This document shows, piece after piece, positions 1 through 64,000 of a DNA stretch of 64,000 bases. The notes under the pieces are model-generated. The model saw only the letters and a program-made list of their open reading frames with translations. It did not search any database and was not told where the DNA came from. Location: the NCBI RefSeq assembly GCF_011045215.1, contig NZ_CP049201.1. One strand, written 5' to 3'. Source of the DNA: Escherichia coli (GTDB lineage Bacteria > Pseudomonadota > Gammaproteobacteria > Enterobacterales > Enterobacteriaceae). Positions within the stretch are counted from its first letter, which is position 1, and every line of letters starts with the position of its first letter. A program made the translations under genes and the position numbers.

Positions 1-1037
1 ATACGGGCAATTTTTATTTTGATGAATTTTTCTGGGTCAGTCGCTTTGCTGAACTGCGCAAGGTGGCTGGCGCTATGGCAACCCTCAGCGGACTGCGGCG
101 CACCTACTTCTCCACGCCATCCACCGAAACGCACGAGGCATACGCCTACTGGAACGGCGACCGCTGGAACGAGAAAAAGGCCTCGCATAAACGCCAGCGT
201 TTTTCTGTGGACTGGAAAACGCTGCATAACGGGCTTATCTGCCCTGACCGGACGTGGCGGCAAATTGTCACGCTGGAAGATGTGGTTAATCACGGCTGGA
301 AACACACCGATATTGACGAAATCCGTGATGAAAACACCGAAGACGAGTTCCTCAATCTCTATATGTGTGAGTTTGTTCGCGAAGGGGAATCGGCATTTAA
401 CCTGAATATCCTGATTGGCTGCGGTGTTGACGGATACGACGACTGGAAAGACTGGAAACCTTTTGCTCCCCGCCCGATGGGGAATCGTCCGGTATGGATT
501 GGGTATGACGCAAACGGCAGCAGTGGCAACGGCGACAGCGGCGCTGTGTCCGTGGTGGTTCCTCCGGCTGTTCCTGGTGGCCGTTTTCGAACGGTGGAGA
601 CGCGACGCGTTCAGGGGCTGGAGTTTGAAGAACAGGCCAGAGTCATTGAAGAGTTCACGTATCGCTACAACGTGGAACACATCGGCATTGATGTGACGGG
701 CGGGAACGGGGAGGCTGTTTATCAGATAGTGAAACGGTTTTTCCCTGCTGCTATTCCGTACACCTTCACGCTGTCATCAAAACGGTCGCTGGTACTGAAA
801 ATGCTGCAAATAATGCGTGCCGGGCGGTGGGAATACGATCGCGCCGAACGCGAGCTGGTCGCGGCCTTTAACGCCGTGCGTAAGGTGAAAACACCGGGCG
901 GCTTTATCACTTACGAAACGGACCGCGCGAGGGGGATCAGCCACGGCGACCTTGCGTGGGCAACCATGCTTGCTGTCATTAACGAACCGATTGGCGGCGA
1001 AGGAGAAAACGAGCGTTTCACGGTTATGGAGTTCTGA
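1..1037 (+). CDS. Phage terminase ATPase (large) subunit, P2 gpP-like; 5' end truncated by the window edge
   Basis: The frame is open from base 3 with no stop, so the listed GTG at 63 is not the true start. It is followed, with a 1-nt ATGA overlap, by the portal gene as in the P2 PQ operon. Codon usage is typical coding. Confidence 0.7.
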   Translation, partial: TGNFYFDEFFWVSRFAELRKVAGAMATLSGLRRTYFSTPSTETHEAYAYWNGDRWNEKKASHKRQRFSVDWKTLHNGLICPDRTWRQIVTLEDVVNHGWKHTDIDEIRDENTEDEFLNLYMCEFVREGESAFNLNILIGCGVDGYDDWKDWKPFAPRPMGNRPVWIGYDANGSSGNGDSGAVSVVVPPAVPGGRFRTVETRRVQGLEFEEQARVIEEFTYRYNVEHIGIDVTGGNGEAVYQIVKRFFPAAIPYTFTLSSKRSLVLKMLQIMRAGRWEYDRAERELVAAFNAVRKVKTPGGFITYETDRARGISHGDLAWATMLAVINEPIGGEGENERFTVMEF

Positions 1038-2083
1038 TGAGCAGAAAAAATAAAAAAGTGCGCATGAGTTCACGCATTGATCTCGCTGATGCGCTCAGGA
1101 AAGAATCATCGCTCAGTGCATTCACATTTGATGGTCCTTATCGCCTGACCGGGCATGACCTGCTGGACAATATGTACTGTGCTGATAACGGGCGGTGGTA
1201 TGAAACCCCGGTGGACTGGTACGGTCTGGCAAGAGCTGCCCGGCAAACGTCCTGGCATCAGTCTGCGCTTTACTTTAAGCGCAATGTATTACTCGGTTGC
1301 TACATCCCGCACCCGCTGCTTTCCCGGCAGGATTTCTCGGCGCTGGCGCTGGACTGGTTTGTGTTCGGTAACGCATTCCTTGAGCTTCGGAGCAATATGC
1401 TCGGCGAACCACTTAAATTACGGCACGCACTGGCGAAATACATGCGACGCGGAAGCGATCTTGAATCATGGTGGTATGTGCAGGATGGCAAGGACGCGTT
1501 TCAGTTTCGCCCTGGCAAAGTGTGCCACCTGATGAATCCGGACATTAACCAGGAAATTTACGGCATGCCGGAATATCTTGGAGCATTACTCTCGGCCAGC
1601 CTGTCTCATTCGGCGGACATGTTCAGAAAACTGTATTACGACAACGGATCCCACGCCGGGTGCATCATCTACATCGGTGCAGCGCAGGTAAACCGCGAAA
1701 GCATGGACTCCCTGAAAGAAACGTTACAGGGTGCGCGTGGTGGTGGTGCGTTTAAAAACGTGCTCATCCACGCGCCCAACGGGGGCAAAGAGGGGGTGCA
1801 AATTTTGCCGTTCCAGCAGATCACCGCAAAGGATGAGTTCATGAATGTTAAGGCGGCATCCCGTGATGATGTGCTGGCTGCGCACCGCGTTCCGCCGCAA
1901 CTGATGGGGGCGATGCCGGGCGAAAAAAGTGCGTTTGGTGATGTGGAGAAGGCCGCGCGGGTTTACGCAATTAACGAGCTGATGCCCGTCATGGAGGCTA
2001 TGAAGCACATCAATGACTGGCTTGGCGAAGAGGTGATCCGCTTTAACCCTTACGCACTGCTGGACACCCAGCCCACATCCTGA
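1037..2083 (+). CDS. Phage portal (capsid portal vertex) protein, P2 gpQ-like
   Basis: 348 aa ORF, the size of P2 Q (~344 aa), immediately downstream of the terminase gene with an ATGA overlap. It is the last gene before the cos-proximal non-coding region. Confidence 0.7.
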   Translation: MSRKNKKVRMSSRIDLADALRKESSLSAFTFDGPYRLTGHDLLDNMYCADNGRWYETPVDWYGLARAARQTSWHQSALYFKRNVLLGCYIPHPLLSRQDFSALALDWFVFGNAFLELRSNMLGEPLKLRHALAKYMRRGSDLESWWYVQDGKDAFQFRPGKVCHLMNPDINQEIYGMPEYLGALLSASLSHSADMFRKLYYDNGSHAGCIIYIGAAQVNRESMDSLKETLQGARGGGAFKNVLIHAPNGGKEGVQILPFQQITAKDEFMNVKAASRDDVLAAHRVPPQLMGAMPGEKSAFGDVEKAARVYAINELMPVMEAMKHINDWLGEEVIRFNPYALLDTQPTS

Positions 2084-2110
2084 CGCGCTTCGCTTGTCTG
2101 CTGCTTCGCC

Positions 2111-2133
2111 GGGGCATAAAAAATTTATGCCCC
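2111..2133 (+). other. Perfect 10-bp-stem hairpin (ggggcataaa/tttatgcccc) 28 bp after the portal stop; possible PQ-operon 3' structure
   Basis: Inverted repeat read directly from the sequence. There is no downstream T-run, so it is not called an intrinsic terminator. Confidence 0.4.
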
Positions 2134-2688
2134 GACTCTCCAGCTCTTGTATCAATCAGATAATTTCACGACGCTTTCCTGCTTATTGCCATCATCGACA
2201 GTCAGACTCTTACGCAATCCCACCGCGTTGACTGCATGTTCTCGCCGTCTCAGTGCGATTTTGACGGCCTTACCTTTCACCCCATCAAATCAAAAGCCCT
2301 CACGTCTTTTTCACGCTCAGCGTGAGAAATACAGCCATTCTGTTGTGTCGCTGCGACATCGTTCAGGGGATGCTATTTACCCCCTGAAACGCGGGCTGTT
2401 CCCCCGTCACCTGCGCGCAGAAAAAACGCGTTTTTTTGTGCACGCACGGTTCCCTGACGGATCCAGCCGCCACGCGGGTCGGAAGGGCAAAAAGTCGTTC
2501 AAAAAAATTGTGCAAATTTGTGCACTTTTGTGCAGGTAAGCATGCCCATATATTTGACCGTAGCTTGCCTTTGATGTAGTTTATGCGTCACAAAAACCAC
2601 AAAACGTGGTTATGATTTCTATGAGGGGGTTGATATGAAAAAAATGTATGATGAATTTGATGGTTTCTAAGCTACGTTGACCTCTAAT

Positions 2689-2717
2689 GAGGCGGGGATT
2701 TGCTCCCCGCCTTTTTT
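2689..2717 (+). terminator. Rho-independent terminator immediately upstream of the low-GC cassette
   Basis: GGCGGGGA-tttgc-TCCCCGCC stem-loop (8-bp GC-rich stem) followed by TTTTTT. Confidence 0.8.
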
Positions 2718-2731
2718 ATGGATGAAATAGG

Positions 2732-3229
2732 ATGAACCCAATAACACTACAAATCATCAGCAATGCTATTGTTCTGCTTGGCGTTTTGGTTGCCATTGGA
2801 ACCATTATCTACAATGTGCGTACCGCAAAAAAAACTCAAACGGCCAACTTTCTTTTTGAGAGTCGGCAAGATATGCAATATATAGAGTCATTGCATACCC
2901 TGAAACAAGTGCATCGTTCAGGCAAATCATTTCGTTCTTATGTTTTTCCTTGTGATGGTTGTACAATAACAGATGAGGAAATGGCCGAGCGTCGAAAATT
3001 TCAATATATTTTAAATTTTTACGAGCGAGTTGCTGTAAGTATTCGTGAAGGTATTTATGATGAAAAAATGATAAAAAGAACATCTTACACAACAGTTGTA
3101 GAGACATATGATATTGCCGAGCCATTAATTAAAGCAATCAGAGAAAGCATTAATTCGGATACTACATATCAAGAATTCGAATGGTTAGTAAGAAGATGGA
3201 AAGCTAATCCTTTACGGAAAAACAAATAA
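2732..3229 (+). CDS. Hypothetical single-pass membrane protein (165 aa), first gene of a low-GC cargo cassette; candidate defence/exclusion component
   Basis: ORF with an N-terminal hydrophobic helix (ITLQIISNAIVLLGVLVAIGTIIY) followed by a charged soluble domain. GC content is visibly lower than the flanking phage genes. No motif recognised. Confidence 0.7.
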   Translation: MNPITLQIISNAIVLLGVLVAIGTIIYNVRTAKKTQTANFLFESRQDMQYIESLHTLKQVHRSGKSFRSYVFPCDGCTITDEEMAERRKFQYILNFYERVAVSIREGIYDEKMIKRTSYTTVVETYDIAEPLIKAIRESINSDTTYQEFEWLVRRWKANPLRKNK

Positions 3230-3268
3230 TGTTTTACCCTTTAATTTACAAGTAACACAGGGGGAAGT

Positions 3269-4111
3269 GTGACACAGAATCCGTTTTCATTTTATGACTT
3301 TTTGGGCTATCTAATTCCAGGTGGGTTATTCCTGTTTATCCTTTTTTTGTTTTCTATTGAAATTAACCCTGTTTATATAGAAGGTATTCTTAACCACATC
3401 CTGAAATATAAAGAAATAATAAGTGTATTTATATATGTGGTATTAATTGTTCTATCATATATTTCAGGTCACTTCATATCTATTCTATCATCCTGTTTAA
3501 TTGAAAAATACATGAACAGTAAACTTGGGTATCCTTCAATTTATCTGTTTTCTAAAAGAAGCTCCCTGAAAATAAAACGACATAATACTAAGTTCAGTAT
3601 AGTTCATTTTATCCGTGGAGTTTTTTTACTTCCTGTATCAGCTTTTGATAAAGCAGAACATCATAAAACCACTCTGCATTCTATACTTATTAAAGTCTTT
3701 TGGCCGCAAATACGAGATGGTTATATAAATGTTTTTTCTGTATCTACGCTATATCGACGTAAGGGCTTGAGGGGCGATCTTTTTCGCCTTGCTTATCATT
3801 ATGTGTATGAACATTCTAAAAATCATCAGGTGAAAATGCAAAACTATGTTGCTTTGTATGGTTTTTGTAGAAACATTACATTTGTTTTTCTCGCTTCAGT
3901 CTGGTTGCTTATATGCCTGTTCCCTCTATCCTTTTTAATAGATATAAATATCAGGTTGTTACCTTTTTGTTTTCTTCTCTTGTTTTGTATTGCTGCATCC
4001 CGAGTATTTTATTATGGTTTTGTTAAGTATTATCGCCGCTATTCTCTTGAGGTTTTAATGGCATTTGCGGTACTTCAGCACGATAAAAAAACTTCGGCAA
4101 TTCCATCATGA
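3269..4111 (+). CDS. Hypothetical four-pass membrane protein (280 aa), second gene of the low-GC cargo cassette; candidate defence/exclusion component
   Basis: GTG start 6 nt after an AGGGGGA Shine-Dalgarno, 39 bp downstream of the previous gene. Four predicted hydrophobic helices (two N-terminal, two C-terminal) flank a ~110 aa basic central region. Low GC. Confidence 0.7.
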   Translation: MTQNPFSFYDFLGYLIPGGLFLFILFLFSIEINPVYIEGILNHILKYKEIISVFIYVVLIVLSYISGHFISILSSCLIEKYMNSKLGYPSIYLFSKRSSLKIKRHNTKFSIVHFIRGVFLLPVSAFDKAEHHKTTLHSILIKVFWPQIRDGYINVFSVSTLYRRKGLRGDLFRLAYHYVYEHSKNHQVKMQNYVALYGFCRNITFVFLASVWLLICLFPLSFLIDINIRLLPFCFLLLFCIAASRVFYYGFVKYYRRYSLEVLMAFAVLQHDKKTSAIPS

Positions 4112-4121
4112 TTTGAAACAT

Positions 4122-4146
4122 TGGCACCCTGTTAGCAAGGGTGCCA
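4122..4146. terminator. Hairpin between the convergent cassette gene and parR-like gene; possible bidirectional terminator
   Basis: tggcaccc-N9-gggtgcca 8-bp stem. The flanks are T/A-rich but lack a clean U-tract. Confidence 0.4.
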
Positions 4147-4194
4147 GAATGATGTGTTGGTATGTATTTTATTAGTTCAAATACAATTGTCAGA

Positions 4195-4509
4195 TTATTC
4201 TGGGAATAAGGTCTGAATATTCTTTTTTATTTTATAAAAATTGCATTCAACTCCGCTAGGCTGATTAGCCTGGTATGTTTCCTTGATGCTAACGGTATTG
4301 AAGGGGAGGTTGTCCTCTGGCCATTCGGCCATCCAGTAGGCAAATGCTGGGTTGCGCTTTATGAGTGCTAGCCCAGCCAGAAAGGCCGCGCGTTGCGCGC
4401 GGCTGCGTTCGGAGGCTGGCAGGCTATCGAGGTAATTGCACGCCTCCTGTTCACTCTTGACGGCGGCGGGCTTCAGATAGAAACTTATCCGTCTGGTTGG
4501 TGTCGTCAT
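4195..4509 (-). CDS. parR: ParR-like partition adaptor / centromere-binding protein
   Basis: 104 aa ORF directly downstream of the parM-like gene. The segment ISFYLKPAAVKSEQEACNYLDSLPASERSRAQRAAFLAGLALIKRNP resembles the plasmid R1 ParR N-terminal ribbon-helix-helix region, as recalled from memory. Confidence 0.7.
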   Translation of the reverse strand: MTTPTRRISFYLKPAAVKSEQEACNYLDSLPASERSRAQRAAFLAGLALIKRNPAFAYWMAEWPEDNLPFNTVSIKETYQANQPSGVECNFYKIKKNIQTLFPE

Positions 4510-4513
4510 TGGT

Positions 4514-5473
4514 TTACTCCTTGTTCATTGCGTACAGTCCATTAACCAGAGCAAACTGTGGCACCCCGTCCGCGATGAAAGTCGCATTAACTCCGCAGGC
4601 TTCGCGGATAGCGGGTGCCACAATCTCCGCCCCGCCACCGACAACCATCACCCGCCCGTAACCCGAAAAAACCGCCAGCGCGCGGATCACGCGTTGTTTC
4701 AGTGTTTCTTCCTTTTCACGAATAACCGCCATCAGGCTGGCGTAATGCGCGTCATTGTGGATGTGCTGGCGCAGCCAGGCTTCATCATGGCGATGTTCGA
4801 TAATGGTATTGGCGATGTGGTGACTGGTGCGCATACCGTTAGTGGCCATCACCGACAGTACGGCATCGGCCATCAGAGAAACGCCTACGTGTGGATCGCA
4901 AAACACCTGGCTGATACCTGCCAGTTGCCCCTGGACCTTTGCCACATCCAGCGTGGTTCCGCCCAAATCCACAATCAGCAGGGATTCAAACGGACTCATG
5001 TCAGCCAGTGCCTTAAAGCCAGCCGGAATGGATTCAGGCATAACCCGTACGTTACGGATAGTGAATGCTTCGCCGTTCTGGTACTCCACCGGGCGCATGA
5101 CGTTCGCTTTTTTGCGGTTGATGTTGGCCATGTCCGGCTGTGCGTTTGTGTCGAAATATTCGCTCAGTGGCAGGGTGACAACCACATCCACTTCCTGTGG
5201 TGTGATGCCTGATTTGACCAGCGCGTGATGAATGGCAATGACATTCACATCGCTGTACTGGTATTGCGTGTCGGTCGTCTGGACAAAGCGATCGCTGACC
5301 GGATCAAAACCATAGCGCACGCCATCAACCATGTAGTTCGCGGGCTGCGTGCCACCGAACGGCGCAGACCATTCCGACTTGAAGCTGTTCGGGCTGATGG
5401 CGTTGCGGCGTTCGCCGTTCTCAGTCCATGCCAGCTTGATGTTGGTGGAGCCGTCATCGATACAAATTTTCAT
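4514..5473 (-). CDS. parM: ParM/StbA-like actin-type segregation ATPase
   Basis: 319 aa. The N-terminus MKICIDDGSTNIKLAW and motifs LIVDLGGTTLD and VMVVGGGAEI resemble R1 ParM (actin-fold phosphate and adenosine motifs). An AAGGAAAAG Shine-Dalgarno lies upstream. Confidence 0.85.
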   Translation of the reverse strand: MKICIDDGSTNIKLAWTENGERRNAISPNSFKSEWSAPFGGTQPANYMVDGVRYGFDPVSDRFVQTTDTQYQYSDVNVIAIHHALVKSGITPQEVDVVVTLPLSEYFDTNAQPDMANINRKKANVMRPVEYQNGEAFTIRNVRVMPESIPAGFKALADMSPFESLLIVDLGGTTLDVAKVQGQLAGISQVFCDPHVGVSLMADAVLSVMATNGMRTSHHIANTIIEHRHDEAWLRQHIHNDAHYASLMAVIREKEETLKQRVIRALAVFSGYGRVMVVGGGAEIVAPAIREACGVNATFIADGVPQFALVNGLYAMNKE

Positions 5474-5507
5474 GTCGCTTTTCCTTATGTTGATTAATTA
5501 ATCGTTT

Positions 5508-5613
5508 GCGGGATTCTGAAATCCCGTTTTTGCCTGTTTTATGCGCGCTTCATATATCGCGGCGCGTTTTTTGCTCATTTACGGGATTTGTGAATCCCGT
5601 TTCTGTCTGTTTT
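5508..5613. repeat. Two ~33-bp direct repeats, each containing a gggatt-N5-aatccc inverted repeat, upstream of parM; candidate parC-like centromere/promoter or plus-strand terminator hairpins
   Basis: Repeat 1 at 5508-5540 (gcgggattctgaaatcccgtttttgcctgtttt) and repeat 2 at 5581-5613 (acgggatttgtgaatcccgtttctgtctgtttt). Repeat 2 overlaps the 3' end of the gpA-like gene. Confidence 0.5.
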
Positions 5614-8373
5614 TTTGTTTCCACTGGTCAGGCTACCCTGCAGCAGGTCTGCTTTGCGGCGGGCGCGTTCAGTGGTTTCACTGATTCTCTGTGCGTGCTC
5701 TGCGTCACAAATGGCGCGCAGCATGTCAGAAAGCACGGTAACGGGTGTTTTCATGGTGTTCTGGACCTGCTGAAGTGTGGATGCCAGGCGTGCGGCGGCT
5801 TCGGGGTCTGATGCCCCGAGCTGTGCCAGATAGCTGGCGACCGGGTTATGGCGGATCTCCGTGCTGCTTACGCCGTGATTACGGCTCAGGCGCTGCCAGA
5901 GCTGCGTGATTCGGCTGTCCGGGCGGGTATCCGGTTTACGTACAATTTCAAATCCCTGCGGTGAAATGATGCTGCCGTCAACGTACAGACTGCCGCCCCG
6001 TAACAGGTGCTGCATCTGCTGTTCACCGATATGCAGGCCGAGAGATTCAGCAGACTCCCGCCATTCTTTAGCGAGTAACTCGTGGTTATCAGGCAAAGGC
6101 CGCGGCTGTTTGCGGCTCTGTGTCCAGCTCTGCATTTCATCGCTGCTGTTTTTTGCCTGTTTGTCACGAAGCGAACGCATCAGCGCCCGGCGTTCGTGCC
6201 GTTTCAGTGAGCGCATCCATTCATTCACTTCAACGCCGTCAGGAAGCTGCGGCCACGGTGCTGGCCGTTCTTCCGACTGTTCTGTCCCGCTGTTGCCTGT
6301 TTCCTGTACACGGGGACAGTTATTGCCACGAGTCCAAGGGGCGGCAGGGCCGCCCTGAAGGTCAAAACCATTTTCGCGGGCGCTGTCTTCCGCTTCCGGT
6401 TTACGTCTTACCAGCTTCCAGTTATCCGGATGCGTGCACACACGGGAGGATTCCCCGATGAGTGGTGACCAGATCCCGTAAATCTGTACGCTCTGTTCGC
6501 CGTAATCGTTCAGCTCATCTGCGAGGTCGTAGGCGGTGCGAATCAGGTAGTCTTTACGTGGAACAAGTACGCCACCCTGTTTCTCAATGTAGGTGGCAAA
6601 ACATCCGGCATCAGCGGCAGCAAGAACCGCATCCATTGCGTCATCCTTCAGCCGTTGCGGGCCTTCCGGGTTGCGTGCCATCTGGCTGGCAAGGCGGCGG
6701 AGTTCACGCCACACCTGACGGGAGGGAATGCCAAAGAACTGGAACTGGCGGACCCGGTGAAGGCGCGCCCAGCCGATGGCGCGCTCCACGCTCTCGGCCA
6801 TTGATTTACCTGTTTCGTGGTCAACGCGTGGCTTGCCCGTTTTCGGGTCGATGCCATCCACGGCACGGCTGTCCAGGTTTTTCCCAATGTAGGTGGCGAT
6901 GTAGCTGGTCGGTGTGCCTTTTGAGCCGTCGACGTACTCCGCCTTAAAGCGTGGGGTAATATCATCACCCAGCTCGTGACGATCTTCCTGAATGGCAATA
7001 TCGCGGGTGTGGGACACAATGGTGTCGATTTCTTCCGGATGAGCAAAGACCATCATATGCCAGTGCACGGTGCCGTCATGGTGAGGCTCCACCGTGCGGA
7101 TGCCATACCAGCGCAGGCCGTCGCGGTTCAGTTTCTTGCGGACCGCCGCAAAAAACGTGTTAACCAGGTAATCGCTGGAGTCGCGCATGGTGGCCCCGTT
7201 CCATTTGGGATTCGGATGACCGTTCTCCGTTGTTGCGTGGTATTTTGACGGGCAGGTGACAGTCAGAAACACCGCTCTGTCGCCACGGGCTTCGGCCAGA
7301 AGTTCCAGCCCCTTCATGGTGGCCATCATTTCTGCCTTACGGTGAACCGGGTTACTTACTCCCGCGTAATACACTGTCTCGAGATCAATCGTGAACCCGT
7401 CTTCATTTTCCAGCATGAAACTTTTCAGGAAATCGCGTGTTTTCTCGCGCTGTGCGCGAAACTCGCTTAACGCGTCCTGGCTCAGATATGGTGATGTTTT
7501 TCTGGAAACCAGACAGGCGGCGCGGAGTTGTTCTTCTCTCCACTCGCAACGTAACAGCCACAGTTTGCGTTTCCACCATTCCGCACAGGTCAGGCGAAGG
7601 ATTGCGCCCGGCAGCAGCTCCGTGTCCGGTTCGTTCCTCCGGTCTTTGTCTGTCGTCAGTGCGTCATAATGTGGAGGCATGGCGTGCAGGTGTAACGCCA
7701 TGCGGGCCAGCATCTGATACGCCTTCAGCGTTACATCCATGGTCAGTTCACCATCAGTCGCGCCAAAGCCATCGCAGAGTTTTTCGAAGGTGCTGCTGAA
7801 CATCGCCGCCGTCATGGTGGCCAGCGTCTGTATCTGGTGTTTGTTGAGCTGCGGCAGGTAAAGCAAATCGTCCAGGCGTTCGCGTCCGGCAAGGGAGCGA
7901 TAACCCGGTGTCAGCCAGCGTCCGTCAGTGCGATCCAGACGTTCGAATATTTTGCGCAGGGTTCCGCGTGCATAGCGTTCCGCCTGCCAGCTCTTTTTGC
8001 CTTTCCTGCGATCGGCTTCCTGTTTTTTGCGCAGGAAGGAGAGGTGGCGAATAAGCGGATCGCGCAGATAGGACGGCAGCAGGCGCAGCGAGGCCATGGC
8101 TTCATCCACCGCGCCGCGTGCCTGTTTTCTGGCGTCTCCTGCCAGTGTGATGGTTTTGTCCTGTTTTTCCTGTGCGTCCAGGCTTTTATTAATCAGGTTG
8201 CCCAGCGGCGTGGCGGAGAACGCCGCATCAGCCATTTCCTGGCGGCGCTCGTTCTCTGCCCGGTAGGCATCCAGCCAGGAGGAAAGCGCGGATTCAGGAG
8301 CGGGGATCCCCGTTCCTTCACGCCCCACTGCGTGGCGCGGTTGTTGCCAGTCCCTGATGTACTCTGCCGTCAT
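5575..8373 (-). CDS. Phage replication initiation protein, P2 gpA family (HUH rolling-circle endonuclease)
   Basis: 932 aa ORF containing a TVHWHMMVF motif of the HUH type. Its position after the early-operon genes matches gene A of P2/186. Confidence 0.85.
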   Translation of the reverse strand: MTAEYIRDWQQPRHAVGREGTGIPAPESALSSWLDAYRAENERRQEMADAAFSATPLGNLINKSLDAQEKQDKTITLAGDARKQARGAVDEAMASLRLLPSYLRDPLIRHLSFLRKKQEADRRKGKKSWQAERYARGTLRKIFERLDRTDGRWLTPGYRSLAGRERLDDLLYLPQLNKHQIQTLATMTAAMFSSTFEKLCDGFGATDGELTMDVTLKAYQMLARMALHLHAMPPHYDALTTDKDRRNEPDTELLPGAILRLTCAEWWKRKLWLLRCEWREEQLRAACLVSRKTSPYLSQDALSEFRAQREKTRDFLKSFMLENEDGFTIDLETVYYAGVSNPVHRKAEMMATMKGLELLAEARGDRAVFLTVTCPSKYHATTENGHPNPKWNGATMRDSSDYLVNTFFAAVRKKLNRDGLRWYGIRTVEPHHDGTVHWHMMVFAHPEEIDTIVSHTRDIAIQEDRHELGDDITPRFKAEYVDGSKGTPTSYIATYIGKNLDSRAVDGIDPKTGKPRVDHETGKSMAESVERAIGWARLHRVRQFQFFGIPSRQVWRELRRLASQMARNPEGPQRLKDDAMDAVLAAADAGCFATYIEKQGGVLVPRKDYLIRTAYDLADELNDYGEQSVQIYGIWSPLIGESSRVCTHPDNWKLVRRKPEAEDSARENGFDLQGGPAAPWTRGNNCPRVQETGNSGTEQSEERPAPWPQLPDGVEVNEWMRSLKRHERRALMRSLRDKQAKNSSDEMQSWTQSRKQPRPLPDNHELLAKEWRESAESLGLHIGEQQMQHLLRGGSLYVDGSIISPQGFEIVRKPDTRPDSRITQLWQRLSRNHGVSSTEIRHNPVASYLAQLGASDPEAAARLASTLQQVQNTMKTPVTVLSDMLRAICDAEHAQRISETTERARRKADLLQGSLTSGNKKTDRNGIHKSRK

Positions 8374-8379
8374 AGTGAT

Positions 8380-8745
8380 TTACTTCGTCATGCCATTCAG
8401 GGTGTCGCGGCAGACTGTAGCCAGCCGCTGAATTTCCAGCACGGTGTCTTCTGTGTCGGCATGGCGATGTGTGATGCGGATGCTGTCGGCAATCACATCG
8501 ACGATTGCAGAGGATGGGCGCTGGTAAATGCCAATAACGGACGGGGTGCCACCTTCAATGCGGTAAAGCCTGTAATTTCCCTCGTGGCTGTCAATCATGT
8601 AGCGACCATCAATAACAATCTTTCCGTCAGCGAGCTGCGGTACAGGCAGAGATTTCAGGTACATGTCATAACGATCACGCACGCGAGCGGCAAGATCACG
8701 TTCTGTGTTGAGCAGGTATTCAAGAAAGTCGTTGGCGAGAATCAT
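8380..8745 (-). CDS. Hypothetical phage early-operon protein (121 aa)
   Basis: ORF immediately upstream of the gpA-like gene on the same strand with tight spacing. No motif recognised. Confidence 0.55.
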   Translation of the reverse strand: MILANDFLEYLLNTERDLAARVRDRYDMYLKSLPVPQLADGKIVIDGRYMIDSHEGNYRLYRIEGGTPSVIGIYQRPSSAIVDVIADSIRITHRHADTEDTVLEIQRLATVCRDTLNGMTK

Positions 8746-8817
8746 TGCGGCAATCCTCTTGTTACAGATGTGCGAAGGCCTCCCGCCGCAAGGTGCAGGA
8801 AAGGCCCGGAACAGGAA

Positions 8818-9048
8818 TTAATGGAGTTTGTTTTGCTGCTGGATGAGCTGTTGAAGCTCGTGCAGATCATCCGCCAGATAGCTGAAAACAGAGGCGGAAT
8901 AAATGTTTGATAGTGCGTGGCTGCGCTCATGCCGCATATTGATGTGCATGATTTGCGCGACGCGTGATGCGCGGGAAAGTCTGCGGTTGATTTCAGTCTG
9001 GATGTGACGACGCTCCGCGATAGCGCGGTGCTGTTTGCGGTCTGCCAT
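8818..9048 (-). CDS. Hypothetical phage early-operon protein (76 aa)
   Basis: ORF with an AAGAGG Shine-Dalgarno ~8 nt upstream of the ATG. Basic, helical-looking sequence. Confidence 0.45.
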   Translation of the reverse strand: MADRKQHRAIAERRHIQTEINRRLSRASRVAQIMHINMRHERSHALSNIYSASVFSYLADDLHELQQLIQQQNKLH

Positions 9049-9370
9049 GGTGTGGCCTCTTTGCTCGGTGATAGAAATAACTCACCATCCAGAGTTGAGA
9101 ATCTCGGGGTGGCGAGACGTACAGGGTTCTCAACACCGGAGAGCAAAGAATCCGGCCCGACCGAAGTCGGCCCCGTACGCCCCGCCATAATTCTGACGCG
9201 AAAAAGACGTGGCAATACAGTACGCACAAAAAAACCGCTTGCGCGGTTATGCGCTTTGCTCTGTATCGGGTTGAGAATCCCGGCACCCGTTTTATGAGGT
9301 GCAGCGGAAATGTAACCTGACCGATTGAGGCATGGCAAGCGGTTTTTTTGTGTGTGCATGTTCTGGTTTC

Positions 9371-9670
9371 TTAGTGGTTCAGAAAAAAATCAAAAACCTT
9401 GTCAATGCGTTGCAGCAGCTCTTTCTGTATTGCTTCCGGCGTTTCCGGTTCGCCTGGCGCCTCCAACGTCGCGCAGAAATCCTCGATTTCATGACGGAGC
9501 GTCAGGCGAATGGCGAGAGGTGTGGTTTTGGCGTGCTCCAGCTGATCCAGCAGTGCCAGCACAGCAGACGGCGAGAGCATTGCGCGAAATGCCAGTAATT
9601 TTTGAGGAGTTGCCATTCGTTGCAGGGCAAATGCCAGTTCGCGTAGCTTCTGGTGGTTGGTGGTGCTCAT
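9371..9670 (-). CDS. Hypothetical phage early-operon protein (99 aa)
   Basis: ORF whose start overlaps the stop of the upstream gene (ATGA), typical of this operon. Confidence 0.55.
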   Translation of the reverse strand: MSTTNHQKLRELAFALQRMATPQKLLAFRAMLSPSAVLALLDQLEHAKTTPLAIRLTLRHEIEDFCATLEAPGEPETPEAIQKELLQRIDKVFDFFLNH

Positions 9671-9933
9671 GTTCTGGCTTCCTTCAGTAGCTGGTTAAAC
9701 ATGTGAGTAAGTGGATTGCTACACCCGAACGGCATCGGGTTTACGTGGTAAGAAGCCTGGCCTCCAGTTTTGCGAGCGCGACCACCTGTGCTGCGGTTTG
9801 TTCTGATGACTAAGCCGCCGCGCCAAAGTCGGCGTAACTCAGTATTAATAGCTGTGGTTGGGGTGTTCAATGCTGCGGCGATCTCTCCGCCGCTACACCC
9901 CGGATGAGTAGCGATGTAGTCCAGAATGGTCAT
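9667..9933 (-). CDS. Putative winged-helix DNA-binding protein (88 aa)
   Basis: The sequence ILDYIATHPGCSGGEIAAALNTPTTAINTELRRLWRGGLVIRT looks like a winged helix-turn-helix. Translationally coupled to both neighbours. Confidence 0.6.
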   Translation of the reverse strand: MTILDYIATHPGCSGGEIAAALNTPTTAINTELRRLWRGGLVIRTNRSTGGRARKTGGQASYHVNPMPFGCSNPLTHMFNQLLKEART

Positions 9934-10133
9934 CTGCGTGGCTCCTGTACCTGTCGGATAAGATTCACCCGCGCCACGTTGGTGGCGCAGAAGTAAGTGC
10001 CGTCAGTGAGGTAGATGTGGTGTGCATCCTTTTCCGAACGATGTTTGTCGATAGTGGTAATCAGGCGTTCGTCGACCTCGTATTCGCGCCCTCTGGAGGT
10101 AAAGCGAACGACGGGAAAATGCTTAATTGCCAT
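9930..10133 (-). CDS. Hypothetical phage protein (67 aa)
   Basis: ORF with a 4-nt overlap onto the downstream gene. Confidence 0.5.
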   Translation of the reverse strand: MAIKHFPVVRFTSRGREYEVDERLITTIDKHRSEKDAHHIYLTDGTYFCATNVARVNLIRQVQEPRR

Positions 10134-10156
10134 TGCGCCCCCTTTGTCCAGTAACC

Positions 10157-10573
10157 CTATGCGTTAAATACGGCACGTTGCGCGTCATCAATGAATACAG
10201 CTTGAGAGCGTTCTATCAGGCGGAGATTTGTCAGAAGCTCTGACTCTTTTGTGTGGTAAGGCGTTATCAGGTATTTGCCGTGCAGTTCGGCAATAATGGT
10301 GTATTGCAGCATCATTGCTGAACCAAGAATATAAATGCAGCGTCCAATGCTGGACGGATTCATGGCTGCAACTGTTGACTGTGTTTTAAGAGTGTCGATT
10401 TCTTTGCTCTGTTCCTCAATAATTTTGGCTGCGTCAGCGGTGATTTTTGCAATGGTCAGTGCGTGAAGTGCTGCCATATGTTGGCTACGCTTCACGGCAT
10501 CTTTAGCCATTTCATCTTCCGCTTCTGATATTTTTTTTAATGTGTCGATAATGCCTTCTTCTTTTGCGTTCAT
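10157..10573 (-). CDS. Hypothetical phage protein (138 aa)
   Basis: ORF with a GGAGAT Shine-Dalgarno upstream. No recognisable motif. Confidence 0.55.
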   Translation of the reverse strand: MNAKEEGIIDTLKKISEAEDEMAKDAVKRSQHMAALHALTIAKITADAAKIIEEQSKEIDTLKTQSTVAAMNPSSIGRCIYILGSAMMLQYTIIAELHGKYLITPYHTKESELLTNLRLIERSQAVFIDDAQRAVFNA

Positions 10574-10665
10574 TTTATATCTCCGTTATTTACGTGTGCG
10601 AATACCTCCGCGAATGCGGATAGTTTTCAGGTTTTCGGGTTTAATCTGGTGTTTTGTTTAAGCTG

Positions 10666-10779
10666 TTATTCGTCAGTGAAAAAGCGTTCAATCTTTTTTA
10701 CTGAATGAATAATTCGCATAATCCCAATGGCGCAGGCCACCGAAATAATCAGAACAAGCCATGAGATAAATATACTCAT
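10666..10779 (-). CDS. Possible small hydrophobic protein (37 aa, MSIFISWLVLIISVACAIGIMRIIHSVKKIERFFTDE)
   Basis: Not in the supplied ORF track; read by hand. Its ATG overlaps the stop of the upstream 80-aa gene (ATGA), and it encodes one predicted transmembrane helix. Confidence 0.35.
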   Translation of the reverse strand: MSIFISWLVLIISVACAIGIMRIIHSVKKIERFFTDE

Positions 10780-11018
10780 GCGATATTCCCCAGCTTATAC
10801 GGTTCAATGTGTTCCCCGCATTCTGCGGCACAGATCAGCTCGGAAAGTTCGTTAAGTGCATCCAGATCATCAGCGTAAAAAGCGACGTCATACAAACTCC
10901 GGATTGCCCTGGTCAATGAGTCACGGGCTGCACGTTCAGCATGAGCGCCTGATGCACTTAAGCGAAAATAAAATCGTTCAAGTGCTTTATTAATGAGAGT
11001 TTTATATTCTTTGCCCAT
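10776..11018 (-). CDS. Hypothetical phage protein (80 aa)
   Basis: ORF in the operon series. Confidence 0.5.
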   Translation of the reverse strand: MGKEYKTLINKALERFYFRLSASGAHAERAARDSLTRAIRSLYDVAFYADDLDALNELSELICAAECGEHIEPYKLGNIA

Positions 11019-11029
11019 CGCAACGCCCT

Positions 11030-11308
11030 TTAATCTGCTTTCTGAATTTCAGCTTCTGAATCCATACAAATAATTTCGATATAGGGTTCATCGCCATTAA
11101 CCTGACGTGCCTTTTCAGCTTCGCTAATGATTTCTCGTACGGTCTGGTACGGAAGCTCCACAGTCAGGCGCGTACCGTTCAGATAAACGTAAGTAGCTGC
11201 GTTTTTTTCTGATGGGACGACTCCATCAATAGCTGATGCGCGTAATAACAGTTCACCGCGAAAATCAATAAAACGGATAAATACACCTTGTGCATGCTCT
11301 TTGGCCAT
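11030..11308 (-). CDS. Hypothetical phage protein (92 aa from ATG at 11308)
   Basis: The track ORF runs to 11407, but the ATG at 11308 has an AGGTG Shine-Dalgarno and avoids overlapping the upstream gene. Confidence 0.5.
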   Translation of the reverse strand: MAKEHAQGVFIRFIDFRGELLLRASAIDGVVPSEKNAATYVYLNGTRLTVELPYQTVREIISEAEKARQVNGDEPYIEIICMDSEAEIQKAD

Positions 11309-11318
11309 AAAGCACCTG

Positions 11319-11777
11319 TTATAAATCAGCCTGTTTAATGAAATTCTGTCCGCGCAGCAGACGATCAACCGTGCGTAGCGCTTCGTACAATGTGAAATCC
11401 TGCCCAAACTGATTGTCGCCGTTGCTCAGAGCAAAAATGCGGTTTCCGGTAAATGGGTTGTGCGGGCATCTGTGAACCACGATTCCAGCTTTCTCAATCA
11501 GCCAGGTGTGTTCACCAATTTGTTTTACGGGATGGCCATCAGGTGTGGCGTGTGTTTCGCTCAAGCTGTAGCGAGAGTTGCTACGCGATGCACTGTTAGC
11601 GAAACGGTTAGCATGGTGTTCCGCCCCGTTGCGGAAGCGTTGCTGTGAAGAATTGCACTGTTGCTTCATGTCAAAAACTCCGTACCTATTTACTTCCCCG
11701 GCATAACGCCCATTTTCAAAGTAATTGCGACGAAATCCCGTGTTGTGGGGCTTGCCATTTCGCTGCTGCTTACTCAT
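11319..11777 (-). CDS. Hypothetical phage protein (~152 aa from ATG at 11777)
   Basis: The track ORF starts at a TTG at 11804. The ATG at 11777 (MSKQQ...) has a GAGG Shine-Dalgarno and does not overlap the upstream gene. Confidence 0.5.
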   Translation of the reverse strand: MSKQQRNGKPHNTGFRRNYFENGRYAGEVNRYGVFDMKQQCNSSQQRFRNGAEHHANRFANSASRSNSRYSLSETHATPDGHPVKQIGEHTWLIEKAGIVVHRCPHNPFTGNRIFALSNGDNQFGQDFTLYEALRTVDRLLRGQNFIKQADL

Positions 11778-11788
11778 TTTTCGTGCCT

Positions 11789-11995
11789 CTACCCGATGAG
11801 CCAAATAACAAACGCTGTGAGCACCGCACCAATGGTGATCGGAAAAAGACCTCTGGCATAAGCGGCGAGGTAATGAACGTTGAGAACAATAAAGCGTTCT
11901 TTTTGTCCTGTTAGCTTGCTAAGCAGATAAATCGCTATTACACCCACTTCTAGGAATACAAGGTCCAAAATGGCGCTGGTGATATTGTTGGTCAT
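11789..11995 (-). CDS. Small membrane protein (68 aa, two hydrophobic helices)
   Basis: ORF directly downstream of the cox-like gene. Hydrophobic composition. Confidence 0.5.
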   Translation of the reverse strand: MTNNITSAILDLVFLEVGVIAIYLLSKLTGQKERFIVLNVHYLAAYARGLFPITIGAVLTAFVIWLIG

Positions 11996-12001
11996 TTATG
12001 A

Positions 12002-12289
12002 TTAAAGCCCCAGCCACAACAACCATGCATCGCGGCGTTCTTTCGGCTGATCAAAAAACGCTTTGCGCATACCTGCGTTAAATGCTGGCAGATATACCCA
12101 GTTTTCTGATGCTCGCGTCTTCACTGAACCTGGTTTCACAAAGTCAATCGTTGGTAATTTTGCAGCGTCAATCATGGTTCTGACGGTTGATTCTTTGCGA
12201 CCAATCATCTTGGCAAATAGTTGATATGGCACCGCTTCAAGTGGATATGGTGCTACCTGAATGAACCCCTCAAGCTCTGATTCGCTCAT
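12002..12289 (-). CDS. cox: Cox-like excisionase / lytic-switch regulator (P2 Cox family)
   Basis: The segment PYQLFAKMIGRKESTVRTMIDAAKLPTIDF...NWVYLPAFNAGMRKAF...RDAWLLWLGL resembles remembered P2 Cox. It is the first gene of the leftward operon, divergent from the repressor gene. Start chosen at MSESE (AAGGAG Shine-Dalgarno); the track ORF extends to 12325. Confidence 0.75.
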   Translation of the reverse strand: MSESELEGFIQVAPYPLEAVPYQLFAKMIGRKESTVRTMIDAAKLPTIDFVKPGSVKTRASENWVYLPAFNAGMRKAFFDQPKERRDAWLLWLGL

Positions 12290-12404
12290 TGTGGTAATCT
12301 CCTTAATTCGTCCAAATGGCCCCAAATGGCTTATATAGGCTTATTTTGGCTATTTGAATGTTTTGTATTACATGTAACCCAATAGCGTGGAGTTTAGATC
12401 ACAT
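12290..12404. promoter_or_regulatory. Divergent early/repressor promoter-operator region (Pe/Pc-type immunity switch)
   Basis: 115-bp AT-rich intergenic region between the divergent cox-like and C-like genes. It carries tandem CCAAATGGC repeats (12312-12320, 12322-12330) and GGCTTA repeats. Confidence 0.6.
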
Positions 12405-12725
12405 ATGATCCATAAATCAAGCCTTGGAGAAAAACTTCGCCTGATTCGAGAGGCAGAGGGATTGTCACGTAGAGAGATGGAAGAGGTGACAGGGGTATCT
12501 CAAAACAATCTCAAAAATTATGAAATATTGGGAAGAATGATACCTGGAGAAACGCTACTCCTGATTTTGAATCATCCTCGTTTTCGGAAGTATTCGGATT
12601 GGGTGATGTTTAATCAAACTAATGCTGCGACGGGGCAGATTGCTCCGCCTCTCTCTCTTGATGGCTTCTTCGATTCGGAGGGCGATCAGGTTTCAACCGA
12701 AACAAACCAAAAATCACCCCGCTAA
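12405..12725 (+). CDS. Immunity repressor, P2 C-like (HTH)
   Basis: The segment LSRREMEEVTGVSQNNLKNYE...RFRKYSDWVMFNQTNAATGQIAPPLS resembles remembered P2 C (LSRQQLADLTGVPYGTLSYYE...QFTKYTLWFMTNQIAPESGQIAPAL). Start placed at the ATG at 12405; the track GTG at 12387 lacks a Shine-Dalgarno. Confidence 0.75.
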   Translation: MIHKSSLGEKLRLIREAEGLSRREMEEVTGVSQNNLKNYEILGRMIPGETLLLILNHPRFRKYSDWVMFNQTNAATGQIAPPLSLDGFFDSEGDQVSTETNQKSPR

Positions 12726-12821
12726 GGCCAGAAAACTGGTTAGACCTGCTCTTTGTCTGGTCTGATTATTGCTGGAAAGAGGCTGGAGAAATTGTAGAGC
12801 GGTTCATTGGAGGGCTTCGCA

Positions 12822-13826
12822 ATGTCAATTAAGAAGCTCGAAGATGGTCGTTATTTGCTGGACATCAGGCCGAACGGACGCAAGGGAAAGCGCGTGCGTA
12901 AGGTATTTGACAAAAAATCGGTAGCGGTGGCCACTGAACGCTACATCATGGCGAACGCTGAAAAGCGGGAATATATACAGGGCTACCGTGATCGCCGAAC
13001 GCTAAATGATTTGCTTGAGTTGTGGTGGATGTATCACGGTCAACACAGGCGTAAGGCGGAAGAAGACCGAAAACAACTGCGCAACATAATCAATGAGCTT
13101 GGCGCTGATATGCAGGCTGTGGATCTTGATAAGCTGAAAATTATCGCGTGGCGTTCTCAAAAGATAGCTGATGGATTGAAACCGTCATCTGCTAACAGAT
13201 ACATGAATCGGTTATCCGGAATGTTTACCGTACTGAAGAAAATAGGCCTCTGGGATGCAGAACATCCGGTAAGGGGAATTTCTATTCTTTATGTATCTCC
13301 ACGAGAAATGGCTTTCCTGTCCCAGAAGGAAGTGGCGCTATTGCTCGATACACTGGAGGGCGATTACTGGCGTGTTGCGCTTTTGTGTTTAAGCACGGGG
13401 GCGCGCTGGAGTGAAGCTTGTAAGCTTCGTGGTGAACAGATAGTTCATAACCGTGTAACGTTTCTTGAAACCAAAAATGGCCGAAAGAGAACAGTGCCAA
13501 TTTCGCAGGCAGTTTGTGAGGCGATCAAAACCAGAGAAACAGGCGGCTTGTTTGAGGTGAAGTACCGGGAATTCTGCTTGGCGCTGAAAAGAGTTAAGCC
13601 CGATTTGCCAAAAGGCCAGGCTGCACATGTGCTGCGGCATACGTTCGCCAGCCATTTTGTGATGAACGGAGGAAACATTATTGCGCTTCAGAAGATTCTT
13701 GGCCACGCAACCATTCAGCAAACAATGGCATATGCACATTTTGCACCGGATTACCTGCAGGATGCGGTGGCCCTTAATCCGCTGAAAGGTGGCGTGAGTG
13801 TCCACGCAGTGTCCACGGGGGATTAA
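12822..13826 (+). CDS. int: Tyrosine integrase, P2 Int family
   Basis: The N-terminus MSIKKLEDGRYLLDIRPNGRKGKRVRK and C-terminal HVLRHTFASHF...MAYAHFAPDYLQDAVALNPL (catalytic His/Arg/Tyr region) closely resemble remembered P2 Int. GGAGGG Shine-Dalgarno 7 nt upstream of the ATG; the track TTG at 12807 is an alternative start. Confidence 0.9.
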   Translation: MSIKKLEDGRYLLDIRPNGRKGKRVRKVFDKKSVAVATERYIMANAEKREYIQGYRDRRTLNDLLELWWMYHGQHRRKAEEDRKQLRNIINELGADMQAVDLDKLKIIAWRSQKIADGLKPSSANRYMNRLSGMFTVLKKIGLWDAEHPVRGISILYVSPREMAFLSQKEVALLLDTLEGDYWRVALLCLSTGARWSEACKLRGEQIVHNRVTFLETKNGRKRTVPISQAVCEAIKTRETGGLFEVKYREFCLALKRVKPDLPKGQAAHVLRHTFASHFVMNGGNIIALQKILGHATIQQTMAYAHFAPDYLQDAVALNPLKGGVSVHAVSTGD

Positions 13827-13984
13827 TTTTATATAGCCTGAAACGGCTTAAAGGGCGATACTGAATAACAATTTTTCAGTATTGCCCGTCTAAATGGTTA
13901 TGTTGTTATCTGTATGATTATGAATGTTTTTTCAGATTAAACAGCAGTTTGCAAATGGGCGTTTGTTAATAAAGGAGCCTTAGA

Positions 13985-15142
13985 TTGTCAGAGACTGAAA
14001 AAGGGTTAAAAATCCTTGTTGATGAAAATATGCCTTATGCCCGCGACTTATTTAGCCGTTTGGGTGAGGTGATCGCGGTTCCCGGGCGTCCAATCCCCGT
14101 CGCTCAACTGGCAGACGCGGATGCGCTGATGGTGCGTTCGGTCACGAAAGTGAATGAATCTTTGCTGGCAGGAAAACCCATTAAATTTGTTGGCACTGCC
14201 ACTGCGGGGACCGACCATGTCGATGAAGCATGGTTGAAGCAGGCGGGAATTGGTTTTTCCGCTGCACCTGGCTGTAATGCGATTGCGGTGGTGGAATATG
14301 TTTTCTCCTCCCTGCTGATGCTTGCCGAACGCGATGGATTTTCACTGCACGAGCGTACCGTGGGGATCGTAGGCGTTGGTAACGTTGGTCGGCGTTTACA
14401 GGCACGACTGGAAGCGTTAGGGATTAAAACCTTACTTTGCGATCCGCCTCGCGCCGACTGTGGGGATGAGGGTGATTTCCGCTCGCTGGATGAGTTAGTC
14501 CAGCGCGCGGATATTCTGACTTTCCATACGCCACTCTTCAAAGACGGGCCGTACAAAACGCTGCATCTGGCGGATGAAAAACTGATCCGTAGCCTGAAGC
14601 CCGGAGCGATTCTGATTAACGCCTGCCGTGGCGCAGTCGTCGATAATACCGCGCTGCTGACCTGCCTGAATGAAGGCCAGAAGTTAAGCGTAGTGCTGGA
14701 TGTCTGGGAAGGCGAACCGGAACTAAATGTGGAATTGCTGACAAAAGTGGATATCGGCACGCCGCATATTGCAGGCTATACCCTGGAAGGTAAAGCACGC
14801 GGTACTACGCAAGTGTTTGAAGCCTATAGCAAGTTTATTGGGCATGAACAGCACGTTGCGCTGGATACATTACTGCCCGCGCCAGAGTTTGGTCGCATTA
14901 CTCTGCATGGACCGCTCGATCAACCGACGCTGAAAAAGCTGGTGCATTTGGTGTATGATGTGCGCCGCGATGACGCACCGTTGCGTAAAGTCGCCGGGAT
15001 ACCGGGTGAGTTCGATAAACTGCGCAAAAACTATCTTGAGCGCCGTGAATGGTCATCTCTGTATGTAATTTGTGATGACGCCAGTGCGGCATCATTGCTG
15101 TGTAAACTGGGTTTTAACGCCGTTCATCATCCGGCACGTTAA
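13985..15142 (+). CDS. pdxB: Erythronate-4-phosphate dehydrogenase
   Basis: The translation matches remembered E. coli PdxB throughout ([21 protein letters not shown]...). Start uncertain: TTG at 13985 with an AGGAG Shine-Dalgarno, or ATG at 14012. The codon preceding Lys-Ile-Leu is TTA, not a start codon. Confidence 0.9.
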
Positions 15143-15207
15143 TCTCTTCTTCATGCTCTCTGCTGTAACATTGGCAGGGAGCTTTGCTATTTCTGGAGTA
15201 AACCACC

Positions 15208-16221
15208 ATGTCTGAAGGCTGGAACATTGCCGTCCTGGGCGCAACTGGCGCTGTGGGCGAAGCCCTGCTTGAAACGCTGGCTGAACGTCAGTTCCCGGTT
15301 GGGGAAATTTATGCACTGGCACGTAACGAAAGCGCAGGCGAACAACTGCGCTTTGGTGGTAAGACAATCACCGTGCAGGATGCTGCTGAATTCGACTGGA
15401 CGCAGGCGCAGCTGGCATTTTTTGTCGCAGGCAAAGAAGCTACCGCTGCCTGGGTTGAAGAAGCGACCAACTCAGGTTGCCTGGTGATCGACAGCAGCGG
15501 ACTGTTTGCTCTCGAACCCGACGTACCGCTGGTGGTGCCGGAAGTAAACCCGTTTGTACTGACCGATTACCGCAACCGGAATGTCATCGCCGTACCGGAC
15601 AGTCTGACCAGTCAGTTGCTGGCGGCACTGAAACCGTTAATCGATCAGGGCGGTTTATCACGTATCAGCGTTACCAGCCTGATTTCAGCCTCCGCCCAGG
15701 GCAAAAAAGCGGTCGATGCGTTAGCGGGACAGAGTGCTAAATTGCTCAACGGCATTCCGATTGACGAAGAAGATTTCTTCGGGCGTCAGCTGGCGTTCAA
15801 CATGCTGCCGTTACTGCCGGATAGCGAAGGTAGCGTGCGTGAAGAACGTCGTATCGTTGACGAAGTACGCAAAATCCTGCAGGACGAAGGACTGATGATT
15901 TCGGCAAGCGTCGTCCAGGCACCGGTATTCTACGGTCATGCCCAGATGGTCAACTTTGAAGCTCTGCGTCCACTGGCAGCAGAAGAAGCGCGTGATGCGT
16001 TTGTTCAAGGGGAAGATATTGTGCTCTCTGAAGAGAACGAATTCCCAACTCAGGTAGGGGATGCTTCGGGTACGCCGCATCTTTCTGTTGGCTGCGTGCG
16101 TAATGACTACGGTATGCCGGAGCAAGTCCAGTTCTGGTCGGTGGCCGATAACGTTCGCTTTGGCGGCGCGCTGATGGCAGTAAAAATCGCCGAGAAACTG
16201 GTGCAGGAGTATCTGTACTAA
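15208..16221 (+). CDS. usg: Aspartate-semialdehyde dehydrogenase paralogue Usg
   Basis: 337 aa with N-terminus [21 protein letters not shown]. Conserved position between pdxB and truA. Confidence 0.9.
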
Positions 16222-17033
16222 TGTCCGACCAGCAACAACCGCCAGTTTATAAAATTGCGCTGGGCATTGAGTACGACGGCAGTAAGTATTACGGCTGGCA
16301 ACGGCAGAACGAAGTTCGCAGTGTGCAGGAGAAGCTGGAAAAGGCGCTCTCCCAGGTGGCGAACGAACCCATCACCGTCTTCTGCGCCGGGCGTACTGAC
16401 GCAGGGGTACACGGTACCGGGCAGGTTGTGCATTTCGAAACTACCGCGCAGCGCAAAGACGCTGCGTGGACGTTGGGCGTAAATGCGAATTTACCTGGTG
16501 ACATCGCCGTGCGTTGGGTTAAAGCTGTACCTGATGATTTTCATGCCCGATTTAGCGCCACGGCTCGCCGTTATCGCTACATCATCTACAATCATCGGCT
16601 GCGCCCGGCGGTACTGAGTAAAGGGGTAACCCATTTTTACGAACCGCTGGACGCTGAACGGATGCATCGGGCTGCGCAATGCTTGCTGGGCGAGAATGAT
16701 TTCACCTCGTTCCGTGCGGTGCAGTGCCAGTCCCGAACCCCGTGGCGCAACGTTATGCATATTAATGTCACGCGTCACGGTCCTTATGTGGTGGTTGATA
16801 TCAAAGCGAATGCCTTTGTACATCATATGGTCAGGAATATTGTCGGCAGCCTGATGGAAGTCGGTGCCCACAACCAGCCGGAGAGCTGGATAGCAGAGTT
16901 GCTGGCGGCAAAGGACAGAACGCTGGCGGCAGCAACGGCAAAAGCGGAAGGGCTGTATCTGGTCGCGGTGGATTACCCTGACCGGTATGATCTTCCAAAA
17001 CCGCCAATGGGCCCGCTATTTCTGGCGGACTAA
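16221..17033 (+). CDS. truA: tRNA pseudouridine(38-40) synthase
   Basis: 270 aa starting [29 protein letters not shown]. Overlaps the usg stop by 1 nt. Confidence 0.95.
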
Positions 17034-17115
17034 CGAGAATAATGCTCGGAACATTTCAGGCTGTAGCCAACGTAGTTACAGCCTGAAAGATGACGAGTAC
17101 AAGGCATAGGCAAAT

Positions 17116-17775
17116 ATGGACCTGATTTATTTCCTCATCGATTTTATCCTGCACATTGACGTGCATCTGGCAGAGCTGGTCGCGGAGTACGGCGTCTGGG
17201 TTTATGCCATTTTGTTCTTAATTTTGTTCTGTGAAACCGGTCTGGTGGTAACGCCGTTTTTACCGGGTGATTCATTGCTGTTTGTTGCCGGAGCGTTGGC
17301 ATCACTGGAAACCAACGATCTCAACGTCCATATGATGGTGGTGCTGATGCTGATCGCCGCGATTGTGGGTGACGCGGTCAATTACACAATCGGGCGGTTG
17401 TTCGGTGAAAAGTTATTCAGTAATCCCAATTCGAAAATTTTCCGTCGCAGTTATCTCGACAAAACCCATCAGTTTTATGAGAAACATGGCGGCAAAACGA
17501 TTATTCTCGCCCGTTTTGTGCCGATCGTCAGAACGTTCGCCCCGTTTGTTGCGGGAATGGGCCACATGTCGTACCGTCATTTCGCTGCTTATAACGTGAT
17601 CGGCGCACTGTTGTGGGTACTGCTTTTTACCTACGCAGGCTATTTCTTCGGTACAATCCCGATGGTTCAGGATAACCTTAAGCTGCTGATCGTCGGGATT
17701 ATTGTGGTTTCTATTTTGCCGGGCGTCATCGAAATAATCCGTCACAAACGCGCTGCGGCACGCGCCGCAAAATAA
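17116..17775 (+). CDS. dedA: DedA family inner-membrane protein
   Basis: 219 aa hydrophobic protein in the conserved position. Confidence 0.9.
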
Positions 17776-17930
17776 AAAGTAACTCCGCGGTTCGACCACT
17801 TTTTTATCCAAAGTTTCGGGCTGTTATGTTTTAATGTGCAACATTCATGGTCTGTTGGGGGCAAAAATGGCATTATGCGTCCCCAAAGATAAAACTGGCA
17901 TCGAACCAGGTTCAGACAGAAAGGTCCCTA

Positions 17931-18845
17931 ATGAGCTGGATTGAACGAATTAAAAGCAACATTACTCCCACCCGCAAGGCGAGCATTCCTGAAGGGGTGT
18001 GGACTAAGTGTGATAGCTGCGGTCAGGTTTTATACCGCGCTGAGCTGGAACGTAATCTTGAGGTCTGTCCGAAGTGTGACCATCACATGCGTATGACAGC
18101 GCGTAATCGCCTGCATAGCCTGTTAGATGAAGGAAGCCTTGTGGAGCTGGGTAGCGAGCTTGAGCCGAAAGATGTGCTGAAGTTTCGTGACTCCAAGAAG
18201 TATAAAGACCGTCTGGCATCTGCGCAGAAAGAAACCGGCGAAAAAGATGCGCTGGTGGTGATGAAAGGCACTCTGTATGGAATGCCGGTTGTCGCTGCGG
18301 CATTCGAGTTCGCCTTTATGGGCGGTTCAATGGGGTCTGTTGTGGGTGCACGTTTCGTGCGTGCCGTTGAGCAGGCGCTGGAAGATAACTGCCCGCTGAT
18401 CTGCTTCTCCGCCTCTGGTGGCGCACGTATGCAGGAAGCACTGATGTCGCTGATGCAGATGGCGAAAACCTCTGCGGCACTGGCAAAAATGCAGGAGCGC
18501 GGCTTGCCGTACATCTCCGTGCTGACCGACCCGACGATGGGCGGTGTTTCTGCAAGTTTCGCCATGCTGGGCGATCTCAACATCGCTGAACCGAAAGCGT
18601 TAATCGGCTTTGCCGGTCCGCGTGTTATCGAACAGACCGTTCGCGAAAAACTGCCGCCAGGATTCCAGCGCAGTGAATTCCTGATCGAGAAAGGCGCCAT
18701 CGACATGATCGTCCGTCGTCCGGAAATGCGCCTGAAACTGGCGAGCATTCTGGCGAAGTTGATGAATCTGCCAGCGCCGAATCCTGAAGCGCCGCGTGAA
18801 GGCGTAGTGGTACCCCCGGTACCGGATCAGGAACCTGAGGCCTGA
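17931..18845 (+). CDS. accD: Acetyl-CoA carboxylase carboxyltransferase beta subunit
   Basis: Start placed at MSWIERIK (304 aa); the track ORF extends upstream to 17847. Zinc-finger CxxC...CxxC motif present. Confidence 0.95.
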
Positions 18846-18853
18846 TAACTGAT

Positions 18854-18884
18854 AAGGGCAGGGCCACTGGCTCTGCCCTTTTGC
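18854..18884 (+). terminator. Putative intrinsic terminator after accD
   Basis: aagggcag-N11-ctgccctt stem followed by a short T-run. Confidence 0.55.
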
Positions 18885-18914
18885 TATTCTCACCGTAACG
18901 AATCAGCGGATACC

Positions 18915-20183
18915 ATGATTATCAAACGCACTCCTCAAGCCGCGTCGCCTCTGGCTTCGTGGCTTTCTTATCTGGAAAACCTGCACAGTAAAACTATCGA
19001 TCTCGGCCTTGAGCGCGTGAGCCAGGTCGCGGCGCGTCTTGGCGTCCTGAAACCAGCGCCATTTGTGTTTACCGTTGCGGGTACGAATGGCAAAGGCACC
19101 ACCTGCCGTACGCTGGAGTCGATTCTGATGGCGGCAGGGTACAAAGTGGGCGTCTACAGTTCGCCTCATCTGGTGCGTTATACCGAGCGCGTACGTGTGC
19201 AGGGTCAGGAATTGCCGGAATCGGCCCACACCGCCTCTTTTGCGGAGATTGAATCGGCACGCGGTGATATTTCCCTGACCTATTTCGAGTACGGTACGCT
19301 GTCGGCGTTGTGGCTGTTCAAACAGGCACAACTTGACGTGGTGATTCTGGAAGTAGGGCTGGGCGGTCGTCTGGACGCAACCAATATTGTCGACGCCGAT
19401 GTCGCGGTAGTAACCAGTATTGCGCTGGATCATACCGACTGGCTGGGGCCAGATCGCGAAAGTATTGGTCGCGAGAAAGCAGGCATCTTTCGCAGCGAAA
19501 AACCGGCAATTGTCGGTGAGCCGGAAATGCCTTCTACCATTGCTGATGTGGCGCAGGAAAAAGGTGCACTGTTACAACGTCGGGGCGTTGAGTGGAACTA
19601 TTCCGTCACCGATCATGACTGGGCGTTTAGCGATGCTCACGGCACGCTGGAAAACCTGCCGTTGCCGCTTGTCCCGCAACCGAATGCCGCAACGGCGCTG
19701 GCGGCACTGCGTGCCAGCGGGCTGGAGGTCAGTGAAAATGCCATTCGAGACGGGATTGCCAGCGCAATTTTGCCGGGACGTTTCCAGATTGTGAGCGAGT
19801 CGCCACGCGTTATTTTTGATGTCGCGCATAATCCACATGCGGCGGAATATCTCACCGGGCGTATGAAAGCGCTACCGAAAAACGGGCGCGTGCTGGCGGT
19901 TATCGGTATGCTACATGATAAAGATATTGCCGGAACTCTGGCCTGGTTGAAAAGCGTGGTTGATGACTGGTATTGTGCGCCACTGGAAGGGCCGCGCGGT
20001 GCCACGGCAGAACAACTGCTTGAGCATTTGGGTAACGGCAAATCATTTGATAGCGTTGCGCAGGCATGGGATGCCGCAATGGCGAACGCTAAAGCGGAAG
20101 ACACCGTGCTGGTGTGTGGTTCTTTCCACACGGTCGCACATGTCATGGAAGTGATTGACGCGAGGAGAAGCGGTGGCAAGTAA
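18915..20183 (+). CDS. folC: Dihydrofolate synthase / folylpolyglutamate synthase
   Basis: 422 aa with N-terminus MIIKRTPQAASPLASWLSYLENLH. Confidence 0.95.
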   Translation: MIIKRTPQAASPLASWLSYLENLHSKTIDLGLERVSQVAARLGVLKPAPFVFTVAGTNGKGTTCRTLESILMAAGYKVGVYSSPHLVRYTERVRVQGQELPESAHTASFAEIESARGDISLTYFEYGTLSALWLFKQAQLDVVILEVGLGGRLDATNIVDADVAVVTSIALDHTDWLGPDRESIGREKAGIFRSEKPAIVGEPEMPSTIADVAQEKGALLQRRGVEWNYSVTDHDWAFSDAHGTLENLPLPLVPQPNAATALAALRASGLEVSENAIRDGIASAILPGRFQIVSESPRVIFDVAHNPHAAEYLTGRMKALPKNGRVLAVIGMLHDKDIAGTLAWLKSVVDDWYCAPLEGPRGATAEQLLEHLGNGKSFDSVAQAWDAAMANAKAEDTVLVCGSFHTVAHVMEVIDARRSGGK

Positions 20184-20835
20184 GTTTCAGAATCGGTTAG
20201 TGGGCACGATCGTGCTGGTGGCGCTGGGGGTGATTGTACTTCCAGGGCTGCTGGACGGGCAGAAAAAACATTATCAGGATGAGTTCGCGGCTATCCCGCT
20301 GGTGCCGAAAGCGGGCGATCGTGATGAACCTGATATGATGCCAGCCGCCACCCAGGCGTTGCCGACGCAGCCGCCGGAAGGCGCAGCGGAAGAGGTGCGG
20401 GCAGGTGATGCCGCAGCACCGTCGCTCGATCCGACCACTATTGCAGCCAATAACACCGAGTTTGAACCGGAACCTGCACCGGTCGTCCCACCGAAGCCGA
20501 AACCGGTGGAGCCGCCTAAGCCGAAGGTTGAAGCACCACCTGCGCCGAAGCCAGAACCGAAGCCGGTCGTGGAAGAAAAAGCTGCACCGACGGGTAAAGC
20601 CTATGTTGTGCAACTGGGTGCGCTGAAAAATGCCGATAAAGTGAATGAAATTGTCGGTAAGCTGCGCGGTGCCGGTTATCGGGTTTATACGTCGCCATCC
20701 ACGCCAGTGCAGGGTAAAATTACCCGTATTCTGGTTGGGCCGGATGCCTCGAAAGATAAGCTGAAAGGTTCGCTGGGTGAGTTGAAGCAACTTTCTGGCT
20801 TAAGTGGCGTGGTAATGGGCTATACGCCGAATTAA
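20173..20835 (+). CDS. dedD: Cell-division protein DedD (SPOR domain)
   Basis: GTG start with an AGGAG Shine-Dalgarno giving 220 aa (VASKFQNRLVG...). Pro/Lys/Glu-rich linker and C-terminal SPOR-like domain. Confidence 0.9.
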   Translation: MASKFQNRLVGTIVLVALGVIVLPGLLDGQKKHYQDEFAAIPLVPKAGDRDEPDMMPAATQALPTQPPEGAAEEVRAGDAAAPSLDPTTIAANNTEFEPEPAPVVPPKPKPVEPPKPKVEAPPAPKPEPKPVVEEKAAPTGKAYVVQLGALKNADKVNEIVGKLRGAGYRVYTSPSTPVQGKITRILVGPDASKDKLKGSLGELKQLSGLSGVVMGYTPN

Positions 20836-20844
20836 TACGGTCTT

Positions 20845-20965
20845 GCCTGATGCGACGCTGGCGCGTCTTATCAGGCCTACGCAGGGTTAGAACCGTAGGT
20901 CGGATAAGGCGTTTACGCCGCATCCGACACGCATTGTCCGATGCCGCAAAGGCATAAAAAGTCGA
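20845..20965. repeat. REP/BIME cluster between dedD and cvpA
   Basis: gcctgatgcgacgctggcgcgtcttatcaggcctac and gtaggtcggataaggcgtttacgccgcatccgacac are canonical REP palindromes. Confidence 0.85.
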
Positions 20966-21093
20966 TGGCGTTGAATATTTTTTCAGCGCCATTTTTATTG
21001 ATGCGCGGGAAGGAAATCCCTACGCAAACGTTTTCTTTTTCTGTTAGAATGCGCCCCGAACAGGATGACAGGGCGTAAAATCGTGGGACACAT

Positions 21094-21582
21094 ATGGTCT
21101 GGATTGATTACGCCATAATCGCGGTGATTGCTTTTTCCTCTCTGGTTAGCCTGATCCGCGGCTTTGTTCGTGAAGCGTTATCGCTGGTGACATGGGGTTG
21201 TGCTTTCTTTGTTGCCAGTCATTACTACACTTACCTGTCAGTCTGGTTTACGGGCTTTGAAGACGAACTGGTTCGAAATGGGATTGCCATCGCGGTACTG
21301 TTTATCGCTACCCTGATCGTTGGTGCTATCGTGAACTTCGTGATAGGCCAGCTGGTGGAGAAAACGGGGTTGTCAGGCACCGATCGGGTGCTGGGCGTCT
21401 GTTTCGGTGCGTTGCGCGGTGTGTTGATTGTTGCTGCCATTCTCTTCTTTCTCGACTCCTTTACCGGGGTGTCGAAAAGCGAAGACTGGAGCAAATCACA
21501 GCTGATCCCGCAGTTCAGTTTTATCATCAGATGGTTTTTTGATTATCTGCAAAGCTCGTCAAGTTTCTTGCCCAGAGCGTAA
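21094..21582 (+). CDS. cvpA: Colicin V production protein CvpA
   Basis: 162 aa membrane protein directly upstream of purF. Confidence 0.9.
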   Translation: MVWIDYAIIAVIAFSSLVSLIRGFVREALSLVTWGCAFFVASHYYTYLSVWFTGFEDELVRNGIAIAVLFIATLIVGAIVNFVIGQLVEKTGLSGTDRVLGVCFGALRGVLIVAAILFFLDSFTGVSKSEDWSKSQLIPQFSFIIRWFFDYLQSSSSFLPRA

Positions 21583-21618
21583 GTGCTCTGAGATGTGGCT
21601 TAACGAGGAAAAAGACGT

Positions 21619-23136
21619 ATGTGCGGTATTGTCGGTATCGCCGGTGTTATGCCGGTTAACCAGTCGATTTATGATGCCTTAACGGTGCTTCAGCATCGCG
21701 GTCAGGATGCCGCCGGCATCATCACCATAGATGCCAATAACTGCTTCCGTTTGCGTAAAGCGAACGGGCTGGTGAGCGATGTATTTGAAGCTCGCCATAT
21801 GCAGCGTTTGCAGGGCAATATGGGCATTGGTCATGTGCGTTACCCCACGGCTGGCAGCTCCAGCGCCTCTGAAGCGCAGCCGTTTTACGTTAACTCCCCG
21901 TATGGCATTACGCTTGCCCACAACGGCAATCTGACCAACGCTCACGAGTTGCGTAAAAAACTGTTTGAAGAAAAACGCCGCCACATCAACACCACTTCCG
22001 ACTCGGAAATTCTGCTTAATATCTTCGCCAGCGAGCTGGACAACTTCCGCCACTACCCGCTGGAAGCCGACAACATTTTCGCCGCCATCGCTGCTACAAA
22101 CCGCTTAATCCGCGGCGCGTATGCCTGTGTGGCGATGATTATCGGCCACGGTATGGTTGCTTTCCGCGATCCAAACGGTATTCGTCCGCTGGTTCTGGGA
22201 AAACGTGATATTGACGAGAACCGCACAGAATATATGGTCGCTTCCGAAAGCGTAGCGCTCGATACGCTGGGCTTTGATTTCCTGCGTGATGTCGCGCCGG
22301 GCGAAGCGATTTACATCACTGAAGAAGGGCAGTTGTTTACCCGTCAATGTGCTGACAATCCGGTCAGCAATCCGTGCCTGTTTGAGTATGTATACTTTGC
22401 CCGCCCGGACTCGTTCATCGACAAAATTTCCGTTTACAGCGCGCGTGTGAATATGGGCACGAAACTGGGCGAGAAAATTGCCCGCGAATGGGAAGATCTG
22501 GATATCGACGTGGTGATCCCGATCCCGGAAACCTCGTGTGATATCGCGCTGGAAATTGCTCGTATTCTGGGCAAGCCGTACCGCCAGGGCTTCGTTAAAA
22601 ACCGCTATGTTGGCCGCACCTTCATCATGCCGGGCCAGCAGCTGCGTCGTAAGTCCGTGCGCCGTAAACTGAACGCCAACCGCGCCGAGTTCCGCGATAA
22701 AAACGTCCTGCTGGTCGACGATTCCATCGTCCGTGGCACCACTTCTGAGCAGATTATCGAGATGGCACGCGAAGCCGGAGCGAAGAAAGTGTACCTCGCT
22801 TCTGCGGCACCGGAAATTCGCTTCCCGAACGTTTATGGTATTGATATGCCGAGCGCCACGGAGCTTATCGCTCACGGTCGCGAAGTTGATGAAATTCGCC
22901 AGATCATCGGTGCTGACGGGTTGATTTTCCAGGATCTGAACGATCTGATCGACGCCGTTCGCGCTGAAAATCCGGATATCCAGCAGTTTGAATGCTCGGT
23001 GTTCAACGGCGTCTACGTCACCAAAGATGTTGATCAGGGCTACCTCGATTTCCTCGATACTTTACGTAATGACGACGCCAAAGCAGTGCAACGTCAGAAC
23101 GAAGTGGAAAATCTCGAAATGCATAACGAAGGATGA
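21619..23136 (+). CDS. purF: Amidophosphoribosyltransferase
   Basis: 505 aa with N-terminus MCGIVGIAG (N-terminal Cys nucleophile). Confidence 0.95.
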
Positions 23137-23230
23137 TGCCTTCGCTGAGGGTGCCGGTCTGGCACCCTGACTTGCAACTCCCGCCGAAATCCTGCAAAGT
23201 CTGCCTGCAAGTCTGACAGGGCAACTATTT

Positions 23231-23800
23231 ATGAAACGACTCATTGTAGGCATCAGCGGTGCCAGCGGCGCGATTTATGGCGTGCGCTTATTACAGGTTC
23301 TGCGCGATGTCACAGATATCGAAACGCATCTGGTGATGAGCCAGGCAGCGCGCCAGACCTTATCCCTCGAAACGGATTTTTCTCTGCGCGAAGTGCAGGC
23401 ATTAGCCGATGTCACGCACGATGCGCGCGATATTGCCGCCAGCATCTCTTCCGGTTCTTTCCAGACGCTGGGGATGGTGATTTTACCCTGTTCAATCAAA
23501 ACCCTTTCCGGCATTGTCCATAGCTATACTGATGGCTTACTGACCCGTGCGGCAGATGTGGTGCTGAAAGAGCGTCGCCCGTTGGTGCTCTGCGTGCGTG
23601 AAACACCATTGCACTTAGGCCATCTGCGTTTAATGACTCAGGCGGCAGAAATCGGTGCGGTGATTATGCCTCCCGTTCCGGCGTTTTATCATCGCCCGCA
23701 ATCCCTTGATGATGTGATAAATCAGACGGTTAATCGTGTTCTTGACCAGTTTGCAATAACCCTTCCTGAAGATCTCTTTGCCCGCTGGCAGGGCGCATAA
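23231..23800 (+). CDS. ubiX: Flavin prenyltransferase UbiX
   Basis: 189 aa with N-terminus MKRLIVGISGASGAIYGVRLL. Confidence 0.95.
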   Translation: MKRLIVGISGASGAIYGVRLLQVLRDVTDIETHLVMSQAARQTLSLETDFSLREVQALADVTHDARDIAASISSGSFQTLGMVILPCSIKTLSGIVHSYTDGLLTRAADVVLKERRPLVLCVRETPLHLGHLRLMTQAAEIGAVIMPPVPAFYHRPQSLDDVINQTVNRVLDQFAITLPEDLFARWQGA

Positions 23801-23981
23801 CTCCGCTGTTGCCCTGTTTCAGGGCAATTTTGCAACCGCGATCAAATCCTCGACATTTTGTTTCTGCCATTCAATCGAAACGCTGCGATTCAACCGCTAT
23901 ACCTGTTATCTTCAACTTCAGGACAATAATGCAACGTCTTATTAACATATTTAACGTTGAATGTTACTGTTGTCGTCAAGA

Positions 23982-23997
23982 TGGCATAAGACCTGCA
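23982..23997 (+). promoter_or_regulatory. Candidate sigma54 (-24/-12) promoter upstream of argT
   Basis: TGGCAT-N6-TGCAT has the GG and GC dinucleotides at the canonical spacing, ~70 bp upstream of the argT ATG. Confidence 0.5.
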
Positions 23998-24065
23998 TGA
24001 AAGAGCCTGCAAACACACAACACAATACACAACATAAAAAAGCCATTTTCACTTGAGGGTTATGT

Positions 24066-24848
24066 ATGAAGAAGTCGATTCTCGCTCTGTCTTTGTTAGT
24101 CGGTCTCTCCGCAGCGGCTTCCAGCTATGCGGCGCTACCGGAGACGGTACGTATCGGAACCGATACCACCTATGCGCCGTTCTCGTCGAAAGATGCTAAA
24201 GGTGATTTTGTTGGCTTTGATATCGATCTCGGTAACGAGATGTGCAAACGGATGCAGGTGAAATGTACCTGGGTTGCCAGTGACTTTGACGCGCTGATCC
24301 CCTCACTGAAAGCGAAAAAAATCGACGCCATTATTTCGTCGCTCTCCATTACCGATAAACGTCAGCAGGAGATTGCTTTCTCCGACAAGTTGTACGCCGC
24401 AGATTCTCGTTTGATTGCCGCCAAAGGTTCGCCGATTCAGCCAACGCTGGATTCACTGAAAGGTAAACATGTTGGTGTGCTGCAGGGATCAACCCAGGAA
24501 GCTTACGCTAACGAGACCTGGCGTAGCAAAGGTGTGGATGTGGTGGCCTATGCCAACCAGGATTTGGTCTATTCCGATCTGGCTGCAGGACGTCTGGATG
24601 CGGCATTACAGGATGAAGTCGCCGCCAGCGAAGGATTCCTCAAGCAACCTGCTGGTAAAGACTTCGCCTTTGCTGGCTCATCAGTGAAAGACAAAAAATA
24701 CTTCGGTGATGGCACCGGTGTAGGGCTACGTAAAGATGATACTGAACTGACGGCTGCGTTTAATAAGGCGCTTGGAGAGCTGCGTCAGGACGGCACTTAC
24801 GACAAGATGGCGAAAAAGTATTTTGACTTTAATGTCTACGGTGACTGA
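24066..24848 (+). CDS. argT: Lysine/arginine/ornithine-binding periplasmic protein
   Basis: 260 aa with a signal peptide; paralogue of the adjacent hisJ. Confidence 0.95.
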
Positions 24849-25068
24849 TACGTCGCAGGGAAGCTGTGCCTGATGGAATGATCATCATGGTGCACGCCAG
24901 GTTTGTTGCACTATCGTGGTGCATTGAAATGCATACTTAAGCATTTTTAATGAAAAATAATACGCCTAACGGGGCGGGATATTTTGCCTTGATGGTCAAT
25001 TTTATGGCACGATAAGTGTAACAAACCTGTAAATATTCCCTATAAAAAGACTGTCAGTTGAGGACATT

Positions 25069-25851
25069 ATGAAAAAACTGGTGCTATCGCTCTCTCTGGT
25101 TCTGGCCTTCTCCAGCGCAACTGCGGCATTTGCTGCGATTCCGCAAAACATCCGCATCGGTACCGACCCGACCTATGCGCCATTTGAATCAAAAAATTCA
25201 CAAGGCGAACTGGTTGGCTTCGATATCGATCTGGCAAAGGAATTATGCAAACGCATCAATACGCAATGTACGTTTGTCGAAAATCCGCTGGATGCGTTAA
25301 TCCCGTCCTTAAAAGCGAAGAAGATTGACGCCATCATGTCATCGCTTTCCATTACGGAAAAACGTCAGCAAGAAATAGCCTTCACCGACAAACTGTACGC
25401 TGCCGATTCTCGTCTGGTGGTGGCGAAAAATTCCGACATTCAGCCGACAGTCGAGTCGCTGAAAGGCAAACGGGTAGGCGTATTGCAGGGCACCACTCAG
25501 GAGACGTTCGGTAATGAACATTGGGCACCAAAAGGCATTGAAATCGTCTCGTATCAGGGGCAGGACAACATTTATTCTGACCTGACTGCCGGACGTATTG
25601 ATGCCGCGTTCCAGGATGAGGTCGCTGCCAGCGAAGGTTTCCTCAAACAACCTGTCGGTAAAGATTACAAATTCGGTGGCCCGTCTGTTAAAGATGAAAA
25701 ACTGTTTGGCGTAGGGACCGGCATGGGCCTGCGTAAAGAAGATAACGAACTGCGCGAGGCACTGAACAAAGCCTTTGCCGAAATGCGCGCTGACGGTACT
25801 TACGAGAAATTAGCGAAAAAGTACTTCGATTTTGATGTTTATGGTGGTTAA
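25069..25851 (+). CDS. hisJ: Histidine-binding periplasmic protein
   Basis: 260 aa with a signal peptide; first gene of hisJQMP. Confidence 0.95.
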
Positions 25852-25940
25852 TCGCCATCGGTGAAAGAAAGCCCGCTCCCTTCGGGTAACCGGAGGGAGA
25901 CAAGAGGCGGTAATTCACCACACACGACAGGACAGGCAGC

Positions 25941-26627
25941 ATGTTGTATGGGTTTTCAGGTGTTATTTTACAGGGTGCGCTCGTCACGCTGGAGCTGGCT
26001 ATCAGCTCTGTAGTGCTCGCTGTAATCATCGGTTTAATTGGCGCTGGCGGTAAGCTCTCGCAAAATCGGCTTTCGGGGCTGATTTTCGAAGGGTACACCA
26101 CGCTGATTCGTGGCGTGCCGGACTTAGTGTTGATGCTGCTGATTTTCTACGGTTTGCAGATTGCACTAAACACGGTGACGGAGGCGATGGGCGTCGGGCA
26201 GATTGATATCGATCCGATGGTCGCTGGTATTATCACTCTCGGTTTTATCTACGGTGCTTATTTTACCGAAACGTTCCGTGGTGCTTTTATGGCAGTGCCG
26301 AAAGGACATATAGAGGCGGCGACGGCGTTCGGTTTTACTCGTGGGCAAGTGTTTCGGCGGATCATGTTTCCGGCGATGATGCGTTACGCCCTGCCAGGCA
26401 TTGGCAACAACTGGCAGGTGATCCTCAAATCTACCGCACTGGTTTCGTTACTCGGCCTGGAAGATGTGGTCAAAGCCACGCAGCTGGCAGGCAAAAGTAC
26501 CTGGGAGCCGTTCTATTTCGCCATAGTCTGTGGCGTGATTTACCTGGTTTTCACCACCGTTTCCAATGGTGTGCTGCTGTTCCTTGAGCGCCGCTACTCC
26601 GTGGGTGTGAAGAGGGCTGACCTGTGA
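25941..26627 (+). CDS. hisQ: Histidine ABC transporter permease
   Basis: 228 aa membrane protein. Confidence 0.95.
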   Translation: MLYGFSGVILQGALVTLELAISSVVLAVIIGLIGAGGKLSQNRLSGLIFEGYTTLIRGVPDLVLMLLIFYGLQIALNTVTEAMGVGQIDIDPMVAGIITLGFIYGAYFTETFRGAFMAVPKGHIEAATAFGFTRGQVFRRIMFPAMMRYALPGIGNNWQVILKSTALVSLLGLEDVVKATQLAGKSTWEPFYFAIVCGVIYLVFTTVSNGVLLFLERRYSVGVKRADL

Positions 26628-27340
26628 TCGAAATCTTACATGAATACTGGAAACCGCTGCTGTGGACCGACGGTTATCGCTTTACCGGTGTGGCGATCAC
26701 TCTGTGGCTGCTTATTTTGTCGGTAGTGATAGGCGGAGTCCTGGCGCTGTTTCTGGCGATTGGTCGTGTCTCCAGTAATAAATACATCCAGTTTCCAATC
26801 TGGTTATTTACCTATATTTTTCGCGGTACGCCGCTGTATGTTCAGTTGCTGGTGTTCTATTCCGGCATGTATACGCTGGAAATTGTTAAGGGGACCGAGT
26901 TTCTTAACGCCTTTTTCCGTAGTGGCCTGAACTGTACCGTGCTGGCGCTGACGCTTAACACCTGCGCTTACACTACCGAGATTTTTGCTGGGGCAATCCG
27001 TTCGGTTCCGCATGGGGAAATTGAAGCCGCCAGAGCCTATGGCTTCTCGACTTTTAAAATGTATCGCTGCATTATTTTGCCTTCTGCGCTGCGTATTGCG
27101 TTACCGGCATACAGCAACGAAGTGATCCTGATGCTGCACTCTACTGCGTTGGCATTTACTGCCACGGTGCCGGATCTGCTGAAAATAGCCCGCGATATTA
27201 ACGCCGCCACGTATCAACCTTTTACCGCCTTCGGCATTGCCGCGGTGCTCTATTTAATCATCTCTTATGTCCTGATCAGCCTCTTTCGCAGAGCGGAAAA
27301 ACGCTGGTTGCAGCATGTGAAACCTTCTTCAACGCACTGA
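26624..27340 (+). CDS. hisM: Histidine ABC transporter permease
   Basis: 238 aa; GTG start overlapping the hisQ stop. Confidence 0.95.
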
Positions 27341-27347
27341 GAATACG

Positions 27348-28121
27348 ATGTCCGAGAATAAATTAAACGTTATCGATTTGCACAAACGCTATGGCGAACA
27401 CGAAGTGCTGAAAGGGGTGTCACTGCAAGCGAATGCCGGAGATGTAATAAGCATCATCGGATCGTCGGGATCGGGGAAAAGTACCTTTCTGCGCTGCATT
27501 AACTTCCTCGAAAAACCGAGTGAAGGGGCGATCGTGGTCAATGGCCAGACGATCAATCTGGTGCGCGACAAAGACGGTCAACTCAAAGTCGCCGATAAAA
27601 ATCAACTGCGCTTACTGCGCACACGCCTGACGATGGTATTCCAGCACTTCAATCTCTGGAGCCATATGACGGTGCTGGAAAACGTCATGGAAGCGCCGAT
27701 TCAGGTGTTGGGCCTGAGCAAGCAGGAAGCGCGCGAGCGGGCGGTGAAGTATCTGGCAAAAGTCGGGATAGACGAACGTGCACAGGGGAAATATCCGGTG
27801 CATCTTTCCGGCGGTCAGCAACAGCGTGTTTCTATCGCGCGGGCGCTGGCGATGGAACCGGAAGTTTTACTGTTTGATGAACCTACCTCGGCGCTCGATC
27901 CTGAACTGGTAGGCGAAGTGTTGCGCATTATGCAGCAACTGGCAGAAGAGGGGAAAACCATGGTGGTAGTGACTCACGAAATGGGCTTTGCTCGTCATGT
28001 TTCTACTCACGTCATTTTCCTCCATCAGGGGAAAATAGAGGAAGAAGGCGCGCCGGAGCAGTTATTTGGCAACCCGCAAAGCCCTCGTCTGCAACAGTTC
28101 CTTAAAGGTTCGCTGAAATAA
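27348..28121 (+). CDS. hisP: Histidine ABC transporter ATP-binding protein
   Basis: 257 aa with a Walker A motif GSSGSGKST and signature LSGGQQQR. Confidence 0.95.
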
Positions 28122-28317
28122 TTGCCTCTCCGGTGGCTAACGCTGCCGGAGTATTTTCAAGGGGAATTTGCGAGTCAGCTTCCGCTGAAATGTAAAAGTT
28201 GCAGTCCGCTAAAAATACTTCTGAATTCGCTGTCCAAAGATAAAAACTGCCTGCTGCATTGGGTGTTAATCGTGGTTATTGTCGCGTCATCTTAAATTTG
28301 AGGGGTGACGGAACGCC

Positions 28318-29220
28318 ATGACAATATCGACAACTTCCACGCCGCATGATGCGGTATTTAAATCTTTTTTACGCCATCCAGACACCGCGCGGGATTTTAT
28401 TGATATTCATCTTCCTGCGCCGCTGCGCAAACTGTGTGATTTAACGACGCTTAAACTGGAACCAAACAGTTTTATTGATGAAGACCTGCGGCAATATTAT
28501 TCCGACCTCTTGTGGTCTGTGAAAACGCAGGAGGGAGTGGGTTATATTTATGTAGTGATAGAGCACCAAAGTAAGCCGGAAGAATTAATGGCTTTTCGCA
28601 TGATGCGTTATTCCATTGCGGCAATGCAAAACCATCTTGATGCGGGCTATAAAGAGCTTCCATTGGTGATCCCGATGCTGTTTTATCATGGTTGCAGAAG
28701 TCCTTATCCTTATTCACTCTGCTGGCTTGATGAATTTGCCGAGCCTGCGATTGCCCGTAAAATATATTCATCGGCTTTTCCGTTGGTGGATATTACCGTG
28801 GTGCCGGATGACGAGATTATGCAACATCGCAAAATGGCGCTGTTGGAGTTAATTCAGAAACATATTCGTCAGCGCGATCTGTTGGGATTAGTCGACCAAA
28901 TTGTTTCGCTGCTAGTTACAGGGAACACTAATGACAGACAGCTAAAAGCCCTGTTTAATTATGTATTACAAACGGGAGATGCCCAGCGTTTCCGTGCATT
29001 TATTGGTGAGATAGCAGAACGCGCACCACAGGAAAAGGAGAAACTGATGACCATTGCTGACAGATTACGTGAAGAAGGGCGGAATGATGGATTAATTCTT
29101 GGCAAACGCGAAGAAGCCCTGCGTATTGCTCAGGAGATGCTGGATAGAGGTTTAGACCGAGAGTTAGTTATGATGGTGACCCGACTTTCACCAGACGATC
29201 TTATCGCGCAAAGCCACTAA
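28318..29220 (+). CDS. rpnB: Rpn-family recombination-promoting nuclease / putative transposase YfcI
   Basis: 300 aa starting [18 protein letters not shown], in the conserved position after hisP. Confidence 0.85.
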
Positions 29221-29267
29221 CCCTGTAACACCGGGAGTTAACTGGCGGATGTTTGCAGTAAACCACA

Positions 29268-30161
29268 TCAGCGAACGACATCCGCCAGCGCCTCTTCTAA
29301 ATCGTACCAACGAAACGCAAAACCCGCTTCTTCCAGCCGTTTAGGCAGCGCGCGTTGTCCACCTAATACCAGTACTGAAGATTCGCCCATTAACAGCCGA
29401 ATGGCGGTTGCGGGGACGCGCAAAATAGCCGGGCGATGCAGCGCATGACCGAGCGCATGGGCAAATTGTTCATGGCGTATCGGGTAGGGCGAAACCATAT
29501 TAAATGGCCCGCGCAGCTCGTTATCCAGCAGCCAGAGAATGCCGTTGACCATATCATCGATATGAATCCAGGCCAGATACTGCCGACCGGAACCAATCGG
29601 CCCGCCCAGGCCAAGACGAAACGGCGGCAGCATTTTACCGAGAATACCGCCATCCGGTGCCAGCACTACGCCGGTACGCAGCAGGCACACTCGCGTTTTG
29701 TCACTTTGCGCCCGGCAGGCAATTTCTTCCCAGCGGGCGCAGAGTTTATGGGTAAATTCGTTATGCGGCGGTTCCTCTTCGGTAACCACCACTTCACCTA
29801 AGTCGCCATAATAGCCCGTTGCCGAGCCGGAAATGAGTACCGACGGTGGCGTGTCGCTGGCATTAATCAAATCGACCAGTTTTTGCGTGATATTCCAGCG
29901 GCTTTGGCAGAGACGCTCTTTTTGCTCGTGAGTCCAGCGTTTATCAGCAATCGGTTCTCCGGCGAGGTTGATTACCGCATCAACGCCGTTGAGGTTGCTT
30001 TGATCGGCAAGCCCTTGCCATAGCGTCACCTGCGGCCCGAGCACGGAACTGGCTTTCTGCGGGTTACGCGTCACTACCGTGATTTTATGGCCCAGATCCA
30101 GCAAACGCGGAATCAAATGGCGACCAATTAATCCCGTCCCTCCGGTGATCACTATGTTCAT
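29268..30161 (-). CDS. yfcH: Epimerase-family NAD-binding protein YfcH
   Basis: 297 aa with N-terminal Rossmann motif ITGGTGLIG. Confidence 0.9.
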
Positions 30162-30181
30162 GCAGCCTCCCGATATGGCGG

Positions 30182-30544
30182 TTAACGCTGCCAGCTTAAG
30201 GTCATGGATACCGAATCGGCGTAGCGCAGCGCGTGCAGTTTATCGATCTCCACTTCAGCATACGTCACCCAGTGATGTTCACGTGCGATATCGAGCACAT
30301 CCTGAGTTAATTTTTCCAGCAAAGAGAAACGGTTATTCTCTACATGCTGAATAATGTTTTTCGTTACGGTGCGATAATTCAGCGCATCGTTGATATCTTC
30401 GCTGGTGCGCGCTTTATCGGCGGGGTAGTGGATCGTCACATTGATAACAATATCCTGACGGTTGTTAATTTCTTCTTCCTTAATTCCGATAAACGTACGC
30501 AAACGAAGGTTCTTTATACGAATAATAGCGGCAGGTTGTGCCAT
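30182..30544 (-). CDS. folX: Dihydroneopterin triphosphate 2'-epimerase
   Basis: 120 aa starting [21 protein letters not shown]. Confidence 0.9.
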
Positions 30545-30600
30545 TGCAGGTTCTCCGTTGTTTTACTTAGGATGAAATAATACACGAGAACCTGTTTCTG

Positions 30601-32077
<1,477 letters not shown>

Positions 32078-32080
32078 TGA

Positions 32081-32635
32081 GTGATGAAACTGATGTTTGC
32101 ATCGGACATTCATGGGTCGTTACCGGCGACGGAACGTGTTCTGGAGTTGTTTGCCCAAAGCGGTGCCCAGTGGCTGGTGATCCTTGGCGACGTGTTGAAT
32201 CACGGCCCGCGTAATGCTTTACCGGAGGGTTACGCGCCAGCCAAAGTCGCTGAACGGCTTAATGAAGTGGCACATAAGGTTATTGCTGTGCGCGGCAACT
32301 GCGACAGCGAAGTGGATCAAATGCTGCTGCATTTCCCGATAACCGCGCCGTGGCAACAGGTATTACTGGAAAAACAACGTCTGTTTTTGACGCATGGTCA
32401 TCTTTTTGGCCCGGAAAATCTGCCTGCTTTAAACCAGAACGATGTGCTGGTGTTCGGCCATACCCATCTGCCAGTGGCAGAACAGCGGGGGGAGATTTTC
32501 CACTTCAACCCCGGCTCGGTGAGTATTCCGAAAGGCGGTAATCCGGCGAGTTATGGCATGCTCGATAATGACGTACTCAGTGTAATCGCACTCAATGATC
32601 AAAGTATCATTGCGCAGGTCGCGATTAATCCGTAA
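32081..32635 (+). CDS. yfcE: Metallophosphoesterase (phosphodiesterase) YfcE
   Basis: 184 aa with motifs DIHG and GNCD...GHTH. Confidence 0.9.
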   Translation: MMKLMFASDIHGSLPATERVLELFAQSGAQWLVILGDVLNHGPRNALPEGYAPAKVAERLNEVAHKVIAVRGNCDSEVDQMLLHFPITAPWQQVLLEKQRLFLTHGHLFGPENLPALNQNDVLVFGHTHLPVAEQRGEIFHFNPGSVSIPKGGNPASYGMLDNDVLSVIALNDQSIIAQVAINP

Positions 32636-32692
32636 TTTACCCACAACTCAAAATGCGCCGTAAGAGCGCCAGAAAAAGAAGGTTTCCTGATA

Positions 32693-33235
32693 ATGGAACA
32701 GCGTCGTTTGGCAAGTACTGAATGGGTGGATATTGTCAATGAAGAGAACGAAGTCATTGCACAAGCCAGCCGGGAACAAATGCGGGCACAGTGTCTGCGT
32801 CATCGTGCAACTTACATCGTCGTGCATGATGGCATGGGCAAAATTCTGGTCCAGCGTCGTACCGAGACAAAAGACTTTTTACCCGGCATGTTAGATGCGA
32901 CCGCAGGCGGTGTGGTTCAGGCCGATGAGCAACTGCTGGAATCCGCGCGTCGCGAAGCGGAAGAAGAGTTGGGCATTGCCGGTGTCCCCTTTGCCGAGCA
33001 CGGGCAGTTCTATTTCGAAGATAAAAATTGCCGTGTCTGGGGCGCATTGTTCAGCTGCGTCTCTCACGGTCCCTTCGCCCTACAGGAAGATGAAGTCAGT
33101 GAAGTTTGCTGGCTGACGCCGGAAGAAATCACCGCACGCTGCGATGAGTTCACTCCAGACTCGCTGAAAGCGCTGGCGTTGTGGATGAAGCGCAATGCCA
33201 AAAATGAAGCCGTAGAGACTGAAACGGCAGAATGA
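32693..33235 (+). CDS. yfcD: Nudix hydrolase YfcD
   Basis: 180 aa with a Nudix box around [10 protein letters not shown]. Confidence 0.9.
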
Positions 33236-33270
33236 AAAAAGAGCCGCAATTGCGGCTCTTAACATTTTTA
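33235..33270. terminator. Bidirectional terminator between convergent yfcD and yfcC
   Basis: Perfect palindrome gagccgcaattgcggctc flanked by an A-run upstream and a T-rich tract downstream. Confidence 0.6.
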
Positions 33271-34788
33271 GTGGTAGCCCATCAACTGAGCGCCGATCAC
33301 CACGACGCTGGACATAATAAACAGCAGTCCAAGCAGGGTCGCGCCCACCTTCAGCCAGTTACGGAAGTCCACCCGGCAAACACCGAGCGTCGCCATTAAC
33401 GAAGCTGAGGTCGGGTAAATGATGTGACTGAAGCCATCACCAAACTGGAACGCCAGCACGGTAACCTGACGGTTAACACCGACCAGATCGCCAAGCGGTG
33501 CCAGTAACGGCATGGTTAACGCCGCCTGACCAGAACCGGACGTCACGAAGAAATTAAATACCGCCTGGAAGAGCAACATAAACCAGGCCGCGACCGCGTT
33601 GTCCAGACCGCTAATGGCATTGGCAATGCTGTTGAGGATAGTATTTAACACGCTGGCATCACCCGCTTCACCATTACCGACCAGCAGCAAAATCCCTTTG
33701 GCGAAACCCACCAGCAGGGCAGGGGCGATCATCATTCGCGCCCCTTCGGTGAAGGATGAAGCCATGGTATTAACCGTCATACCGTTAAGGCGGAAAATAA
33801 CGCCGATGATGCCAATCACCAGACCCATGGTGAAGAACTGGCTGGCAATTTCTGGAATAAACCAGGCATTAACGATCACGCCCCAAATCACCCAGACCAT
33901 TACGGCGGTCAGGACAATCAATACCAGCCAGTCACCAAAGGTAAACGGACGTTGTTCAACATCCGCCTGCTTTTCACGAAAGAAGCGGTCGGACTCATGC
34001 ACGCGTGACAGAAGAGGATTCTTTTTCACTCGTGAGGCGTACACCATGGTAAAGATCAGGCCAATCAGAGTGGCGATAACCCACACCACGATGCGCAACC
34101 CGGAGCCAGAAAGCACCGGAACGCCGGCAATCCCCTGAGCAACAACCACACAAAACGGGTTCATCCACGAACTGGCAAAACCGATTTGCGTGGCAATATA
34201 GGTCACCAGGACGGTGGTAATACTGTCATAGCCCAGCCGGACCATTAGCGGTGCGATGATAATGGCAAAGGCGACGGCCTCTTCCCCCATACCAAATACC
34301 GCGCCGCCAAGTGAAAACAGAATAAACAGCGCAGGAATAAAGAGAATTTCATTCCCGCGGGTATGGCGAATAAGCGCCAGGATACCGTTATCAATGGTTC
34401 CTGTACGCATCACAATGCCAAACGCGCCGCCAATCACCAGCATAAACATGATGATGCCAACGGCTGTCCCGTATTTCGATCCTGAGGTTAACCCTTCAAA
34501 CGGGAAGTTCATCAGGCCCGGGCGTTCATCGCCCGTCGTGAACAGCTGTACGCGGTGATACTCAGGTTCGCCTGCTTCGTTAGTCAGAATGCGAAATGAG
34601 TGTGGATCTACGACTTTGCGTGTTTTTGTTTGACCATCAACCTGATACTGCACTTCCTGACTGTCAAACATCCCCACCGGAACTACCCAGGTGGCAAGGC
34701 TGGTTAAAATAGCAACAAAAAAGATAATCACCAACGTATCGGGCATTGCCCATCTTCTTGTTGGTTTGGATTCAGTGATTGCGGACAT
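33268..34788 (-). CDS. yfcC: Putative inner-membrane transporter YfcC
   Basis: Polytopic membrane protein. Start taken at MSAITESK (506 aa); the track ORF extends to 34809. Confidence 0.9.
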   Translation of the reverse strand: MSAITESKPTRRWAMPDTLVIIFFVAILTSLATWVVPVGMFDSQEVQYQVDGQTKTRKVVDPHSFRILTNEAGEPEYHRVQLFTTGDERPGLMNFPFEGLTSGSKYGTAVGIIMFMLVIGGAFGIVMRTGTIDNGILALIRHTRGNEILFIPALFILFSLGGAVFGMGEEAVAFAIIIAPLMVRLGYDSITTVLVTYIATQIGFASSWMNPFCVVVAQGIAGVPVLSGSGLRIVVWVIATLIGLIFTMVYASRVKKNPLLSRVHESDRFFREKQADVEQRPFTFGDWLVLIVLTAVMVWVIWGVIVNAWFIPEIASQFFTMGLVIGIIGVIFRLNGMTVNTMASSFTEGARMMIAPALLVGFAKGILLLVGNGEAGDASVLNTILNSIANAISGLDNAVAAWFMLLFQAVFNFFVTSGSGQAALTMPLLAPLGDLVGVNRQVTVLAFQFGDGFSHIIYPTSASLMATLGVCRVDFRNWLKVGATLLGLLFIMSSVVVIGAQLMGYH

Positions 34789-34977
34789 AGCGCAAATATT
34801 CCCTTGCACAAAACAAAGTGGTAAGTATGCAAAGTGAAATGGCGCAATTCATTGATGCAGCGCAGTTAAGCAAGATAATCAGAAAGGATTAATGCAAATT
34901 AAGAGAATAAAAAACCGGAAATAGTGACTATTTCCGGTTCAGATATCCGCAGCGCAAAGCTGCGGATGATGACGAGA

Positions 34978-37122
34978 TTACTGCTGCTGTGCAGACTGAA
35001 TCGCAGTCAGCGCGATGGTGTAGACGATATCGTCAACCAGTGCGCCACGGGACAGGTCGTTAACCGGCTTGCGCATACCCTGCAGCATCGGCCCGATGGA
35101 GATCAGGTCGGCAGAACGCTGTACCGCTTTGTAGGTGGTGTTACCGGTGTTCAGATCCGGGAAGATGAACACGGTAGCGCGACCTGCAACCGGAGAGTTC
35201 GGCGCTTTGGATTTCGCAACGTCAGCCATTACCGCAGCGTCGTACTGCAGCGGACCGTCGATCATCAGGTCAGGACGTTTTTCCTGCGCCAGACGAGTTG
35301 CTTCGCGAACTTTTTCTACGTCGCTACCTGCACCAGAAGTACCGGTGGAGTAGGAGAGCATAGCAACGCGCGGTTCGATACCGAAGGCTGCAGCGGAATC
35401 AGCGGACTGAATCGCGATTTCTGCCAGCTGTTCTGCGGTCGGATCCGGGTTGATCGCACAGTCACCGTAAACGTAAACCTGTTCCGGCAGCAGCATGAAG
35501 AACACGGAAGATACCAGGGAGCTGCCCGGTGCAGTTTTGATCAGCTGCAGCGGCGGACGGATGGTGTTAGCGGTAGTGTGAACAGCACCGGAAACCAGAC
35601 CATCAACTTCATCCTGTTCCAGCATCAGCGTACCGAGCACCACGTTGTCTTCCAGCTGTTCGCGGGCAACGGTTTCGGTCATGCCTTTGTTCTTACGCAG
35701 CTCGACCAGACGACCAACATAGCTTTCGCGAACCACTTCTGGATCAACGATTTCAATGCCTGCACCCAGTTCTACACCCTGAGACGCTGCAACACGGTTG
35801 ATCTCTGCCGGATTACCCAGCAGTACGCAAGTTGCGATACCACGTTCAGCACAGATAGCGGCTGCTTTAACGGTACGCGGTTCGTCACCTTCCGGCAGTA
35901 CGATACGTTTGCCCGCTTTGCGCGCAAGTTCAGTCAGCTGATAACGGAACGCTGGCGGAGACAGACGACGGCTGCGCTCAGAAGTGGCAGTCAGAGAATC
36001 GATCCAGTCAGCGTTGATGTAGTTAGCAACGTATTCCTGAACTTTCTCGATACGCTCGTGATCGTCAACTGGAACTTCCAAGTTGAAGCTCTGCAGGCTC
36101 AGAGAAGTCTGCCAGGTGTTGGTGTTCACCATAAATACCGGCAGGCCGGTAGCGAAAGCACGTTCGCACAGTTTAGAAATGCGCGCGTCCATTTCGTAGC
36201 CGCCAGTCAGCAGCAGGGCACCGATTTCTACGCCGTTCATGGCAGCCAGGCAAGCGGCAACCAGCACGTCAGGACGGTCTGCGGAAGTCACCAGCAGAGA
36301 ACCGGCACGGAAGTGCTCCAGCATGTGCGGAATGCTGCGTGCGCAGAAAGTGACGGATTTAACGCGGCGAGTATTGATGTCGCCTTCGTTGATGATGGTC
36401 GCATTCAGGTGGCGAGCCATATCGATCGCACGAGTCGCGATCAGGTCAAAGCTCCACGGCACAGCGCCGAGAACCGGCAGCGGGCTGGATTCTTGCAGCT
36501 TCGCCGGATCAACATTGTTTACTTTAGCTTTGGAAGAGTCGTCGAAAATCTCGGACAGATCCGGGCGAGTACGACCCTGTTCATCAACCGGTGCGTTCAG
36601 TTTGTTAACGATAACGCCGGTGATGTTGGTGTTTTTGGCACCGCCGAAGCTGTTGCGGGTCAGTTCGATACGCTCTTTCAGCTGTTCCGGGGTGTCAGTG
36701 CCCTGAGACATAACGAAGACGATTTCCGCATTCAGCGTTTTAGCGATTTCGTAGTTCAGAGACTGGGCAAACTGGTGCTTACGTGTCGGGACCAGACCTT
36801 CAACCAGAACGACTTCAGCGTCTTTGGTGTTAGCGTGGTAGTTTGCGACGATCTCTTCCATCAGCACATCTTTCTGATTGCTGGAAAGTAGACCTTCAAC
36901 GTAGCTCATTTTCAGCGGTTCAGCGGCCGTCGTGGTGGAAGAGTTCGCACGCACGATAGTCGTAGTCTGATCGGGCGCATCGCCACCGGTACGCGGCTGA
37001 GCGATAGGTTTGAAAACGCTCAGACGAACGCCTTTGCGTTCCATTGCACGGATCACGCCAAGGCTGACGCTGGTCAGACCGACGCTGGTTCCGGTAGGGA
37101 TCAGCATAATAATACGGGACAC
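34978..37122 (-). CDS. pta: Phosphate acetyltransferase
   Basis: 714 aa starting [22 protein letters not shown]. Confidence 0.95.
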
Positions 37123-37196
37123 GGTTTATCCTCTTTCGTTACCGCCGATTTGGCGGGTTACAAAACAGCACCGCCAGCTGAGCTGGCGGTGTGAAA

Positions 37197-38399
37197 TCAG
37201 GCAGTCAGGCGGCTCGCGTCTTGCGCGATAACCAGTTCTTCGTTGGTTGGGATAACCACCGCAGGACGGGTACCTTCTTTGTTGATGAAACCAGATTTGC
37301 CGAAACGTGCAGCCAGGTTGCGTTCATGATCAACTTCAAAGCCCAGCACGCTCAGTTTGCCCAGAGACAGTTCACGAACCATCGCGGCATTTTCACCGAT
37401 ACCACCGGTGAATACAACAGCGTCCAGACGACCATCCATCAGCGCAGTGTAGGCACCGATGTATTTCGCCAGGCGGTGGCAGTAAACGTCCATTGCGCGC
37501 TTCGCGTCTTCTTTCGTCGCGTAGTTGTCTTCAACATAGCGGCAGTCGCTGGTCACTTCGGTCAGACCCAGCAGGCCAGACTCTTTGGTCAGCAGTTTGT
37601 TGATTGCGTCAACGCTCATGCCCAGGGTGTCGTGCAGGTGGAAGATGATCGCCGGATCGATATCACCAGAACGGGTACCCATGACCAGACCTTCCAGCGG
37701 GGTCAGGCCCATAGAGGTGTCAACGCATTTACCGTTGCGGATAGCAGAAACGGAACCACCGTTGCCCAGGTGGCAGGTGATGATGTTCAGTTCTTCTACC
37801 GGTTTGTTCAGCATTTTTGCCGCTTCCTGGGTTACATAGAAGTGGCTGGTGCCGTGCGCGCCGTAACGACGGATGCCGTGCTCTTTGTACAGGTTGTACG
37901 GCAGGGCGTAGAGGTAAGACTCTTCCGGCATAGTCTGGTGGAACGCGGTGTCAAATACAGCAACGTTTTTGTCTTTCAGCTGTGGGAAAGATTTCAGAGC
38001 TTCTTCGATACCGATCAGGTGAGCCGGGTTGTGCAGCGGTGCAAAAGAAGCTGCATCTTTGATACCCTGAATAACAGACTCATCGATCACTACGGAGCTG
38101 GTATACTTTTCGCCGCCGTGTACGATACGGTGACCGATAGCAGTCAGCTGCGCAGACAGTTCTGGTTTTTGTGCCAGAATAGTATTAACGATAAAGTTGA
38201 GCGCTTCGCTGTGAGCGGCGCCTGCACCTAAAGCCGCTTCCTGTTTATTGCCGTCCATTTTCCATTTGATACGTGCTTCGGGCAGGTGGAAACATTCGGC
38301 TAAACCAGAAAGGTACTCTTCACCATTTACTGCATCGATGATGGCAAATTTCAGTGAAGAACTACCGCAGTTCAGAACCAGTACTAACTTACTCGACAT
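37197..38399 (-). CDS. ackA: Acetate kinase
   Basis: 400 aa starting [20 protein letters not shown]. Confidence 0.95.
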
Positions 38400-38736
38400 G
38401 GAAGTACCTATAATTGATACGTGGCTAAAAAAACGTCAGGGAGCCATAGAGCGTAGCGCATGATGACACCGACATTTATGATTAACATCATGCACTGCAA
38501 ATTTTTTTTGCATGATGGAAGAAATATCTTGAGTCTATGCCATTTTGCGTAATTTTCAGCCAATGGCATAATGTATATGAATTTGACGACTCAATGAATA
38601 TGTACTACTTAGGCCTTCAGGCTGCTAAAGGATACCTGATAGTGGGTATGGAAGACAAAATGTTTTGAACGTTGTCCCGCTGAGTTGTGAATTTGCACAA
38701 ATTTTTGAATCTTTATATGTGAAGTTGAGGTGAAGC

Positions 38737-39192
38737 ATGTCAACGCCGGATAATCGTTCTGTTAATTTTTTTAGCTTGTTTCGCCGGGGACAGCATTACT
38801 CAAAGACGTGGCCGCTGGAAAAACGCCTTGCCCCGGTCTTTGTCGAAAATCGCGTTATCAAGATGACGCGTTATGCGATCCGTTTTATGCCGCCGATCGC
38901 CGTATTTACTCTCTGCTGGCAGATTGCCCTGGGCGGTCAGCTTGGGCCGGCAGTTGCCACTGCCCTGTTCGCCTTAAGTTTACCCATGCAGGGATTGTGG
39001 TGGCTGGGCAAGCGTTCTGTCACGCCATTACCCCCTGCAATCCTCAACTGGTTTTATGAAGTTCGCGGTAAATTGCAGGAGTCTGGACAGGTGTTGGCAC
39101 CCGTTGAAGGCAAGCCTGATTACCAGGCATTAGCTGACACGCTTAAGCGCGCCTTCAAACAACTGGATAAAACTTTCCTTGATGATTTGTAA
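38737..39192 (+). CDS. yfbV: UPF0208 membrane protein YfbV
   Basis: 151 aa in the conserved position, divergent from ackA. Confidence 0.9.
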
Positions 39193-39196
39193 TTGA

Positions 39197-39769
<573 letters not shown>

Positions 39770-39779
39770 GGAGGCCCGC

Positions 39780-40430
39780 GTGCGGTGCAAAGGTTTTCTG
39801 TTTGATCTTGATGGAACGCTGGTGGATTCCCTGCCTGCGGTAGAACGGGCGTGGAGCAACTGGGCCAGACGTCATGGGTTAGCGCCGGAAGAGGTGCTGG
39901 CTTTCATTCACGGTAAACAGGCGATCACCTCTCTGCGCCATTTTATGGCGGGCAAATCCGAGGCTGATATTGCCGCCGAGTTTACGCGTCTGGAGCAAAT
40001 CGAGGCCACGGAAACCGAAGGTATTACCGCGCTTCCGGGGGCAATCGCCTTACTCAATCATTTGCATAAAGCAGGTATTCCGTGGGCCATTGTGACTTCT
40101 GGCTCCATGCCGGTAGCGCGAGCGCGCCATAAAATAGCTGGGCTTCCCGCACCAGAGGTGTTTGTAACCGCTGAGCGAGTGAAGCGCGGAAAACCAGAAC
40201 CTGATGCGTATCTGTTAGGCGCGCAGCTGCTGGGGCTTGCGCCGCAGGAGTGTGTGGTGGTGGAAGATGCTCCCGCTGGCGTGCTTTCTGGCCTGGCGGC
40301 GGGTTGCCATGTCATTGCGGTTAACGCTCCGGCAGATACCCCGCGCCTGAATGAGGTCGATTTGGTCCTCCACAGTCTGGAGCAAATTACTGTGACCAAA
40401 CAGCCAAATGGCGATGTTATTATTCAGTGA
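39780..40430 (+). CDS. yfbT: HAD-family sugar phosphatase YfbT
   Basis: 216 aa with HAD motif FLFDLDGTLVDS. Confidence 0.9.
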   Translation: MRCKGFLFDLDGTLVDSLPAVERAWSNWARRHGLAPEEVLAFIHGKQAITSLRHFMAGKSEADIAAEFTRLEQIEATETEGITALPGAIALLNHLHKAGIPWAIVTSGSMPVARARHKIAGLPAPEVFVTAERVKRGKPEPDAYLLGAQLLGLAPQECVVVEDAPAGVLSGLAAGCHVIAVNAPADTPRLNEVDLVLHSLEQITVTKQPNGDVIIQ

Positions 40431-40449
40431 AACACCTGATCATGATTTA

Positions 40450-40473
40450 GCCCCGTCTCGTCGGGGCTTTTTT
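40450..40473 (+). terminator. Intrinsic terminator after yfbT
   Basis: gccccg-tctcgt-cggggc stem-loop followed by TTTTTT. Confidence 0.8.
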
Positions 40474-40516
40474 ATGGCAGAATCAAGTCATCCCCCTCAA
40501 TTAACAAGGATAAGTT

Positions 40517-42349
40517 GTGAACGGTGAATTGATTTGGGTTCTTTCATTACTGGCCGTTGCCATCGTCTTGTTTGCGACGGGCAGAGTGCGTATGGATGCG
40601 GTCGCTTTGTTTGTTATTGTCGCGTTTGCATTAAGCGGAACGCTGACAGTCCCAGAAGTATTTTCCGGCTTTTCTGATCCTAACGTTGTCCTGATTGCCG
40701 CCTTGTTTATTATTGGCGATGGTTTGGTCCGTACCGGTGTTGCCACCGTAATGGGAACATGGCTGGTCAAAGTTGCGGGCAACAGTGAAATCAAAATGTT
40801 GGTTTTGTTGATGCTGACCGTCGCGGGGCTTGGCGCGTTTATGAGTTCAACCGGCGTTGTCGCTATCTTTATTCCCGTGGTGTTAAGCGTTGCCATGCGT
40901 ATGCAAACGTCGCCGTCACGTCTGATGATGCCGTTAAGTTTTGCCGGGCTGATTAGCGGCATGATGACGCTGGTGGCGACGCCGCCGAACCTGGTAGTCA
41001 ACAGTGAATTGCTGCGTGAAGGCTATCACGGCTTCAGTTTCTTTAGCGTAACACCTATTGGCCTGGTCGTGCTGGTGCTGGGTATTTTGTATATGTTAAT
41101 GATGCGTTTCATGCTGAAAGGGGATACCCAGACCCCGCAGCGCGAAGGCTGGACGCGTCGAACCTTTCGCGATCTTATCCGTGAATATCGACTGACCGGG
41201 CGTGCGCGACGTCTGGCTATTCGCCCCGGATCGCCAATGATTGGTCAACGGCTGGATGATCTCAAATTACGTGAGCGTTATGGCGCTAACGTCATCGGTG
41301 TTGAACGCTGGCGGCGTTTTCGTCGCGTTATCGTGAACGTTAATGGGGTTTCTGAATTTCGTGCGCGTGACGTTTTGCTTATTGATATGTCTGCGGCTGA
41401 TGTCGATCTCCGGCAATTTTGTAGTGAGCAATTGCTGGAGCCGATGGTACTGCGCGGCGAGTATTTTTCTGACCAGGCCCTTGATGTGGGCATGGCAGAG
41501 ATTTCATTAATTCCTGAGTCAGAACTGATTGGTAAATCGGTGCGCGAAATTGGTTTTCGTACCCGCTACGGACTGAATGTGGTGGGGCTAAAGCGCAATG
41601 GCGTGGCGCTGGAAGGTTCGCTGGCGGATGAGCCTCTGCTGCTGGGCGATATCATCCTGGTTGTGGGTAACTGGAAACTGATCGGTATGCTGGCCAAACA
41701 GGGCCGCGACTTCGTAGCGCTGAACTTACCGGAAGAGGTGAGTGAAGCATCGCCCGCGCACAGCCAGGCACCCCATGCCATTTTCTGTCTGGTGCTAATG
41801 GTGGCGTTAATGCTGACAGATGAAATTCCTAATCCTGTTGCCGCTATCATCGCCTGCCTGCTGATGGGGAAATTCCGCTGTATAGATGCTGAAAGCGCCT
41901 ATAAATCCATTCACTGGCCGAGCATTATTTTGATCGTTGGGATGATGCCGTTTGCTGTGGCATTACAGAAAACGGGAGGTGTCGCGCTGGCGGTGAAAGG
42001 GCTGATGGACATTGGCGGTGGTTACGGGCCACATATGATGCTGGGTTGTTTGTTTGTCTTGTCGGCGGTTATTGGGCTATTTATCTCTAATACCGCGACG
42101 GCGGTGTTGATGGCTCCGATTGCGCTGGCTGCTGCCAAAACGATGGGGGTGTCGCCTTATCCATTCGCGATGGTCGTGGCGATGGCAGCATCCGCCGCCT
42201 TTATGACACCGGTTTCTTCACCTGTTAACACACTGGTTTTAGGTCCGGGAAATTACAGCTTCAGTGACTTTGTGAAGTTGGGGGTACCGTTCACCATTAT
42301 CGTGATGGCGGTTTGTGTGGTGATGATCCCGATGCTGTTTCCGTTTTGA
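40517..42349 (+). CDS. yfbS: Putative anion transporter YfbS (permease halves with central TrkA-C-like domains)
   Basis: 610 aa with a GTG start; hydrophobic N- and C-terminal halves. Confidence 0.9.
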
Positions 42350-42354
42350 CAAGA

Positions 42355-42400
42355 GCCTGATGTCGCATCCGGCGCTTATTGCCTGATGCGACGCAGACTC
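42355..42400. repeat. REP element downstream of yfbS
   Basis: gcctgatgtcgcatccggcg...gcctgatgcgacgc REP-type palindromes. Confidence 0.75.
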
Positions 42401-42407
42401 CGGCTGC

Positions 42408-43007
42408 TTACAGCGGTGAATCCTGGCTAATCTCATCGAGCGAAAGTTGGAAGCTGGGAACAAATACTTCCATGAAGTAGTCCATCTCCTGGCTGCGACG
42501 CGCTTCAAGCGTCGCTTCCAGTCGCGTTTTTGCCAGCAAGAATTCATTATTTCCGGCCGCGAGTTCTTCCAGACATTTCAGATATGCACACAGTGCATCT
42601 GCCTGTTTCACCAGCGATTTTTCTTCATCGCTATATGCATGCTCGTCAATTAACGGCGCAAAGATATCCCGCAGCTCTTCCGGAACCATATCGACCAGTT
42701 TTTGCTGAGCGATTTTTTCAATAGCCTTGTACTCCTGAGCGATTTGCGAATTGAAGTATTTCACCGGAGTAGGGAGATCGCCGGTGAGCACTTCTGAGGC
42801 ATCGTGGTACATCGCCAGTAAAGCGATACGTTCGGCGTTGACATTACCGCCAAATTTCCGATTTTTGATAGCTGCCAGCGCATGGGCGACCATCGCTACC
42901 TGCAAACTGTGTTCGGACACATTTTCCGTCCGCACGTTGCGCATGAGCGGCCAGCGGTTAATGAGTTTCAGGCGGGAGAGATGGGCAAAAAAATGGCTCT
43001 GTTTCAT
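42408..43007 (-). CDS. yfbR: 5'-deoxynucleotidase (HD domain) YfbR
   Basis: 199 aa containing [10 protein letters not shown]...[11 protein letters not shown] (HD motif). Confidence 0.9.
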
Positions 43008-43090
43008 AGTGACCTTACGTATGATGACATCATCAGGTCATTGTGGCGGGATAACACTGCCGGATGCAATCTCCGGCAGTGAAATTAAGA

Positions 43091-44308
43091 TTACAGCTGA
43101 TGATAACCAGAAAGGAAACGCGCGAACTTGCTCAAAGACAGCTCGATATCATCGACACGCGGTAGCGTGACAATGCGGAAGTGATCCGGCCACGGCCAGT
43201 TGAATGCCGTCCCTTGCACCAACAGAACTTTTTCCTGCAACAGGAAATCCAGCACCATTTTCTGATCGTCGTGAATGTTAAAGCGTTTGGCGTCGATTTT
43301 CGGGAACATGTACAGCGCACCACGAGGTTTCACGCAGGAAACGCCCGGAATATCGTTGATCAATTCCCACGCGCGGTTACGCTGCTCATAAAGACGACCG
43401 CCAGGGGTAATAAATTCACTGATGCTCTGATAACCACCCAGCGCGGTCTGAATGGCGTGTTGCGCAGGAACGTTAGCACACAGGCGCATTGAAGCCAGCA
43501 TTTCCAGACCTTCGATGTAGCCTTTGGCGTGTTTTTTCGGCCCGTTCAACACCATCCATCCCTGACGGAAGCCTGCAACGCGGTACGTTTTCGACAGTCC
43601 ATTAAAGGTAATGGTCAGCAGGTCAGGTGCCAGCGGCGCAATTGAGTGATGCTCAGCGTCGTCGTAGAGAATTTTGTCATAAATTTCATCGGCGAAGATA
43701 ATGAGATTATGCTGACGTGCAATCTCCACAATCTCCATTAAAAGCTCTTTGGAATATACCGCGCCGGTTGGGTTATTTGGGTTGATAATAACGATCCCAC
43801 GCGTACGAGGCGTAATTTTAGCGCGAATATCATCGAGGTCCGGGAACCAGTCAGAGGATTCATCGCAAAGATAATGCACCGCTTTACCGCTGGAAAGCGA
43901 AACCGCCGCGGTCCATAGTGGGTAATCTGGTGCAGGAACCAACATTTCGTCCCCGCTGTTCAGCAATGCCTGCATTGCCTGAACGATAAGCTCCGATACA
44001 CCATTGCCGATGTAAATATCTTCCACGGTAACATCACGCATGCCACGAGCCTGGTAGTGCTGCATGATGGCTTTACGCGCGGAGTAAAGACCTTTGGAAT
44101 CGCAATACCCTTGAGCTGTAGGCAGGTTGCGTATCACGTCAACGAGGATTTCATCTGGCGCGTCAAAACCGAACGGGGCTGGGTTGCCGATGTTCAGTTT
44201 CAGTACCTTGTTACCTTCTTCTTCCAGGCGTTTTGCTTCTTTCAGCACCGGACCACGGATGTCATAACAGACATTCTCTAATTTGCTGGATTTTTCAATG
44301 GGGGACAT
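43091..44308 (-). CDS. alaA: Glutamate-pyruvate aminotransferase AlaA
   Basis: 405 aa PLP-dependent aminotransferase starting MSPIEKSSKLENVCYDIRGPV. Confidence 0.95.
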   Translation of the reverse strand: MSPIEKSSKLENVCYDIRGPVLKEAKRLEEEGNKVLKLNIGNPAPFGFDAPDEILVDVIRNLPTAQGYCDSKGLYSARKAIMQHYQARGMRDVTVEDIYIGNGVSELIVQAMQALLNSGDEMLVPAPDYPLWTAAVSLSSGKAVHYLCDESSDWFPDLDDIRAKITPRTRGIVIINPNNPTGAVYSKELLMEIVEIARQHNLIIFADEIYDKILYDDAEHHSIAPLAPDLLTITFNGLSKTYRVAGFRQGWMVLNGPKKHAKGYIEGLEMLASMRLCANVPAQHAIQTALGGYQSISEFITPGGRLYEQRNRAWELINDIPGVSCVKPRGALYMFPKIDAKRFNIHDDQKMVLDFLLQEKVLLVQGTAFNWPWPDHFRIVTLPRVDDIELSLSKFARFLSGYHQL

Positions 44309-45224
44309 GAATCTTGACCTTTTTTGTTGTTATCGCCACTCCCTGCCGTGGAAGTCAGCTTAGAACAATGTACTCCCCCAGGACGGTGTTTTGAAGGTCT
44401 GCAGAATAAGATTTTGCCAGAGGGGAGGGCTCGATTGTGCTGTTAATAACTTAATAATGACAAAATAATGAGGTGTATATGCTTTACATGCAATGTTATA
44501 TAGTGAATTGTTCTGATTCTTAATTGTAAGTCTGGTTTTTTTATCTGTAAGATAATTGTGTGAAAATGCCTCATTTAAGAATTCACTAATGAAACGCGAT
44601 GATGATATTTCCGCATTACGGAGAGTTTAACAGCGTGATGATTTCCGAGGTGTCGCAATGGGGGCAAGGTGTGAAACTATTGTTAAGCGGAATTAATGAA
44701 TGAGGATGATGCTAATTAATTATTATTTAATATTCAAAAAGGTTTTGATGTGCTTATTAATAATAGAAGATTACTTTGCCTAACATAACATAACTTTGCA
44801 TCAGATAATTCGCAATGACCCTTATAAATAAAAGGTTTTTGGGGTAAAATGCTCGCATAAATGACGGATCCCTGCTCTTGATGCCGCCTCACCATTGCTG
44901 TTTGTACGTGTTCGCGTATGACCAGCGATGCTGCACGAGAGTGGAACAAGGACTCACATTTACATTTATACAAACACGCGCATGTCATAAATAGAAAAGA
45001 GTGAGTAACTTAATAGATATGCGATCCCTGAAGATATATTCTGTGATCTACTTCAGGCATTATAACGGAACAATGTGAGTCGCTTTTTTAGTGCAACTCA
45101 TATGCATTTTTACTTTCGTCCGGGTTCCGGATGAAACTGCCAGGGAGGCACATTACAAATGGAATTGCTTGTTTGTGTGTGCACAGCATTAACCAGCTCA
45201 GTATGAGCCGCCAGTAAGTGATAA

Positions 45225-46166
<942 letters not shown>

Positions 46167-46210
46167 TCGACGGACGATAGATAATTCCTGAGACAATAGT
46201 GTAAAAAACG

Positions 46211-46249
46211 AGCCGCTGGGGGTGTTTTAAACCCCAGCGGCTTTTTTTT
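46211..46249 (+). terminator. Intrinsic terminator after lrhA
   Basis: agccgctgggg-N10-ccccagcggct stem followed by TTTTTTTT. Confidence 0.85.
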
Positions 46250-46796
46250 AGTAAAGAACCTTCTTCACATCGTGCAGAACGTACAAAACTGTTCATTTTT
46301 CAATCACCAGAGATTCACGCCCCGTACGCACAAATAATCGCCTGAAAAAAATCACCTGCTACAATGATGTTAAAAAATACGTAAATTTGTTGCTGCGTTT
46401 TTGTTATGGAATGACAAAAGCGTGTCACAGATCAAGAAAATACTCTCTTTTGGGGGGAGGAATCGACACAAATTCCTGTCAAAATAGACCCGTATTTTTT
46501 CCATTGCTTCACAACGGACACGATTCAACAACATCTAATTATCCTGGAGTCGTCAAGGATCTGGGGTGAAAGGGCATTAAATGCTAATGGTGTTGATATT
46601 ATGTAAACTAATGTGAAGAAACTTTTGTTAAAGTTGACAAAAGGTTATAGAAAGGAGTAAAAGACCACATCAATTAGCTGTATAAAAGAGTTTCTACAGT
46701 AATTGTAAGGTTTTTTTTATTCCTCCCCATGAATCGATGTGGCGTCCATCTGCCGTGAAGAGCAGTGAATCTGGCGCTACTTTTGATGAGTAAGCA

Positions 46797-47240
46797 ATGA
46801 GTATGTCAACATCCACTGAAGTCATCGCTCATCACTGGGCATTCGCTATCTTTCTTATCGTTGCCATTGGCCTGTGTTGCCTGATGCTGGTAGGCGGTTG
46901 GTTTTTAGGCGGTCGCGCACGCGCGAGGTCAAAAAACGTGCCGTTTGAATCCGGTATCGACTCGGTCGGCTCCGCCCGCTTACGCCTGTCCGCCAAGTTT
47001 TATCTGGTGGCCATATTCTTCGTTATCTTCGACGTTGAAGCGCTGTATCTGTTCGCATGGTCAACCTCTATCCGCGAAAGCGGCTGGGTAGGCTTTGTGG
47101 AAGCTGCAATTTTTATTTTTGTGTTACTGGCAGGTCTGGTTTATCTGGTGCGTATTGGCGCGCTGGACTGGACGCCCGCGCGTTCACGCCGCGAGCGTAT
47201 GAACCCGGAAACGAACAGTATCGCTAATCGTCAACGCTAA
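46797..47240 (+). CDS. nuoA: NADH-quinone oxidoreductase subunit A
   Basis: 147 aa starting [16 protein letters not shown]. Confidence 0.95.
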
Positions 47241-47255
47241 CCGCGAGGCATTAAG

Positions 47256-47918
47256 ATGGATTATACGCTCACCCGCATAGATCCCAACGGTGAGAACGAC
47301 CGTTACCCCCTGCAAAAGCAGGAGATCGTAACCGACCCTCTGGAGCAAGAAGTTAACAAAAACGTGTTTATGGGCAAGCTCAATGACATGGTTAACTGGG
47401 GTCGTAAAAACTCAATTTGGCCGTATAACTTCGGTCTTTCCTGCTGTTACGTTGAGATGGTGACTTCGTTTACCGCGGTGCATGACGTGGCGCGTTTTGG
47501 CGCAGAAGTATTGCGTGCTTCGCCGCGTCAGGCTGACCTGATGGTGGTTGCAGGAACCTGCTTTACCAAAATGGCACCGGTTATTCAGCGTCTGTATGAC
47601 CAGATGCTGGAACCAAAATGGGTTATCTCAATGGGTGCCTGTGCCAACTCTGGTGGTATGTACGATATTTATTCCGTTGTGCAGGGCGTCGATAAATTCA
47701 TCCCGGTTGATGTGTATATCCCGGGCTGCCCGCCGCGTCCTGAAGCGTACATGCAGGCACTGATGCTGTTGCAGGAATCTATCGGCAAAGAACGTCGTCC
47801 GCTCTCCTGGGTGGTTGGCGATCAGGGCGTTTATCGCGCCAATATGCAATCAGAGCGCGAACGCAAGCGCGGTGAACGCATTGCCGTAACCAACCTGCGT
47901 ACACCTGACGAGATTTAA
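47256..47918 (+). CDS. nuoB: NADH-quinone oxidoreductase subunit B
   Basis: 220 aa with the conserved Cys cluster (CCYVEM...GACANSGG...PGCPP). Confidence 0.95.
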
Positions 47919-48011
47919 TTTGCGCCTGTCGGCAAAGGGATTTTTCTTCGCTTATTCCTAAATCTATTTCGCGAAGCTTACTGCGCCGACAGTCACCACG
48001 GACCATTTGCA

Positions 48012-49814
48012 ATGGTGAACAATATGACCGACTTAACCGCGCAAGAACCCGCCTGGCAGACCCGCGATCATCTTGATGATCCGGTGATTGGCGAACTGCG
48101 CAACCGTTTTGGGCCGGATGCCTTTACTGTTCAGGCGACTCGCACCGGGGTTCCCGTTGTGTGGATCAAGCGTGAACAATTACTGATCGTGGCCGATTTC
48201 TTAAAGAAACTGCCGAAACCTTACGTCATGCTGTTTGACTTACACGGCATGGACGAACGTCTGCGCACACACCGCGAAGGGTTACCTGCCGCGGATTTTT
48301 CCGTTTTCTACCATCTGATTTCTATCGATCGTAACCGCGACATCATGCTGAAGGTGGCGCTGGCAGAAAACGACCTGCACGTACCGACCTTCACCAAACT
48401 GTTCCCGAACGCTAACTGGTATGAGCGTGAGACCTGGGATCTGTTTGGCATTACATTCGACGGTCACCCGAACCTGCGCCGCATCATGATGCCGCAAACC
48501 TGGAAAGGTCACCCGCTGCGTAAAGATTACCCGGCGCGCGCTACCGAATTCTCGCCGTTTGAGCTGACCAAAGCCAAACAGGATCTGGAGATGGAAGCCC
48601 TGACCTTCAAACCGGAAGAGTGGGGGATGAAGCGCGGCACCGAAAACGAGGACTTCATGTTCCTCAACCTCGGTCCGAACCACCCGTCGGCGCACGGTGC
48701 TTTCCGTATCGTTTTGCAGCTCGATGGCGAAGAGATTGTCGACTGCGTACCAGACATCGGCTACCACCACCGTGGTGCGGAGAAAATGGGCGAACGCCAG
48801 TCCTGGCACAGCTACATTCCGTATACCGACCGTATCGAATACCTCGGCGGCTGCGTTAACGAAATGCCTTACGTGCTGGCGGTAGAGAAACTGGCCGGGA
48901 TCACCGTGCCGGATCGCGTTAACGTCATTCGCGTAATGCTCTCCGAACTGTTCCGCATCAACAGCCACCTGCTGTATATCTCGACCTTTATTCAGGACGT
49001 CGGCGCAATGACGCCCGTGTTCTTCGCCTTTACCGATCGTCAGAAAATTTACGATCTGGTGGAAGCGATCACGGGTTTCCGTATGCACCCGGCGTGGTTC
49101 CGTATTGGCGGCGTAGCGCACGACCTGCCGCGCGGCTGGGATCGTCTGCTGCGTGAGTTCCTCGACTGGATGCCGAAACGTCTGGCGTCTTACGAGAAAG
49201 CGGCGCTGCAAAATACCATTCTGAAAGGTCGTTCCCAGGGCGTTGCCGCCTATGGCGCGAAAGAGGCGCTGGAGTGGGGCACCACTGGCGCGGGCCTGCG
49301 TGCTACCGGGATCGACTTCGACGTGCGTAAGGCGCGTCCTTATTCTGGCTATGAAAACTTCGACTTTGAAATCCCGGTTGGTGGTGGTGTTTCTGACTGC
49401 TACACCCGCGTAATGCTGAAAGTGGAAGAGCTGCGCCAGAGTCTGCGCATTCTTGAGCAGTGCCTCAACAACATGCCGGAAGGCCCGTTCAAAGCGGATC
49501 ACCCGCTGACCACGCCGCCGCCGAAAGAGCGCACGCTGCAACATATCGAAACCCTGATCACCCACTTCCTGCAAGTGTCGTGGGGGCCGGTGATGCCTGC
49601 CAATGAATCTTTCCAGATGATTGAGGCGACCAAGGGGATCAACAGTTACTACCTGACCAGCGACGGTAGCACCATGAGTTATCGCACTCGTATTCGCACG
49701 CCGAGTTATGCGCATTTGCAGCAAATTCCGGCGGCGATCCGCGGCAGCCTGGTGTCTGACCTGATTGTTTATCTGGGCAGTATCGATTTTGTTATGTCAG
49801 ATGTGGACCGCTAA
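48012..49814 (+). CDS. nuoC: NADH-quinone oxidoreductase fused subunit C/D
   Basis: 600 aa fused NuoCD as in E. coli. Confidence 0.95.
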
Positions 49815-49816
49815 TT

Positions 49817-50317
49817 ATGCACGAGAATCAACAACCACAAACCGAGGCTTTTGAGCTGAGTGCGGCAGAGCGTGAAGCGATCGAGCACGAGATGCACCAC
49901 TACGAAGACCCGCGTGCGGCGTCCATTGAAGCGCTGAAAATCGTTCAGAAGCAGCGTGGCTGGGTGCCGGATGGCGCGATCCACGCGATCGCCGATGTGC
50001 TGGGTATTCCGGCAAGCGACGTCGAAGGTGTGGCAACGTTCTACAGTCAGATCTTCCGCCAGCCGGTTGGTCGCCATGTGATCCGTTATTGCGACAGCGT
50101 GGTCTGTCATATCAACGGTTATCAGGGTATTCAGGCGGCGCTCGAGAAAAAGCTGAACATCAAACCAGGGCAAACGACATTTGATGGCCGCTTTACGCTG
50201 CTGCCAACTTGCTGCCTGGGGAACTGTGATAAAGGGCCAAACATGATGATCGATGAGGACACTCACGCGCATCTGACCCCGGAAGCGATCCCTGAACTGC
50301 TGGAGCGGTATAAATGA
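49817..50317 (+). CDS. nuoE: NADH-quinone oxidoreductase subunit E
   Basis: 166 aa. Confidence 0.95.
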
Positions 50318-51651
50318 AAAACATTATCCGTACTCCCGAAACGCATCCGCTGACCTGGCGTCTGCGCGATGACAAACAGCCAGTGTGGCTGGACGAATAT
50401 CGCAGCAAAAACGGTTACGAAGGGGCGCGTAAGGCGCTGACCGGGCTGTCTCCGGACGAAATCGTTAATCAGGTAAAAGACGCTGGTCTGAAAGGGCGCG
50501 GCGGCGCGGGCTTTTCGACTGGCCTGAAGTGGAGCCTGATGCCGAAAGACGAATCCATGAACATCCGTTACCTGCTGTGTAACGCCGATGAAATGGAGCC
50601 GGGCACCTATAAAGACCGCCTGTTGATGGAGCAACTGCCGCACCTGCTGGTGGAAGGTATTCTCATCTCCGCGTTTGCGCTGAAAGCTTACCGTGGCTAC
50701 ATCTTCCTGCGTGGCGAATATATTGAAGCGGCAGTGAATCTACGCCGTGCCATTGCCGAAGCCACCGAAGCAGGTCTGCTTGGCAAAAACATTATGGGAA
50801 CAGGTTTCGACTTCGAACTGTTCGTCCATACCGGGGCAGGGCGCTACATCTGCGGGGAAGAAACAGCGTTAATCAACTCCCTGGAAGGGCGTCGTGCTAA
50901 CCCACGCTCGAAACCCCCCTTCCCGGCAACCTCCGGCGTATGGGGCAAACCGACCTGTGTCAACAACGTCGAAACCCTGTGTAACGTTCCGGCGATCCTC
51001 GCTAACGGCGTGGAGTGGTATCAGAACATCTCGAAAAGTAAAGATGCTGGCACCAAGCTGATGGGCTTCTCCGGTCGGGTGAAAAATCCGGGACTGTGGG
51101 AACTGCCGTTCGGCACCACCGCACGCGAGATCCTCGAAGATTACGCCGGTGGTATGCGTGACGGTCTGAAATTCAAAGCCTGGCAGCCAGGCGGCGCGGG
51201 CACCGACTTCCTGACCGAAGCGCACCTTGACCTGCCGATGGAATTCGAAAGTATCGGTAAAGCGGGAAGCCGTCTGGGTACGGCGCTGGCGATGGCGGTT
51301 GACCATGAGATCAACATGGTGTCGCTGGTGCGTAACCTGGAAGAGTTTTTCGCCCGTGAGTCCTGCGGCTGGTGTACGCCGTGCCGCGACGGTCTGCCGT
51401 GGAGCGTGAAAATTCTGCGTGCGCTGGAGCGTGGCGAAGGTCAGCCGGGCGATATCGAAACACTTGAGCAACTGTGTCGATTCTTAGGCCCGGGTAAAAC
51501 TTTCTGTGCCCACGCACCTGGTGCAGTGGAGCCGTTACAGAGCGCCATCAAATATTTCCGCGAAGAATTTGAGGCGGGGATCAAACAGCCGTTCAGCAAT
51601 ACCCATTTGATTAATGGGATTCAGCCGAACCTGCTGAAAGAGCGCTGGTAA
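50314..51651 (+). CDS. nuoF: NADH-quinone oxidoreductase subunit F
   Basis: 445 aa. Confidence 0.95.
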
Positions 51652-51703
51652 CCGAATTTCGATTAACGCTCAGTCTCTGACTGAGAAAACTGGAAGCATG
51701 CTA

Positions 51704-54430
51704 ATGGCTACAATTCATGTAGACGGCAAAGAATACGAGGTCAACGGAGCGGACAACCTGCTGGAAGCTTGTCTGTCTCTGGGCCTTGATATTCCTTACT
51801 TTTGCTGGCATCCGGCGCTGGGAAGCGTCGGTGCTTGCCGCCAGTGTGCGGTGAAGCAATACCAAAACGCGGAAGACACGCGTGGTCGCCTGGTGATGTC
51901 CTGTATGACACCGGCTTCCGATGGCACCTTTATTTCCATTGACGACGAAGAAGCGAAACAGTTCCGTGAAAGTGTGGTCGAGTGGTTAATGACCAACCAC
52001 CCGCACGACTGTCCGGTATGTGAAGAAGGCGGTAACTGCCATCTTCAGGATATGACCGTGATGACTGGACACAGCTTCCGTCGCTACCGTTTCACCAAAC
52101 GTACCCACCGTAATCAGGATTTGGGGCCGTTCATCTCTCACGAAATGAACCGCTGCATCGCCTGCTACCGCTGCGTGCGTTACTACAAAGATTACGCTGA
52201 CGGTACAGATCTGGGCGTTTATGGCGCGCACGACAACGTCTACTTCGGTCGCCCGGAAGACGGCACGCTGGAAAGCGAATTTTCCGGTAACCTGGTCGAA
52301 ATTTGCCCGACCGGCGTATTTACCGACAAAACGCACTCCGAGCGTTACAACCGTAAATGGGATATGCAGTTTGCGCCGAGCATCTGCCAGCAATGTTCCA
52401 TCGGCTGTAACATCAGCCCCGGCGAGCGTTATGGCGAACTGCGTCGTATCGAAAACCGTTACAACGGTACGGTAAACCACTACTTCCTCTGCGACCGTGG
52501 TCGTTTCGGTTACGGTTACGTCAACCTGAAAGATCGTCCGCGTCAGCCAGTACAGCGTCGTGGCGATGATTTCATTACCCTCAACGCCGAACAGGCAATG
52601 CAGGGCGCAGCAGATATTCTGCGTCAGTCGAAGAAAGTGATCGGCATTGGTTCTCCGCGCGCCAGCGTGGAAAGCAACTTTGCGCTGCGTGAGCTGGTGG
52701 GCGAAGAAAACTTCTACACCGGTATCGCTCACGGTGAGCAGGAACGTCTGCAACTGGCGCTGAAAGTACTGCGTGAAGGCGGCATTTATACTCCTGCTCT
52801 GCGCGAAATCGAATCTTACGATGCTGTACTGGTGCTGGGCGAAGACGTTACCCAGACCGGCGCGCGCGTCGCGCTGGCAGTGCGTCAGGCGGTGAAAGGT
52901 AAAGCGCGCGAAATGGCGGCAGCACAGAAAGTGGCTGACTGGCAGATTGCGGCAATCCTCAACATCGGTCAACGTGCGAAGCATCCGCTGTTTGTTACCA
53001 ACGTTGATGACACCCGTCTGGATGATATCGCGGCGTGGACTTACCGCGCACCGGTTGAAGATCAGGCGCGTTTAGGTTTTGCCATCGCCCATGCGCTGGA
53101 TAACTCTGCACCAGCAGTTGACGGTATTGAACCTGAACTGCAAAGCAAAATCGACGTCATCGTGCAGGCACTGGCGGGTGCGAAGAAACCGTTGATTATC
53201 TCCGGGACGAACGCCGGTAGCTTAGAGGTGATTCAGGCGGCGGCTAACGTCGCAAAAGCCCTGAAAGGTCGCGGCGCTGACGTCGGTATCACCATGATTG
53301 CCCGTTCCGTCAACAGCATGGGGCTGGGCATTATGGGTGGCGGTTCGCTTGAAGAAGCGTTAACCGAACTGGAAACCGGACGCGCCGACGCGGTGGTGGT
53401 GTTGGAAAACGATCTGCATCGTCACGCTTCTGCTACCCGCGTGAATGCTGCGCTGGCTAAAGCGCCGCTGGTGATGGTGGTTGACCATCAACGCACAGCG
53501 ATCATGGAAAACGCCCATCTGGTGCTTTCCGCTGCCAGCTTTGCTGAAAGCGACGGTACGGTAATTAATAATGAAGGTCGCGCCCAACGTTTCTTCCAGG
53601 TTTACGATCCGGCTTATTACGACAGCAAAACTGTCATGCTGGAAAGCTGGCGTTGGTTACACTCGCTGCACAGCACCCTGCTGAGCCGTGAAGTGGACTG
53701 GACGCAGCTCGACCATGTGATTGACGCTATTGTGGCGAAAATCCCGGAACTGGCAGGTATCAAAGATGCTGCGCCGGATGCGACATTCCGTATTCGTGGG
53801 CAGAAACTGGCCCGTGAACCGCACCGTTACAGCGGCCGTACCGCCATGCGCGCCAATATCAGCGTTCATGAGCCGCGTCAGCCGCAGGATATTGACACCA
53901 TGTTCACCTTCTCGATGGAAGGTAACAACCAGCCGACCGCGCACCGTTCGCAAGTGCCGTTTGCCTGGGCTCCGGGCTGGAACTCCCCGCAGGCGTGGAA
54001 CAAATTCCAGGACGAAGTGGGCGGCAAACTGCGCTTTGGCGATCCGGGTGTGCGTCTGTTTGAAACCAGCGAAAATGGTCTGGATTACTTCACCAGCGTA
54101 CCGGCACGCTTCCAGCCGCAGGACGGGAAATGGCGTATCGCGCCGTATTACCACCTGTTTGGCAGCGATGAATTGTCACAGCGTGCTCCGGTCTTCCAGA
54201 GCCGTATGCCGCAGCCGTACATTAAACTCAACCCAGCGGATGCCGCGAAGTTGGGTGTAAACGCAGGTACACGCGTCTCCTTTAGTTACGATGGCAACAC
54301 GGTCACGCTGCCGGTTGAAATCGCTGAAGGGCTGACGGCAGGGCAGGTGGGCTTGCCGATGGGTATGTCCGGCATTGCTCCGGTGCTGGCTGGCGCGCAT
54401 CTTGAGGATCTCAAGGAGGCACAACAATGA
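51704..54430 (+). CDS. nuoG: NADH-quinone oxidoreductase subunit G
   Basis: Start taken at [11 protein letters not shown] (908 aa); the track ORF begins 6 nt earlier. Confidence 0.95.
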
Positions 54431-55404
54431 GTTGGATAACACCGGAACTGATTGAGATCCTGCTGACCATCCTCAAAGCGGTGGTGATCCTGCTGGTGGT
54501 TGTCACCTGCGGGGCATTCATGAGCTTTGGCGAACGTCGCCTGCTGGGTCTGTTCCAGAACCGTTACGGACCTAACCGTGTTGGCTGGGGTGGTTCGCTC
54601 CAGCTGGTTGCGGACATGATCAAAATGTTCTTTAAAGAAGACTGGATCCCGAAATTCTCGGATCGCGTCATCTTTACCCTGGCACCGATGATTGCCTTTA
54701 CCTCGCTGCTGCTGGCCTTTGCAATTGTGCCAGTCAGTCCGGGTTGGGTGGTTGCTGACCTGAACATCGGGATTTTGTTCTTCCTGATGATGGCAGGTCT
54801 GGCGGTTTACGCGGTGCTGTTTGCGGGCTGGTCAAGTAACAACAAATACTCGCTGCTGGGTGCGATGCGTGCTTCTGCGCAGACCCTGAGCTACGAAGTG
54901 TTCCTCGGGCTTTCCCTGATGGGCGTGGTGGCGCAAGCCGGTTCATTCAACATGACCGACATCGTCAACAGCCAGGCGCATGTGTGGAACGTCATCCCGC
55001 AATTCTTTGGTTTTATTACCTTTGCCATCGCGGGCGTGGCGGTATGTCACCGTCACCCGTTTGACCAGCCGGAAGCCGAGCAGGAACTGGCGGATGGTTA
55101 CCACATTGAATACTCCGGCATGAAGTTCGGTCTGTTCTTCGTGGGTGAGTACATCGGGATTGTGACCATCTCTGCATTGATGGTGACGCTGTTCTTCGGT
55201 GGCTGGCAAGGCCCGTTGTTACCGCCATTCATCTGGTTCGCGCTGAAAACCGCGTTCTTTATGATGATGTTCATTTTGATTCGTGCGTCGTTACCGCGTC
55301 CGCGTTATGACCAGGTAATGTCCTTCGGCTGGAAAATCTGCCTGCCGCTGACGCTGATCAACTTGCTGGTAACGGCGGCTGTCATTCTCTGGCAGGCGCA
55401 ATAA
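54427..55404 (+). CDS. nuoH: NADH-quinone oxidoreductase subunit H
   Basis: 325 aa membrane subunit. Confidence 0.95.
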
Positions 55405-55418
55405 GGGGCAATAAGACC

Positions 55419-55961
55419 ATGACTTTAAAAGAATTGTTAGTAGGTTTCGGCACCCAGGTTCGTAGTATCTGGATGATCGGCCTGCACGCGTTCGCCAAAC
55501 GCGAAACGCGAATGTACCCGGAAGAGCCGGTCTATCTGCCGCCCCGTTATCGTGGTCGTATCGTTCTGACCCGCGACCCGGACGGCGAAGAGCGTTGCGT
55601 AGCCTGTAACCTCTGTGCGGTAGCCTGCCCGGTCGGCTGTATCTCGCTGCAAAAAGCAGAAACCAAAGACGGTCGCTGGTACCCGGAATTTTTCCGTATC
55701 AACTTCTCACGCTGCATTTTCTGTGGTCTGTGCGAAGAAGCCTGTCCGACCACGGCGATTCAGTTAACCCCGGATTTCGAAATGGGGGAATACAAGCGCC
55801 AGGATCTGGTTTACGAAAAAGAGGATCTGCTGATCTCCGGTCCGGGCAAATACCCGGAATATAACTTCTACCGGATGGCAGGTATGGCAATCGACGGCAA
55901 AGATAAGGGCGAAGCAGAGAACGAAGCCAAGCCTATCGACGTCAAGAGCCTGTTACCGTAA
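55419..55961 (+). CDS. nuoI: NADH-quinone oxidoreductase subunit I
   Basis: 180 aa with two 4Fe-4S ferredoxin motifs (CxxCxxCxxxCP). Confidence 0.95.
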
Positions 55962-55972
55962 GGAGAGGGGCA

Positions 55973-56527
55973 ATGGAGTTCGCTTTTTATATCTGTGGCC
56001 TGATAGCCATACTTGCGACCTTGCGAGTGATCACCCATACCAATCCGGTACACGCACTGCTGTACCTGATTATTTCGCTGCTGGCGATTTCCGGGGTGTT
56101 CTTCTCACTGGGCGCTTACTTCGCCGGTGCGCTGGAAATTATCGTCTACGCGGGTGCCATTATGGTGCTGTTCGTGTTCGTAGTGATGATGCTCAACCTG
56201 GGCGGTTCAGAAATCGAACAGGAACGCCAGTGGCTGAAACCGCAGGTGTGGATTGGTCCGGCGATTTTGTCGGCCATCATGCTGGTGGTGATTGTTTACG
56301 CCATCCTTGGTGTTAATGATCAAGGTATCGACGGTACGCCAATCAGTGCTAAAGCAGTGGGTATTACGCTGTTCGGGCCTTACGTACTGGCGGTGGAACT
56401 GGCTTCTATGCTGCTGCTCGCGGGTCTGGTTGTGGCCTTCCACGTCGGTCGTGAAGAGCGTGCGGGTGAAGTGCTGAGCAATCGTAAAGACGACAGCGCG
56501 AAAAGAAAAACGGAGGAGCACGCATGA
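55973..56527 (+). CDS. nuoJ: NADH-quinone oxidoreductase subunit J
   Basis: 184 aa membrane subunit. Confidence 0.95.
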
Positions 56528-56826
56528 TCCCCTTACAACATGGACTGATCCTCGCGGCAATCTTATTCGTTCTTGGCTTAACCGGTCTGGTTATCCGTCG
56601 CAATCTGCTGTTTATGCTGATTGGTCTGGAAATCATGATTAACGCCTCCGCGCTGGCCTTTGTGGTCGCCGGAAGCTACTGGGGCCAGACCGACGGTCAG
56701 GTGATGTACATTCTCGCCATCAGCCTCGCGGCGGCAGAAGCGAGTATCGGCCTTGCGCTGCTGCTGCAACTTCACCGTCGTCGCCAGAACCTGAACATCG
56801 ATTCAGTAAGTGAGATGCGCGGATGA
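56524..56826 (+). CDS. nuoK: NADH-quinone oxidoreductase subunit K
   Basis: 100 aa membrane subunit. Confidence 0.95.
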
Positions 56827-58664
56827 ACATGCTTGCCTTAACCATTATTTTGCCATTGATTGGCTTCGTCCTGCTGGCGTTCTCCCGTGGGCGCTGGTCT
56901 GAAAACGTCTCGGCGATCGTCGGCGTTGGCTCTGTGGGCCTGGCGGCGCTGGTAACCGCCTTTATCGGCGTTGATTTCTTCGCTAACGGCGAGCAGGCAT
57001 ACAGCCAGCCGCTGTGGACGTGGATGTCGGTAGGCGACTTTAACATCGGTTTTAACCTGGTGTTGGACGGCCTGTCGCTGACCATGCTCTCGGTGGTCAC
57101 TGGTGTGGGTTTCCTGATCCACATGTACGCCTCCTGGTACATGCGCGGTGAAGAGGGCTACTCTCGCTTCTTCGCCTACACCAACCTGTTCATCGCCAGC
57201 ATGGTGGTTCTGGTGCTTGCCGACAACCTGCTGCTGATGTACCTCGGCTGGGAAGGCGTGGGCCTGTGCTCCTATCTGCTGATCGGTTTCTATTACACCG
57301 ATCCGAAGAATGGCGCAGCGGCAATGAAAGCGTTCGTCGTGACCCGTGTGGGTGACGTTTTCCTCGCTTTCGCACTGTTCATTCTTTACAACGAACTGGG
57401 CACCCTGAACTTCCGCGAAATGGTGGAACTGGCACCAGCGCACTTTGCTGACGGCAATAACATGCTGATGTGGGCGACGCTGATGCTGCTGGGCGGTGCG
57501 GTCGGTAAATCTGCGCAGTTGCCGTTGCAGACATGGCTTGCCGACGCGATGGCGGGCCCGACGCCTGTCTCCGCGCTGATCCACGCCGCAACGATGGTAA
57601 CCGCGGGTGTCTACCTGATCGCCCGTACCCACGGCCTGTTCCTGATGACGCCGGAAGTTCTGCATCTGGTGGGTATTGTCGGGGCGGTTACGCTGCTGCT
57701 GGCCGGTTTTGCCGCGCTGGTACAGACCGACATCAAACGTGTTCTCGCTTACTCTACCATGAGCCAGATTGGCTACATGTTCCTCGCGCTTGGCGTGCAG
57801 GCATGGGATGCGGCGATTTTTCACTTGATGACCCACGCGTTCTTTAAAGCGCTGCTGTTCCTGGCATCCGGTTCCGTCATTCTGGCCTGCCATCACGAAC
57901 AGAACATCTTCAAGATGGGCGGTCTGCGTAAATCTATTCCGCTGGTTTATCTCTGCTTCCTGGTGGGCGGCGCAGCACTGTCGGCACTGCCGCTGGTCAC
58001 TGCGGGCTTCTTCAGTAAGGATGAGATCCTCGCGGGTGCGATGGCGAATGGTCATATCAATCTGATGGTGGCAGGTCTGGTCGGTGCGTTTATGACCTCG
58101 CTCTACACCTTCCGTATGATTTTCATCGTCTTCCACGGAAAAGAACAAATTCACGCTCACGCCGTGAAAGGGGTAACTCACAGCCTGCCGCTGATTGTGC
58201 TGCTGATCCTTTCCACCTTCGTTGGCGCACTGATTGTACCGCCGCTGCAGGGCGTGCTTCCGCAAACGACGGAGCTGGCGCACGGCAGCATGTTGACCCT
58301 GGAAATTACCTCTGGCGTGGTCGCGATTGTCGGCATTCTGCTGGCTGCCTGGCTGTGGCTGGGTAAACGTACTCTGGTGACCTCCATCGCCAACAGTGCG
58401 CCGGGCCGTCTGCTGGGCACCTGGTGGTACAACGCCTGGGGCTTTGACTGGCTGTACGACAAAGTGTTCGTCAAGCCGTTCCTGGGTATTGCCTGGTTGC
58501 TGAAACGCGATCCGCTGAACTCAATGATGAACATTCCGGCGGTTCTTTCCCGCTTTGCAGGTAAAGGTCTGCTGTTAAGCGAGAACGGCTATCTGCGCTG
58601 GTATGTGGCATCCATGAGCATCGGTGCGGTCGTGGTGCTGGCACTGTTGATGGTACTGCGTTGA
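56823..58664 (+). CDS. nuoL: NADH-quinone oxidoreductase subunit L
   Basis: 613 aa antiporter-like subunit. Confidence 0.95.
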
Positions 58665-58702
58665 GTTAAGGATTGTGGGATTGCTCCTGGGCATATAAGA
58701 AC

Positions 58703-58740
58703 GTAGGTCGGATAAGCCTCCTTCGCGGTGCATCCGACAC
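58703..58740. repeat. REP element between nuoL and nuoM
   Basis: gtaggtcggataagcctccttcgcggtgcatccgacac REP palindrome. Confidence 0.8.
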
Positions 58741-58827
58741 TACCCCCAGTCCGAAGAGAATTTTCTGTCGTGAGAATTCGTTGAAAATCCGGTCCTGACG
58801 GGACTTTTACAAGGAATAAAGATCGCC

Positions 58828-60357
58828 ATGTTACTACCCTGGCTAATATTAATTCCCTTTATCGGCGGCTTCCTGTGCTGGCAGACCGAACGCTTTGGCG
58901 TCAAGGTGCCGCGCTGGATCGCGCTGATCACCATGGGATTGACGCTGGCGCTGTCGCTGCAACTGTGGTTGCAGGGCGGTTATTCACTGACGCAATCCGC
59001 CGGAATTCCGCAGTGGCAGTCTGAATTCGACATGCCGTGGATCCCGCGTTTTGGTATATCTATTCATCTCGCCATTGACGGGCTGTCGCTGCTGATGGTC
59101 GTGCTGACCGGTCTGCTCGGTGTGCTGGCGGTACTCTGTTCGTGGAAAGAGATTGAAAAATATCAGGGCTTCTTCCACCTCAACCTGATGTGGATCCTGG
59201 GCGGCGTTATCGGCGTGTTCCTTGCCATCGACATGTTCCTGTTCTTCTTCTTCTGGGAAATGATGCTGGTGCCGATGTACTTCCTGATCGCACTGTGGGG
59301 GCATAAAGCCTCTGACGGTAAAACGCGTATCACGGCGGCAACCAAGTTCTTCATTTACACCCAGGCGAGTGGTCTGGTGATGTTGATCGCCATCCTGGCG
59401 CTGGTTTTTGTTCACTACAATGCGACCGGCGTCTGGACCTTCAACTATGAAGAGCTGCTGAATACGCCAATGTCCAGTGGTGTGGAATATCTGTTGATGC
59501 TGGGCTTCTTCATCGCCTTCGCAGTCAAAATGCCGGTGGTTCCGCTGCATGGCTGGCTGCCGGATGCGCACTCCCAGGCTCCGACCGCCGGTTCCGTTGA
59601 CCTCGCGGGGATCTTGCTGAAAACTGCCGCTTACGGTTTGCTGCGTTTCTCCCTGCCGCTGTTCCCAAATGCGTCGGCAGAGTTCGCGCCAATCGCTATG
59701 TGGCTGGGTGTTATCGGCATCTTCTACGGTGCGTGGATGGCCTTCGCCCAGACCGATATCAAACGTCTGATCGCCTACACCTCGGTTTCCCACATGGGCT
59801 TCGTGCTGATTGCTATCTACACCGGCAGCCAGTTGGCCTACCAGGGCGCGGTAATCCAGATGATTGCGCACGGCTTGTCGGCGGCGGGTCTGTTTATTCT
59901 CTGCGGTCAGCTTTATGAACGTATCCATACCCGCGACATGCGCATGATGGGCGGTCTGTGGAGCAAGATGAAATGGCTGCCAGCACTGTCGCTGTTCTTT
60001 GCGGTGGCAACGCTTGGGATGCCTGGCACCGGTAACTTCGTCGGCGAATTTATGATTCTGTTCGGCAGCTTCCAGGTTGTCCCGGTGATTACCGTTATCT
60101 CTACCTTTGGGCTGGTCTTTGCATCTGTTTATTCGCTGGCGATGTTACATCGCGCTTACTTCGGTAAAGCGAAAAGCCAGATTGCCAGCCAGGAACTGCC
60201 AGGGATGTCGCTGCGTGAGCTGTTTATGATCCTGTTGCTGGTGGTGCTGCTGGTACTGCTGGGCTTCTATCCGCAGCCGATTCTGGATACCTCGCACTCC
60301 GCGATTGGCAATATCCAGCAGTGGTTTGTTAATTCCGTTACTACTACAAGGCCGTAA
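58828..60357 (+). CDS. nuoM: NADH-quinone oxidoreductase subunit M
   Basis: 509 aa antiporter-like subunit. Confidence 0.95.
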   Translation: MLLPWLILIPFIGGFLCWQTERFGVKVPRWIALITMGLTLALSLQLWLQGGYSLTQSAGIPQWQSEFDMPWIPRFGISIHLAIDGLSLLMVVLTGLLGVLAVLCSWKEIEKYQGFFHLNLMWILGGVIGVFLAIDMFLFFFFWEMMLVPMYFLIALWGHKASDGKTRITAATKFFIYTQASGLVMLIAILALVFVHYNATGVWTFNYEELLNTPMSSGVEYLLMLGFFIAFAVKMPVVPLHGWLPDAHSQAPTAGSVDLAGILLKTAAYGLLRFSLPLFPNASAEFAPIAMWLGVIGIFYGAWMAFAQTDIKRLIAYTSVSHMGFVLIAIYTGSQLAYQGAVIQMIAHGLSAAGLFILCGQLYERIHTRDMRMMGGLWSKMKWLPALSLFFAVATLGMPGTGNFVGEFMILFGSFQVVPVITVISTFGLVFASVYSLAMLHRAYFGKAKSQIASQELPGMSLRELFMILLLVVLLVLLGFYPQPILDTSHSAIGNIQQWFVNSVTTTRP

Positions 60358-60363
60358 ATCGCC

Positions 60364-61821
60364 ATGACAATAACTCCACAAAACCTGATCGCACTGCTAC
60401 CGTTGCTGATCGTCGGCTTGACGGTGGTGGTTGTGATGCTCTCCATTGCGTGGCGACGCAATCATTTCCTCAACGCTACGCTCTCGGTTATTGGGCTTAA
60501 CGCGGCGCTGGTTTCGCTCTGGTTTGTTGGCCAGGCGGGCGCTATGGACGTTACGCCGCTGATGCGCGTTGATGGTTTCGCCATGCTTTACACCGGGCTG
60601 GTATTGTTGGCGAGCCTCGCCACCTGTACTTTCGCCTACCCGTGGCTTGAAGGCTATAACGACAACAAGGATGAGTTCTACCTGTTGGTGTTAATTGCCG
60701 CGCTGGGCGGGATCCTGCTGGCGAATGCAAACCATCTGGCGTCTCTGTTCCTCGGTATTGAACTGATCTCTTTGCCGCTGTTTGGCCTGGTCGGTTACGC
60801 TTTCCGCCAGAAACGTTCGCTGGAAGCCAGTATCAAATACACCATCCTTTCTGCCGCAGCGTCTTCTTTCCTGCTGTTCGGTATGGCGCTGGTGTATGCG
60901 CAGTCTGGCGACCTGTCGTTTGTCGCGCTGGGTAAAAACCTCGGCGACGGTATGCTCAACGAGCCGCTGTTGCTGGCAGGTTTCGGTCTGATGATTGTTG
61001 GCCTCGGCTTCAAACTCTCTCTGGTGCCGTTCCACCTGTGGACGCCAGACGTATACCAGGGCGCGCCTGCGCCGGTTTCCACTTTCCTGGCGACGGCGAG
61101 CAAAATCGCTATCTTCGGTGTAGTGATGCGTCTGTTCCTCTACGCACCGGTGGGTGACAGCGAAGCGATTCGTGTGGTGCTGGCGATTATCGCCTTTGCC
61201 TCCATCATCTTCGGTAACCTGATGGCGCTGAGCCAGACCAATATCAAACGTCTGCTCGGTTACTCATCTATCTCTCACCTCGGCTATCTGCTGGTGGCGC
61301 TGATTGCGCTGCAAACTGGCGAGATGTCGATGGAAGCGGTAGGGGTTTACCTGGCCGGTTATCTGTTCAGCAGCCTCGGCGCGTTCGGCGTGGTCAGCCT
61401 GATGTCCAGCCCGTATCGTGGCCCGGATGCTGATTCCCTGTTCTCTTACCGCGGTCTGTTCTGGCATCGTCCGATCCTCGCGGCGGTGATGACGGTGATG
61501 ATGCTGTCTCTGGCCGGTATCCCGATGACGCTGGGCTTTATCGGTAAGTTCTACGTGCTGGCGGTCGGTGTCCAGGCACACTTGTGGTGGCTGGTGGGTG
61601 CCGTGGTTGTCGGTTCGGCAATCGGCCTCTACTACTACCTGCGCGTGGCGGTGAGCCTGTACCTGCACGCACCGGAACAACCGGGTCGCGATGCACCGTC
61701 AAACTGGCAGTACAGCGCGGGCGGTATCGTGGTGCTGATTTCTGCACTGTTGGTACTGGTGCTGGGTGTATGGCCACAACCGCTGATTAGCATTGTGCGG
61801 TTAGCAATGCCACTGATGTAA
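60364..61821 (+). CDS. nuoN: NADH-quinone oxidoreductase subunit N
   Basis: 485 aa antiporter-like subunit. Confidence 0.95.
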
Positions 61822-61845
61822 TCTGTTAGTTTGTAAGTCAGAAAG

Positions 61846-61872
61846 CCGCCGACATGTTCGGCGGTTTTTTTT
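61846..61872. terminator. Bidirectional intrinsic terminator between nuoN and convergent yfbM
   Basis: ccgccga-catgt-tcggcgg stem followed by eight Ts, with an A-run on the 5' side for the opposite strand. Confidence 0.9.
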
Positions 61873-61887
61873 GGTGCCCTGACACCA

Positions 61888-62391
61888 TCACCCAACAATA
61901 ACCGTCAGCGCATGATTCCCTTGTCGCAGCATACGTCGATACGCGCTAATCAGCTTTTCCATATCAAGCATGATCGAAGCAAAGAGTTGCCCCTCTAACT
62001 CTTCTGAAAAGGTCACTCCCGGATAAATCTCCATTTCATTGAGTCGCTTAATGGAAAACTTTTTACGCAGCTCACTTCGATCCAAAGCTTCCAGTCGGTC
62101 GATTGTCGCGGCTAACTCCTGATTCCATGTCAATCCCAGGAAACCATCTATACCATCTTCGAGGCTGTGTTCACCAAGCACGGCACGACTCAGCGGATCA
62201 TTCTTCGCTGGATCGAACGCAGAGGTGCCTGTCAGCCCAAAGTGTAAAAAATCCCAGCGTTTATCAATATCCAGTCGGCGTAATCCTGAAAGCGTGTCAT
62301 GTATATTATCCATCAAAGGTTTTTCAGTAGACTCAAGCAGTTGGTTAATCTTTTCTGAGTCAATTTCTGCAAAATAACCAATCATTCCCAT
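61888..62391 (-). CDS. yfbM: DUF1877-family protein YfbM
   Basis: 167 aa starting MGMIGYFAEIDSEKINQLL, recognised as E. coli YfbM. Confidence 0.75.
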   Translation of the reverse strand: MGMIGYFAEIDSEKINQLLESTEKPLMDNIHDTLSGLRRLDIDKRWDFLHFGLTGTSAFDPAKNDPLSRAVLGEHSLEDGIDGFLGLTWNQELAATIDRLEALDRSELRKKFSIKRLNEMEIYPGVTFSEELEGQLFASIMLDMEKLISAYRRMLRQGNHALTVIVG

Positions 62392-62493
62392 TTATTTTTC
62401 CTCCATTGAATTTTATGTTTCGCATCTTAAAACAGACGAGGGAAAATAAAATGTGCATGTCGCTTTTTCTGGACCCGCCTCGAAAAATTTTTA

Positions 62494-63117
62494 TTATTTA
62501 CTGTTGTATAACAAAGTTATAACCCCATCCACTACCTGAGCCATTTTCTGATAATTCAATCTGTCTCCGATATCACCGGGCAAGTAGTATTGTTTATTAC
62601 GATAAAAAGCGGTGTCAGTAATCATTACGGCGGGAATATCGTATTGCCAATAATTAAGGTGGTCAGAGAAATCAATACCGTGAATAAACCATGGGGCATT
62701 CATAGAATAAACAGATAAATCCCGGGATGATAACAATGCCGTTTTTACCTGACGAACGGCGTTGATATCCTGTATTCTGCCGACCAGGCAATAAAGTCCC
62801 CCCGATCGGGATAAAGCCAGGACATTGCGGGTAAGGGTAATCCTGGCTACCAGGCGCAGAGTCGTAATAGCCAATCGGGGACGCCCTGCGCGGTAACTCT
62901 GGCACCGCTACTGACAAAGAACTCTTTTATATACTCTACGGACCTATTCAGATTATCAATATTGTCGGCATTACGTGGATGCACAGTTTGTGTAAGATAA
63001 CGAACTGTTTTTTCTAATTGCTCAGGACTGACGTGTCGGGGCGTTGGCGATAATGCAGTGACCCAGGGTTGGTAAAAATAATCAGAGGGAGTGAAATCAG
63101 AAATAATATAACAAAAG
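62494..63117 (-). pseudogene. yfbL: Disrupted peptidase-like gene (yfbL-type): the reading frame is split over at least three frames
   Basis: Minus-strand segments in different frames: a signal-peptide-like N-terminus (MEKIPFVILFLISLPLIIF... ending at a stop), ...PEQLEKTVRYLTQTVHPRNADNIDNL..., and two overlapping ORFs (62672-62917 and 62494-62874). Consistent with frameshifts in a once-continuous ~320 aa gene. Confidence 0.5.
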
Positions 63118-63517
63118 GAATTTTTTCCATATATAAATTATCAATAAAAGACGTTATTTTATCATTATTTATAATGAGTTATGAGTGTTTGTTTTATTAC
63201 GGTTGTTAGATCTATACAAAAAGTATCTTTTACAGTGGCTTCGCTATTTTAAAAAGGAATTCATATAAGAAAAATATAATTATGTTATTTATTGGCAGAT
63301 TGAGTTGACAGGGGGCAGAACTCTGAGGGTAAGAAAAGTCAGCAACAACAATCCACTACATCAACAGACCAGCAATCGCGTGCCGAGATACGCTGGAAAT
63401 ACCCGAAGATTGAACTGGCGGAAGGTGTGACTGACATCAGTCAGTGATGACTTTTTAGTAAACTATGTTCGACCAGTCAGCATATTTACTGACTGGTCGA
63501 ATTAATTAACAATGATG

Positions 63518-64000
63518 TTAACTTACTCTTTTGCTTGATGCTCTATTTTGGGGTTGTGAGTGTTTTATTTCTAAGTTTCTATAATAATGATTGATATTTG
63601 CATCGCCATATTTATCTAAATAACAATTTCTGTTTACCTGTCGATGTTGAAAATCAATTTCGTACTGCTCTTCTGCTGAATATTTTTTAAATCTGTCAGC
63701 ATAGTTTTTTAATAACGTATAGGGGGCGCTGTCAGAATTGCTTTCCCTTTGTTCAATCACTTCCTGGGCTGCCATGCACACAAATGCACCGCAACTTTGG
63801 CTTAAGTATTGCTGAAGATCGGCATGTAAAAATATTATCTCTGGTTCGGTTAAATGAACTGTTATATTCTTATTATTCGACATTTCTCCCATGAGTTCAG
63901 AATTGAAACTATTAATGATACGCTTAAGTGAATTTTCTTTCTCATGGCCTAGTGCACGCAATGAGTTGAATATGACGCATTTTATTTGTTGTGTATTATT
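63518..64000 (-). CDS. Hypothetical protein in an AT-rich region; 5' end lies beyond the window
   Basis: The frame stays open upstream of the track TTG at 63961 to the window end, so the gene is truncated by the window. Low GC; no motif recognised. Confidence 0.4.

Follow-up and report, generated by a model that had tools for sequence, protein, structure and literature searches.

A probable cos site of modular P2-family plan in a P88-like prophage of Escherichia coli

Cos sites of the P2 family and the prophage locus

The genomes of phages P2 and 186 and of the satellite P4 have known 19-nt 5' cohesive ends, whereas the ends discussed below for an Escherichia coli prophage are predicted from sequence. 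When the two ends of the P2, 186 and P4 genomes were joined so as to run in the same direction as the window (the stretch of 64,000 nucleotides of E. coli contig NZ_CP049201.1 that was analysed here), the same order of elements followed the cohesive end in all three: a 19-nt spacer, the sequence TTTTAATGCA, about 62 nt of variable sequence and finally a set of three (N)ATGCA copies at intervals of about 10 bp. Ziermann and Calendar are said to have described a 55-bp cos core of P2-type phages in 1990. The 55-bp core is cited as a recognition feature of P2-type cos sites (PMC5694545, PMC3931495). The cohesive ends of the Ralstonia phage phiRSA1 have also been published (PMC5694545); in this phage TTTTAATGCA lies 19 nt from the end, a pair of TATGCA copies spaced by 10 bp follows about 65 nt later, and a CATGCA comes after a wider gap. 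Compared with P2, the later repeat copies of phiRSA1 are thus one base closer and the gap before the last copy is wider. In phiCTX, TTTTTCTGCA stands at the place equivalent to the first repeat (R1) of the layout described below and is accompanied by further CTGCG/CTGCA copies, and the GenBank record annotates a 'region 3 containing R4, R5, R6 repeats' across cos. As to its position, the cos site of P2 has been placed between gpQ and the gpA-side hotspot, the gpQ-gpA interval being a hotspot of variable genes that adjoins cos (Rousset et al.; PMC9122126).

The window starts inside a terminase large-subunit gene, which is followed on the + strand by a 348-aa portal gene (1037-2083) whose product is 47% identical to P2 gpQ. 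The interval beyond it, 2084-2540, is 100% identical in E. coli KSC9, and it matches both the prophages of about 1,140 of 5,426 complete E. coli genomes and the P88-like phages (genus Xuanwuvirus, family Peduoviridae) at 92-98% identity. The KSC9 prophage has a complete P2-type packaging set (homologs of the large terminase gpP and of gpO, gpN, gpM and gpL), and in this strain P2-type scaffold, capsid, small terminase (gpM) and head-completion genes lie directly upstream of the window; the gpM homolog, WP_000632345.1, is 36% identical to P2 gpM and is encoded about 5 kb upstream. The prophage in the window is an intact member of the P88-like group (Xuanwuvirus, Peduoviridae). Its interval 2084-2540 has the position that cos takes in P2, with the 3' end of a gpQ-like portal gene on one side, an accessory hotspot on the other and a P2-type terminase/portal/capsid module in attendance. 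The initial annotation had seen no credible ORF in this region, which agrees with the lack of any PHROG family match for the three mechanical ORFs found in it (130, 42 and 50 aa). Some GenBank records annotate small hypothetical proteins in the interval. An Rfam search of 1900-2900 gave no match at the gathering score, and the P88 paper does not mention cos.

We propose that window 2369-2535 is probably the cos site of this intact prophage and that it follows a modular plan common to the P2 family, a reading that is based on comparison of sequences and of their spacing. The features of the region, from left to right, are as follows.

2110-2134, + strand: terminator-like stem-loop with an 11-bp perfect stem, an AAA loop and no T-run, 27 nt past the stop codon of the gpQ-like portal gene
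2304-2332, no strand assigned: imperfect palindrome with the core TCACGCTcAGCGTGA at 2311-2325, 86% complementary over 2304-2332
2369-2535, + strand: putative cos packaging module, the sole block common to P88-like prophages and an unrelated satellite-like island, its right edge being the end of backbone homology
2393-2413, no strand assigned: predicted cosN zone, homolog of the P2 19-nt cohesive end, reading GGGCTGTTCCCCCGTCACC on the + strand at 2393-2411
2412-2446, no strand assigned: spacer between cosN and R1, with the box TGCGCGCA at 2412-2419 and an A6CGCGT6 palindrome at 2421-2436
2431-2442, + strand: R1, a T-run followed by GTGCA (TTTTTTTGTGCA), counterpart of TTTTAATGCA in P2, 186 and P4
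2443-2500, no strand assigned: inter-repeat spacer of fixed length and variable sequence, with a GC-rich dyad (CCGCcacGCGG) at 2467-2477 and the point, between 2489 and 2490, that corresponds to the opening of record LR595891.1
2501-2534, + strand: A7 tract followed by R2-R4, three TTGTGCA copies in exact 10-bp phase, 97% identical to the satellite-like island
2535-4190, + strand: start of the variable, AT-rich hotspot cassette, with a DUF4760 gene and a gene for a 280-aa protein; outside cos

Repeats and predicted cohesive end

The four TTGTGCA copies of the module lie on the same strand at 2436-2442, 2508-2514, 2518-2524 and 2528-2534. All four had been recorded in the initial annotation, with coordinates that were off by 0-1 nt and with the first copy of the triplet given as TTTGTGCA where the DNA reads ATTGTGCA; the roughly helical spacing reported there is an exact 10-bp phase for the last three copies (R2, R3 and R4), whereas the first (R1) stands apart, 72 bp upstream of R2. 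Tandem Repeats Finder likewise returned a period-10 array at 2504-2534. Over the whole window the heptamer shows no enrichment (13 matches, where 15 are expected) and the signal therefore lies in its clustering, the chance of four same-strand copies within 99 bp being about 3e-6 by a Poisson estimate from the window rate. An A/T tract precedes each of R2-R4, and the tracts flanking the repeats are T7, A7, A3T3 and T4. R1 is near-invariant over 28-34 divergent representatives, with TCGTGCA in 2 of them.

The spacing of these words is what connects the module to cos sites of known ends. Anchored on R1, the offsets of (A/G)TGCA are -5, +67, +77 and +87 in the window, in P88_4B11, in Enterobacter phage phiT5282H and in the satellite-like island described below, and -5, +67, +77 and +89/90 in P2, 186 and P4. 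Because the offsets agree with those of cos sites whose ends are known, we read the TTGTGCA repeats of the window as the local version of the repeat plan common to P2-family cos sites. The word itself changes between lineages, being ATGCA in P2, 186, P4 and phiRSA1, GTGCA in the P88-like phages and their relatives, and CTGCA in phiCTX. R1 appears to close the published 55-bp cos core, the extent of the core being our reading of the P2/P4 comparison; its layout and lengths in the window are the same as in P2, with the T-run and GTGCA in place of TTTTAATGCA. Over this core the identity of the window to P2 is 48% for the 19-mer zone and 32% for the spacer, and it is low outside the C-run and R1.

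The candidate cohesive end is a 19-mer at 2393-2411, separated from the T-run of R1 by about 19 nt on the upstream side, a spacing that P2, 186 and P4 share. It agrees with P2 GTGCTTTCCCCGCCTCGCC at 13 of 19 positions, a comparison that on the opposite strand sets its reverse complement (GGTGACGGGGGAACAGCCC) against the P2 cohesive end GGCGAGGCGGGGAAAGCAC. The predicted 5' overhang of the portal-side end would be 5'-GGTGACGGGGGAACAGCCC-3'; this overhang strand starts with GGTGA, a start that it has in common with the ends, known or predicted, of phiRSA1 and AP3, and the cosN-like 19-mer is flanked by CGCG on one side and by TGCGCGCA on the other. The initial annotation had recommended alignment to the ends of P2 and 186 as a way to locate a 19-nt cohesive end, and comparison with P2, 186 and P4 puts this homolog, which had gone unnoticed there, at about 2393-2413. 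To avoid circularity, IMG/VR was scanned with the R2-R3 word only and the sequence at the fixed upstream offset was then read. Two main types were found at that offset, the 19-mer of the window type and TTGCTCCCCCGCCTCGCC, which is nearly the P2 cohesive end; the E. coli prophage L011 has GGGCTTTCCCCCCGTCACC, with a match of 15/19 to the P2 cohesive end. The occurrence of near-P2 variants at the same offset ties the window 19-mer to P2 cosN. The nick positions within the predicted cosN could be off by about 2 nt, since this zone differs slightly in length between the window lineage and the P2-like variant. A first alignment, in which window CCGTCACCTGCGCGCAG was equated with CCGTCAGCGCGCAG in the left flank of P2 cosN, was dropped since the R1-anchored register and the bridging variants fit better. 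IMG/VR loci that stop inside the cos region were also considered as a source of physical ends, and their limits turned out to be internal storage-block boundaries rather than contig ends.

Conservation was followed per 20 nt in 48 distinct P88-like homologs, in which identity was 0.997-0.999 over 2380-2419, about 0.90 over 2440-2479, 0.995 over 2500-2519 and 0.04 after 2534; the peaks are partly forced, the loci having been fetched with words from 2402-2416 and 2508-2524, but positions 2380-2401, outside both fetch words, are as conserved as the peak. The predicted cosN is about 99.8% conserved among homologs and is identical in the satellite-like island described below. Since the collapse of homology after 2534 coincides with a drop in G+C content (28-40% from 2535 to about 4190, against 50-57% in the backbone, to which it recovers afterwards), the last repeat marks the exact edge of the backbone, between 2534 and 2535.

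In its general plan the module resembles the cos sites of P2, 186 and P4 on several counts: it follows the portal gene, it has a G+C-rich cohesive-end sequence with CGCG/GCGCGC boxes, a spacer of about 19 nt, a T-run with NTGCA and, after another 72 bp, three NTGCA copies phased by roughly 10 bp, it forms a block common to a satellite, and a variable gene hotspot adjoins it. It differs from them in the repeat word (GTGCA here, ATGCA there), in the spacer, which holds the A6CGCGT6 palindrome in place of a GC-rich CCGCCC...GGGCGG dyad, and in the distance from cosN to the portal stop codon, which is about 310 nt here compared to about 170 nt in P2. With phiCTX and phiRSA1 it shares repeats that flank a P2-type cohesive end, the first at a distance of about 19 nt and the phased copies following after about 70 nt more, whereas the repeat words (CTGCA/CTGCG in phiCTX) and the hosts are different and phiCTX has attP and an integrase gene next to cos. 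There is also a likeness of layout, and of layout only, to lambda cosB (R3-I1-R2-R1, bound by gpNu1 and bent by IHF), where short small-terminase recognition repeats again lie on one side of the nick site and a bendable spacer sets one of them apart; the two have no sequence homology, and all repeats are direct here while lambda R3 is inverted. The P2-family terminase, moreover, reportedly prefers circular monomers. Inspection of the module by eye gave no convincing match to the IHF consensus.

Within the spacer between cosN and R1, the perfect 16-bp palindrome that had been described at 2421-2436 (AAAAAACGCGTTTTTT) is present, and the spacer as a whole (2412-2446) forms an imperfect 15+15 dyad, with R1 as one of its arms. 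The idea that a dyad is conserved in this spacer as a general feature was considered and rejected: the lineage with the P2-like cosN has a stem of 3 there, equal to that of shuffled sequence, stems of at least 5 are found mainly in the window lineage, and many lineages have some different dyad at this place. Of the A6CGCGT6 palindrome, only the T-run, which belongs to R1, is general.

A satellite-like island and alternative readings

In E. coli 600468, hpt and gcd flank an island of about 13 kb that has genes for two integrases, an HTH regulator, an Icd-like protein, a large primase, an Ogr/Delta-like activator, a diverged homolog of the P2-family capsid protein and MazEF; no terminase, portal or tail genes were found in it. 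Members of this island family occur in 55 complete E. coli genomes. The primase resembles P4 alpha at the level of motifs only, which points to a satellite-like lineage independent of P4. The only part that the island shares with the approximately 420 genomes that carry P88-like prophages is a stretch of about 167 bp, 4985-5151 of the island locus (L010), which corresponds to window 2369-2535. Identity between window and island alternates along this stretch: 95% in the 19-mer zone, 63% in the spacer between cosN and R1, 100% in R1, 50% in the inter-repeat segment, 97% in the A-tract with R2-R4 and 31% beyond R4. The comparison of P2 with P4 gives 95% in the 19-mer zone and 100% in R1, and in the R2-R4 segment the ATGCA words and their positions alone are kept, identity being 46% overall. 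These two patterns imply that two unrelated satellites keep the same elements at the same spacing. The island presumably depends on the terminase of a P88-like helper.

The sharing with a satellite, together with the positional match to P2, 186 and P4, supports the suggestion in the initial annotation of a cos or terminase-recognition region with cosB-type repeats. The region might, however, be cos with its cohesive end elsewhere, namely between R1 and R2 at about 2471-2489 (CACGCGGGTCGGAAGGGCA), in which case the C-rich 19-mer at 2393-2411 would be a terminase-binding or relic element. This alternative comes from the linear record LR595891.1 (P88_4B11), which is oriented like P2 and was opened at the equivalent of the junction between 2489 and 2490, some 80 nt away from the cosN predicted here. 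In a genome of 37 kb, an opening chosen at random would fall within 100 bp of cos with a probability of about 0.5%, and the break is preceded by 19 nt that are rich in G+C and bear a loose resemblance to GGCGAGGCGGGGAAAGCAC in the opposite orientation, which makes a cut site at this point a real rival. We nevertheless hold it to be unlikely. The segment 2471-2489 lies in the least conserved part of the module, at 50% identity to the satellite, at about 0.90-0.95 among close homologs (below its neighbours) and unalignable in distant TTGTGCA phages, and the equivalent inter-repeat segment is not cut in P2, 186, P4 or phiRSA1, whose ends are known. A cut between the repeats would also leave unexplained the near-P2 cohesive-end sequence that related phages have at the position of 2393-2411. 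No second phage record of the lineage was opened at the same point or elsewhere in cos, and no paper on P88_4B11 (LR595891.1) was found.

The initial annotation had offered a further possibility, operators that control the downstream cassette; more broadly, the repeats could be operator or promoter elements by which a regulator of phage or host origin acts on the expression of this hotspot cassette. The TTGTGCA repeats directly adjoin this cassette, and the third tandem repeat of P2 shares bases with the -35 element (TTGAAT) of the old-tin promoter, with transcript starts annotated about 30 nt downstream. This reading is outweighed, and in our view quite improbable, because the repeats and their spacing stay constant while the sequence that follows is wholly different among dozens of prophages, and because the same repeats are found in two unrelated satellites with different neighbour genes. 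Furthermore, the distance between repeats and cosN is fixed across genera, and the sole promoter-like match in the window lies inside the cassette, at 2587-2616. Given the overlap of the last P2 repeat with the old promoter -35, the repeats may still have a secondary regulatory role. Lastly, direct repeats arranged in tandem with a 10-bp phase are a typical feature of plasmid centromeres and two partition-protein genes (phrog_2515 and phrog_691, at 4195-5473) lie 1.7-3 kb away, but a centromere of parS/parC-like iterons is very improbable here because P2, 186, P4 and the satellite-like island follow the same plan of repeats and show no annotated partition genes in those stretches of them that were examined, and the repeats track cosN rather than partition genes.

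Recognition of the putative cos site and elements to its left

If 2369-2535 is a cos site of the P2-family plan, packaging could be pictured as follows. Terminase would nick cosN (about 2393-2413) on both strands, with a stagger of about 19 nt, and the gpM homolog, as the small terminase subunit, would bind the four RTGCA repeats, which would be presented on one face of the helix because 72 bp is about 7 turns and the triplet is phased by 10 bp. Binding of gpM would bend or wrap the DNA, a deformation that the flanking A/T tracts would favour, and the large subunit would thereby be positioned on cosN, in a manner comparable to the use of the cosB R elements by lambda Nu1. We infer the binding of the repeats by gpM from analogy; in the accessible experimental literature we found no paper on binding of such repeats by gpM, even for P2. 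The divergence of the gpM homolog (36% identity to P2 gpM) fits the change of word from ATGCA to GTGCA. A P2-like cosN is found with either ATGCA or GTGCA and the window-type cosN with GTGCA, and such mixed combinations fit two separate recognition modules. We put forward, tentatively, the wider possibility that the fixed layout and the lineage-specific 5-mer amount to a recognition code of the Peduoviridae small terminase, which would have evolved apart from the cohesive end and whose P88-type version would have been captured by an unremarked satellite lineage with its own capsid-protein gene. If this were true, the word would decide which satellites a helper packages, and a swap of words would re-target packaging.

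The kind of element described here is already well understood and we do not claim a new one; what goes slightly beyond routine is the strict repeat geometry across the family, the lineage-specific word and a second, independent helper-satellite pair that shares the plan. For a very common type of E. coli prophage, the analysis locates the probable packaging site and predicts the genome ends, and it fixes the exact left edge, between 2534 and 2535, of a defence/accessory hotspot. It also gives a testable map of the constrained bases of P2-family cos sites that could be of use for cosmids, transducing particles, cos-knockout helpers and the prediction of helper-satellite pairing.

The hairpin, the two palindromes and the repeats had been listed in the initial annotation as candidates for cosB-type repeats or for operators. 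The TTGTGCA repeats are retained as parts of cos, whereas the hairpin and the 2311-2325 palindrome lie outside the module and A6CGCGT6 is peculiar to the lineage. The palindrome that had been given as 2312-2324 with extended flanks is present, with its core at 2311-2325 (TCACGCT-c-AGCGTGA) and an imperfect extension over 2304-2332; it is kept among close P88-like relatives only and is absent from the satellite-like island. By eye it had seemed similar to a left-of-cos motif of P2 and 186, a candidate that was rejected when 35% and 52% of shuffles scored as well or better in local alignment; the left arms of P2 and 186 show clear homology to each other in the same shuffle-tested alignment. The palindromes at 2311-2325 and 2421-2436 are thus both lineage-specific and not conserved parts of cos. 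A further hairpin, at 2362-2388, is conserved in close relatives only and is counted as lying to the left of the satellite-shared block.

The hairpin for which a 10-bp stem had been noted at 2111-2133 is also present and is slightly longer, its 11-bp stem spanning 2110-2134 with the arms CGGGGCATAAA (2110-2120) and TTTATGCCCCG (2124-2134) and a 3-nt loop. It was not flagged in a scan for consensus terminators. By its position alone we regard it as a terminator-like structure at the 3' end of the terminase-portal operon, separate from the cos module; the tQ terminator of P2 and the tW terminator of 186 are annotated at the equivalent place. The RNA fold of 2084-2150 has an energy of -24 kcal/mol (z = -3.7), and the stem-loop is about 99% conserved in the 48 P88-like homologs.

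Symmetric elements and an opening point at the cos module

A short GC-rich dyad is found in most lineages halfway from repeat R1 to R2 (window 2443-2500 and its equivalents in related loci); its sequence varies while its symmetry is apparently kept from lineage to lineage, as in CGCCAGtgCTGGCG, CCAGTACTGG, CGCCAGctCTGGCG in 186 and CCGCGCCgggaatGGCGCGG in P4. In its R1-R2 segment the window has no more than the small CCGCcacGCGG, and P2, unlike most lineages, has no GC-rich dyad between these two repeats. Such a dyad might serve as a bend or as the site of a host factor. Two further dyads lie to the left of the cos module:

Window 2304-2332: dyad, GTCTTTTTCACGCT/AGCGTGAGAAATAC
Window 2362-2388: dyad, TTCAGGGG-11 nt-CCCCTGAA

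Conservation of these two dyads is limited to close P88-like relatives, and the satellite-like island of E. coli 600468 lacks counterparts of both.

LR595891.1, the linear GenBank record of P88_4B11, is the sole public record of the P88-like phage lineage to end inside the cos module. Its two ends (position 1 of locus L001 and position 3001 of locus L002) correspond to window 2489|2490, and this opening and the cosN homolog are ~80 nt apart.

The cassette and the neighbouring partition genes

Three elements precede the DUF4760 gene, all within 200 bp of the cassette's start; they are listed here together with that gene:

Window 2587-2616: promoter-like site, GTCACA-18-TATGAT
Window 2635-2670: mini-ORF of 11 codons (MKKMYDEFDGF) with a good Shine-Dalgarno sequence
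Window 2689-2713 plus T-run: strong intrinsic terminator
Window 2732-3229: DUF4760 protein gene (phrog_2284)

Taken together, window 2587-2731 looks like a leader/attenuator arrangement or a small RNA. The first 226 bp of the cassette, queried alone (window 2535-2760, ending 29 nt inside the DUF4760 gene), were found in ~279 E. coli genomes. The cassette at window 2732-4111 is variable and AT-rich (28-40% GC), and its second product, a 280-aa protein (phrog_12528), is weakly matched to Csx27 by PADLOC (6e-6).

Between the cassette and the gpA-like replication gene (932 aa, window 5575-8373) lies a pair of partition genes, the presence of which at this place is unusual relative to P2 itself:

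Window 4195-5473, minus strand: genes for two partition proteins (phrog_2515, 104 aa; phrog_691, 319 aa)

This gene pair is a hint that P88-like phages may have the option of being maintained like a plasmid.

A satellite-like island with its own capsid gene

L214 ~600-13700 (NZ_CP025849.1 553.6-566.7 kb): satellite-like island of ~13 kb in the hpt-gcd interval of E. coli 600468
L010 4985-5151: cos copy of this island

The island encodes two integrases, an HTH regulator, an Icd-like protein, an Ogr/Delta-like protein, MazEF and an 889-aa primase (phrog_1139) that is, beyond motifs, unrelated to P4 alpha. Terminase, portal and tail genes are absent from the island. It also encodes a P2-family major capsid homolog of 423 aa, which is extended by ~118 aa at its N-terminus and shares 36% identity with helper-type gpN. 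A satellite combining its own capsid gene with a P88-type cos may merit separate study; members of the island family occur in 55 of the 5,426 complete E. coli genomes.

What the first reader, a model, noticed from the sequence alone, without database searches (positions are those of the whole stretch)
2540..2735. Leader architecture in front of the cassette: promoter-like elements, an 11-codon ORF with a strong Shine-Dalgarno, an intrinsic terminator, and a 5-codon ORF overlapping the cassette start
Upstream of the cassette there is a sigma70-like pair (TTGACC at ~2557, 17 bp spacer, TAGTTT). A GAGGGGG Shine-Dalgarno 5 nt before an ATG at 2635 opens an 11-codon ORF (MKKMYDEFDGF). A strong terminator follows at 2689-2717. 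Then a 5-codon ORF (ATG at 2718, MDEIG) has its TGA stop overlapping the cassette ATG at 2732. This layout resembles a transcription-attenuation or translational-coupling leader and could keep the cassette silent until a specific signal.
Basis: seen in the sequence. Interest (0 to 1): 0.5.

Follow-up and report, generated by a model that had tools for sequence, protein, structure and literature searches.

The report
Conserved micro-gene before DUF4760 gene
The supposed "leader" is a real promoter, 11-codon gene and terminator, but the tiny gene encodes a conserved peptide that sits in front of every full-length, uninterrupted DUF4760 membrane-protein gene I examined and also occurs alone in other phages, so it is probably a functional micro-protein rather than a classical attenuation leader.

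Summary
They are a promoter (TTGACC 2554-2559 / TAGTTT 2577-2582), a strong Shine-Dalgarno, the 11-codon ORF 2635-2670 (MKKMYDEFDGF), a -19 kcal/mol terminator at 2689-2717, and a 5-codon ORF at 2718-2735.

Promoter, micro-ORF and terminator are conserved in related phages. The 5-codon ORF is not.

The locus lies in the cos-proximal cargo hotspot of a P88-like (P2-family) prophage.

The new result concerns the micro-ORF. An SD-preceded micro-ORF with an acidic/aromatic C-terminus lies upstream of every full-length, uninterrupted DUF4760 gene examined. That covers 19 genome loci and 8 of 8 distant representatives. The terminator is often absent there, and the stop then abuts the DUF4760 start. 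Intact copies also stand alone in phiEco32-like, T4-like and lambdoid phages, a plasmid and P2-like prophages.

Codon variation is mostly synonymous. No antiterminator structure is predicted.

My best reading is a short, abundant peptide transcript plus rare read-through into DUF4760, an architecture like mccA-mccB. The peptide then acts in trans, probably on DUF4760. That last step is inferred, and an AlphaFold2 fusion test gave no support for binding.

Classical attenuation is not supported. I found no literature on either partner.

The parts
2554..2582 (+). Sigma-70-type promoter: -35 TTGACC (2554-2559), 17-nt spacer, -10 TAGTTT (2577-2582). The predicted transcription start is near A2590.
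   Evidence: Sequence read. The same -35/-10 arrangement is conserved in at least 10 distinct P2-like leaders. The start site is inferred and not mapped.
2595..2611 (+). 5' stem-loop of the predicted transcript (AACCAC-AAAAC-GTGGTT).
   Evidence: Other lineages have a hairpin at the same place with different stems: CACC/GGTG, TTCAC/GTGAA and GTTCAC/GTGAAC.
2623..2629 (+). Strong Shine-Dalgarno GAGGGGG, 5 nt before the micro-ORF ATG.
   Evidence: The duplex with the 16S 3' end is -14.2 kcal/mol, against -3.8 for the DUF4760 start region.
2635..2670 (+). Micro-ORF of 11 codons plus TAA, encoding MKKMYDEFDGF.
   Evidence: The peptide M-x(0-3)-[FY]DEFDGF, and more distant acidic/aromatic variants, are conserved upstream of DUF4760 genes. 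Codon variation is mostly synonymous.
2676..2685 (+). Post-stop element GTTGACCTCT, complementary to the SD region 2625-2634. The predicted helix encloses the micro-ORF.
   Evidence: It forms in the MFE and centroid structures and is predicted in 16 of 20 distinct leaders. Support against shuffles is only modest: median p 0.08, and 6 of 20 below 0.05.
2689..2717 (+). Intrinsic terminator: GAGGCGGGGA-TTTGC-TCCCCGCCTT followed by T6.
   Evidence: -19.1 kcal/mol. It is conserved in Enterobacterales and Halomonadaceae leaders and absent from most distant lineages.
2718..2735 (+). ATGGATGAAATAGGATGA: the 5-codon ORF MDEIG. It is more likely the A/U-rich, weak ribosome-binding region (GGA) of the DUF4760 gene.
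   Evidence: The ATGG is conserved, but the frame relative to DUF4760 varies between loci.
2732..3229 (+). DUF4760 gene (165 aa): an N-terminal transmembrane helix plus a cytoplasmic helical domain.
   Evidence: Pfam PF15956, E 1.3e-34. The AlphaFold2 model has pLDDT 93. The family has 3885 clusters at 50% identity.

Best explanation
The interval is the front half of a two-gene module carried in the cos-proximal cargo hotspot of a P88-like (P2-family) prophage.

Proposed mechanism:
1. A conserved sigma-70 promoter starts a short RNA of roughly 125 nt.
2. This RNA is highly structured: a 5' hairpin, the SD paired to a post-stop element, and a strong intrinsic terminator.
3. It carries a micro-gene with a very strong ribosome-binding site, encoding the 11-residue acidic/aromatic peptide MKKMYDEFDGF.
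4. Most transcripts end at the terminator. The few that read through carry the DUF4760 membrane-protein gene, whose weak ribosome-binding site abuts the U-tract.
5. The terminator therefore acts as a fixed ratio-setter (much peptide, little DUF4760), not as a switch.

Shown here:
- The anatomy.
- Conservation of promoter, micro-ORF and terminator.
- Peptide-level selection on the micro-ORF.
- Universal pairing of a micro-ORF with full-length, uninterrupted DUF4760 genes in the sample.
- The existence of intact stand-alone copies.

Inferred:
- The peptide acts in trans.
- Its most likely target is the cytoplasmic domain of DUF4760, as a labile antidote or regulator.
- Stand-alone copies in lytic phages and plasmids would then serve as antidote mimics.

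Promoter:
- It is conserved in at least 10 lineages.

Peptide selection:
- In an unbiased set there are 97 synonymous against 25 nonsynonymous codon differences. Every third position varies, and all three stop codons are used.

Partnership with DUF4760:
- A micro-ORF lies upstream of all 19 full-length DUF4760 genes found by protein search in genomes. These span Enterobacterales, Halomonadaceae, Pasteurellaceae, Marinomonas and Nitrotoga.
- The same holds for 8 of 8 distant cluster representatives.
- In at least 10 of these loci there is no terminator, and the stop overlaps or abuts the DUF4760 start (TAATG, TGATG, TAGATG).

Stand-alone intact copies with no downstream gene to regulate:
- Plasmid pMS21199B.
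- phiEco32, where it is the last ORF before a terminator and a convergent gene.
- P2-like L058 and L045/46.
- Karamvirus PG7, where it is annotated as a 21-aa protein.

Other points:
- No antiterminator is predicted.
- The locus is the published P2 defence hotspot (PMC9122126).
- An experimentally established precedent exists: mccA, terminator, mccB (PMC4231749).
Against: - There are no transcript, translation or phenotype data.
- An AlphaFold2 model of DUF4760 fused by a linker to the peptide, built with a paired alignment, left the peptide at pLDDT 30-41. That gives no support for monomer binding.
- DUF4760 matches no known toxin or defence family, so its toxicity is an assumption.
- One locus (L076) has lost the micro-ORF stop codon while DUF4760 is intact.
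- One remnant (L049) shows the leader decaying together with DUF4760, which also fits a cis role.
- The pattern-based search forced the peptide motif. Only the protein-based sets are unbiased.
Confidence: 0.5

Rival explanations
1. Cis-acting regulatory leader. The nascent peptide ...[FY]DEFDGF stalls or destabilises the ribosome at or near the stop codon. This changes terminator efficiency or DUF4760 translation in response to a cellular signal, for example one produced by phage infection.
For: - Conservation is concentrated in the C-terminal residues up to the stop codon, with a variable N-terminus. That is the pattern seen in arrest peptides.
- The micro-ORF always lies directly upstream of DUF4760, often overlapping its start.
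- In some lytic phages it overlaps the start of an unrelated downstream ORF, through ATGTATGAC.
- L049 decays together with DUF4760.
Against: - No alternative RNA structure links ribosome position to the terminator.
- The stop codon is 18 nt upstream of the stem.
- The same peptide occurs in two incompatible architectures: separated by a terminator, or overlapping the start.
- Intact copies exist with no downstream gene.
- An 8-residue version (MYDEFDGF) is very short to act through the exit tunnel.
Confidence: 0.2
2. The peptide has its own target and is not a DUF4760 ligand. Either it mimics the acidic/aromatic C-terminal tail of a cellular or phage protein and competes for that tail's partner, or it is a precursor that is modified, as MccA is. 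DUF4760 would then be an effector, an immunity protein or merely a neighbour.
For: - Stand-alone copies occur in at least 7 unrelated phage lineages, often in replication or recombination gene blocks.
- E. coli NrdF ends ...ETEDEDWNF. This resembles the DEYDWF, DGWND and EGWDGF variants.
- R2 C-terminal peptides are established competitors of R1-R2 assembly (FTLDADF; PMC3483043).
- One metagenomic module lies next to an RNR large-subunit gene (L099).
- The mccA architecture is a precedent for a substrate peptide (PMC4231749).
Against: - The strict pairing with DUF4760 across distant taxa argues for a functional partnership.
- DUF4760 has no enzyme-like match, whether by Pfam, NCBIfam or fold search.
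- The tail resemblances rest on 5-7 residues and were not tested. The SSB and clamp-binding peptide comparisons come from my own memory only.
Confidence: 0.17
3. The short terminated transcript acts as a regulatory RNA, and the ORF is incidental.
For: - The transcript is compact and stable: MFE -38.4 kcal/mol, z = -3.4.
- It has 5' and 3' hairpins typical of sRNAs.
Against: - Variation in the ORF is mostly synonymous, and the peptide is conserved where the nucleotides are not.
- There is no Rfam match above threshold.
- The flanking RNA elements differ between lineages.
Confidence: 0.03

Closest known systems
mccA - intrinsic terminator - mccB of the microcin C operon (PMC4231749)
   Same: - One promoter.
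- A micro-ORF (7 codons there, 11 here) with a strong ribosome-binding site.
- An intrinsic terminator in the intergenic region.
- Downstream genes reached only by read-through. In mcc this gives a short abundant transcript and a long rare one that set the ratio of peptide to downstream protein.
   Different: - In mcc, upstream RNA attenuates the terminator until a ribosome binds. No such pairing is predicted here.
- MccA is a substrate of the adenylating enzyme MccB, whereas DUF4760 shows no enzyme signature.
- The peptides are unrelated.
Leader-peptide transcription attenuators (trp, his, pheA, pyrBI)
   Same: The order is the same: promoter, short translated ORF, intrinsic terminator, structural gene.
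   Different: - There is no antiterminator or anti-antiterminator.
- There are no regulatory codon runs.
- The ORF ends before the terminator.
- The peptide sequence itself is conserved, and it persists without a terminator and without a downstream gene.
Toxin-antitoxin operons: the type III ToxIN terminator layout and the type II coupled layout
   Same: - A small upstream product is made in excess over a downstream protein, either through an internal terminator (as in toxI-toxN) or through overlapping stop and start codons (as in type II pairs).
- The module sits in a phage defence hotspot.
- Orphan copies of the small partner occur in competing phages, as with antitoxin mimics such as T4 Dmd (my own knowledge).
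   Different: - The small partner is an 8-22-residue peptide, not an RNA repeat array or a folded DNA-binding antitoxin.
- DUF4760 is not a known toxin.
- Toxicity, lability and binding are all untested.
Ribosome arrest or sensor peptides (TnaC, SpeFL, SecM, MgtL)
   Same: A short upstream ORF whose C-terminal residues are conserved.
   Different: - Those act only in cis on a downstream gene. Here intact copies exist with nothing downstream.
- The downstream architecture here is not constant.
C-terminal tail peptides that compete for a partner: the RNR R2 tail (FTLDADF; E. coli NrdF ...EDEDWNF) and the SSB tail DFDDDIPF
   Same: A short acidic stretch with aromatic residues at or near a free C-terminus.
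   Different: - This is only a resemblance.
- No binding partner was identified.
- The SSB and clamp-peptide comparisons are from my own memory.

Membership tests
Leader-peptide transcription attenuator | A short translated leader ORF and an intrinsic terminator lie between the promoter and the structural gene. | tested here: met
Leader-peptide transcription attenuator | A mutually exclusive antiterminator structure exists whose formation depends on ribosome position in the leader ORF. | tested here: not met
   The full leader folds with an intact terminator. Without the 3' arm, the 5' arm has no stable partner (z = -0.9). The stop codon lies 18 nt before the stem.
Leader-peptide transcription attenuator | The leader has meaning only together with its terminator and a downstream gene. 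| tested here: not met
   The micro-ORF is kept in DUF4760 lineages without a terminator. It is also kept in loci without a downstream gene.
mccA-type peptide gene with ratio-setting terminator | A micro-ORF with a strong RBS is followed by an intrinsic terminator, with downstream genes reached by read-through. | tested here: met
   There is no room for a promoter between the U-tract (2717) and the ATG (2732).
mccA-type peptide gene with ratio-setting terminator | A short abundant transcript and a long minor transcript coexist, and termination is ribosome-induced. | not testable with these tools
   This needs Northern blots, Term-seq or in vitro transcription.
mccA-type peptide gene with ratio-setting terminator | The downstream gene encodes an enzyme that modifies the peptide (MccB/ThiF-like). 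| tested here: not met
   Pfam gives only DUF4760. NCBIfam gives nothing. The fold resembles helical EP and GST-C domains.
Toxin-antitoxin or abortive-infection pair | A two-gene operon has a small upstream partner that is coupled to, or made in excess over, the downstream protein. | tested here: met
Toxin-antitoxin or abortive-infection pair | The components belong to known toxin, antitoxin or defence families. | tested here: not met
   PADLOC gives no hit for DUF4760. PHROG 2284 has unknown function.
Toxin-antitoxin or abortive-infection pair | The downstream protein is toxic and is neutralised by the small partner through direct binding. | tested here: inconclusive
   Toxicity cannot be tested here. 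The AlphaFold2 fusion model left the peptide at pLDDT 30-41, but it covered only a monomer with an artificial linker.
Ribosome arrest peptide | C-terminal residues of a short upstream ORF are conserved. | tested here: met
Ribosome arrest peptide | It is always placed in cis before the regulated gene. | tested here: not met
   Counter-examples are phiEco32, pMS21199B, L058 and L045/46.
P2-family cos-proximal cargo hotspot | It lies between the portal gene/cos and the replication gene, with content that varies among close relatives. | tested here: met
   The window has the portal gene at 1037-2083 and the replication endonuclease at 5575-8373. Homology to P88 stops at about 2535, and P88 carries other genes there. 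The definition is from PMC9122126.
P2-family cos-proximal cargo hotspot | The cargo has anti-phage activity. | not testable with these tools
   This needs phage challenge assays.
Any Rfam RNA family | A covariance-model match reaches the gathering score. | tested here: not met
   There is only a sub-threshold SorX match on the terminator: 19.3 bits against a 46.6 gathering score.

The most novel reading that the evidence does not exclude
The micro-ORF encodes one of the smallest directly translated functional gene products known, at 8-11 residues. It would be a labile peptide antidote that holds the membrane protein DUF4760 in check. When an infecting phage shuts down host expression, the peptide disappears and DUF4760 acts. 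Lytic phages (Karamvirus, phiEco32-like and others), some temperate phages and a plasmid carry the peptide gene alone as a counter-defence. This would define a peptide-antidote class of phage defence module, spread over thousands of DUF4760 clusters and so far unannotated.
Probability: 0.3. Interest if true: 0.85.

Novelty: new variant of a known kind. Interest (0 to 1): 0.68.

Why it matters
- DUF4760 is a large family with no known function: 3885 clusters at 50% identity. It sits in a proven anti-phage hotspot.
- A conserved, unannotated micro-gene always accompanies it in this sample. That gives an immediate experimental handle: express the protein with and without the peptide.
- It also gives a rule for re-annotating thousands of loci.
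- The same 8-residue ORF standing alone in T4-like, phiEco32-like and lambdoid phages points to a defence and counter-defence pair mediated by a peptide. That peptide is far below normal gene-calling thresholds.
- If the cis-regulatory rival is right instead, this would be a new, widespread sensor peptide.
- In either case, annotation pipelines miss it. In the RefSeq E. coli hits listed, only the DUF4760 gene was annotated under the match.

Tried and rejected
- Rfam scan at permissive E-values: nothing meaningful.
- Antiterminator search by folding the leader with and without the terminator 3' arm: none found.
- RNAalifold on a MAFFT alignment: it recovered only the terminator stem, with a single covarying pair.
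- SD/post-stop helix: predicted in most leaders, but only modestly better than shuffles. I keep it as a probable feature, not a proven one.
- 5-codon ORF as a coupling device: rejected because the frame is not conserved.
- PADLOC, NCBIfam and PHROGs for function: uninformative.
- AlphaFold2 of a DUF4760-linker-peptide fusion with a paired alignment: no confident docking.
- N-terminally extended DUF4760 homologues: these carry extra transmembrane segments and are not peptide fusions.
- Literature searches for DEFDGF and DUF4760: nothing relevant.
- phmmer of the 21-aa T4-like ORF against PDB sequences: no hit.
- RNR-tail lead: I confirmed only that E. coli NrdF ends EDEDWNF. A tblastn survey of phage R2 genes did not reach the T4-like class Ia proteins, and I stopped there.
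- Covariation between the peptide motif and the YQEFEWL motif of DUF4760: not assessable in the first set, because the search pattern fixed that motif, and none is evident in the distant set.

Full report
**Setting**

The window starts with the terminase (63-1037) and portal (1037-2083) genes of a P2-family prophage. The 2084-2760 interval matches P88-like phages (genus Xuanwuvirus). In most of them the match stops at about 2535.

One record (LR595891) begins at the base corresponding to window 2489. This places the cohesive end near 2470-2489.

Downstream lie a DUF4760 gene (2732-3229; Pfam E 1.3e-34), a 280-aa multi-pass membrane protein gene (3269-4111), parR/parM-like genes and the replication endonuclease, the last three on the minus strand.

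P88 itself carries different, oppositely oriented genes between the same flanks. This is the cos-proximal hotspot between gpA and gpQ that Rousset et al. described as a reservoir of anti-phage systems (PMC9122126). The same leader and cassette occur in 288 of 5426 complete E. coli genomes.

**Checking the observation**

Every element is present:
- TTGACC 2554-2559, 17 nt, TAGTTT 2577-2582.
- GAGGGGG 2623-2629.
- The 11-codon ORF 2635-2670.
- A 10-bp stem-loop at 2689-2713 (-19.1 kcal/mol) followed by six T.
- ATG 2718, opening MDEIG, whose TGA overlaps the DUF4760 ATG.

The promoter is not a strong consensus match. However, TTGAC(T/A/C)-17-TA(A/G)TTT is conserved at this position in at least ten distinct leaders.

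A 5' hairpin (2595-2611) sits just after the predicted start. Other lineages have a hairpin there with different stems.

The 5-codon ORF is not conserved. The ATGG after the U-tract is kept, but it is in frame with DUF4760 in some loci and out of frame in others. More probably the GGA is the weak ribosome-binding site of DUF4760. Its duplex with 16S rRNA is -3.8 kcal/mol, against -14.2 for the micro-ORF.

**The micro-ORF is a conserved gene**

Divergent leaders in Citrobacter phage Shae_phiSM, another E. coli P2-like prophage and a plasmid encode MKKVFDEFDGF, MNKAFDEFDGF and MKKRYDEFDGF. They differ by synonymous changes, and the terminator stem shows a compensatory G-C to A-U change.

A degenerate pattern for [FY]DEFDGF-stop found 65 viral contigs. 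I estimate well under one hit by chance, but that rests on an assumed collection size.

About 40 of these contigs have the ORF in front of a DUF4760 gene, with the same layout of post-stop element, terminator and ATGG.

The pattern forces the peptide, so I made an unbiased test by finding DUF4760 genes through their protein.
- All 19 full-length genes from 24 genome loci have an SD-preceded micro-ORF just upstream.
- Examples are MKKICDEFDGF, MRTKFDEFDGF, MAFDEFDGF, MNSIQDEYDWF, MQLDEYDGF, 20-22-residue forms ending DENDGY or YDENDGL in Halomonadaceae, MKGLNEGWDGF in a Pasteurellaceae genome, MSIRDEWEDR in Marinomonas and MNHYFSDTWDD in Nitrotoga.

A profile search then showed that the family has 3885 clusters at 50% identity. 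All eight distant representatives I looked up have such an ORF:
- MHVHRRMDGYDGF
- MRNDGYDHI
- MNTITFNDGWND
- MNTIIRDGWDG
- MILFNLFSMDEYEPV
- MSFYCEGWDD
- MTYAKEGDLV
- MFREIDEGF

In the unbiased enterobacterial set, all six D-E-F-D-G-F codons vary at the third position. Synonymous codon differences outnumber nonsynonymous ones 97 to 25, and all three stop codons are used. Selection therefore acts on the peptide.

**The terminator is real but not universal**

It is present in Enterobacterales, Halomonadaceae and two distant loci. Some lineages use unrelated stem sequences (L054, L012).

In the Pasteurellaceae genome, Marinomonas, Nitrotoga and six of the eight distant representatives there is none. 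There the micro-ORF stop overlaps or abuts the DUF4760 start.

**No switch is visible**

The full leader RNA (2590-2722) folds to -38.4 kcal/mol (z = -3.4). It forms the 5' hairpin, a helix between the SD region (2625-2634) and the post-stop element (2676-2685), and the intact terminator.

With the terminator 3' arm removed, the 5' arm finds no stable partner (z = -0.9). The stop codon is 18 nt from the stem, so I infer that a terminating ribosome would not melt it.

The SD/post-stop helix is predicted in 16 of 20 distinct leaders. Individually it is only modestly better than shuffles.

**Stand-alone copies**

Intact micro-ORFs with a ribosome-binding site occur without DUF4760 in several places:
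- Plasmid pMS21199B, with its terminator and then convergent genes.
- P2-like prophages that carry other cargo (L058, L045/46).
- phiEco32-like phages, where MYDEFDGF is the last ORF before a terminator and a convergent gene.
- Karamvirus phages such as PG7, as a 21-aa ORF ending FDEFDGF next to gene 47.
- Other large phages, and lambdoid Proteus/Providencia-type phages, where it lies just after the Q-linked terminator.

One P2-like remnant has lost the ATG, the terminator and DUF4760 together (L049).

**What DUF4760 looks like**

AlphaFold2 gives a confident model (pLDDT 93). It has a long N-terminal helix, with the transmembrane segment followed by RTAKK. From the positive-inside rule I infer that the C-terminal helical domain is cytoplasmic.

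No paper describes the family's function.

A fusion of DUF4760, a linker and the peptide, modelled with a paired alignment, left the peptide unplaced at pLDDT 30-41.

**Interpretation**

The architecture in the window is closest to mccA-terminator-mccB. In that operon a 7-codon gene is transcribed mostly as a short abundant RNA, and the downstream genes are reached by read-through (PMC4231749).

I conclude that the terminator here sets a high ratio of peptide to DUF4760. In other lineages, overlapping stop and start codons achieve at least parity.

Three things point to a trans-acting product rather than a cis leader: the peptide's conservation, its constant pairing with DUF4760, and its intact solitary copies.

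That it binds and restrains DUF4760, and that solitary copies are antidote mimics, is inference. It rests on analogy with toxin-antitoxin logic and on the hotspot context.

The rivals are:
- A nascent-peptide sensor acting in cis.
- A tail-mimic peptide with another target. E. coli NrdF ends EDEDWNF, and R2 tail peptides are known competitors of R1-R2 assembly.
- A substrate peptide.

**Verdict**

The attenuation and coupling interpretation is only partly supported.

The unexpected result is a widespread, unannotated micro-gene partnered with DUF4760.

Noticed in passing
window 2508-2534 (also 2437-2443): Three direct TTGTGCA repeats lie exactly 10 bp apart, between the cos region and the promoter. 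They are conserved in all P88-like phages whatever the cargo. They could be a terminase (cosB-like) site or a regulator-binding site close to the -35.
   Followed up: partly
L006 3650-3680 and 5000-5030; L030: An IS421 element is inserted inside the terminator, with a 12-bp duplication GGATTTGCTCCC. It separates DUF4760 from its promoter. In L006 the micro-ORF also carries a Y-to-H change.
   Followed up: partly
[not shown]
   Followed up: no
L098 1854-1880 (phiEco32); L072 1704-1769 (phage PG7, CG98_gp053): Solitary micro-ORFs ending YDEFDGF or FDEFDGF occur in lytic phages. In phiEco32 it overlaps the stop of phi32_27 and is unannotated. In PG7 it is annotated as a 21-aa hypothetical protein next to gene 47.
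   Followed up: partly
L010, L035, L053: In L010 the motif forms the C-terminal tail of a 70-aa protein (...IDEHFYDEFDGF) next to a 186-aa ORF that, from its N-terminal sequence, I judged to look like a small terminase subunit (not checked with any tool). In L035 and L053 it is tandemly doubled (LDEFEGFDEFDGF).
   Followed up: no
window 3269-4111: The second cassette gene encodes a 280-aa multi-pass membrane protein (phrog_12528) with a weak match to Csx27, E 6e-6. It is absent from several other DUF4760 loci (L001, L005), so it is an optional companion.
   Followed up: no
L109 4343-4462; L099 4-960: E. coli NrdF ends ...ETEDEDWNF, which resembles the micro-ORF consensus. One metagenomic micro-ORF/DUF4760 module lies directly after an RNR large-subunit gene.
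   Followed up: partly
L076 (Franconibacter pulveris, record titled Enterobacter pulveris); L049: In L076 the micro-ORF stop codon is mutated to TAC, extending the peptide by YIMK, while DUF4760 is intact. L049 is a decayed remnant that lacks the ATG, the terminator stem and DUF4760.
   Followed up: no
window 4195-5473: ParR-like and ParM-like partition genes lie inside the prophage, next to the replication endonuclease, as in other P88-like phages.
   Followed up: no
window 2112-2139: A long A/T-looped hairpin (CGGGGCATAAA...TTTATGCCCCG) lies directly after the portal gene. It is probably the terminator of the terminase-portal transcript. The only RNA-family hit is a sub-threshold gyrA match on the minus strand.
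   Followed up: no

What the first reader, a model, noticed from the sequence alone, without database searches (positions are those of the whole stretch)
2732..4111. Low-GC two-gene membrane-protein cassette in the P2 tin/old hotspot: candidate undescribed anti-phage or exclusion system
Two co-oriented genes 39 bp apart encode a single-pass membrane protein (165 aa) and a four-pass membrane protein (280 aa) with a basic central loop. The cassette is much more AT-rich than the flanking phage genes and host backbone, so it looks horizontally acquired. It sits between the portal/cos end and the replication genes, where P2 carries old and tin; that position is an established hotspot for anti-phage systems in P2-like prophages. 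Neither protein shows a motif I recognise (no nuclease, ATPase, TIR, HEPN or kinase signature), and the pair does not match the systems I recall from this hotspot (Old, Tin, PARIS, Kiwa, retrons). The all-membrane composition suggests membrane-disrupting abortive infection or injection-blocking exclusion.
Basis: partly seen in the sequence, partly recalled or inferred. Interest (0 to 1): 0.9.

Follow-up and report, generated by a model that had tools for sequence, protein, structure and literature searches.

The report
Stacked prophage accessory genes with hidden micro-peptide
The two membrane-protein genes are real and sit in a known anti-phage hotspot of a P2-like prophage, but they are separate add-on genes rather than a matched pair, and the first one's constant partner is an unannotated 11-residue peptide gene just upstream.

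Summary
The sequence observation is confirmed. ORF1 (2732-3229, 165 aa, one TM, Pfam DUF4760) and ORF2 (3269-4111, 280 aa, four TM, basic cytoplasmic loop) lie 39 bp apart. Their GC is about 0.33, against 0.51-0.58 in the flanks. They sit between the portal gene and parMR/gpA of a P88-like P2 prophage.

The cassette is not undescribed. Rousset et al. 2022 list this exact pair as P2-hotspot "system #3" (1,102 E. coli occurrences). It is absent from their tables of tested systems.

The pair is not a co-evolving system. ORF2 accompanies DUF4760 only in one near-clonal E. coli lineage (8 of 52 viral DUF4760 loci). None of 80 bacterial ORF2-family loci has a DUF4760 gene. Other P2-like phages carry DUF4760 alone, or followed by Gabija.

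What always accompanies DUF4760 (56 of 58 loci) is a micro-ORF with a strong ribosome-binding site (window 2635-2670, MKKMYDEFDGF) followed by a GC hairpin/terminator. The same peptide motif occurs in at least 116 viral stretches, including T4-like phages without DUF4760.

The DUF4760 model is closest to plant EDS1-family EP domains, with moderate scores. ORF2 belongs to a large unannotated family with weak Csx27-like similarity, sometimes found beside Gabija, RM or PIN genes. Function is untested; I favour phage exclusion or abortive infection.

The parts
2110..2134 (+). Perfect 11-bp inverted repeat (CGGGGCATAAA/TTTATGCCCCG) just after the portal stop codon. Probable terminator of the terminase-portal operon and left limit of the hotspot.
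   Evidence: the repeat finder I7; sequence.
2554..2582 (+). Putative promoter of the DUF4760 unit: TTGACC, 17-nt spacer, TAGTTT. It is conserved as TTGACT-N17-TA(A/G)TTT in other P2-like DUF4760 loci. The -10 element is weak by consensus, so this is an inference from conservation.
   Evidence: Upstream sequences of L107, L109, L116, L120 and L122 compared with the window. The consensus scan did not report it.
2595..2611 (+). Operator-like palindrome AACCAC-N5-GTGGTT between the promoter and the micro-ORF. Other lineages carry different palindromes at the same place.
   Evidence: L107 and L120 have AACCAC..GTGGT; L109-type loci have two TTCAC-N6-GTGAA palindromes.
2635..2670 (+). Unannotated micro-ORF encoding MKKMYDEFDGF (11 aa), with Shine-Dalgarno GAGGGGG at 2624-2630. 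It belongs to a conserved peptide family ending in [DE][DE][FY][DE][GW][FVL].
   Evidence: Present upstream of DUF4760 in 56 of 58 loci, with synonymous codon changes. The DEFDGF-stop DNA pattern gives 116 viral stretches. Not annotated in RefSeq.
2689..2719 (+). GC-rich hairpin (10 bp, loop 5) followed by T6: an intrinsic-terminator-like element 18 nt after the micro-ORF stop and 12 nt before the DUF4760 ATG.
   Evidence: scan_promoters_terminators. An equivalent hairpin with a different sequence is present in every locus examined. A perfect-stem hairpin of -10 kcal/mol or stronger occurs in 25 of 27 loci, against 8 of 162 random windows. No Rfam family matches.
2732..3229 (+). ORF1, 165 aa: DUF4760 protein. 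N-terminal TM helix plus a cytoplasmic five-helix domain. Weak or absent Shine-Dalgarno.
3269..4111 (+). ORF2, 280 aa: four-TM protein of a large unannotated family (phrog_12528). Invariant polar residues include D10, H68, S74, E79, H177, H186, R201, K253 and E261. Own Shine-Dalgarno GGGGGAAG. Probably co-transcribed with ORF1.
   Evidence: Weak Csx27, tm_4 and PDC-M48A similarity.
4122..4146 (.). Hairpin TGGCACCC-N9-GGGTGCCA between the convergent ORF2 and parR genes. Likely a bidirectional terminator and the right limit of the '+' strand cargo.
   Evidence: Sequence read directly.
4195..5473 (-). parR-like (4195-4509) and parM-like (4514-5473) partition genes. This is a separate hotspot module (Rousset system #1) and not part of the cassette.
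   Evidence: phrog_2515 and phrog_691 'partition protein'; RefSeq names; Rousset Table S5B system #1 with near-identical sequences.

Best explanation
Window 2540-5473 is a stack of independently mobile accessory modules in the cos-proximal gpQ-gpA hotspot of a P88-like P2 prophage.

Module 1 is a conserved unit made of a promoter, a micro-ORF encoding MKKMYDEFDGF, a GC hairpin/terminator and the DUF4760 gene. Module 2 is a stand-alone four-TM gene (ORF2) that landed 39 bp downstream and is read from the same transcript. Module 3 is parMR.

Shown here: the anatomy, the independence of ORF1 and ORF2, the near-obligate linkage of the micro-ORF and hairpin to DUF4760, and the wider distribution of the peptide.

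Inferred mechanism, which I commit to with low-to-moderate confidence: both membrane proteins serve phage-versus-phage conflict (exclusion or abortive infection) for the lysogen. For module 1 I favour a toxin-antitoxin-like logic. The strong ribosome-binding site, promoter-proximal position and terminator would produce much peptide and, through read-through, little DUF4760. The short-lived acidic peptide would bind the cytoplasmic, EP-domain-like receptor part of the membrane-anchored DUF4760 and keep it inert. When infection shuts off host transcription or titrates the peptide, DUF4760 would be freed to damage the membrane. Peptide-only genes in other phages, including T4-like and rival P88-like phages, would then act as antitoxin mimics.

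ORF2 would be an autonomous membrane effector of the kind that rides beside Gabija, RM and PIN-nuclease genes.
For: Organisation:
- ORFs, GC and topology.
- Hotspot definition and catalogue entry #3.

Independence of the two genes:
- None of 80 GTDB loci with ORF2 relatives has DUF4760 within 8 kb.
- Only 8 of 52 viral DUF4760 loci and 7 of 52 viral ORF2 loci carry both genes. All of these are at least 97% identical E. coli P88-like loci.
- DUF4760 is the sole '+' strand cargo in L107-L112 and L116-L120. It is followed by GajA and GajB in L115.
- ORF2 relatives stand alone next to xis/int in lambdoid prophages.

Peptide linkage:
- 56 of 58 DUF4760 loci have the micro-ORF and hairpin, down to 33% protein identity and in chromosomes as well as phages.
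- The DEFDGF codons show synonymous substitutions.
- Hairpins are present in all loci despite unrelated sequences.

Favouring a trans-acting peptide over a cis-acting leader:
- The stop codon varies (TAA, TGA, TAG).
- The distance from stop codon to hairpin ranges from 0 to 38 nt.
- Some hairpins lack a U tract.
- The motif is tandemly repeated in some peptides (MLDEFEGFDEFDGF).
- Peptide genes occur without DUF4760 in 58 of 80 fetched viral hits.
- The peptide motif drifts in distant DUF4760 lineages (DEFEWV, DVIDGL, DEYDWF).

Defence context:
- Hotspot base rates. In Rousset 2022, 3 of 8 additional P2 systems plus the AC1 system were active. In the 2026 preprint, 6 of 8 unknown P4 loci were protective.
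- ORF2 relatives lie directly after GajA and GajB (L095), after type I RM-sized genes (L092, by size and one HsdM-like sequence), near HerA and a patatin effector, and in an operon with a PIN_8 gene.
- ORF2 relatives give repeated weak hits to the defence-associated membrane proteins Csx27, tm_4 and PDC-M48A.
Against: - There is no experimental datum for any part. The cassette is absent from the tested sets and from the searchable literature.
- An 8-13 aa peptide acting in trans would be unusual. The layout of ribosome-binding site, micro-ORF, terminator and a gene without its own ribosome-binding site is also the classic look of a cis-acting attenuator.
- The peptide precedes unrelated genes (gp47, a primase, a 174-aa unknown), which fits a portable regulatory leader as well as a mimic.
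- No toxicity of DUF4760 is shown.
- DUF4760 also sits alone in ordinary chromosomal contexts.
- Most ORF2 relatives are stand-alone genes with no defence neighbour that I could test. Enrichment in defence islands was not quantified, because I chose which neighbours to scan.
- The Csx27 hits are weak (E 1e-3 to 1e-8) and mostly cover the N-terminal 60-80 residues.
Confidence: 0.33

Rival explanations
1. The micro-ORF is a cis-acting leader. Its nascent peptide (…DEFDGF) or its translation status controls formation of, or read-through past, the downstream hairpin/terminator. DUF4760, and here ORF2 as well, would then be made only under a particular condition, such as translation stress or a metabolite change during infection. 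The peptide would have no function in trans. The membrane proteins could still be defence effectors.
For: - The architecture is a strong ribosome-binding site, a micro-ORF, an intrinsic terminator about 17 nt later, and a gene start 12-25 nt after that with little or no ribosome-binding site.
- Amino-acid-level conservation with synonymous changes is also what arrest peptides show.
- The same micro-ORF plus hairpin precedes unrelated genes in other phages, as a portable regulatory cassette would.
Against: - No alternative antiterminator pairing is evident in the AT-rich leader (read).
- The stop codon is not conserved, and the spacing from stop codon to hairpin varies from 0 to 38 nt.
- Several hairpins lack a U tract (L010, L135, L148, L149, L225).
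- Tandem motif repeats inside some peptides look like binding motifs.
- The motif diverges in distant lineages although the ribosome tunnel is conserved.
- No Rfam leader family matches.
Confidence: 0.27
2. One reading: DUF4760 and the four-TM protein form one obligate two-component membrane system, a sensor plus pore or a similar arrangement, that aborts infection or blocks injection.
For: - The genes are co-oriented and 39 bp apart, with no terminator between them.
- They are retained together without decay in 288 of 5,426 complete E. coli genomes.
- Rousset lists them together as a single 'system'.
Against: - All co-occurrences belong to one lineage of at least 97% identity.
- DUF4760 at 76-90% identity occupies the same spot without ORF2 in 16 other P2-like loci.
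- No ORF2 relative in 80 diverse genomes or in 45 non-P88 viral loci has a DUF4760 neighbour.
- ORF2's nearest relatives drop from 86% to 48% identity, while DUF4760 relatives form a continuum. The two genes therefore have different histories.
Confidence: 0.1
3. The module serves the phage rather than the host, as counter-defence or host take-over. The acidic peptide with a C-terminal Phe would mimic an acidic protein-interaction tail and block a host or rival factor. From memory, the E. coli SSB tip is DFDDDIPF and phage polymerase clamp-binding tails are similar. DUF4760 and ORF2 would be lysogenic-conversion or phage-physiology membrane proteins unrelated to exclusion.
For: - The peptide genes occur in virulent T4-like (Karamvirus PG7), roughly 77-kb and jumbo phages, next to replication and recombination genes such as gp47 and primase.
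- The unit is the first gene after the genome end and has its own promoter.
- DUF4760 also occurs in plain chromosomal settings.
Against: - The hotspot is dominated by defence cargo.
- DUF4760 sits in lysogeny or immunity regions, for example beside Arc, repressor and Ant genes in L010.
- The resemblance to SSB and clamp tails is recalled from memory, not tested.
- This reading does not explain the near-100% coupling of the peptide to a membrane-anchored protein.
Confidence: 0.15

Closest known systems
P2-hotspot 'system #3: DUF4760' in Rousset et al. 2022, Cell Host Microbe, Table S5B (PMC9122126)
   Same: It is the same two proteins at the same locus. Protein 1 differs at one residue and protein 2 at a few. 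The table also gives the same topology note, '1 TM in protein 1, 4 TM in protein 2'.
   Different: That entry is a catalogue line only. It gives no function and no test: the sequences are absent from Tables S2A and S2B. It does not mention the micro-ORF or the independence of the two genes.
Csx27 (type VI-B1 CRISPR accessory membrane protein) and the PADLOC models tm_4 and PDC-M48A
   Same: These are small multi-pass membrane proteins found beside defence genes. ORF2 and many of its relatives give repeated hits to these models and to no other membrane-protein model in PADLOC. The best hit is E 1.3e-8, and ORF2 itself scores E 6e-6 over residues 6-243 against model positions 4-178 of 206.
   Different: The hits are weak and mostly N-terminal. 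ORF2 is about 75-115 residues longer, with a 115-aa basic loop. No cas13b gene or CRISPR array is nearby. Smargon et al. reported no Csx27 outside VI-B loci. The mechanism of Csx27 itself is unknown; it repressed Cas13b.
EP domain of plant EDS1/PAD4/SAG101 (PF18117), the receptor for TIR-made nucleotide signals
   Different: There is no sequence similarity (6-10% identity) and Pfam gives no EP hit. DUF4760 lacks the lipase-like domain and instead has a TM anchor. No TIR gene is adjacent. The scores fall short of proving homology. The literature says EP domains have no structural relatives outside the EDS1 family (PMC6377607), so the link would be new if real.
Ligand-gated small membrane effectors of defence systems (Csx23, Cam1, Cap15, Pycsar TM effectors; named from my own knowledge)
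   Same: Same general design: one to a few TM helices plus a small cytoplasmic ligand-binding domain, expected to perturb the membrane when triggered.
   Different: Those effectors are paired with a signal-making enzyme, and none is encoded here. There was no sequence or model match in PADLOC. This is an analogy only.
mccA-terminator-mccB arrangement of microcin C operons (from my own knowledge: a 7-aa gene followed by a terminator that sets a high peptide-to-enzyme ratio)
   Same: A tiny translated ORF is followed at once by an intrinsic terminator, and the downstream genes are expressed by read-through.
   Different: The peptide and the downstream proteins are unrelated to those here, and no adenylating enzyme is present. 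This is an analogy for expression logic only and was not tested.
Toxin-antitoxin abortive-infection systems and phage antitoxin mimics (ToxIN with pseudo-ToxI, RnlAB with Dmd; from my own knowledge)
   Same: The proposed logic is the same: an abundant labile neutraliser is encoded first, a scarce stable effector second, and invading phages carry copies of the neutraliser.
   Different: No known antitoxin is an 8-13 aa peptide. Neither toxicity nor neutralisation is shown here.

Membership tests
Pfam DUF4760 (PF15956) | Significant match to the family HMM over its full length | tested here: met
   ORF1 residues 12-156 match model positions 2-141 of 141, E 1.3e-34. AFDB50 neighbours are all DUF4760 proteins, with TM-scores up to 0.98.
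Rousset 2022 P2-hotspot system #3 | Same two protein sequences between gpQ and gpA of a P2-like prophage | tested here: met
   The sequences in Table S5B match ORF1 and ORF2. Portal lies upstream and parMR/gpA downstream.
Kiwa (KwaA + KwaB) | KwaA four-TM protein together with a DUF4868 KwaB protein | tested here: not met
   No PADLOC KwaA or KwaB hit for either protein at E<=1. Pfam finds no DUF4868.
Csx27 / type VI-B1 accessory | Confident full-length match to the Csx27 model | tested here: inconclusive
   E 6e-6 for ORF2. Relatives score E 1e-3 to 1.3e-8, mostly against model positions 4-65.
Csx27 / type VI-B1 accessory | Encoded next to cas13b and a CRISPR array | tested here: not met
   The neighbours are portal, DUF4760, parR and parM, and no cas gene is annotated in the region. 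None was recognised among the neighbours I examined in 80 genome loci.
2TM + 1TM + TIR system of P2-like phage AC1 (Rousset 2022) | TIR protein plus its two membrane partners | tested here: not met
   No TIR gene is present. hhalign of the DUF4760 profile against the AC1 1TM protein gives probability 0.3%.
EDS1-family EP domain (PF18117) | Sequence-profile match to the family and fusion to a lipase-like domain | tested here: not met
   Pfam reports only DUF4760. The protein is 165 aa, consisting of a TM helix and a helical bundle.
EDS1-family EP domain (PF18117) | Same fold | tested here: inconclusive
Toxin-antitoxin / abortive-infection module | The effector is toxic alone and is neutralised by its upstream partner | not testable with these tools
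   Only the gene order, the relative strengths of the ribosome-binding sites and the terminator placement are consistent with this.
Known superinfection-exclusion proteins (SieA, SieB, Imm, Cor and others) and known defence systems | Homology to a characterised member | tested here: not met
   No PADLOC, NCBIfam or Pfam assignment. The matching PHROGs families have unknown function. No relatives in the PDB by sequence.
Curated RNA leaders and attenuators (Rfam 15) | Match to a described cis-regulatory family | tested here: not met
   The best hits across 2606-2729 have E 0.19-8.7, far below the gathering scores.

The most novel reading that the evidence does not exclude
DEFDGF-type micro-peptides (8-21 aa) would be a widespread and so far unnoticed currency of phage conflict. 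DUF4760 would be a membrane-anchored effector with an EP-domain-like receptor, the first prokaryotic relative of the plant EDS1 EP fold. Its cognate 11-aa peptide would hold it off, making this a toxin-antitoxin or abortive-infection system with the smallest known protein antitoxin. Virulent T4-like phages and rival P2-like phages would carry peptide-only genes as antitoxin mimics. ORF2 would represent a separate, very large family of Csx27-like membrane effectors that act alone or attach to Gabija, RM and PIN systems.
Probability: 0.12. Interest if true: 0.9.

Novelty: new variant of a known kind. Interest (0 to 1): 0.62.

Why it matters
This is the third most common cargo of the E. coli P2 hotspot. 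Rousset counted 1,102 occurrences, and I found it in about 5% of complete E. coli genomes. It still has no assigned function.

Splitting it into its real units changes which experiments make sense. Each gene should be tested alone, and the 36-nt micro-ORF must be kept or mutated deliberately.

If the micro-peptide controls DUF4760, this would be a new type of very small regulator or antitoxin. It is found from P2-like prophages to T4-like phages. It would also give a function to a Pfam DUF that is widespread in Proteobacteria.

If the EP-domain resemblance is real, it would link a plant immune receptor fold to bacterial and phage proteins.

The ORF2 family has about 1,050 clusters at 50% identity across many phyla and no Pfam entry. 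It is a sizeable blind spot in defence-island annotation.

Tried and rejected
1. **YfdS/YfdT of K-12 CPS-53 as remnants of the ORF2 homolog.** The solo homologs sit between yfdR and a torI-like xis. There was no HMM or tblastn similarity, so I rejected this.
2. **DUF4760 related to the 1TM protein of the AC1 2TM+1TM+TIR system.** hhalign probability 0.3%.
3. **DUF4760 related to the 174-aa protein that follows the micro-ORF in other P88-like prophages.** hhalign probability 0.1%.
4. **Solved-structure relatives by sequence for either family.** None found.
5. **Structure of ORF2.** The AF2 model had pLDDT 58.6, too poor for a fold search.
6. **Rfam match for the leader.** None.
7. **Literature searches for 'DUF4760' and 'DEFDGF'.** One irrelevant genomic-island paper and two chance strings.
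8. **P2's cos sequence in the window.** Absent, so the cos position stays unknown.
9. **An antiterminator alternative to the hairpin.** I saw no C-rich or G-rich partner in the AT-rich leader. This was by eye only.
10. **A strong, full-length Csx27 link through Bacteroidota relatives.** The hits stayed weak.
11. **Annotated names for ORF2 relatives in phage GenBank records.** All are 'hypothetical'.
12. **A DEFDGF micro-ORF in phage T4.** None in the two regions I examined.
13. **parMR as a functional partner, i.e. an addiction module.** DUF4760-only P2-like loci lack parMR, so I rejected this.
Full report
**1. The observation**

ORF1 is 2732-3229(+), 165 aa. ORF2 is 3269-4111(+), 280 aa with a GTG start. 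They are 39 nt apart, and RefSeq annotates both in the 100%-identical E. coli KSC9 chromosome.

GC falls to 0.29-0.35 across the cassette. The portal, parM and gpA genes are at 0.54-0.58, and the window as a whole is at 0.515.

Hydropathy analysis gives one N-terminal TM helix in ORF1, followed by basic residues, which puts the rest of the protein in the cytoplasm. ORF2 has four TM helices and a 115-residue loop with 20 K/R, which puts the loop and both termini in the cytoplasm.

The KSC9 annotation shows that window 1 to about 13,830 is the right arm of a P2-like prophage inserted next to pdxB. The cassette lies between terminase/portal and parR-parM-gpA. This is the gpQ-gpA hotspot described by Rousset et al. 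2022. P2's own cos sequence is not present, so I could not place cos exactly.

**2. It is catalogued but untested**

Pfam assigns ORF1 to DUF4760 (E 1.3e-34) and gives ORF2 nothing. PHROGs places both proteins in families of unknown function. NCBIfam finds nothing. PADLOC gives only a weak Csx27 hit for ORF2.

System #1 in that table is the parMR pair that also sits in this window. The sequences do not appear in that paper's tables of validated or additionally tested systems. A 2026 preprint on P2/P4 hotspots tested unknown genes only from P4. 'DUF4760' occurs in one unrelated paper in the searchable library.

I found the cassette in 288 of 5,426 complete E. coli genomes and in three P88-like phage records, always at 95-100% identity.

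**3. The two genes are not a co-evolving pair**

ORF2's relatives at about 45% identity sit alone next to xis/int in lambdoid prophages of E. coli and Enterobacter. DUF4760 relatives at 47-67% identity sit alone in chromosomes of Rahnella and Enterobacter sp. R4-368. One also sits in the immunity region of a Providencia prophage.

I then looked at this systematically:
- A profile of the ORF2 family finds 1,051 cluster representatives (235 at E≤1e-30).
- Eighty loci from GTDB species representatives carry an ORF2 relative. They span Gammaproteobacteria, Bacteroidota, Bacillota, Acidobacteria, Verrucomicrobia, Chloroflexi and Myxococcota. None has a DUF4760 gene within 8 kb.
- Of 52 viral loci with DUF4760, only 8 also have ORF2. 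All 8 are E. coli P88-like with at least 99% identical DUF4760.
- Of 52 viral loci with ORF2 relatives, only 7 have DUF4760.

Sixteen other P2-like phages carry DUF4760 (76-90% identity) at the same place after the portal gene, without ORF2. In nine of the eleven I examined in detail, everything between DUF4760 and gpA lies on the opposite strand; in seven of those nine it includes a Dam-like methylase. DUF4760 is therefore the only '+' strand cargo there. In L115 the slot that ORF2 fills here holds a complete Gabija (GajA E 7e-228, GajB E 2e-146). In L122 it holds a ParA-like gene and a PDC-S33-like gene.

The sensible reading is that DUF4760 is a semi-conserved edge gene of the hotspot in one P2 subfamily. 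ORF2 is a separate piece of cargo that landed behind it.

**4. What is really coupled to DUF4760**

Reading the upstream DNA of all DUF4760 loci shows a constant unit:
- A good Shine-Dalgarno sequence.
- A micro-ORF of 8-13 codons. The window has 2635-2670, MKKMYDEFDGF. The consensus is M-K/R-K-x-Φ-D-E-F-D-G-F. Variants include DEFEGF, DEFEWV, EEFDGF, DEYDWF, DDYEGF and DVIDGL.
- A GC-rich hairpin about 17 nt later. In the window this is 2689-2713 followed by T6.
- The DUF4760 start codon 12-25 nt after the hairpin, usually with no Shine-Dalgarno of its own.

Fifty-six of 58 loci have this unit. The two exceptions are a rearranged upstream region (L100) and a contig end (L105). The unit persists down to 33% protein identity, and it occurs both in non-P2 phages and in chromosomes.

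The DEFDGF codons differ synonymously between loci, so selection acts on the peptide sequence. The hairpins have unrelated sequences but are always stable, at -12 to -25 kcal/mol. A perfect-stem hairpin of -10 kcal/mol or stronger lies within 60 nt of the stop codon in 25 of 27 loci, compared with 8 of 162 random windows from the same loci.

A promoter-like TTGAC(C/T)-N17-TA(G/A)TTT and a lineage-specific palindrome precede the micro-ORF in the P2-like loci. Rfam has no matching family. The peptide string is absent from the literature library. RefSeq does not annotate the micro-ORF.

**5. The peptide family is wider than DUF4760**

The degenerate DNA pattern for DEFDGF followed by TAA matches 116 stretches in IMG/VR. 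My rough estimate of the chance expectation is about four. I fetched 80 of them. Of these, 66 lie in ORFs of 8-34 codons with a start codon. The other 14 are open frames of 16-82 codons with no start codon, mostly the deletion derivatives described below. Among the 64 unique contexts, 50 have an in-frame ATG and 37 have a Shine-Dalgarno-like sequence before it.

Only 22 are followed by DUF4760. The rest include:
- MYDEFDGF, MKDEFDGF and MLDEFDGF.
- Tandem versions such as MLDEFEGFDEFDGF.
- A 21-aa form in T4-like Karamvirus phages. In Enterobacter phage PG7 it is annotated as hypothetical protein CG98_gp053, just upstream of gp47.
- A copy upstream of a primase gene.
- A copy in other P88-like prophages, where MKKKRMNDEFDGF and a hairpin without a U tract lie between a zf-ClpX-like gene and an unknown 174-aa gene.

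A frequent deletion derivative in those prophages removes the micro-ORF start codon but keeps the 174-aa gene.

**6. What the proteins look like**

*DUF4760.* AlphaFold gives a confident model (pLDDT 91.9): a long helix, residues 3-46, that includes the TM segment, then a compact five-helix domain. It agrees with AFDB models of DUF4760 proteins from many Proteobacteria.

The plant literature states that EP domains have no structural relatives outside the EDS1 family (PMC6377607). I treat this resemblance as a lead, not as homology.

*ORF2.* The ORF2 model was poor (pLDDT 58.6). The family alignment shows invariant polar residues (D10, H68, S74, E79, H177, H186, R201, K253, E261) and three strongly conserved motifs: NPFSxYDFLGY, DxFRxxYHYxxExSxxHxxKxQNYVALYGFxR and FxKFYRRFTLE. 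That pattern suggests more than a passive membrane anchor.

ORF2 and many of its relatives hit the PADLOC models Csx27, tm_4 and PDC-M48A weakly and repeatedly (E 1e-3 to 1e-8), mostly over the N-terminal motif and the first two TM helices. Smargon et al. had found no Csx27 outside type VI-B loci.

*Neighbourhoods of ORF2 relatives.* Most are stand-alone genes with long flanking gaps. Some lie directly after GajA and GajB (L095, 10-bp gap; probably also L016). Others lie after genes of type I RM size (L092, L024), near HerA (L084, L085) or near a patatin effector (L053). Seven or eight loci, mostly Bacteroidales, have an operon of a Cas2-like small gene (very weak match), a PIN_8 gene (E 6.6e-36) and the ORF2 relative. 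I chose which neighbours to scan, so this shows association in some cases, not measured enrichment.

**7. How it most likely works**

The modular anatomy is firmly shown. The function is inferred. I estimate about 45% that at least one of the two membrane proteins protects the lysogen against other phages. That estimate rests on three things:
- Hotspot base rates. In Rousset 2022, three of eight additional P2 systems plus the AC1 system were active. In the 2026 preprint, six of eight unknown P4 loci were protective.
- The alternation with Gabija in the same slot.
- The company kept by ORF2 relatives.

For the DUF4760 unit I favour a trans-acting peptide (about 35%) over a cis-acting leader (about 30%). 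Several features fit a short binding motif better than a ribosome-geometry device: the stop codon and the stop-to-hairpin spacing vary, some hairpins lack U tracts, the motif is repeated in tandem in some peptides, it drifts with distant DUF4760 lineages, and it exists without DUF4760 in many phages.

The expression design would yield much peptide and little DUF4760. That is how antitoxin-toxin pairs are built, and also how the microcin C peptide gene is arranged (the latter from my own knowledge). In this model the labile peptide holds DUF4760 inactive until infection stops its synthesis or removes it. Peptide-only genes in T4-like and rival P2-like phages would then be antitoxin mimics.

The peptide also resembles acidic C-terminal interaction tails such as the SSB tip DFDDDIPF. 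I recall that from memory and did not test it. It feeds the counter-defence rival.

**8. Comparison, novelty and verdict**

The cassette is the catalogued Rousset system #3. ORF1 is a member of DUF4760. ORF2 belongs to an unnamed family with possible distant kinship to Csx27. Neither protein is a member of Kiwa, the AC1 TIR system, any known Sie protein or any PADLOC system.

The claim that this is a hotspot candidate of unknown function stands.

The new elements found here are the obligate micro-ORF and hairpin partner of DUF4760, the wide phage distribution of DEFDGF micro-peptides, the EP-like fold, and the size and contexts of the ORF2 family.

I rate the finding as a new variant of a known kind, namely uncharacterised cargo of a known defence hotspot. 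Interest is moderate to high (0.62). There is about a 12% chance that the more radical reading, a peptide-antitoxin with an EP-like receptor, is right.

Noticed in passing
window 4195-5473 (-): ParR-like and ParM-like partition genes lie between the cassette and gpA. Rousset et al. list this pair as the most common P2-hotspot cargo (4,592 occurrences, about a quarter of P2-like phages) and suggest plasmid-like maintenance.
   Followed up: partly
window 5575-8373 (-): The replication gene gpA is an intact 932-aa ORF in the window. RefSeq nevertheless marks the corresponding KSC9 gene, which spans 25 nt more, as 'frameshifted'. The difference must lie at the C-terminal end.
   Followed up: no
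window 2504-2534 and 2595-2611: There are three TGTGCA repeats and overlapping palindromes just before the DUF4760 promoter. An AACCAC-N5-GTGGTT palindrome lies between the promoter and the micro-ORF. Related phages have different palindromes at the same position (two copies of TTCAC-N6-GTGAA). This suggests lineage-specific operator sites.
   Followed up: partly
window (whole); expected near 2135-2540: P2's 19-nt cos sequence GGCGAGGCGGGGAAAGCAC is absent even with 3 mismatches. This P88-like phage must use a different cos, and I did not locate it.
   Followed up: partly
L206 / L318 (Enterobacter phage PG7, NC_023561, record 34532-34597): A 21-aa gene, MFSLRKFDEEDFEFFDEFDGF, annotated as hypothetical CG98_gp053, is followed by a terminator and sits between a-gt.2 and gp47 in Karamvirus phages. 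The T4 regions I examined have no equivalent. This shows that DEFDGF micro-peptides exist in virulent phages.
   Followed up: partly
L225 8760-9400 (also L237, L258, L266, L271, L279); L218 5830-5860: Other P88-like prophages carry a different arrangement at the same hotspot: a zf-ClpX-like gene, the micro-ORF MKKKRMNDEFDGF, a hairpin without a U tract, and an unknown 174-aa gene. All are co-oriented with a parR variant of 52% identity. A common deletion derivative joins the parR stop codon to '…NDEFDGF' and removes the micro-ORF start.
   Followed up: partly
L072, L080, L082, L084, L085, L087, L096: There is a conserved operon, mostly in Bacteroidales: a ~93-aa Cas2-like protein (very weak match, E 0.06), a ~305-326-aa PIN_8 protein (E 6.6e-36) and an ORF2-family four-TM protein, with overlapping or near-touching genes. 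In L084 and L085 a defence-type HerA gene lies just upstream.
   Followed up: partly
L095 3744-8279; L016 465-3288: An ORF2-family gene follows GajA and GajB directly (10-bp gap) in a Clostridia MAG. Another follows a 612-aa UvrD-type helicase in a metagenome contig. This may be a recurrent Gabija-associated membrane gene.
   Followed up: partly
L001-L004 8001-8867 compared with L203 (K-12 CPS-53) 9512-10235: In KplE1/CPS-53-type lambdoid prophages the slot between yfdR and the torI excisionase is variable. K-12 has yfdS-yfdT-ypdJ there. Many other E. coli have a 288-aa ORF2 relative instead, with no homology between the two fillings.
   Followed up: yes
window ~11319-11669 and early region 9000-12500: The same prophage's early operon carries genes annotated DUF4761 and DUF4754. 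Like DUF4760, these are Pfam families of unknown function, and none has a described role.
   Followed up: no
P0229 (ENA metagenome protein, 287 aa): One database protein fuses a DUF4760 fragment to PF06541 (a putative type IV ABC-transporter membrane domain). It may be a real fusion or a gene-calling artefact.
   Followed up: no

Follow-up and report, generated by a model that had tools for sequence, protein, structure and literature searches.

The window, a 64-kb stretch of Escherichia coli DNA analysed as a whole, contains an actin-like segregation gene, parM, and its adaptor gene, parR, on one strand and separated by 4 nt, together with two related repeats upstream of parM (Table 1). Both ORFs lie exactly where a sequence-only reading had placed them. 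The operon order is A-parM-parR, where gene A encodes the replication endonuclease of the host element, a P88-like (Xuanwuvirus) prophage whose integration site lies between flk and pdxB. That element is P2-like, as the same reading described it, and it is integrated, with its integrase gene followed by host pdxB. Gene A matches PHROG 91 ‘nicking at origin of replication’ (E 5e-269) and PGAP labels it here as ‘replication endonuclease, frameshifted’; there is an A7 run near its end instead of A6, and its stop is at 5575 in the window and at 5550 in most relatives.

Table 1. Features of the parMR locus and its prophage surroundings (window coordinates)
Feature	Coordinates	Strand	Remarks
GC-rich hairpin between convergent parR and cargo genes	4121..4146		Read from the sequence; T-run rule of the terminator tool not passed
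parR	4195..4509	(-)	104-aa adaptor; PF10784, BLASTP, Foldseek
DNA-homology breakpoint, parR allele A/allele B	4455..4455		About codon 18; megablast matches of allele-B phages end at query position 356
parM	4514..5473	(-)	319-aa actin-fold segregation ATPase; Pfam, PDB and PHROG matches
parM leader	5474..5501	(-)	Conserved TTAATCAA...ATAAGGA, ribosome-binding region
Proximal 39-nt repeat, candidate parC site 1	5502..5540	(-)	Dyad CGGGATT-CTGA-AATCCCG at 5509-5526
Distal 39-nt repeat, candidate parC site 2	5575..5613	(-)	Dyad at 5582-5599; within the 3′ end of gene A
Gene A, P2-type replication endonuclease	5575..8373	(-)	Directly upstream of parM, same strand; PHROG 91, PGAP
int	12822-13826		Prophage integrase; host pdxB from 14030

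The product of parM had been proposed from its sequence to resemble ParM of plasmid R1, and the proposal holds. It matches the Pfam StbA_N (E 1.9e-82) and ParM C-terminal (E 9.8e-69) domains, PHROG 691 ‘partition protein’ (E 1.6e-90) and, over residues 2-316, the R1 ParM structure 1mwk (E 1.9e-92). Alignment with R1 ParM gives clear similarity, with 46% identity over the full length; the PDB sequence was taken for this comparison as parM of the R1-type locus that was fetched (L010) is frameshifted. The motifs DDGST (phosphate-1), PES (catalytic), DLGGTT (phosphate-2) and GGGA (adenosine) are all kept at R1-equivalent positions, and the same four nucleotide-binding and hydrolysis motifs are intact in six phage homologues. 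NCBIfam yielded only sub-threshold ParM matches (19 bits for NF010498, whose cutoff is 417, and PRTRC_D), its models representing other ParM lineages. Among P88-like phages the pN/pS of parM is 0.02-0.13, and the gene is under strong purifying selection. Databases contain many truncated ParM variants, in clusters of 649, 555 and 414 members beside full-length clusters of 4,287 and 1,308, and so the cassette is dispensable for keeping the integrated prophage.

ParR matches Pfam PF10784 (Plasmid_stab_B; E 9.4e-29), aligns by BLASTP with R1-type ParR (E 5e-16, 41% identity over the N-terminal 58 aa) and has pB171 ParR (2jd3) as its top match both in sequence and in fold, Foldseek with the AlphaFold model giving a probability of 1.0 and a TM of 0.57. 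The ParR-like character suggested for this downstream protein is thereby upheld and, as judged from sequence and predicted fold, the ORF is a ParR/StbB adaptor. The model (pLDDT 72.7) has helices at 18-29, 32-52, 54-61 and 91-101, and in this monomer the beta-strand region is coil. The predicted layout is an N-terminal DNA-binding part of ribbon-helix-helix type with the strand TRRISFYLKP, a disordered linker, and a C-terminal helix ending KKNIQTLFPE. A C-terminal N-[AI]-x-x-L motif is common to R1 ParR (KKNAMKLIN) and all of the phage homologues; in the phage ParRs it is kept as N-[AI]-x-x-L-F-P, aligned with the R1 sequence. Two parR alleles occur in E. coli, A in this window and in vB_EcoM-569R5 and 705R2, and B in the P88 type. 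Their proteins are 53% identical, with residues 1-18 the same, and both alleles are associated with the same upstream dyads.

The two 39-nt repeats are 79% identical, 73 bp apart start to start, and each has a palindrome with 7-bp arms. They had earlier been described as repeats of about 33 bp upstream of parM, each with an internal inverted repeat; their presence and their inverted repeats stand, but the length is 39 nt and the distal copy is inside the 3′ end of gene A, so that the proximal copy alone is intergenic, its dyad being 36 bp upstream of the parM ATG. The dyad CGGGATT-N4-AATCCCG, with 14 specified bases, occurs exactly twice in the window against an estimated chance expectation of about 2e-4 exact matches, and the pair is thus far from chance; in a complete 34-kb relative genome it is present at these two sites only, even with up to one mismatch allowed. 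The core GGGATTTCAGAATCCC of the proximal repeat is invariant in eight P88-like genomes and in a variant whose ParM is 93% identical, and some phages tolerate uncompensated arm changes in the distal dyad. For the divergent E. coli variants, the upstream context of P0003 is nearly identical and the contig of P0018 begins inside parM, so that neither adds to what is known of the dyads. The proximal repeat has positional homologues in Hafnia and Plesiomonas, and Plesiomonas has the same layout, with two 26-nt repeats 72 bp apart of which the distal is inside the end of A. Repeat class upstream of parM varies with the beta-strand sequence of ParR: TRRISFYLKP is accompanied by CGGG...CCC dyads, NRKISFYLKP by ATAGAAAAAT inverted repeats and RRTIAFKLNP by R1 iterons. 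Cox, C or Ogr sites were considered for the dyads and set aside, since the dyads are unlike the known sites of these proteins and occur nowhere else in the phage. An Rfam search of 4000-5900 gave no match even at E up to 1.

The parM leader is kept in E. coli, Plesiomonas and Hafnia, and its ATAAGGA part is present in R1 also. The terminator scan predicted no sense-strand terminator between gene A and parM, and upstream of parM in the window there is no match to a sigma-70 promoter at 9/12 or better. By a simple, approximate position-weight score with weights set by hand, the E. coli lineage reaches 1.8-3.4 upstream of parM against 11.4 for the R1 promoter, and no convincing sigma-70 promoter is present there; the same score is 9.4 for the Hafnia homologue, with its -35 inside the dyad, and 7.6 for that of Enterobacter. 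At the other end of the cassette the GC-rich hairpin, read from the sequence, is likely the end of the parMR transcript, and in the Enterobacter homologue parR is directly followed by a clear intrinsic terminator.

Of complete E. coli genomes, 24% have the same cassette immediately following gene A, and P2-like prophages of Plesiomonas, Hafnia, Serratia and Enterobacter have it downstream of gpA; its place beside A is fixed across genera, with variable genes beyond parR. When 50,697 phage records were searched by tblastn with the window ParM, only 14 P88-like records and the P1-like phage-plasmid D6 were recovered, in agreement with the earlier statement that canonical P2 has no partition system; canonical P2-type phages lack this module. 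Plasmid ParMs are at most 53% identical to that of the window, and in a rough tree the phage ParMs are set apart from those of plasmids and ICEs, in two subclades each with 200/200 bootstrap support and a union supported by 120/200. The cassette is intact in the isolated or inducible phages P88, phiSM and Chuche. P88-type phages also encode a Hok/Gef toxin, the other R1-type stability function, and this gene has been counted in favour of the explanation that follows.

On balance, and with a little more confidence than doubt, the locus is best explained as a working R1-type ParMRC segregation cassette, a backbone module of P88-like phages, that acts on excised or incoming phage circles replicated by A. 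The identities of the genes, their motifs, the synteny after A, the purifying selection, the locus-specific repeats and the chromosomal location of almost all copies are the observations that enter this explanation. ParR dimers would occupy the pair of 18-bp dyads in front of parM, which would then be a minimal parC of four half-sites, the C-terminal helix of ParR would capture ParM-ATP filaments, and the growing filaments would push sister phage DNA circles apart. The putative substrate is the monomeric extrachromosomal circle that gene A replicates after infection or excision rather than a permanent plasmid prophage, and the cassette would keep such circles dispersed, and inherited by both daughters, until integration or packaging. 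Binding of the dyads by ParR, filament formation, the time at which the genes are expressed and what the phage gains from them are inferred. What segregation of circles would bring to a phage in a short lytic cycle is not obvious, and this weighs against the explanation. So do the number of dyads, two against the ten iterons of R1, the lack of a convincing parM promoter in the E. coli lineage, the uncompensated arm changes in the distal dyad of some phages and the frequency of truncated ParM variants.

Rather unlikely, though overlapping with the preferred explanation to the extent that the claimed benefit is the sole difference, is that the cassette serves only to organise the lytic cycle, with ParMR expressed by read-through from gene A in the early operon and positioning or spreading the replicating circles to the advantage of replication and packaging, and with no role in inheritance or lysogeny. 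The position directly after A on the same strand, without a predicted sense terminator between them or a strong promoter of its own, would suit this, and P2 replicates as monomeric circles. So would the AlpAC precedent, with its early induction and the 2-fold drop of circular phage DNA in mutants. However, the Hafnia and Enterobacter homologues have promoters, reasonable by their approximate scores, that overlap or adjoin the repeats, an arrangement resembling the R1-type autoregulated unit that could be on outside the lytic cycle. Stable maintenance of P88-like phages as low-copy plasmids, facultatively or as true phage-plasmids with ParMRC as the partition system, is improbable. An extrachromosomal phage-plasmid was the main suggestion of the sequence-only reading, and as a general lifestyle it is not sustained: the copy in the window is beside pdxB, and among 5,426 complete E. 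coli genomes 1,440 of the 1,442 parMR copies are chromosomal (>99.8%), as are 2,034 of 2,036 places found with a second probe, so these phages do not as a rule live as stable phage-plasmids. The other plasmid matches are in records of 227 kb to 1.4 Mb, which are not phage-sized, the integrase, Cox and repressor genes are kept in all members, and the complete relatives P88 and pZ1323PEC0009-2 have the lytic, P2-type rolling-circle initiator A as their only annotated replication gene, with no Rep or iteron replicon genes annotated in either. In favour are the Hok/Gef gene, as one of addiction type, and pZ1323PEC0009-2 itself, the one phage-sized circular ‘plasmid’ record found, which at 34,461 bp is a complete P88-like genome and from which it follows that an episomal form exists at least transiently; yet it may be merely excised replicating DNA, and a sister isolate has a 99.9% identical phage in its chromosome. 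The Plesiomonas homologue is on a 32,167-bp contig with int 141 bp from its end, suggestive of a phage-only contig. Maintenance of this kind has also been suggested by Pfeifer et al. 2021, and a P2-like plasmid prophage, KS14, does exist, but with ParA/RepB. In complete E. coli genomes no intact attP junction was found at 80% coverage or more, and because that search is blind to circles linearised at attP, as the known example is, the tally of chromosomal and plasmid copies was relied on instead.

It is quite improbable that the repeats are mainly tandem intrinsic terminators of the plus strand that block antisense transcription coming from the cargo side into gene A, and no centromere, with ParR binding elsewhere or nowhere, though terminator and centromere roles are not mutually exclusive. 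The hairpins at both repeats do pass the terminator scan on that strand, with folding energies of -10.2 and -10.7 kcal/mol (z -3.05 and -1.94) and U-runs after them, and terminator-like antisense hairpins are also present upstream of parM in Serratia and Enterobacter. Against this, the copies share sequence as well as structure (identical 7-nt arms, 79% identity over 39 nt), there are no compensatory changes among the variants, no plus-strand promoter aimed at the repeats was found, and a hairpin 1.4 kb away already divides the convergent genes. The equivalents in Plesiomonas and Hafnia keep the CGGG...CCC motif but have neither the terminator fold nor a U-run, so of the terminator alternative offered earlier, the plus-strand hairpin and T-run are real in E. 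coli but are not conserved in these homologues. Least probable of all, and very doubtful, is a role other than segregation or a relic state, with the cassette a selfish or host-directed passenger, for instance one exerting partition incompatibility towards plasmids or phages with the same parC, or in decay. The cassette is at the edge of the known GpA-portal defence and cargo hotspot of P2-like phages, the 3′ part of parR has been swapped together with cargo, and truncated parM variants are frequent. Neither ParM nor ParR has a PADLOC defence match, however, and the strong purifying selection, the fixed place beside A with varying cargo beyond parR, and the absence of the dyad elsewhere in the window or the phage all speak against such a role.

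Partition systems are usually taken as a mark of plasmid life; here one is a conserved and selected backbone module of an integrating phage family, and ‘ParM plus Rep-like gene’ is insufficient for calling a phage-plasmid. If the preferred explanation of action on transient circles is right, the idea of integrated elements that actively manage a short extrachromosomal phase, known from srpMRC in ICEs and AlpAC in CGP3, would extend to the best-studied bacterial host, where the inducible or actively released phages P88 and phiSM are available as experimental material. A more general proposal, tentative and on present evidence somewhat doubtful, is that a very common lineage of small integrating temperate phages of Enterobacterales, found in about a quarter of E. 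coli genomes, keeps an actin-like DNA-pushing machine to serve the phage's own genome circles, replicated by rolling circle, as a cytoskeleton. Were that so, it could organise lytic replication, or supply both daughters before integration or after excision; phages of the P2 family would then be ‘part-time plasmids’, and with E. coli as host they would make a tractable model of how phages use cytomotive filaments.

The cassette as such is already known. RefSeq has the labels ‘plasmid segregation protein ParM’ and ‘partition protein’ on its genes, and it has been published as a curiosity of P88, whose partition genes were flagged with a proposal of episomal and integrative states (Pfeifer et al. 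2021, PMC7969092); in the literature searched, parMR of P2-like phages has annotation-level mentions only and no functional study. P88 and the other Xuanwuvirus members of the Peduoviridae (phiSM, 520873, P884B11, Chuche) have the same cassette at the same position, with ParM 95-99% identical and the same dyads, and the window differs from P88 in having parR allele A and A7 rather than A6 near the end of gene A. The type II paradigm, ParMRC of R1/R100 (parA / stbAB), shares the order repeats-parM-parR, a 46% identical ParM, and a ParR with homology in its RHH region (41%, E 5e-16) and its N-A/I-x-x-L motif. Its parC, however, has ten 11-bp A/C-rich iterons that flank a strong promoter (11.4), whereas the candidate centromere of the window has two 18-bp palindromic dyads only, 73 bp apart and without a strong promoter, the distal one overlapping the end of the replication gene, and its host is an integrating P2-like phage. 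The P1-like phage-plasmid D6 has a StbA-type ParM that is 47.8% identical to that of the window, and KS14, with its ParA/RepB, shows that a P2-like virion module can accompany plasmid maintenance. Both of these persist as plasmids, with replication genes of plasmid type, in contrast to the integrase, Cox and repressor genes and the >99.8% chromosomal location of P88-like phages.

In the SXT/R391 ICEs, srpMRC stabilises the excised, relaxase-replicated form, and its centromere srpC, in front of the motor gene, comprises no more than four short repeats, direct or inverted (PMC4489591). As in the window, a type II locus is carried by an element that is normally chromosomal, and the excised circle of the ICE is replicated by a nickase of rolling-circle type. 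No homology between SrpR and ParR is detectable, and the relationship of SrpM to ParM is distant (PMC4489591), whereas both proteins of the window are clearly of the R1 family and their host is a phage, not an ICE. In the Corynebacterium glutamicum prophage CGP3, AlpAC/alpS comprises an actin-like filament protein and an adaptor, transcribed together with it, whose binding site lies upstream of the operon; induction is early, and without the system the circular phage DNA does not replicate efficiently, mutants having 2-fold less of it (PMC4446434, PMC5539076). CGP3 differs in being a large defective prophage of a Gram-positive host, with a filament protein of another actin-like family, yet it too combines an actin-like system and its adaptor in an integrated prophage, and srpMRC and AlpAC are both precedents for the proposed action of the P88-like cassette on excised or incoming circles.

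The 319-residue protein, likened to ParM of plasmid R1 on sequence alone, is borne out as a full-length ParM: Pfam recognizes StbA_N (1.9e-82) and the ParM C-terminal domain (9.8e-69), residues 2-316 match R1 ParM crystal structures (E 1.9e-92), and alignment, the check named at the time, gives 46% identity to R1 ParM, with the DDGST, PES, DLGGTT and GGGA motifs kept. The 104-residue downstream product, taken then for ParR, is indeed a ParR/StbB adaptor (PF10784, 9.4e-29) whose N-terminal 58 residues match R1-type ParR (E 5e-16) and whose best PDB sequence match is pB171 ParR (2jd3). The AlphaFold model of ParR, with a 10-sequence alignment as input (pLDDT 72.7), predicts an extended N-terminal segment and helices at 18-29, 32-52 and 54-61, followed by a disordered linker that leads to a C-terminal helix at 91-101, and 2jd3 is its sole significant Foldseek match (probability 1.0). 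Every phage ParR has N-[AI]-x-x-L-F-P-x as its C-terminus, and this lines up with KKNAMKLIN, the ParM-binding peptide at the end of R1 ParR.

The P2-family prophage that carries the two genes is already under way at the start of the window. E. coli KSC9 is 100% identical to the window, and there the prophage continues via cox, repressor and integrase up to host pdxB while its opposite end adjoins flk; since the integrase end abuts pdxB at 14030 and the other end is beside flk, the prophage sits integrated in the host chromosome. The parMR segment occurs twice in the KSC9 chromosome, the additional copy probably belonging to another P88-like prophage, which would give that chromosome two identical candidate parC sites. 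At the 3′ end of gene A an A7 homopolymer (5606-5613) stands in place of the A6 of most relatives, with the result that the stop is at 5575 rather than 5550, and the gene was flagged as frameshifted by PGAP. The A7 may be a sequencing error, because many genes are frameshifted in the KSC9 assembly, but the run is also present in the isolated phage Chuche. In the early region, gathering-level Rfam matches to C4 antisense RNA and isrK just upstream of a small ORF resemble an antisense-RNA module of the P1/P7/P4 type, for immunity or antirepression, within a P2-like phage.

Features of the prophage and other elements, in window coordinates
Feature	Position	Strand	Remark
Terminase P fragment and portal Q	63-2083	+	then cos-side region
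Cargo ORF, DUF4760 protein	2732-3229	+	PHROG 2284; GpA-portal hotspot
Cargo ORF, 280 aa	3269-4111	+	PHROG 12528; hydrophobic-looking by eye; GpA-portal hotspot
parR, 104-aa ORF	4195-4509	-	
parM, 319-aa ORF	4514-5473	-	
Proximal repeat	5502-5540		intergenic, 36 bp from parM ATG
Distal repeat	5575-5613		within 3′ end of gene A
Replication endonuclease A, 932 aa	5575-8373	-	
‘Derepression protein’-type ORF	8818-9048	-	
C4 antisense RNA (RF01695)	9105-9192	-	78.5 bits
isrK (RF01394)	9228-9302	-	63.1 bits
Integrase	12822-13826		prophage end region; host pdxB begins 14030
nuoG RNA match (RF01748)	51654-51696	+	host part; ordinary host element

ParMR in P88-like phages has already been both observed and made the subject of a hypothesis: the genes are annotated in P88 and in every RefSeq genome with the cassette, RefSeq naming them ‘plasmid segregation protein ParM’ and ‘plasmid partitioning/stability family protein’, the phiSM paper counts the gene among putative fitness factors, and Pfeifer et al. 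2021 (PMC7969092) flagged the P88 partition genes and proposed episomal and integrative states. No functional study of parMR in P2-like phages was found in the literature searched, and while the cassette is ordinary as annotation, its function is a real and easily testable question. What is added here is that the cassette keeps a fixed position across genera, that its ParM forms a clade specific to phages and is under strong purifying selection, that two dyads make up a candidate parC related in kind to the strand sequence of ParR, that parR alleles have been swapped at the edge of the hotspot, and that nearly all copies are chromosomal.

By megablast the parMR segment is in 14 phage records, all P88-like (Xuanwuvirus wherever classified), and in 1,303 of 5,426 complete E. 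coli genomes, where 1,440 of its places are chromosomal and 2 on plasmids. A tblastn search of phage records with ParM gave, outside the P88-like group, only the P1-like phage-plasmid D6 (47.8%), so canonical P2 lacks the module, as had been supposed, and 186-type phages do likewise. P2-like prophages of Plesiomonas, Hafnia, Serratia and Enterobacter have ParMs of 54-62% identity at the same position, in the order gpA, ParM, PF10784 ParR and variable cargo, with ogr or portal and terminase beyond. The homologues checked at about 48-52% identity are in ICE or plasmid contexts, and plasmid ParMs, leaving aside prophages within large plasmid records, do not exceed 53% identity to the P88-like protein. 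In rough neighbor-joining trees the P2-context ParMs cluster together (bootstrap 200/200 for E. coli/Plesiomonas/Hafnia, 200/200 for Serratia/Enterobacter and 120/200 for their union), and parM pN/pS among P88-like phages is 0.02-0.13. Fixed position, grouping and low pN/pS mark the cassette, on sequence grounds, as an old backbone module under selection and not a recent passenger.

Two repeats of about 33 bp with internal inverted repeats had been described upstream of parM; they exist as direct repeats, inverted repeats included, but are 39 nt long (79% identity, spacing 73 bp), and only the proximal one is intergenic. Both contain the dyad CGGGATT-N4-AATCCCG, whose only exact occurrences in the 64-kb window are these two, and at up to one mismatch a complete 34-kb relative genome also has just these two sites. 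They are a candidate parC. Plesiomonas has two 26-nt repeats, GCGGGACAAC...CCC, 72 bp apart with the distal copy in the end of A, Hafnia a single CGGGTTCATTAAATCCC at the proximal position, and a TTAATCAA...ATAAGG leader is common to these two and E. coli. In Serratia and Enterobacter the upstream repeats are of another kind, with inverted GGGAAC..ATAGAAAAAT arms, and the predicted DNA-reading strand of ParR is NRKISFYLKP versus TRRISFYLKP in the E. coli group; R1 differs again, with RRTIAFKLNP and A/C-rich iterons upstream. This layout, the change of repeat class along with the ParR strand, and the sharing of the same dyads by both parR alleles argue for a centromere, and one of few repeats has precedent in srpC of SXT/R391, with four (PMC4489591). 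Counting against it, the sites number only two and the distal dyad has uncompensated arm changes in some phages. Nor did position-weight scoring with approximate, hand-set weights give a convincing sigma-70 promoter upstream of parM; by the same weights R1 scores 11.4 and the Hafnia homologue, whose -35 is inside the dyad, 9.4.

The repeats could instead, or as well, be plus-strand terminators, as the sequence-only reading allowed. Each dyad has a predicted hairpin of -9 to -11 kcal/mol on either strand, and in E. coli the plus-strand hairpins are followed by U-runs and passed a terminator scan, with echoes of the arrangement in Serratia and Enterobacter; the Plesiomonas and Hafnia copies, however, conserve the sequence and not the terminator fold, and no plus-strand promoter directed at the repeat site was found.

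The two main E. coli parR alleles, A (the window) and B (P88), are 53% identical with residues 1-18 the same, and a third, hybrid form is present in locus L021; ParM is 95-99% identical while parR is thus dimorphic or mosaic. DNA homology between the alleles breaks at about 4455, the variable part being parR codons 19-104 (about 4195-4455) and the downstream cargo. Because the break is inside the gene, the parR 5′ end seems to be the conserved flank through which cassettes are exchanged in the GpA-portal hotspot. The cargo ORFs may be an uncharacterised defence or exclusion pair; the 280-residue protein has a weak PADLOC match to Csx27 (E 6e-6).

Persistence as an extrachromosomal phage-plasmid had been suggested. 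A stable lifestyle of that kind is not supported, given the chromosomal location of almost all copies, the retention of int, cox and repressor in all members and a sole replication gene, A, that is a lytic rolling-circle initiator. On occasion, at least, the phage is episomal: pZ1323PEC0009-2 is a circular, complete P88-like genome of 34,461 bp, whereas a sister isolate has a 99.9% identical phage in integrated form. The Plesiomonas homologue is on the phage-sized P. shigelloides contig L003 (GCA_009183595.1, WEKF01000002.1; 32,167 bp), which runs only 141 bp past the stop codon of int, to roughly the expected place of attP; this suggests that the contig is phage DNA only, from an excised or episomal phage or because assembly broke at att. 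Truncated ParM variants are frequent in databases, so the cassette is dispensable for keeping the integrated prophage. The most economical reading is that ParMRC would serve the transient circular phase in which gene A would make monomeric phage circles after infection or excision; the payoff may lie in improved lytic replication or in improved inheritance ahead of integration.

P88-type phages also have a Hok/Gef family toxin gene beside ogr (34928-35068 in P88, L019; 1291-1431 in locus L001), which for the window's prophage is just outside the window (KSC9 NZ_CP018323.1, 4852303-4852419); with parMR this gives counterparts of both plasmid R1 stability loci, parMRC and hok/sok. A role for ParMRC in the circular phase would resemble that of srpMRC, which keeps SXT/R391 ICEs stable in their excised, relaxase-replicated form, and that of AlpAC, an actin-like system of prophage CGP3 that is induced early and is needed if the circular phage DNA is to replicate efficiently.

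Follow-up and report, generated by a model that had tools for sequence, protein, structure and literature searches.

Gene Context and Features of the Locus

The DNA analyzed here, hereafter the window, is a stretch of 64,000 nt from Escherichia coli, in which a gap of ~320 bp had been pointed out from the letters alone, in an earlier note, as a non-coding island within an otherwise tightly packed early operon. As judged from annotated relatives, the host element is a P2-like prophage located next to pdxB, with the gene order integrase, C repressor, Cox, small early genes, the gap, a "derepression protein," a 121-aa protein, the replication endonuclease A, and ParM. Since these flanks are P2-like (Cox, C, integrase, A replication endonuclease, and ParM), the element was regarded as a helper-type phage. 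The region was 90–95% identical to P88-like Peduoviridae of the genus Xuanwuvirus and 100% identical to E. coli chromosomes, and matches to the 2.3-kb region were present in 1,419 of 5,426 complete E. coli genomes (about a quarter). Neither a C4 nor an isrK match was obtained in the early region of P2 itself; thus, the cassette described below, which sits between the early genes and the replication gene A, is not a general P2 feature. The RefSeq annotation carries no RNA gene in the gap, and no tRNA or tmRNA was found in the window. The features recognized at the locus are as follows.

9359..8742, minus strand: eta-like 205-codon ORF, which encloses the promoter, both RNAs, and the epsilon-like gene (in another frame)
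9355..9335, minus strand: upstream arm ACACACAAAAAAACCGCUUGC, complementary to 9242..9222 (IsrK terminator: loop, 3' arm, U-tract)
9338..9309, minus strand: predicted internal constitutive promoter (promoter scan, 9 of 12 matches)
9302..9228, minus strand: IsrK / seqA / c4-a1b1-type small RNA (Rfam RF01394)
9277..9270, minus strand: b1 target copy UUCUCAAC, in the loop of IsrK hairpin 2
9262..9254, minus strand: a1 target copy AGAGCAAAG, within the IsrK-like RNA
9192..9105, minus strand: C4 / CI-type antisense RNA (Rfam RF01695)
9150..9140, minus strand: a' specificity sequence UUCUUUGCUCU, loop of C4 hairpin 2
9134..9127, minus strand: b' specificity sequence GUUGAGAA, single-stranded joint of C4
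9101..9094, minus strand: b2 downstream target UUCUCAAC, with 8-bp complementarity to b', with which it co-varies across cassette types
9066..9056, minus strand: a2 downstream target GAGCAAAGAG, forming a 10-bp duplex with a'
9048..8818, minus strand: gene for the 76-aa epsilon-like "derepression" protein (Pfam PF25738)

Two Structured RNAs and Their Repeated Motifs

A structured small RNA had been among the candidates offered for the gap, and the Rfam scan of the whole window returned two RNAs on the minus strand, both at full length and above the gathering score: isrK (RF01394, model positions 1–77 of 77, 63.1 bits vs. a gathering score of 50) and C4 (RF01695, model positions 1–87 of 87, 78.5 bits vs. 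a gathering score of 45). The minus-strand RNA from 9370 to 9040 (331 nt) was much more stably folded than its shuffles (z = −6.8). The IsrK-like RNA consists of two 5' hairpins followed by a Rho-independent terminator, the stem of which (9248..9233), together with a U7 tract, was located by a terminator scan. The C4-like RNA is closed by a 17-bp stem around two inner hairpins, and its 3' end, CCACCC, is invariant, with an acceptor-like stem visible. Maturation of C4 and CI RNAs involves cleavage of a longer precursor by RNase P (plus PNPase in P4), which leaves a stable RNA of ~77–80 nt. Downstream of the C4-like RNA, a2 overlaps the Shine-Dalgarno sequence AAGAGG (9061..9056), located 7 nt ahead of the AUG at 9048.

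The sequence motifs that had first drawn attention to the gap were recovered and could be assigned to parts of these RNAs. The direct repeats GTTGAGAATC(T/C)CGG, noted at ~9096 and ~9264, were located a few bases away at 9094–9107 and 9270–9283, and the inverted copy GGGTTCTCAAC, noted at ~9126, was located at 9124–9134. The GC-rich hairpin at ~9155–9177 proved to be the first of the two inner hairpins in the C4 RNA, the palindrome ACCGCTTGCGCGGT (9234–9247) is the IsrK terminator stem, and the T-rich tract GCGGTTTTTTT (9341–9351) belongs to one arm of a 21-nt inverted repeat with the IsrK terminator. The three copies of GTTGAGAA/TTCTCAAC correspond to b1 in the loop of IsrK hairpin 2, b' in C4, and b2 just past C4. 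A second motif set, absent from the earlier note, was formed by AGAGCAAAG at 9140–9148 versus CTTTGCTCT at 9254–9262 and TCTTTGCTC at 9058–9066, and it corresponds to a' in the loop of C4 hairpin 2, a1 in IsrK, and a2. The repeats are genuine and far from chance: GTTGAGAAYC occurs three times in the 64-kb window, always in the island, whereas 0.17 copies were expected and none of 100 shuffles reached three. The island repeat search found no repeat family beyond this two-plus-one layout.

Covariation of the Antisense Loops with Two Sets of Targets

The earlier note had proposed a comparison of covariance and structure across homologous prophages, and this comparison was made with 43 distinct P88-like cassettes, in which six blocks were found to co-vary three ways. 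The pattern was already apparent in a gap-free alignment of seven P88-like loci, where the backbone was nearly invariant and four types differed almost only in the six blocks, always complementarily. In the 43 cassettes, the C4 loops paired with the upstream b1/a1 copies in 96.0% of the cells, with 10 pairs changed on both sides, compared with 59% for the best slide control, in which the partner was shifted by 1–3 columns; with the downstream b2/a2 copies, 94.0% of the cells were paired, with nine pairs changed on both sides, compared with 53% for the best slide control. In each case, none of 500 shuffles reached the observed covariation score. The a'-a2 helix was paired at 95.8%, with five pairs changed on both sides, and the intramolecular structure of the Rfam models at 96.4%. 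The three C4 helices were paired at 100%, with four pairs changed on both sides, which on its own is modest support because little variation exists within the lineage.

These blocks define many specificities, as judged from the sequences. Eleven combinations of the a' and b' loops were distinguished, and the a and b modules re-assort. The predicted duplex energy of loop and target averaged −25.8 kcal/mol for cognate and −12.6 kcal/mol for non-cognate combinations. Cross-talk with other elements was also considered and was set aside: P4 CI was predicted to pair with the targets of the window at about −10 kcal/mol, which is the non-cognate level, and all 36 IMG/VR loci that carry the a'/b' specificity of the window have the P88-like backbone and the epsilon-like gene. 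When viral contigs were scanned with the epsilon-like protein as query, 80 loci were obtained, and the cassette lay immediately upstream of the epsilon-like gene in all 80. In P1 and P7, c4 blocks the ribosome-binding site of ant and gives heteroimmunity (PMC12197685). The covariation found here is what characterizes heteroimmune antisense systems, P1/P7 c4 among them.

The same data bear on the proposal that the repeats act at the level of DNA, as a protein-binding array, an iteron-type origin, or a recombination site. Such an element would account for the finding of direct and inverted repeats next to a replication gene, in DNA that looks intergenic; however, the copies co-vary as reverse complements inside an RNA structure that has compensatory changes of its own, the search of the island gave no repeat family other than the two-plus-one layout, and the ori nick site in the P2 record is annotated within gene A. 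We therefore regarded a DNA-level element as extremely improbable. Of the candidates named earlier, the protein-binding array gave way to two target copies and a complementary antisense loop, recognized by three-way compensatory covariation, and nothing in the analysis supports a replication origin.

A Predicted Internal Promoter and an Upstream Arm Complementary to the Terminator

A promoter-like site was predicted directly upstream of the IsrK-like RNA, with a −35 hexamer TTGCCA (9338..9333), an 18-nt spacer, and a −10 hexamer TACATT (9314..9309). The site ends 6 nt ahead of the isrK match, and the predicted RNA start is near 9302. Both hexamers were invariant in the 43 distinct cassettes. 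The site is the counterpart of PLE in P4 and PisrK in Gifsy-1, and in P4 the hexamers TTGCCT and TATAGT occupy the same position relative to the isrK match. From this correspondence, we infer that the site would drive constitutive synthesis of the IsrK-like RNA. A promoter of their own directly upstream and Hfq binding are typical of RNAs in the isrK family. A second promoter-like site, TTGCCA-17-AATTAT (9215..9187), located before C4, was rejected: its −35 hexamer is not conserved, being TCGCCA in P88 and Shae, and its start would fall inside the C4 stem.

The upstream arm links 9335–9355 to 9222–9242 as a 21-nt inverted repeat of 95% complementarity, of which ~8 specific complementary bases remain if the A7 is read as an UP-element by the −35 hexamer and the U7 as a plain terminator tail. 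The 15-nt core of the arm was invariant in the aligned cassettes even though the upstream genes differ, and no counterpart was found in the cassettes of P4, ArgO145, or ASU11 (P4 and lambdoid types). In equilibrium folding, the terminator stem had a probability of 0.9 when the RNA began at 9302 and of 0.000 when it began upstream, and in the RNA with the upstream start the long-range helix between arm and terminator had a probability of 0.91–0.96. Only transcripts that begin further upstream, at the early promoter Pe, would contain the arm, and the folding model suggests that it may sequester the IsrK terminator and thus help Pe transcripts to pass. Local hairpins usually win kinetically over long-range helices. 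We treated the arm as a lineage-specific feature, for which terminator sequestration is put forward as a hypothesis only.

A Maintained Reading Frame across Both RNAs

The gap had been said to hold no convincing ORF on either strand, which was not confirmed. A minus-strand ORF of 205 codons (9359..8742) spans it, starting upstream of the internal promoter and ending with a stop codon that overlaps the start of the 121-aa gene (ATGA). The frame was open, at 205–206 codons ending in ATGA, in 82 of 87 loci. Its ATG was conserved, at a constant distance from the cassette, in six or more upstream contexts unrelated to each other, in each case 2–20 nt past the stop codon of the preceding gene, and the observed substitutions introduced no net stop codons where ~11 were expected. 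The ORF gave a weak match to Pfam Phage_ASH (E = 0.0067, nt 9314..9036), and the P4 ORF over the CI RNA gave a strong one (E = 8e-16) that covers CI and seqC. In both ORFs, Phage_ASH matches exactly the part that covers the RNAs, and with respect to the homologous RNA elements the two ORFs are read in one frame. It follows that Pfam PF10554 (Phage_ASH), which is used as an "epsilon" marker, should be treated with caution, because it matches the ORF over the CI/C4 RNA and not the epsilon protein.

According to passages of PMC10111431 that cite Forti et al. (1999), a constitutive promoter lies inside the eta gene of P4, the full-length Eta protein is translated only from an upstream promoter, in coupling with an alpA homologue, and "Eta translation prevents termination." In the window, the eta-like frame is maintained and its layout is that of P4 eta; thus, a purely spurious ORF, or a Phage_ASH match that is a pure artefact, was rejected, and translation of the frame is predicted. 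The start codon of the ORF lies ahead of the internal promoter, so that only RNA made from the early promoter could be translated in this frame.

We then weighed the opposite reading, in which the stretch is the coding sequence of a 205-aa "Ash family" or "transcriptional regulator" protein, and the RNA matches and repeats are its by-products. The conserved open frame and ATG, the ATGA coupling, and the weak Phage_ASH match all speak for coding, as do the GenBank records: the ORF is annotated as a CDS in 569R5, P88_4B11, and PhiR44_2, and some records show it replacing the 76-aa gene. However, the encoded protein is not conserved (63 synonymous vs. 258 non-synonymous differences), the differences between variants cluster in six mutually complementary short blocks and are not codon-like, and in two variants a pair of +1/−1 indels frameshifts ~60 codons between b1 and b2 while the RNA pairing is kept. 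The ORF also overlaps the epsilon homologue out of frame, and in the equivalent P4 ORF the determinant is reported as a short processed RNA. A coding function alone was thus considered very improbable. The earlier note had itself named a conserved coding gene, with the repeats as codon-level coincidence, as the finding that would tell against its view; an open frame is indeed conserved, but the protein sequence is not, and the repeats are no codon-level coincidence. Because the ORF is kept open in 82 of 87 loci, we concluded that the stretch codes for RNA and that some transcripts are probably translated as well.

The Epsilon-Like Gene and the Resident Repressor

The first ORF after a2 encodes a 76-aa protein, named "derepression protein" in RefSeq, that matched Pfam PF25738 Derepression (E = 2e-8) and, in BLASTP, the epsilon protein of P4 (32% identity over 50 aa, E = 3e-8); it had no NCBIfam match. 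The frame evolves quickly (110 synonymous vs. 209 non-synonymous codon differences). The resident repressor is a homologue of P2 C (35% identical, E = 6e-20), and by analogy the epsilon-like protein would inactivate it. No homology was found between the 121-aa gene and P4 ORF151. The phage P88 was obtained through mitomycin C induction (PMC5285337). LexA control of the region was considered and rejected, the sole CTGT-N8-ACAG site falling inside gene A, at chance frequency.

Proposed Mechanism

Taken together, the results make it very probable that the island is an antisense-RNA immunity cassette of the P4/P1 type within the early operon of a P88-like (P2-family) prophage. By comparison with the known systems, the cassette most likely keeps the anti-repressor gene silent and probably also the replication gene behind it. 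The "late-control element" that had been suggested earlier was loosely right, in that gating by the cassette most likely extends to the anti-repressor and to the replication gene that follows.

By analogy with P4, P1/P7, and Gifsy-1, we propose that the internal constitutive promoter makes the IsrK-like RNA, with most transcripts stopping at its terminator, and that the read-through transcripts would be processed to a stable C4-like RNA. In P1 and P4, the enzyme that processes the C4 or CI read-through RNA is RNase P. The C4-like RNA would pair with b2/a2 and block translation of the epsilon-like gene, and the untranslated RNA would then terminate prematurely through Rho-dependent polarity, again by analogy. 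As a result, the anti-repressor, the 121-aa gene, and the replication gene A would remain silent both in the lysogen and in any superinfecting phage that shares its specificity. The b1/a1 copy on the upstream side could pair with C4 in cis or in trans, thereby tuning or titrating it. Transcripts from Pe would escape this control by translating the eta-like ORF across the whole cassette, as P4 eta does, and the arm on the IsrK terminator may also help them to pass. More tentatively, the cassette could thus be a gate that depends on where transcription starts: RNA begun at the internal promoter would be terminated and supply the repressor RNA, and RNA from Pe would pass, by means of the eta-like ORF and the arm, as far as the anti-repressor and replication gene A.

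The role of the upstream RNA could also be of the opposite sign. In a positive switch of the Gifsy-1 type, the mRNA would be silent because b1/a1 pair with a'/b' in cis, and free IsrK-like RNA would activate it in trans. We considered this rather unlikely, and we gave as little credit to its corollary, in which the C4-like segment is mainly a structural element of the mRNA and not a repressor RNA. The pairing of b1/a1 with a'/b' is supported as strongly as the downstream pairing, and the same two Rfam families lie at Gifsy-1 orf45-anrP, where IsrK in trans raises anrP translation >100-fold (PMC4825925). However, b2/a2 over the Shine-Dalgarno sequence co-vary just as tightly with the C4 loops, for which a model with activation alone has no need, and the backbone, with its CCACCC 3' end and long closing stem, agrees with that of the processed repressor RNAs in P1 and P4. 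Both models could hold at once. Gifsy-1 carries the one homologous cassette studied outside P4, P1, and N15, and its IsrK, supplied in trans, activates downstream translation and does not simply repress it; activation by the upstream RNA is thus a serious alternative here.

Significance

The stretch has been left unannotated or called "hypothetical protein," "transcriptional regulator," or "ash family protein," whereas it holds two regulatory RNAs predicted to control an anti-repressor. In the passages of PMC2669165 that deal with it, the Sakai prophage Sp13 of E. coli O157 was inducible by mitomycin C although its repressor is without a peptidase motif, and the authors suspected the epsilon-like gene. 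The cassette gives a testable route to the induction of prophages of the P88/Sp13 type despite such a repressor. The 11 loop combinations on a near-identical backbone form a natural panel useful for studies of antisense specificity and heteroimmunity. Moreover, the immunity and derepression module of the satellite P4 has a close counterpart in helper-type phages, and a helper phage with a seqA-CI-seqC-epsilon module in at least 11 specificities suggests that P4 and helper modules were drawn from a common pool. The terminator-sequestering arm, if true, would be a new anti-termination device for this family.

Comparison with Known Systems

The element belongs to a well-described kind, represented by P4 seqA-CI-seqC, P1/P7 c4, and Gifsy-1 IsrK. 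The equivalence of IsrK with seqA and of C4 with CI has been noted before, under the name of an "IsrK-C4 immunity system," and P1, P7, and N15 are said to carry comparable systems (PMC3632133).

The closest likeness is to P4, which carries the same Rfam pair in the same order and spacing class, with isrK at 8692..8615 and C4 at 8507..8420, the known positions of seqA and CI. The P4 layout comprises the PLE promoter (TTGCCT ... TATAGT), seqA with GUGAGAA and UUCACAGG, the terminator, CI, and seqC. CI carries CCUGUGAA and UUCUCAC, and seqC carries GUGAGAA and UUCACAGGAGG just ahead of the AUG; the order b1-a1, a'-b', b2-a2 is therefore that of the window, with a2 over the ribosome-binding site. 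In both elements, an ORF of ~200 codons that begins upstream of the promoter encloses the RNAs, and an epsilon-family gene lies downstream, with a replication gene further downstream. Several differences were also evident. The specificity sequences of P4 are unrelated to those of the window, and P4 is without the 21-nt terminator-complementary arm. P4 is a satellite (sid, psu, delta, alpha primase), whereas the host element here is a complete phage of the P2-like type (Cox, P2-C-type repressor, A endonuclease). In P4, kil, which matches phage_ICD_like at 7.8e-21, is the in-frame end of eta, and epsilon follows ~190 nt later; in the window, a2 is directly followed by the gene of the epsilon homologue, whose frame differs from that of the eta-like ORF, and no Kil/Icd-like ORF was found after the cassette, unlike in P1 and P4. 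P4 has a Rho-dependent terminator, timm, downstream, the use of which depends on CI.

The immI region of P1/P7 (a1b1 - c4 - a2b2 - icd - ant) uses the same antisense family, RF01695, with targets duplicated upstream and downstream. There too, the system masks the ribosome-binding site of the ORF that comes first downstream, it controls an anti-repressor, and changes of loop and target give rise to heteroimmunity (PMC12197685). Unlike P1/P7, the cassette has neither icd nor an Ant1/2 homologue, its anti-repressor being of the epsilon family, and the 11 loop combinations stand against the two classic specificities of P1/P7.

In Gifsy-1, the order isrK - orf45 (STnc1160) - anrP likewise places an isrK match and then a C4 match ahead of an anti-repressor gene, and IsrK has its own promoter and a leaky terminator. 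Gifsy-1 IsrK has been described as a structural homologue of P4 SeqA, with the processed RNA STnc1160 downstream (PMC4825925), and both IsrK and STnc1160 are highly expressed in Gifsy-1 lysogens under all conditions tested (PMC7067206). The isrK and C4 pair also occurs in many Stx and other lambdoid phages, at ~70% DNA identity, ahead of Rha-type or "putative antirepressor" genes; this position is consistent with a general role of such cassettes in anti-repressor control. In Gifsy-1 and the lambdoid phages, the downstream gene is of the Rha/AnrP type and the cassette heads a small operon of its own, whereas here it is embedded in an essential early operon.

Sp13 resembles the prophage studied here in being P2-like with an epsilon homologue, a likeness taken from its description; an upstream RNA cassette is not mentioned in the Sp13 passages of PMC2669165. 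The element is notable for its position in a helper-type phage, just ahead of an epsilon homologue and gene A, for its many natural specificities, and for a possible terminator-sequestering arm.

Divergence and Candidate Regulatory Elements of the Cassette

The cassette encoding the IsrK-like RNA and the C4 antisense RNA (9030-9375) shared only ~86% identity with the nearest deposited phages, compared with ~95% for the 2.3-kb region that includes it (8300-10600). Nearly all of the excess divergence of the cassette was held by the six pairing blocks, that is, the C4 loops a' and b' and their upstream (a1/b1) and downstream (a2/b2) targets, and the a and b modules were re-assorted among the cassette types. 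Such a concentration of divergence in the pairing blocks is what diversifying selection for immunity specificity would be expected to produce. Two further elements were observed within the cassette:

9335-9355 and 9222-9242: 21-nt inverted repeat, joining a segment upstream of the predicted internal promoter to the IsrK terminator
9187-9215, minus strand: sigma-70-like site TTGCCA-17-AATTAT, directly before C4

The inverted repeat did not vary among the aligned P88-like loci, and the P4 and lambdoid cassettes compared lacked it. It is predicted to abolish the IsrK terminator hairpin only in upstream-starting transcripts, those from the early promoter Pe. The sigma-70-like site, considered as a second promoter, is probably nonfunctional, because its -35 element was not conserved among relatives and a start from it would fall inside the C4 stem.

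Annotation of the Cassette Region in Public Records

Across the public records of five related loci (L003-L007), the 205-aa eta-type open reading frame (ORF) (8742-9359, minus strand) and the nested epsilon homologue (8818-9048, minus strand) were annotated inconsistently. In some records the annotated gene was the 205-aa ORF, under the name "hypothetical protein," "transcriptional regulator," or "ash family protein," whereas others annotated the nested 76-aa "derepression protein" instead; in none of the records inspected was the IsrK-like or the C4 RNA annotated. The Pfam profile PF10554 (Phage_ASH) matched the translated RNA cassette, that is, the eta-type ORF (9036-9314, minus strand; E = 0.0067), and also the old "cI gene product" ORF of satellite phage P4 (L008 8330-8521, minus strand; E = 8e-16). 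The match is not to the epsilon protein, whose true family is PF25738, yet PF10554 served as the "epsilon" marker in one published survey of P4-like satellites (PMC8628076).

Other Features of the Window

4195-5473, minus strand: 319-aa segregation ATPase of the ParM type, then a 104-aa ORF (4195..4509), in the P2-like prophage
51654-51696, plus strand: nuoG RNA (Rfam match, 50.3 bits vs 33)

Replication gene A is directly followed by the ATPase gene and the 104-aa ORF, and this small ORF would, by its position, correspond to the "plasmid partitioning/stability family protein" of relatives. An integrated P2-like phage does not usually carry such a pair, which hints that the phage may have a plasmid-like phase. 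The nuoG RNA match lies in the host-chromosome part and has no relation to the cassette finding.

Comparison with P4

In P4, kil is the in-frame end of eta, and it matched the NCBIfam model phage_ICD_like (L008 8168-8584, minus strand, residues 85-132; E = 7.8e-21); the P4 gene order is therefore P1-like, c4 - icd-like - anti-repressor. Unlike P4, the P88-like cassette is without an icd-like ORF, which was either lost or never present.
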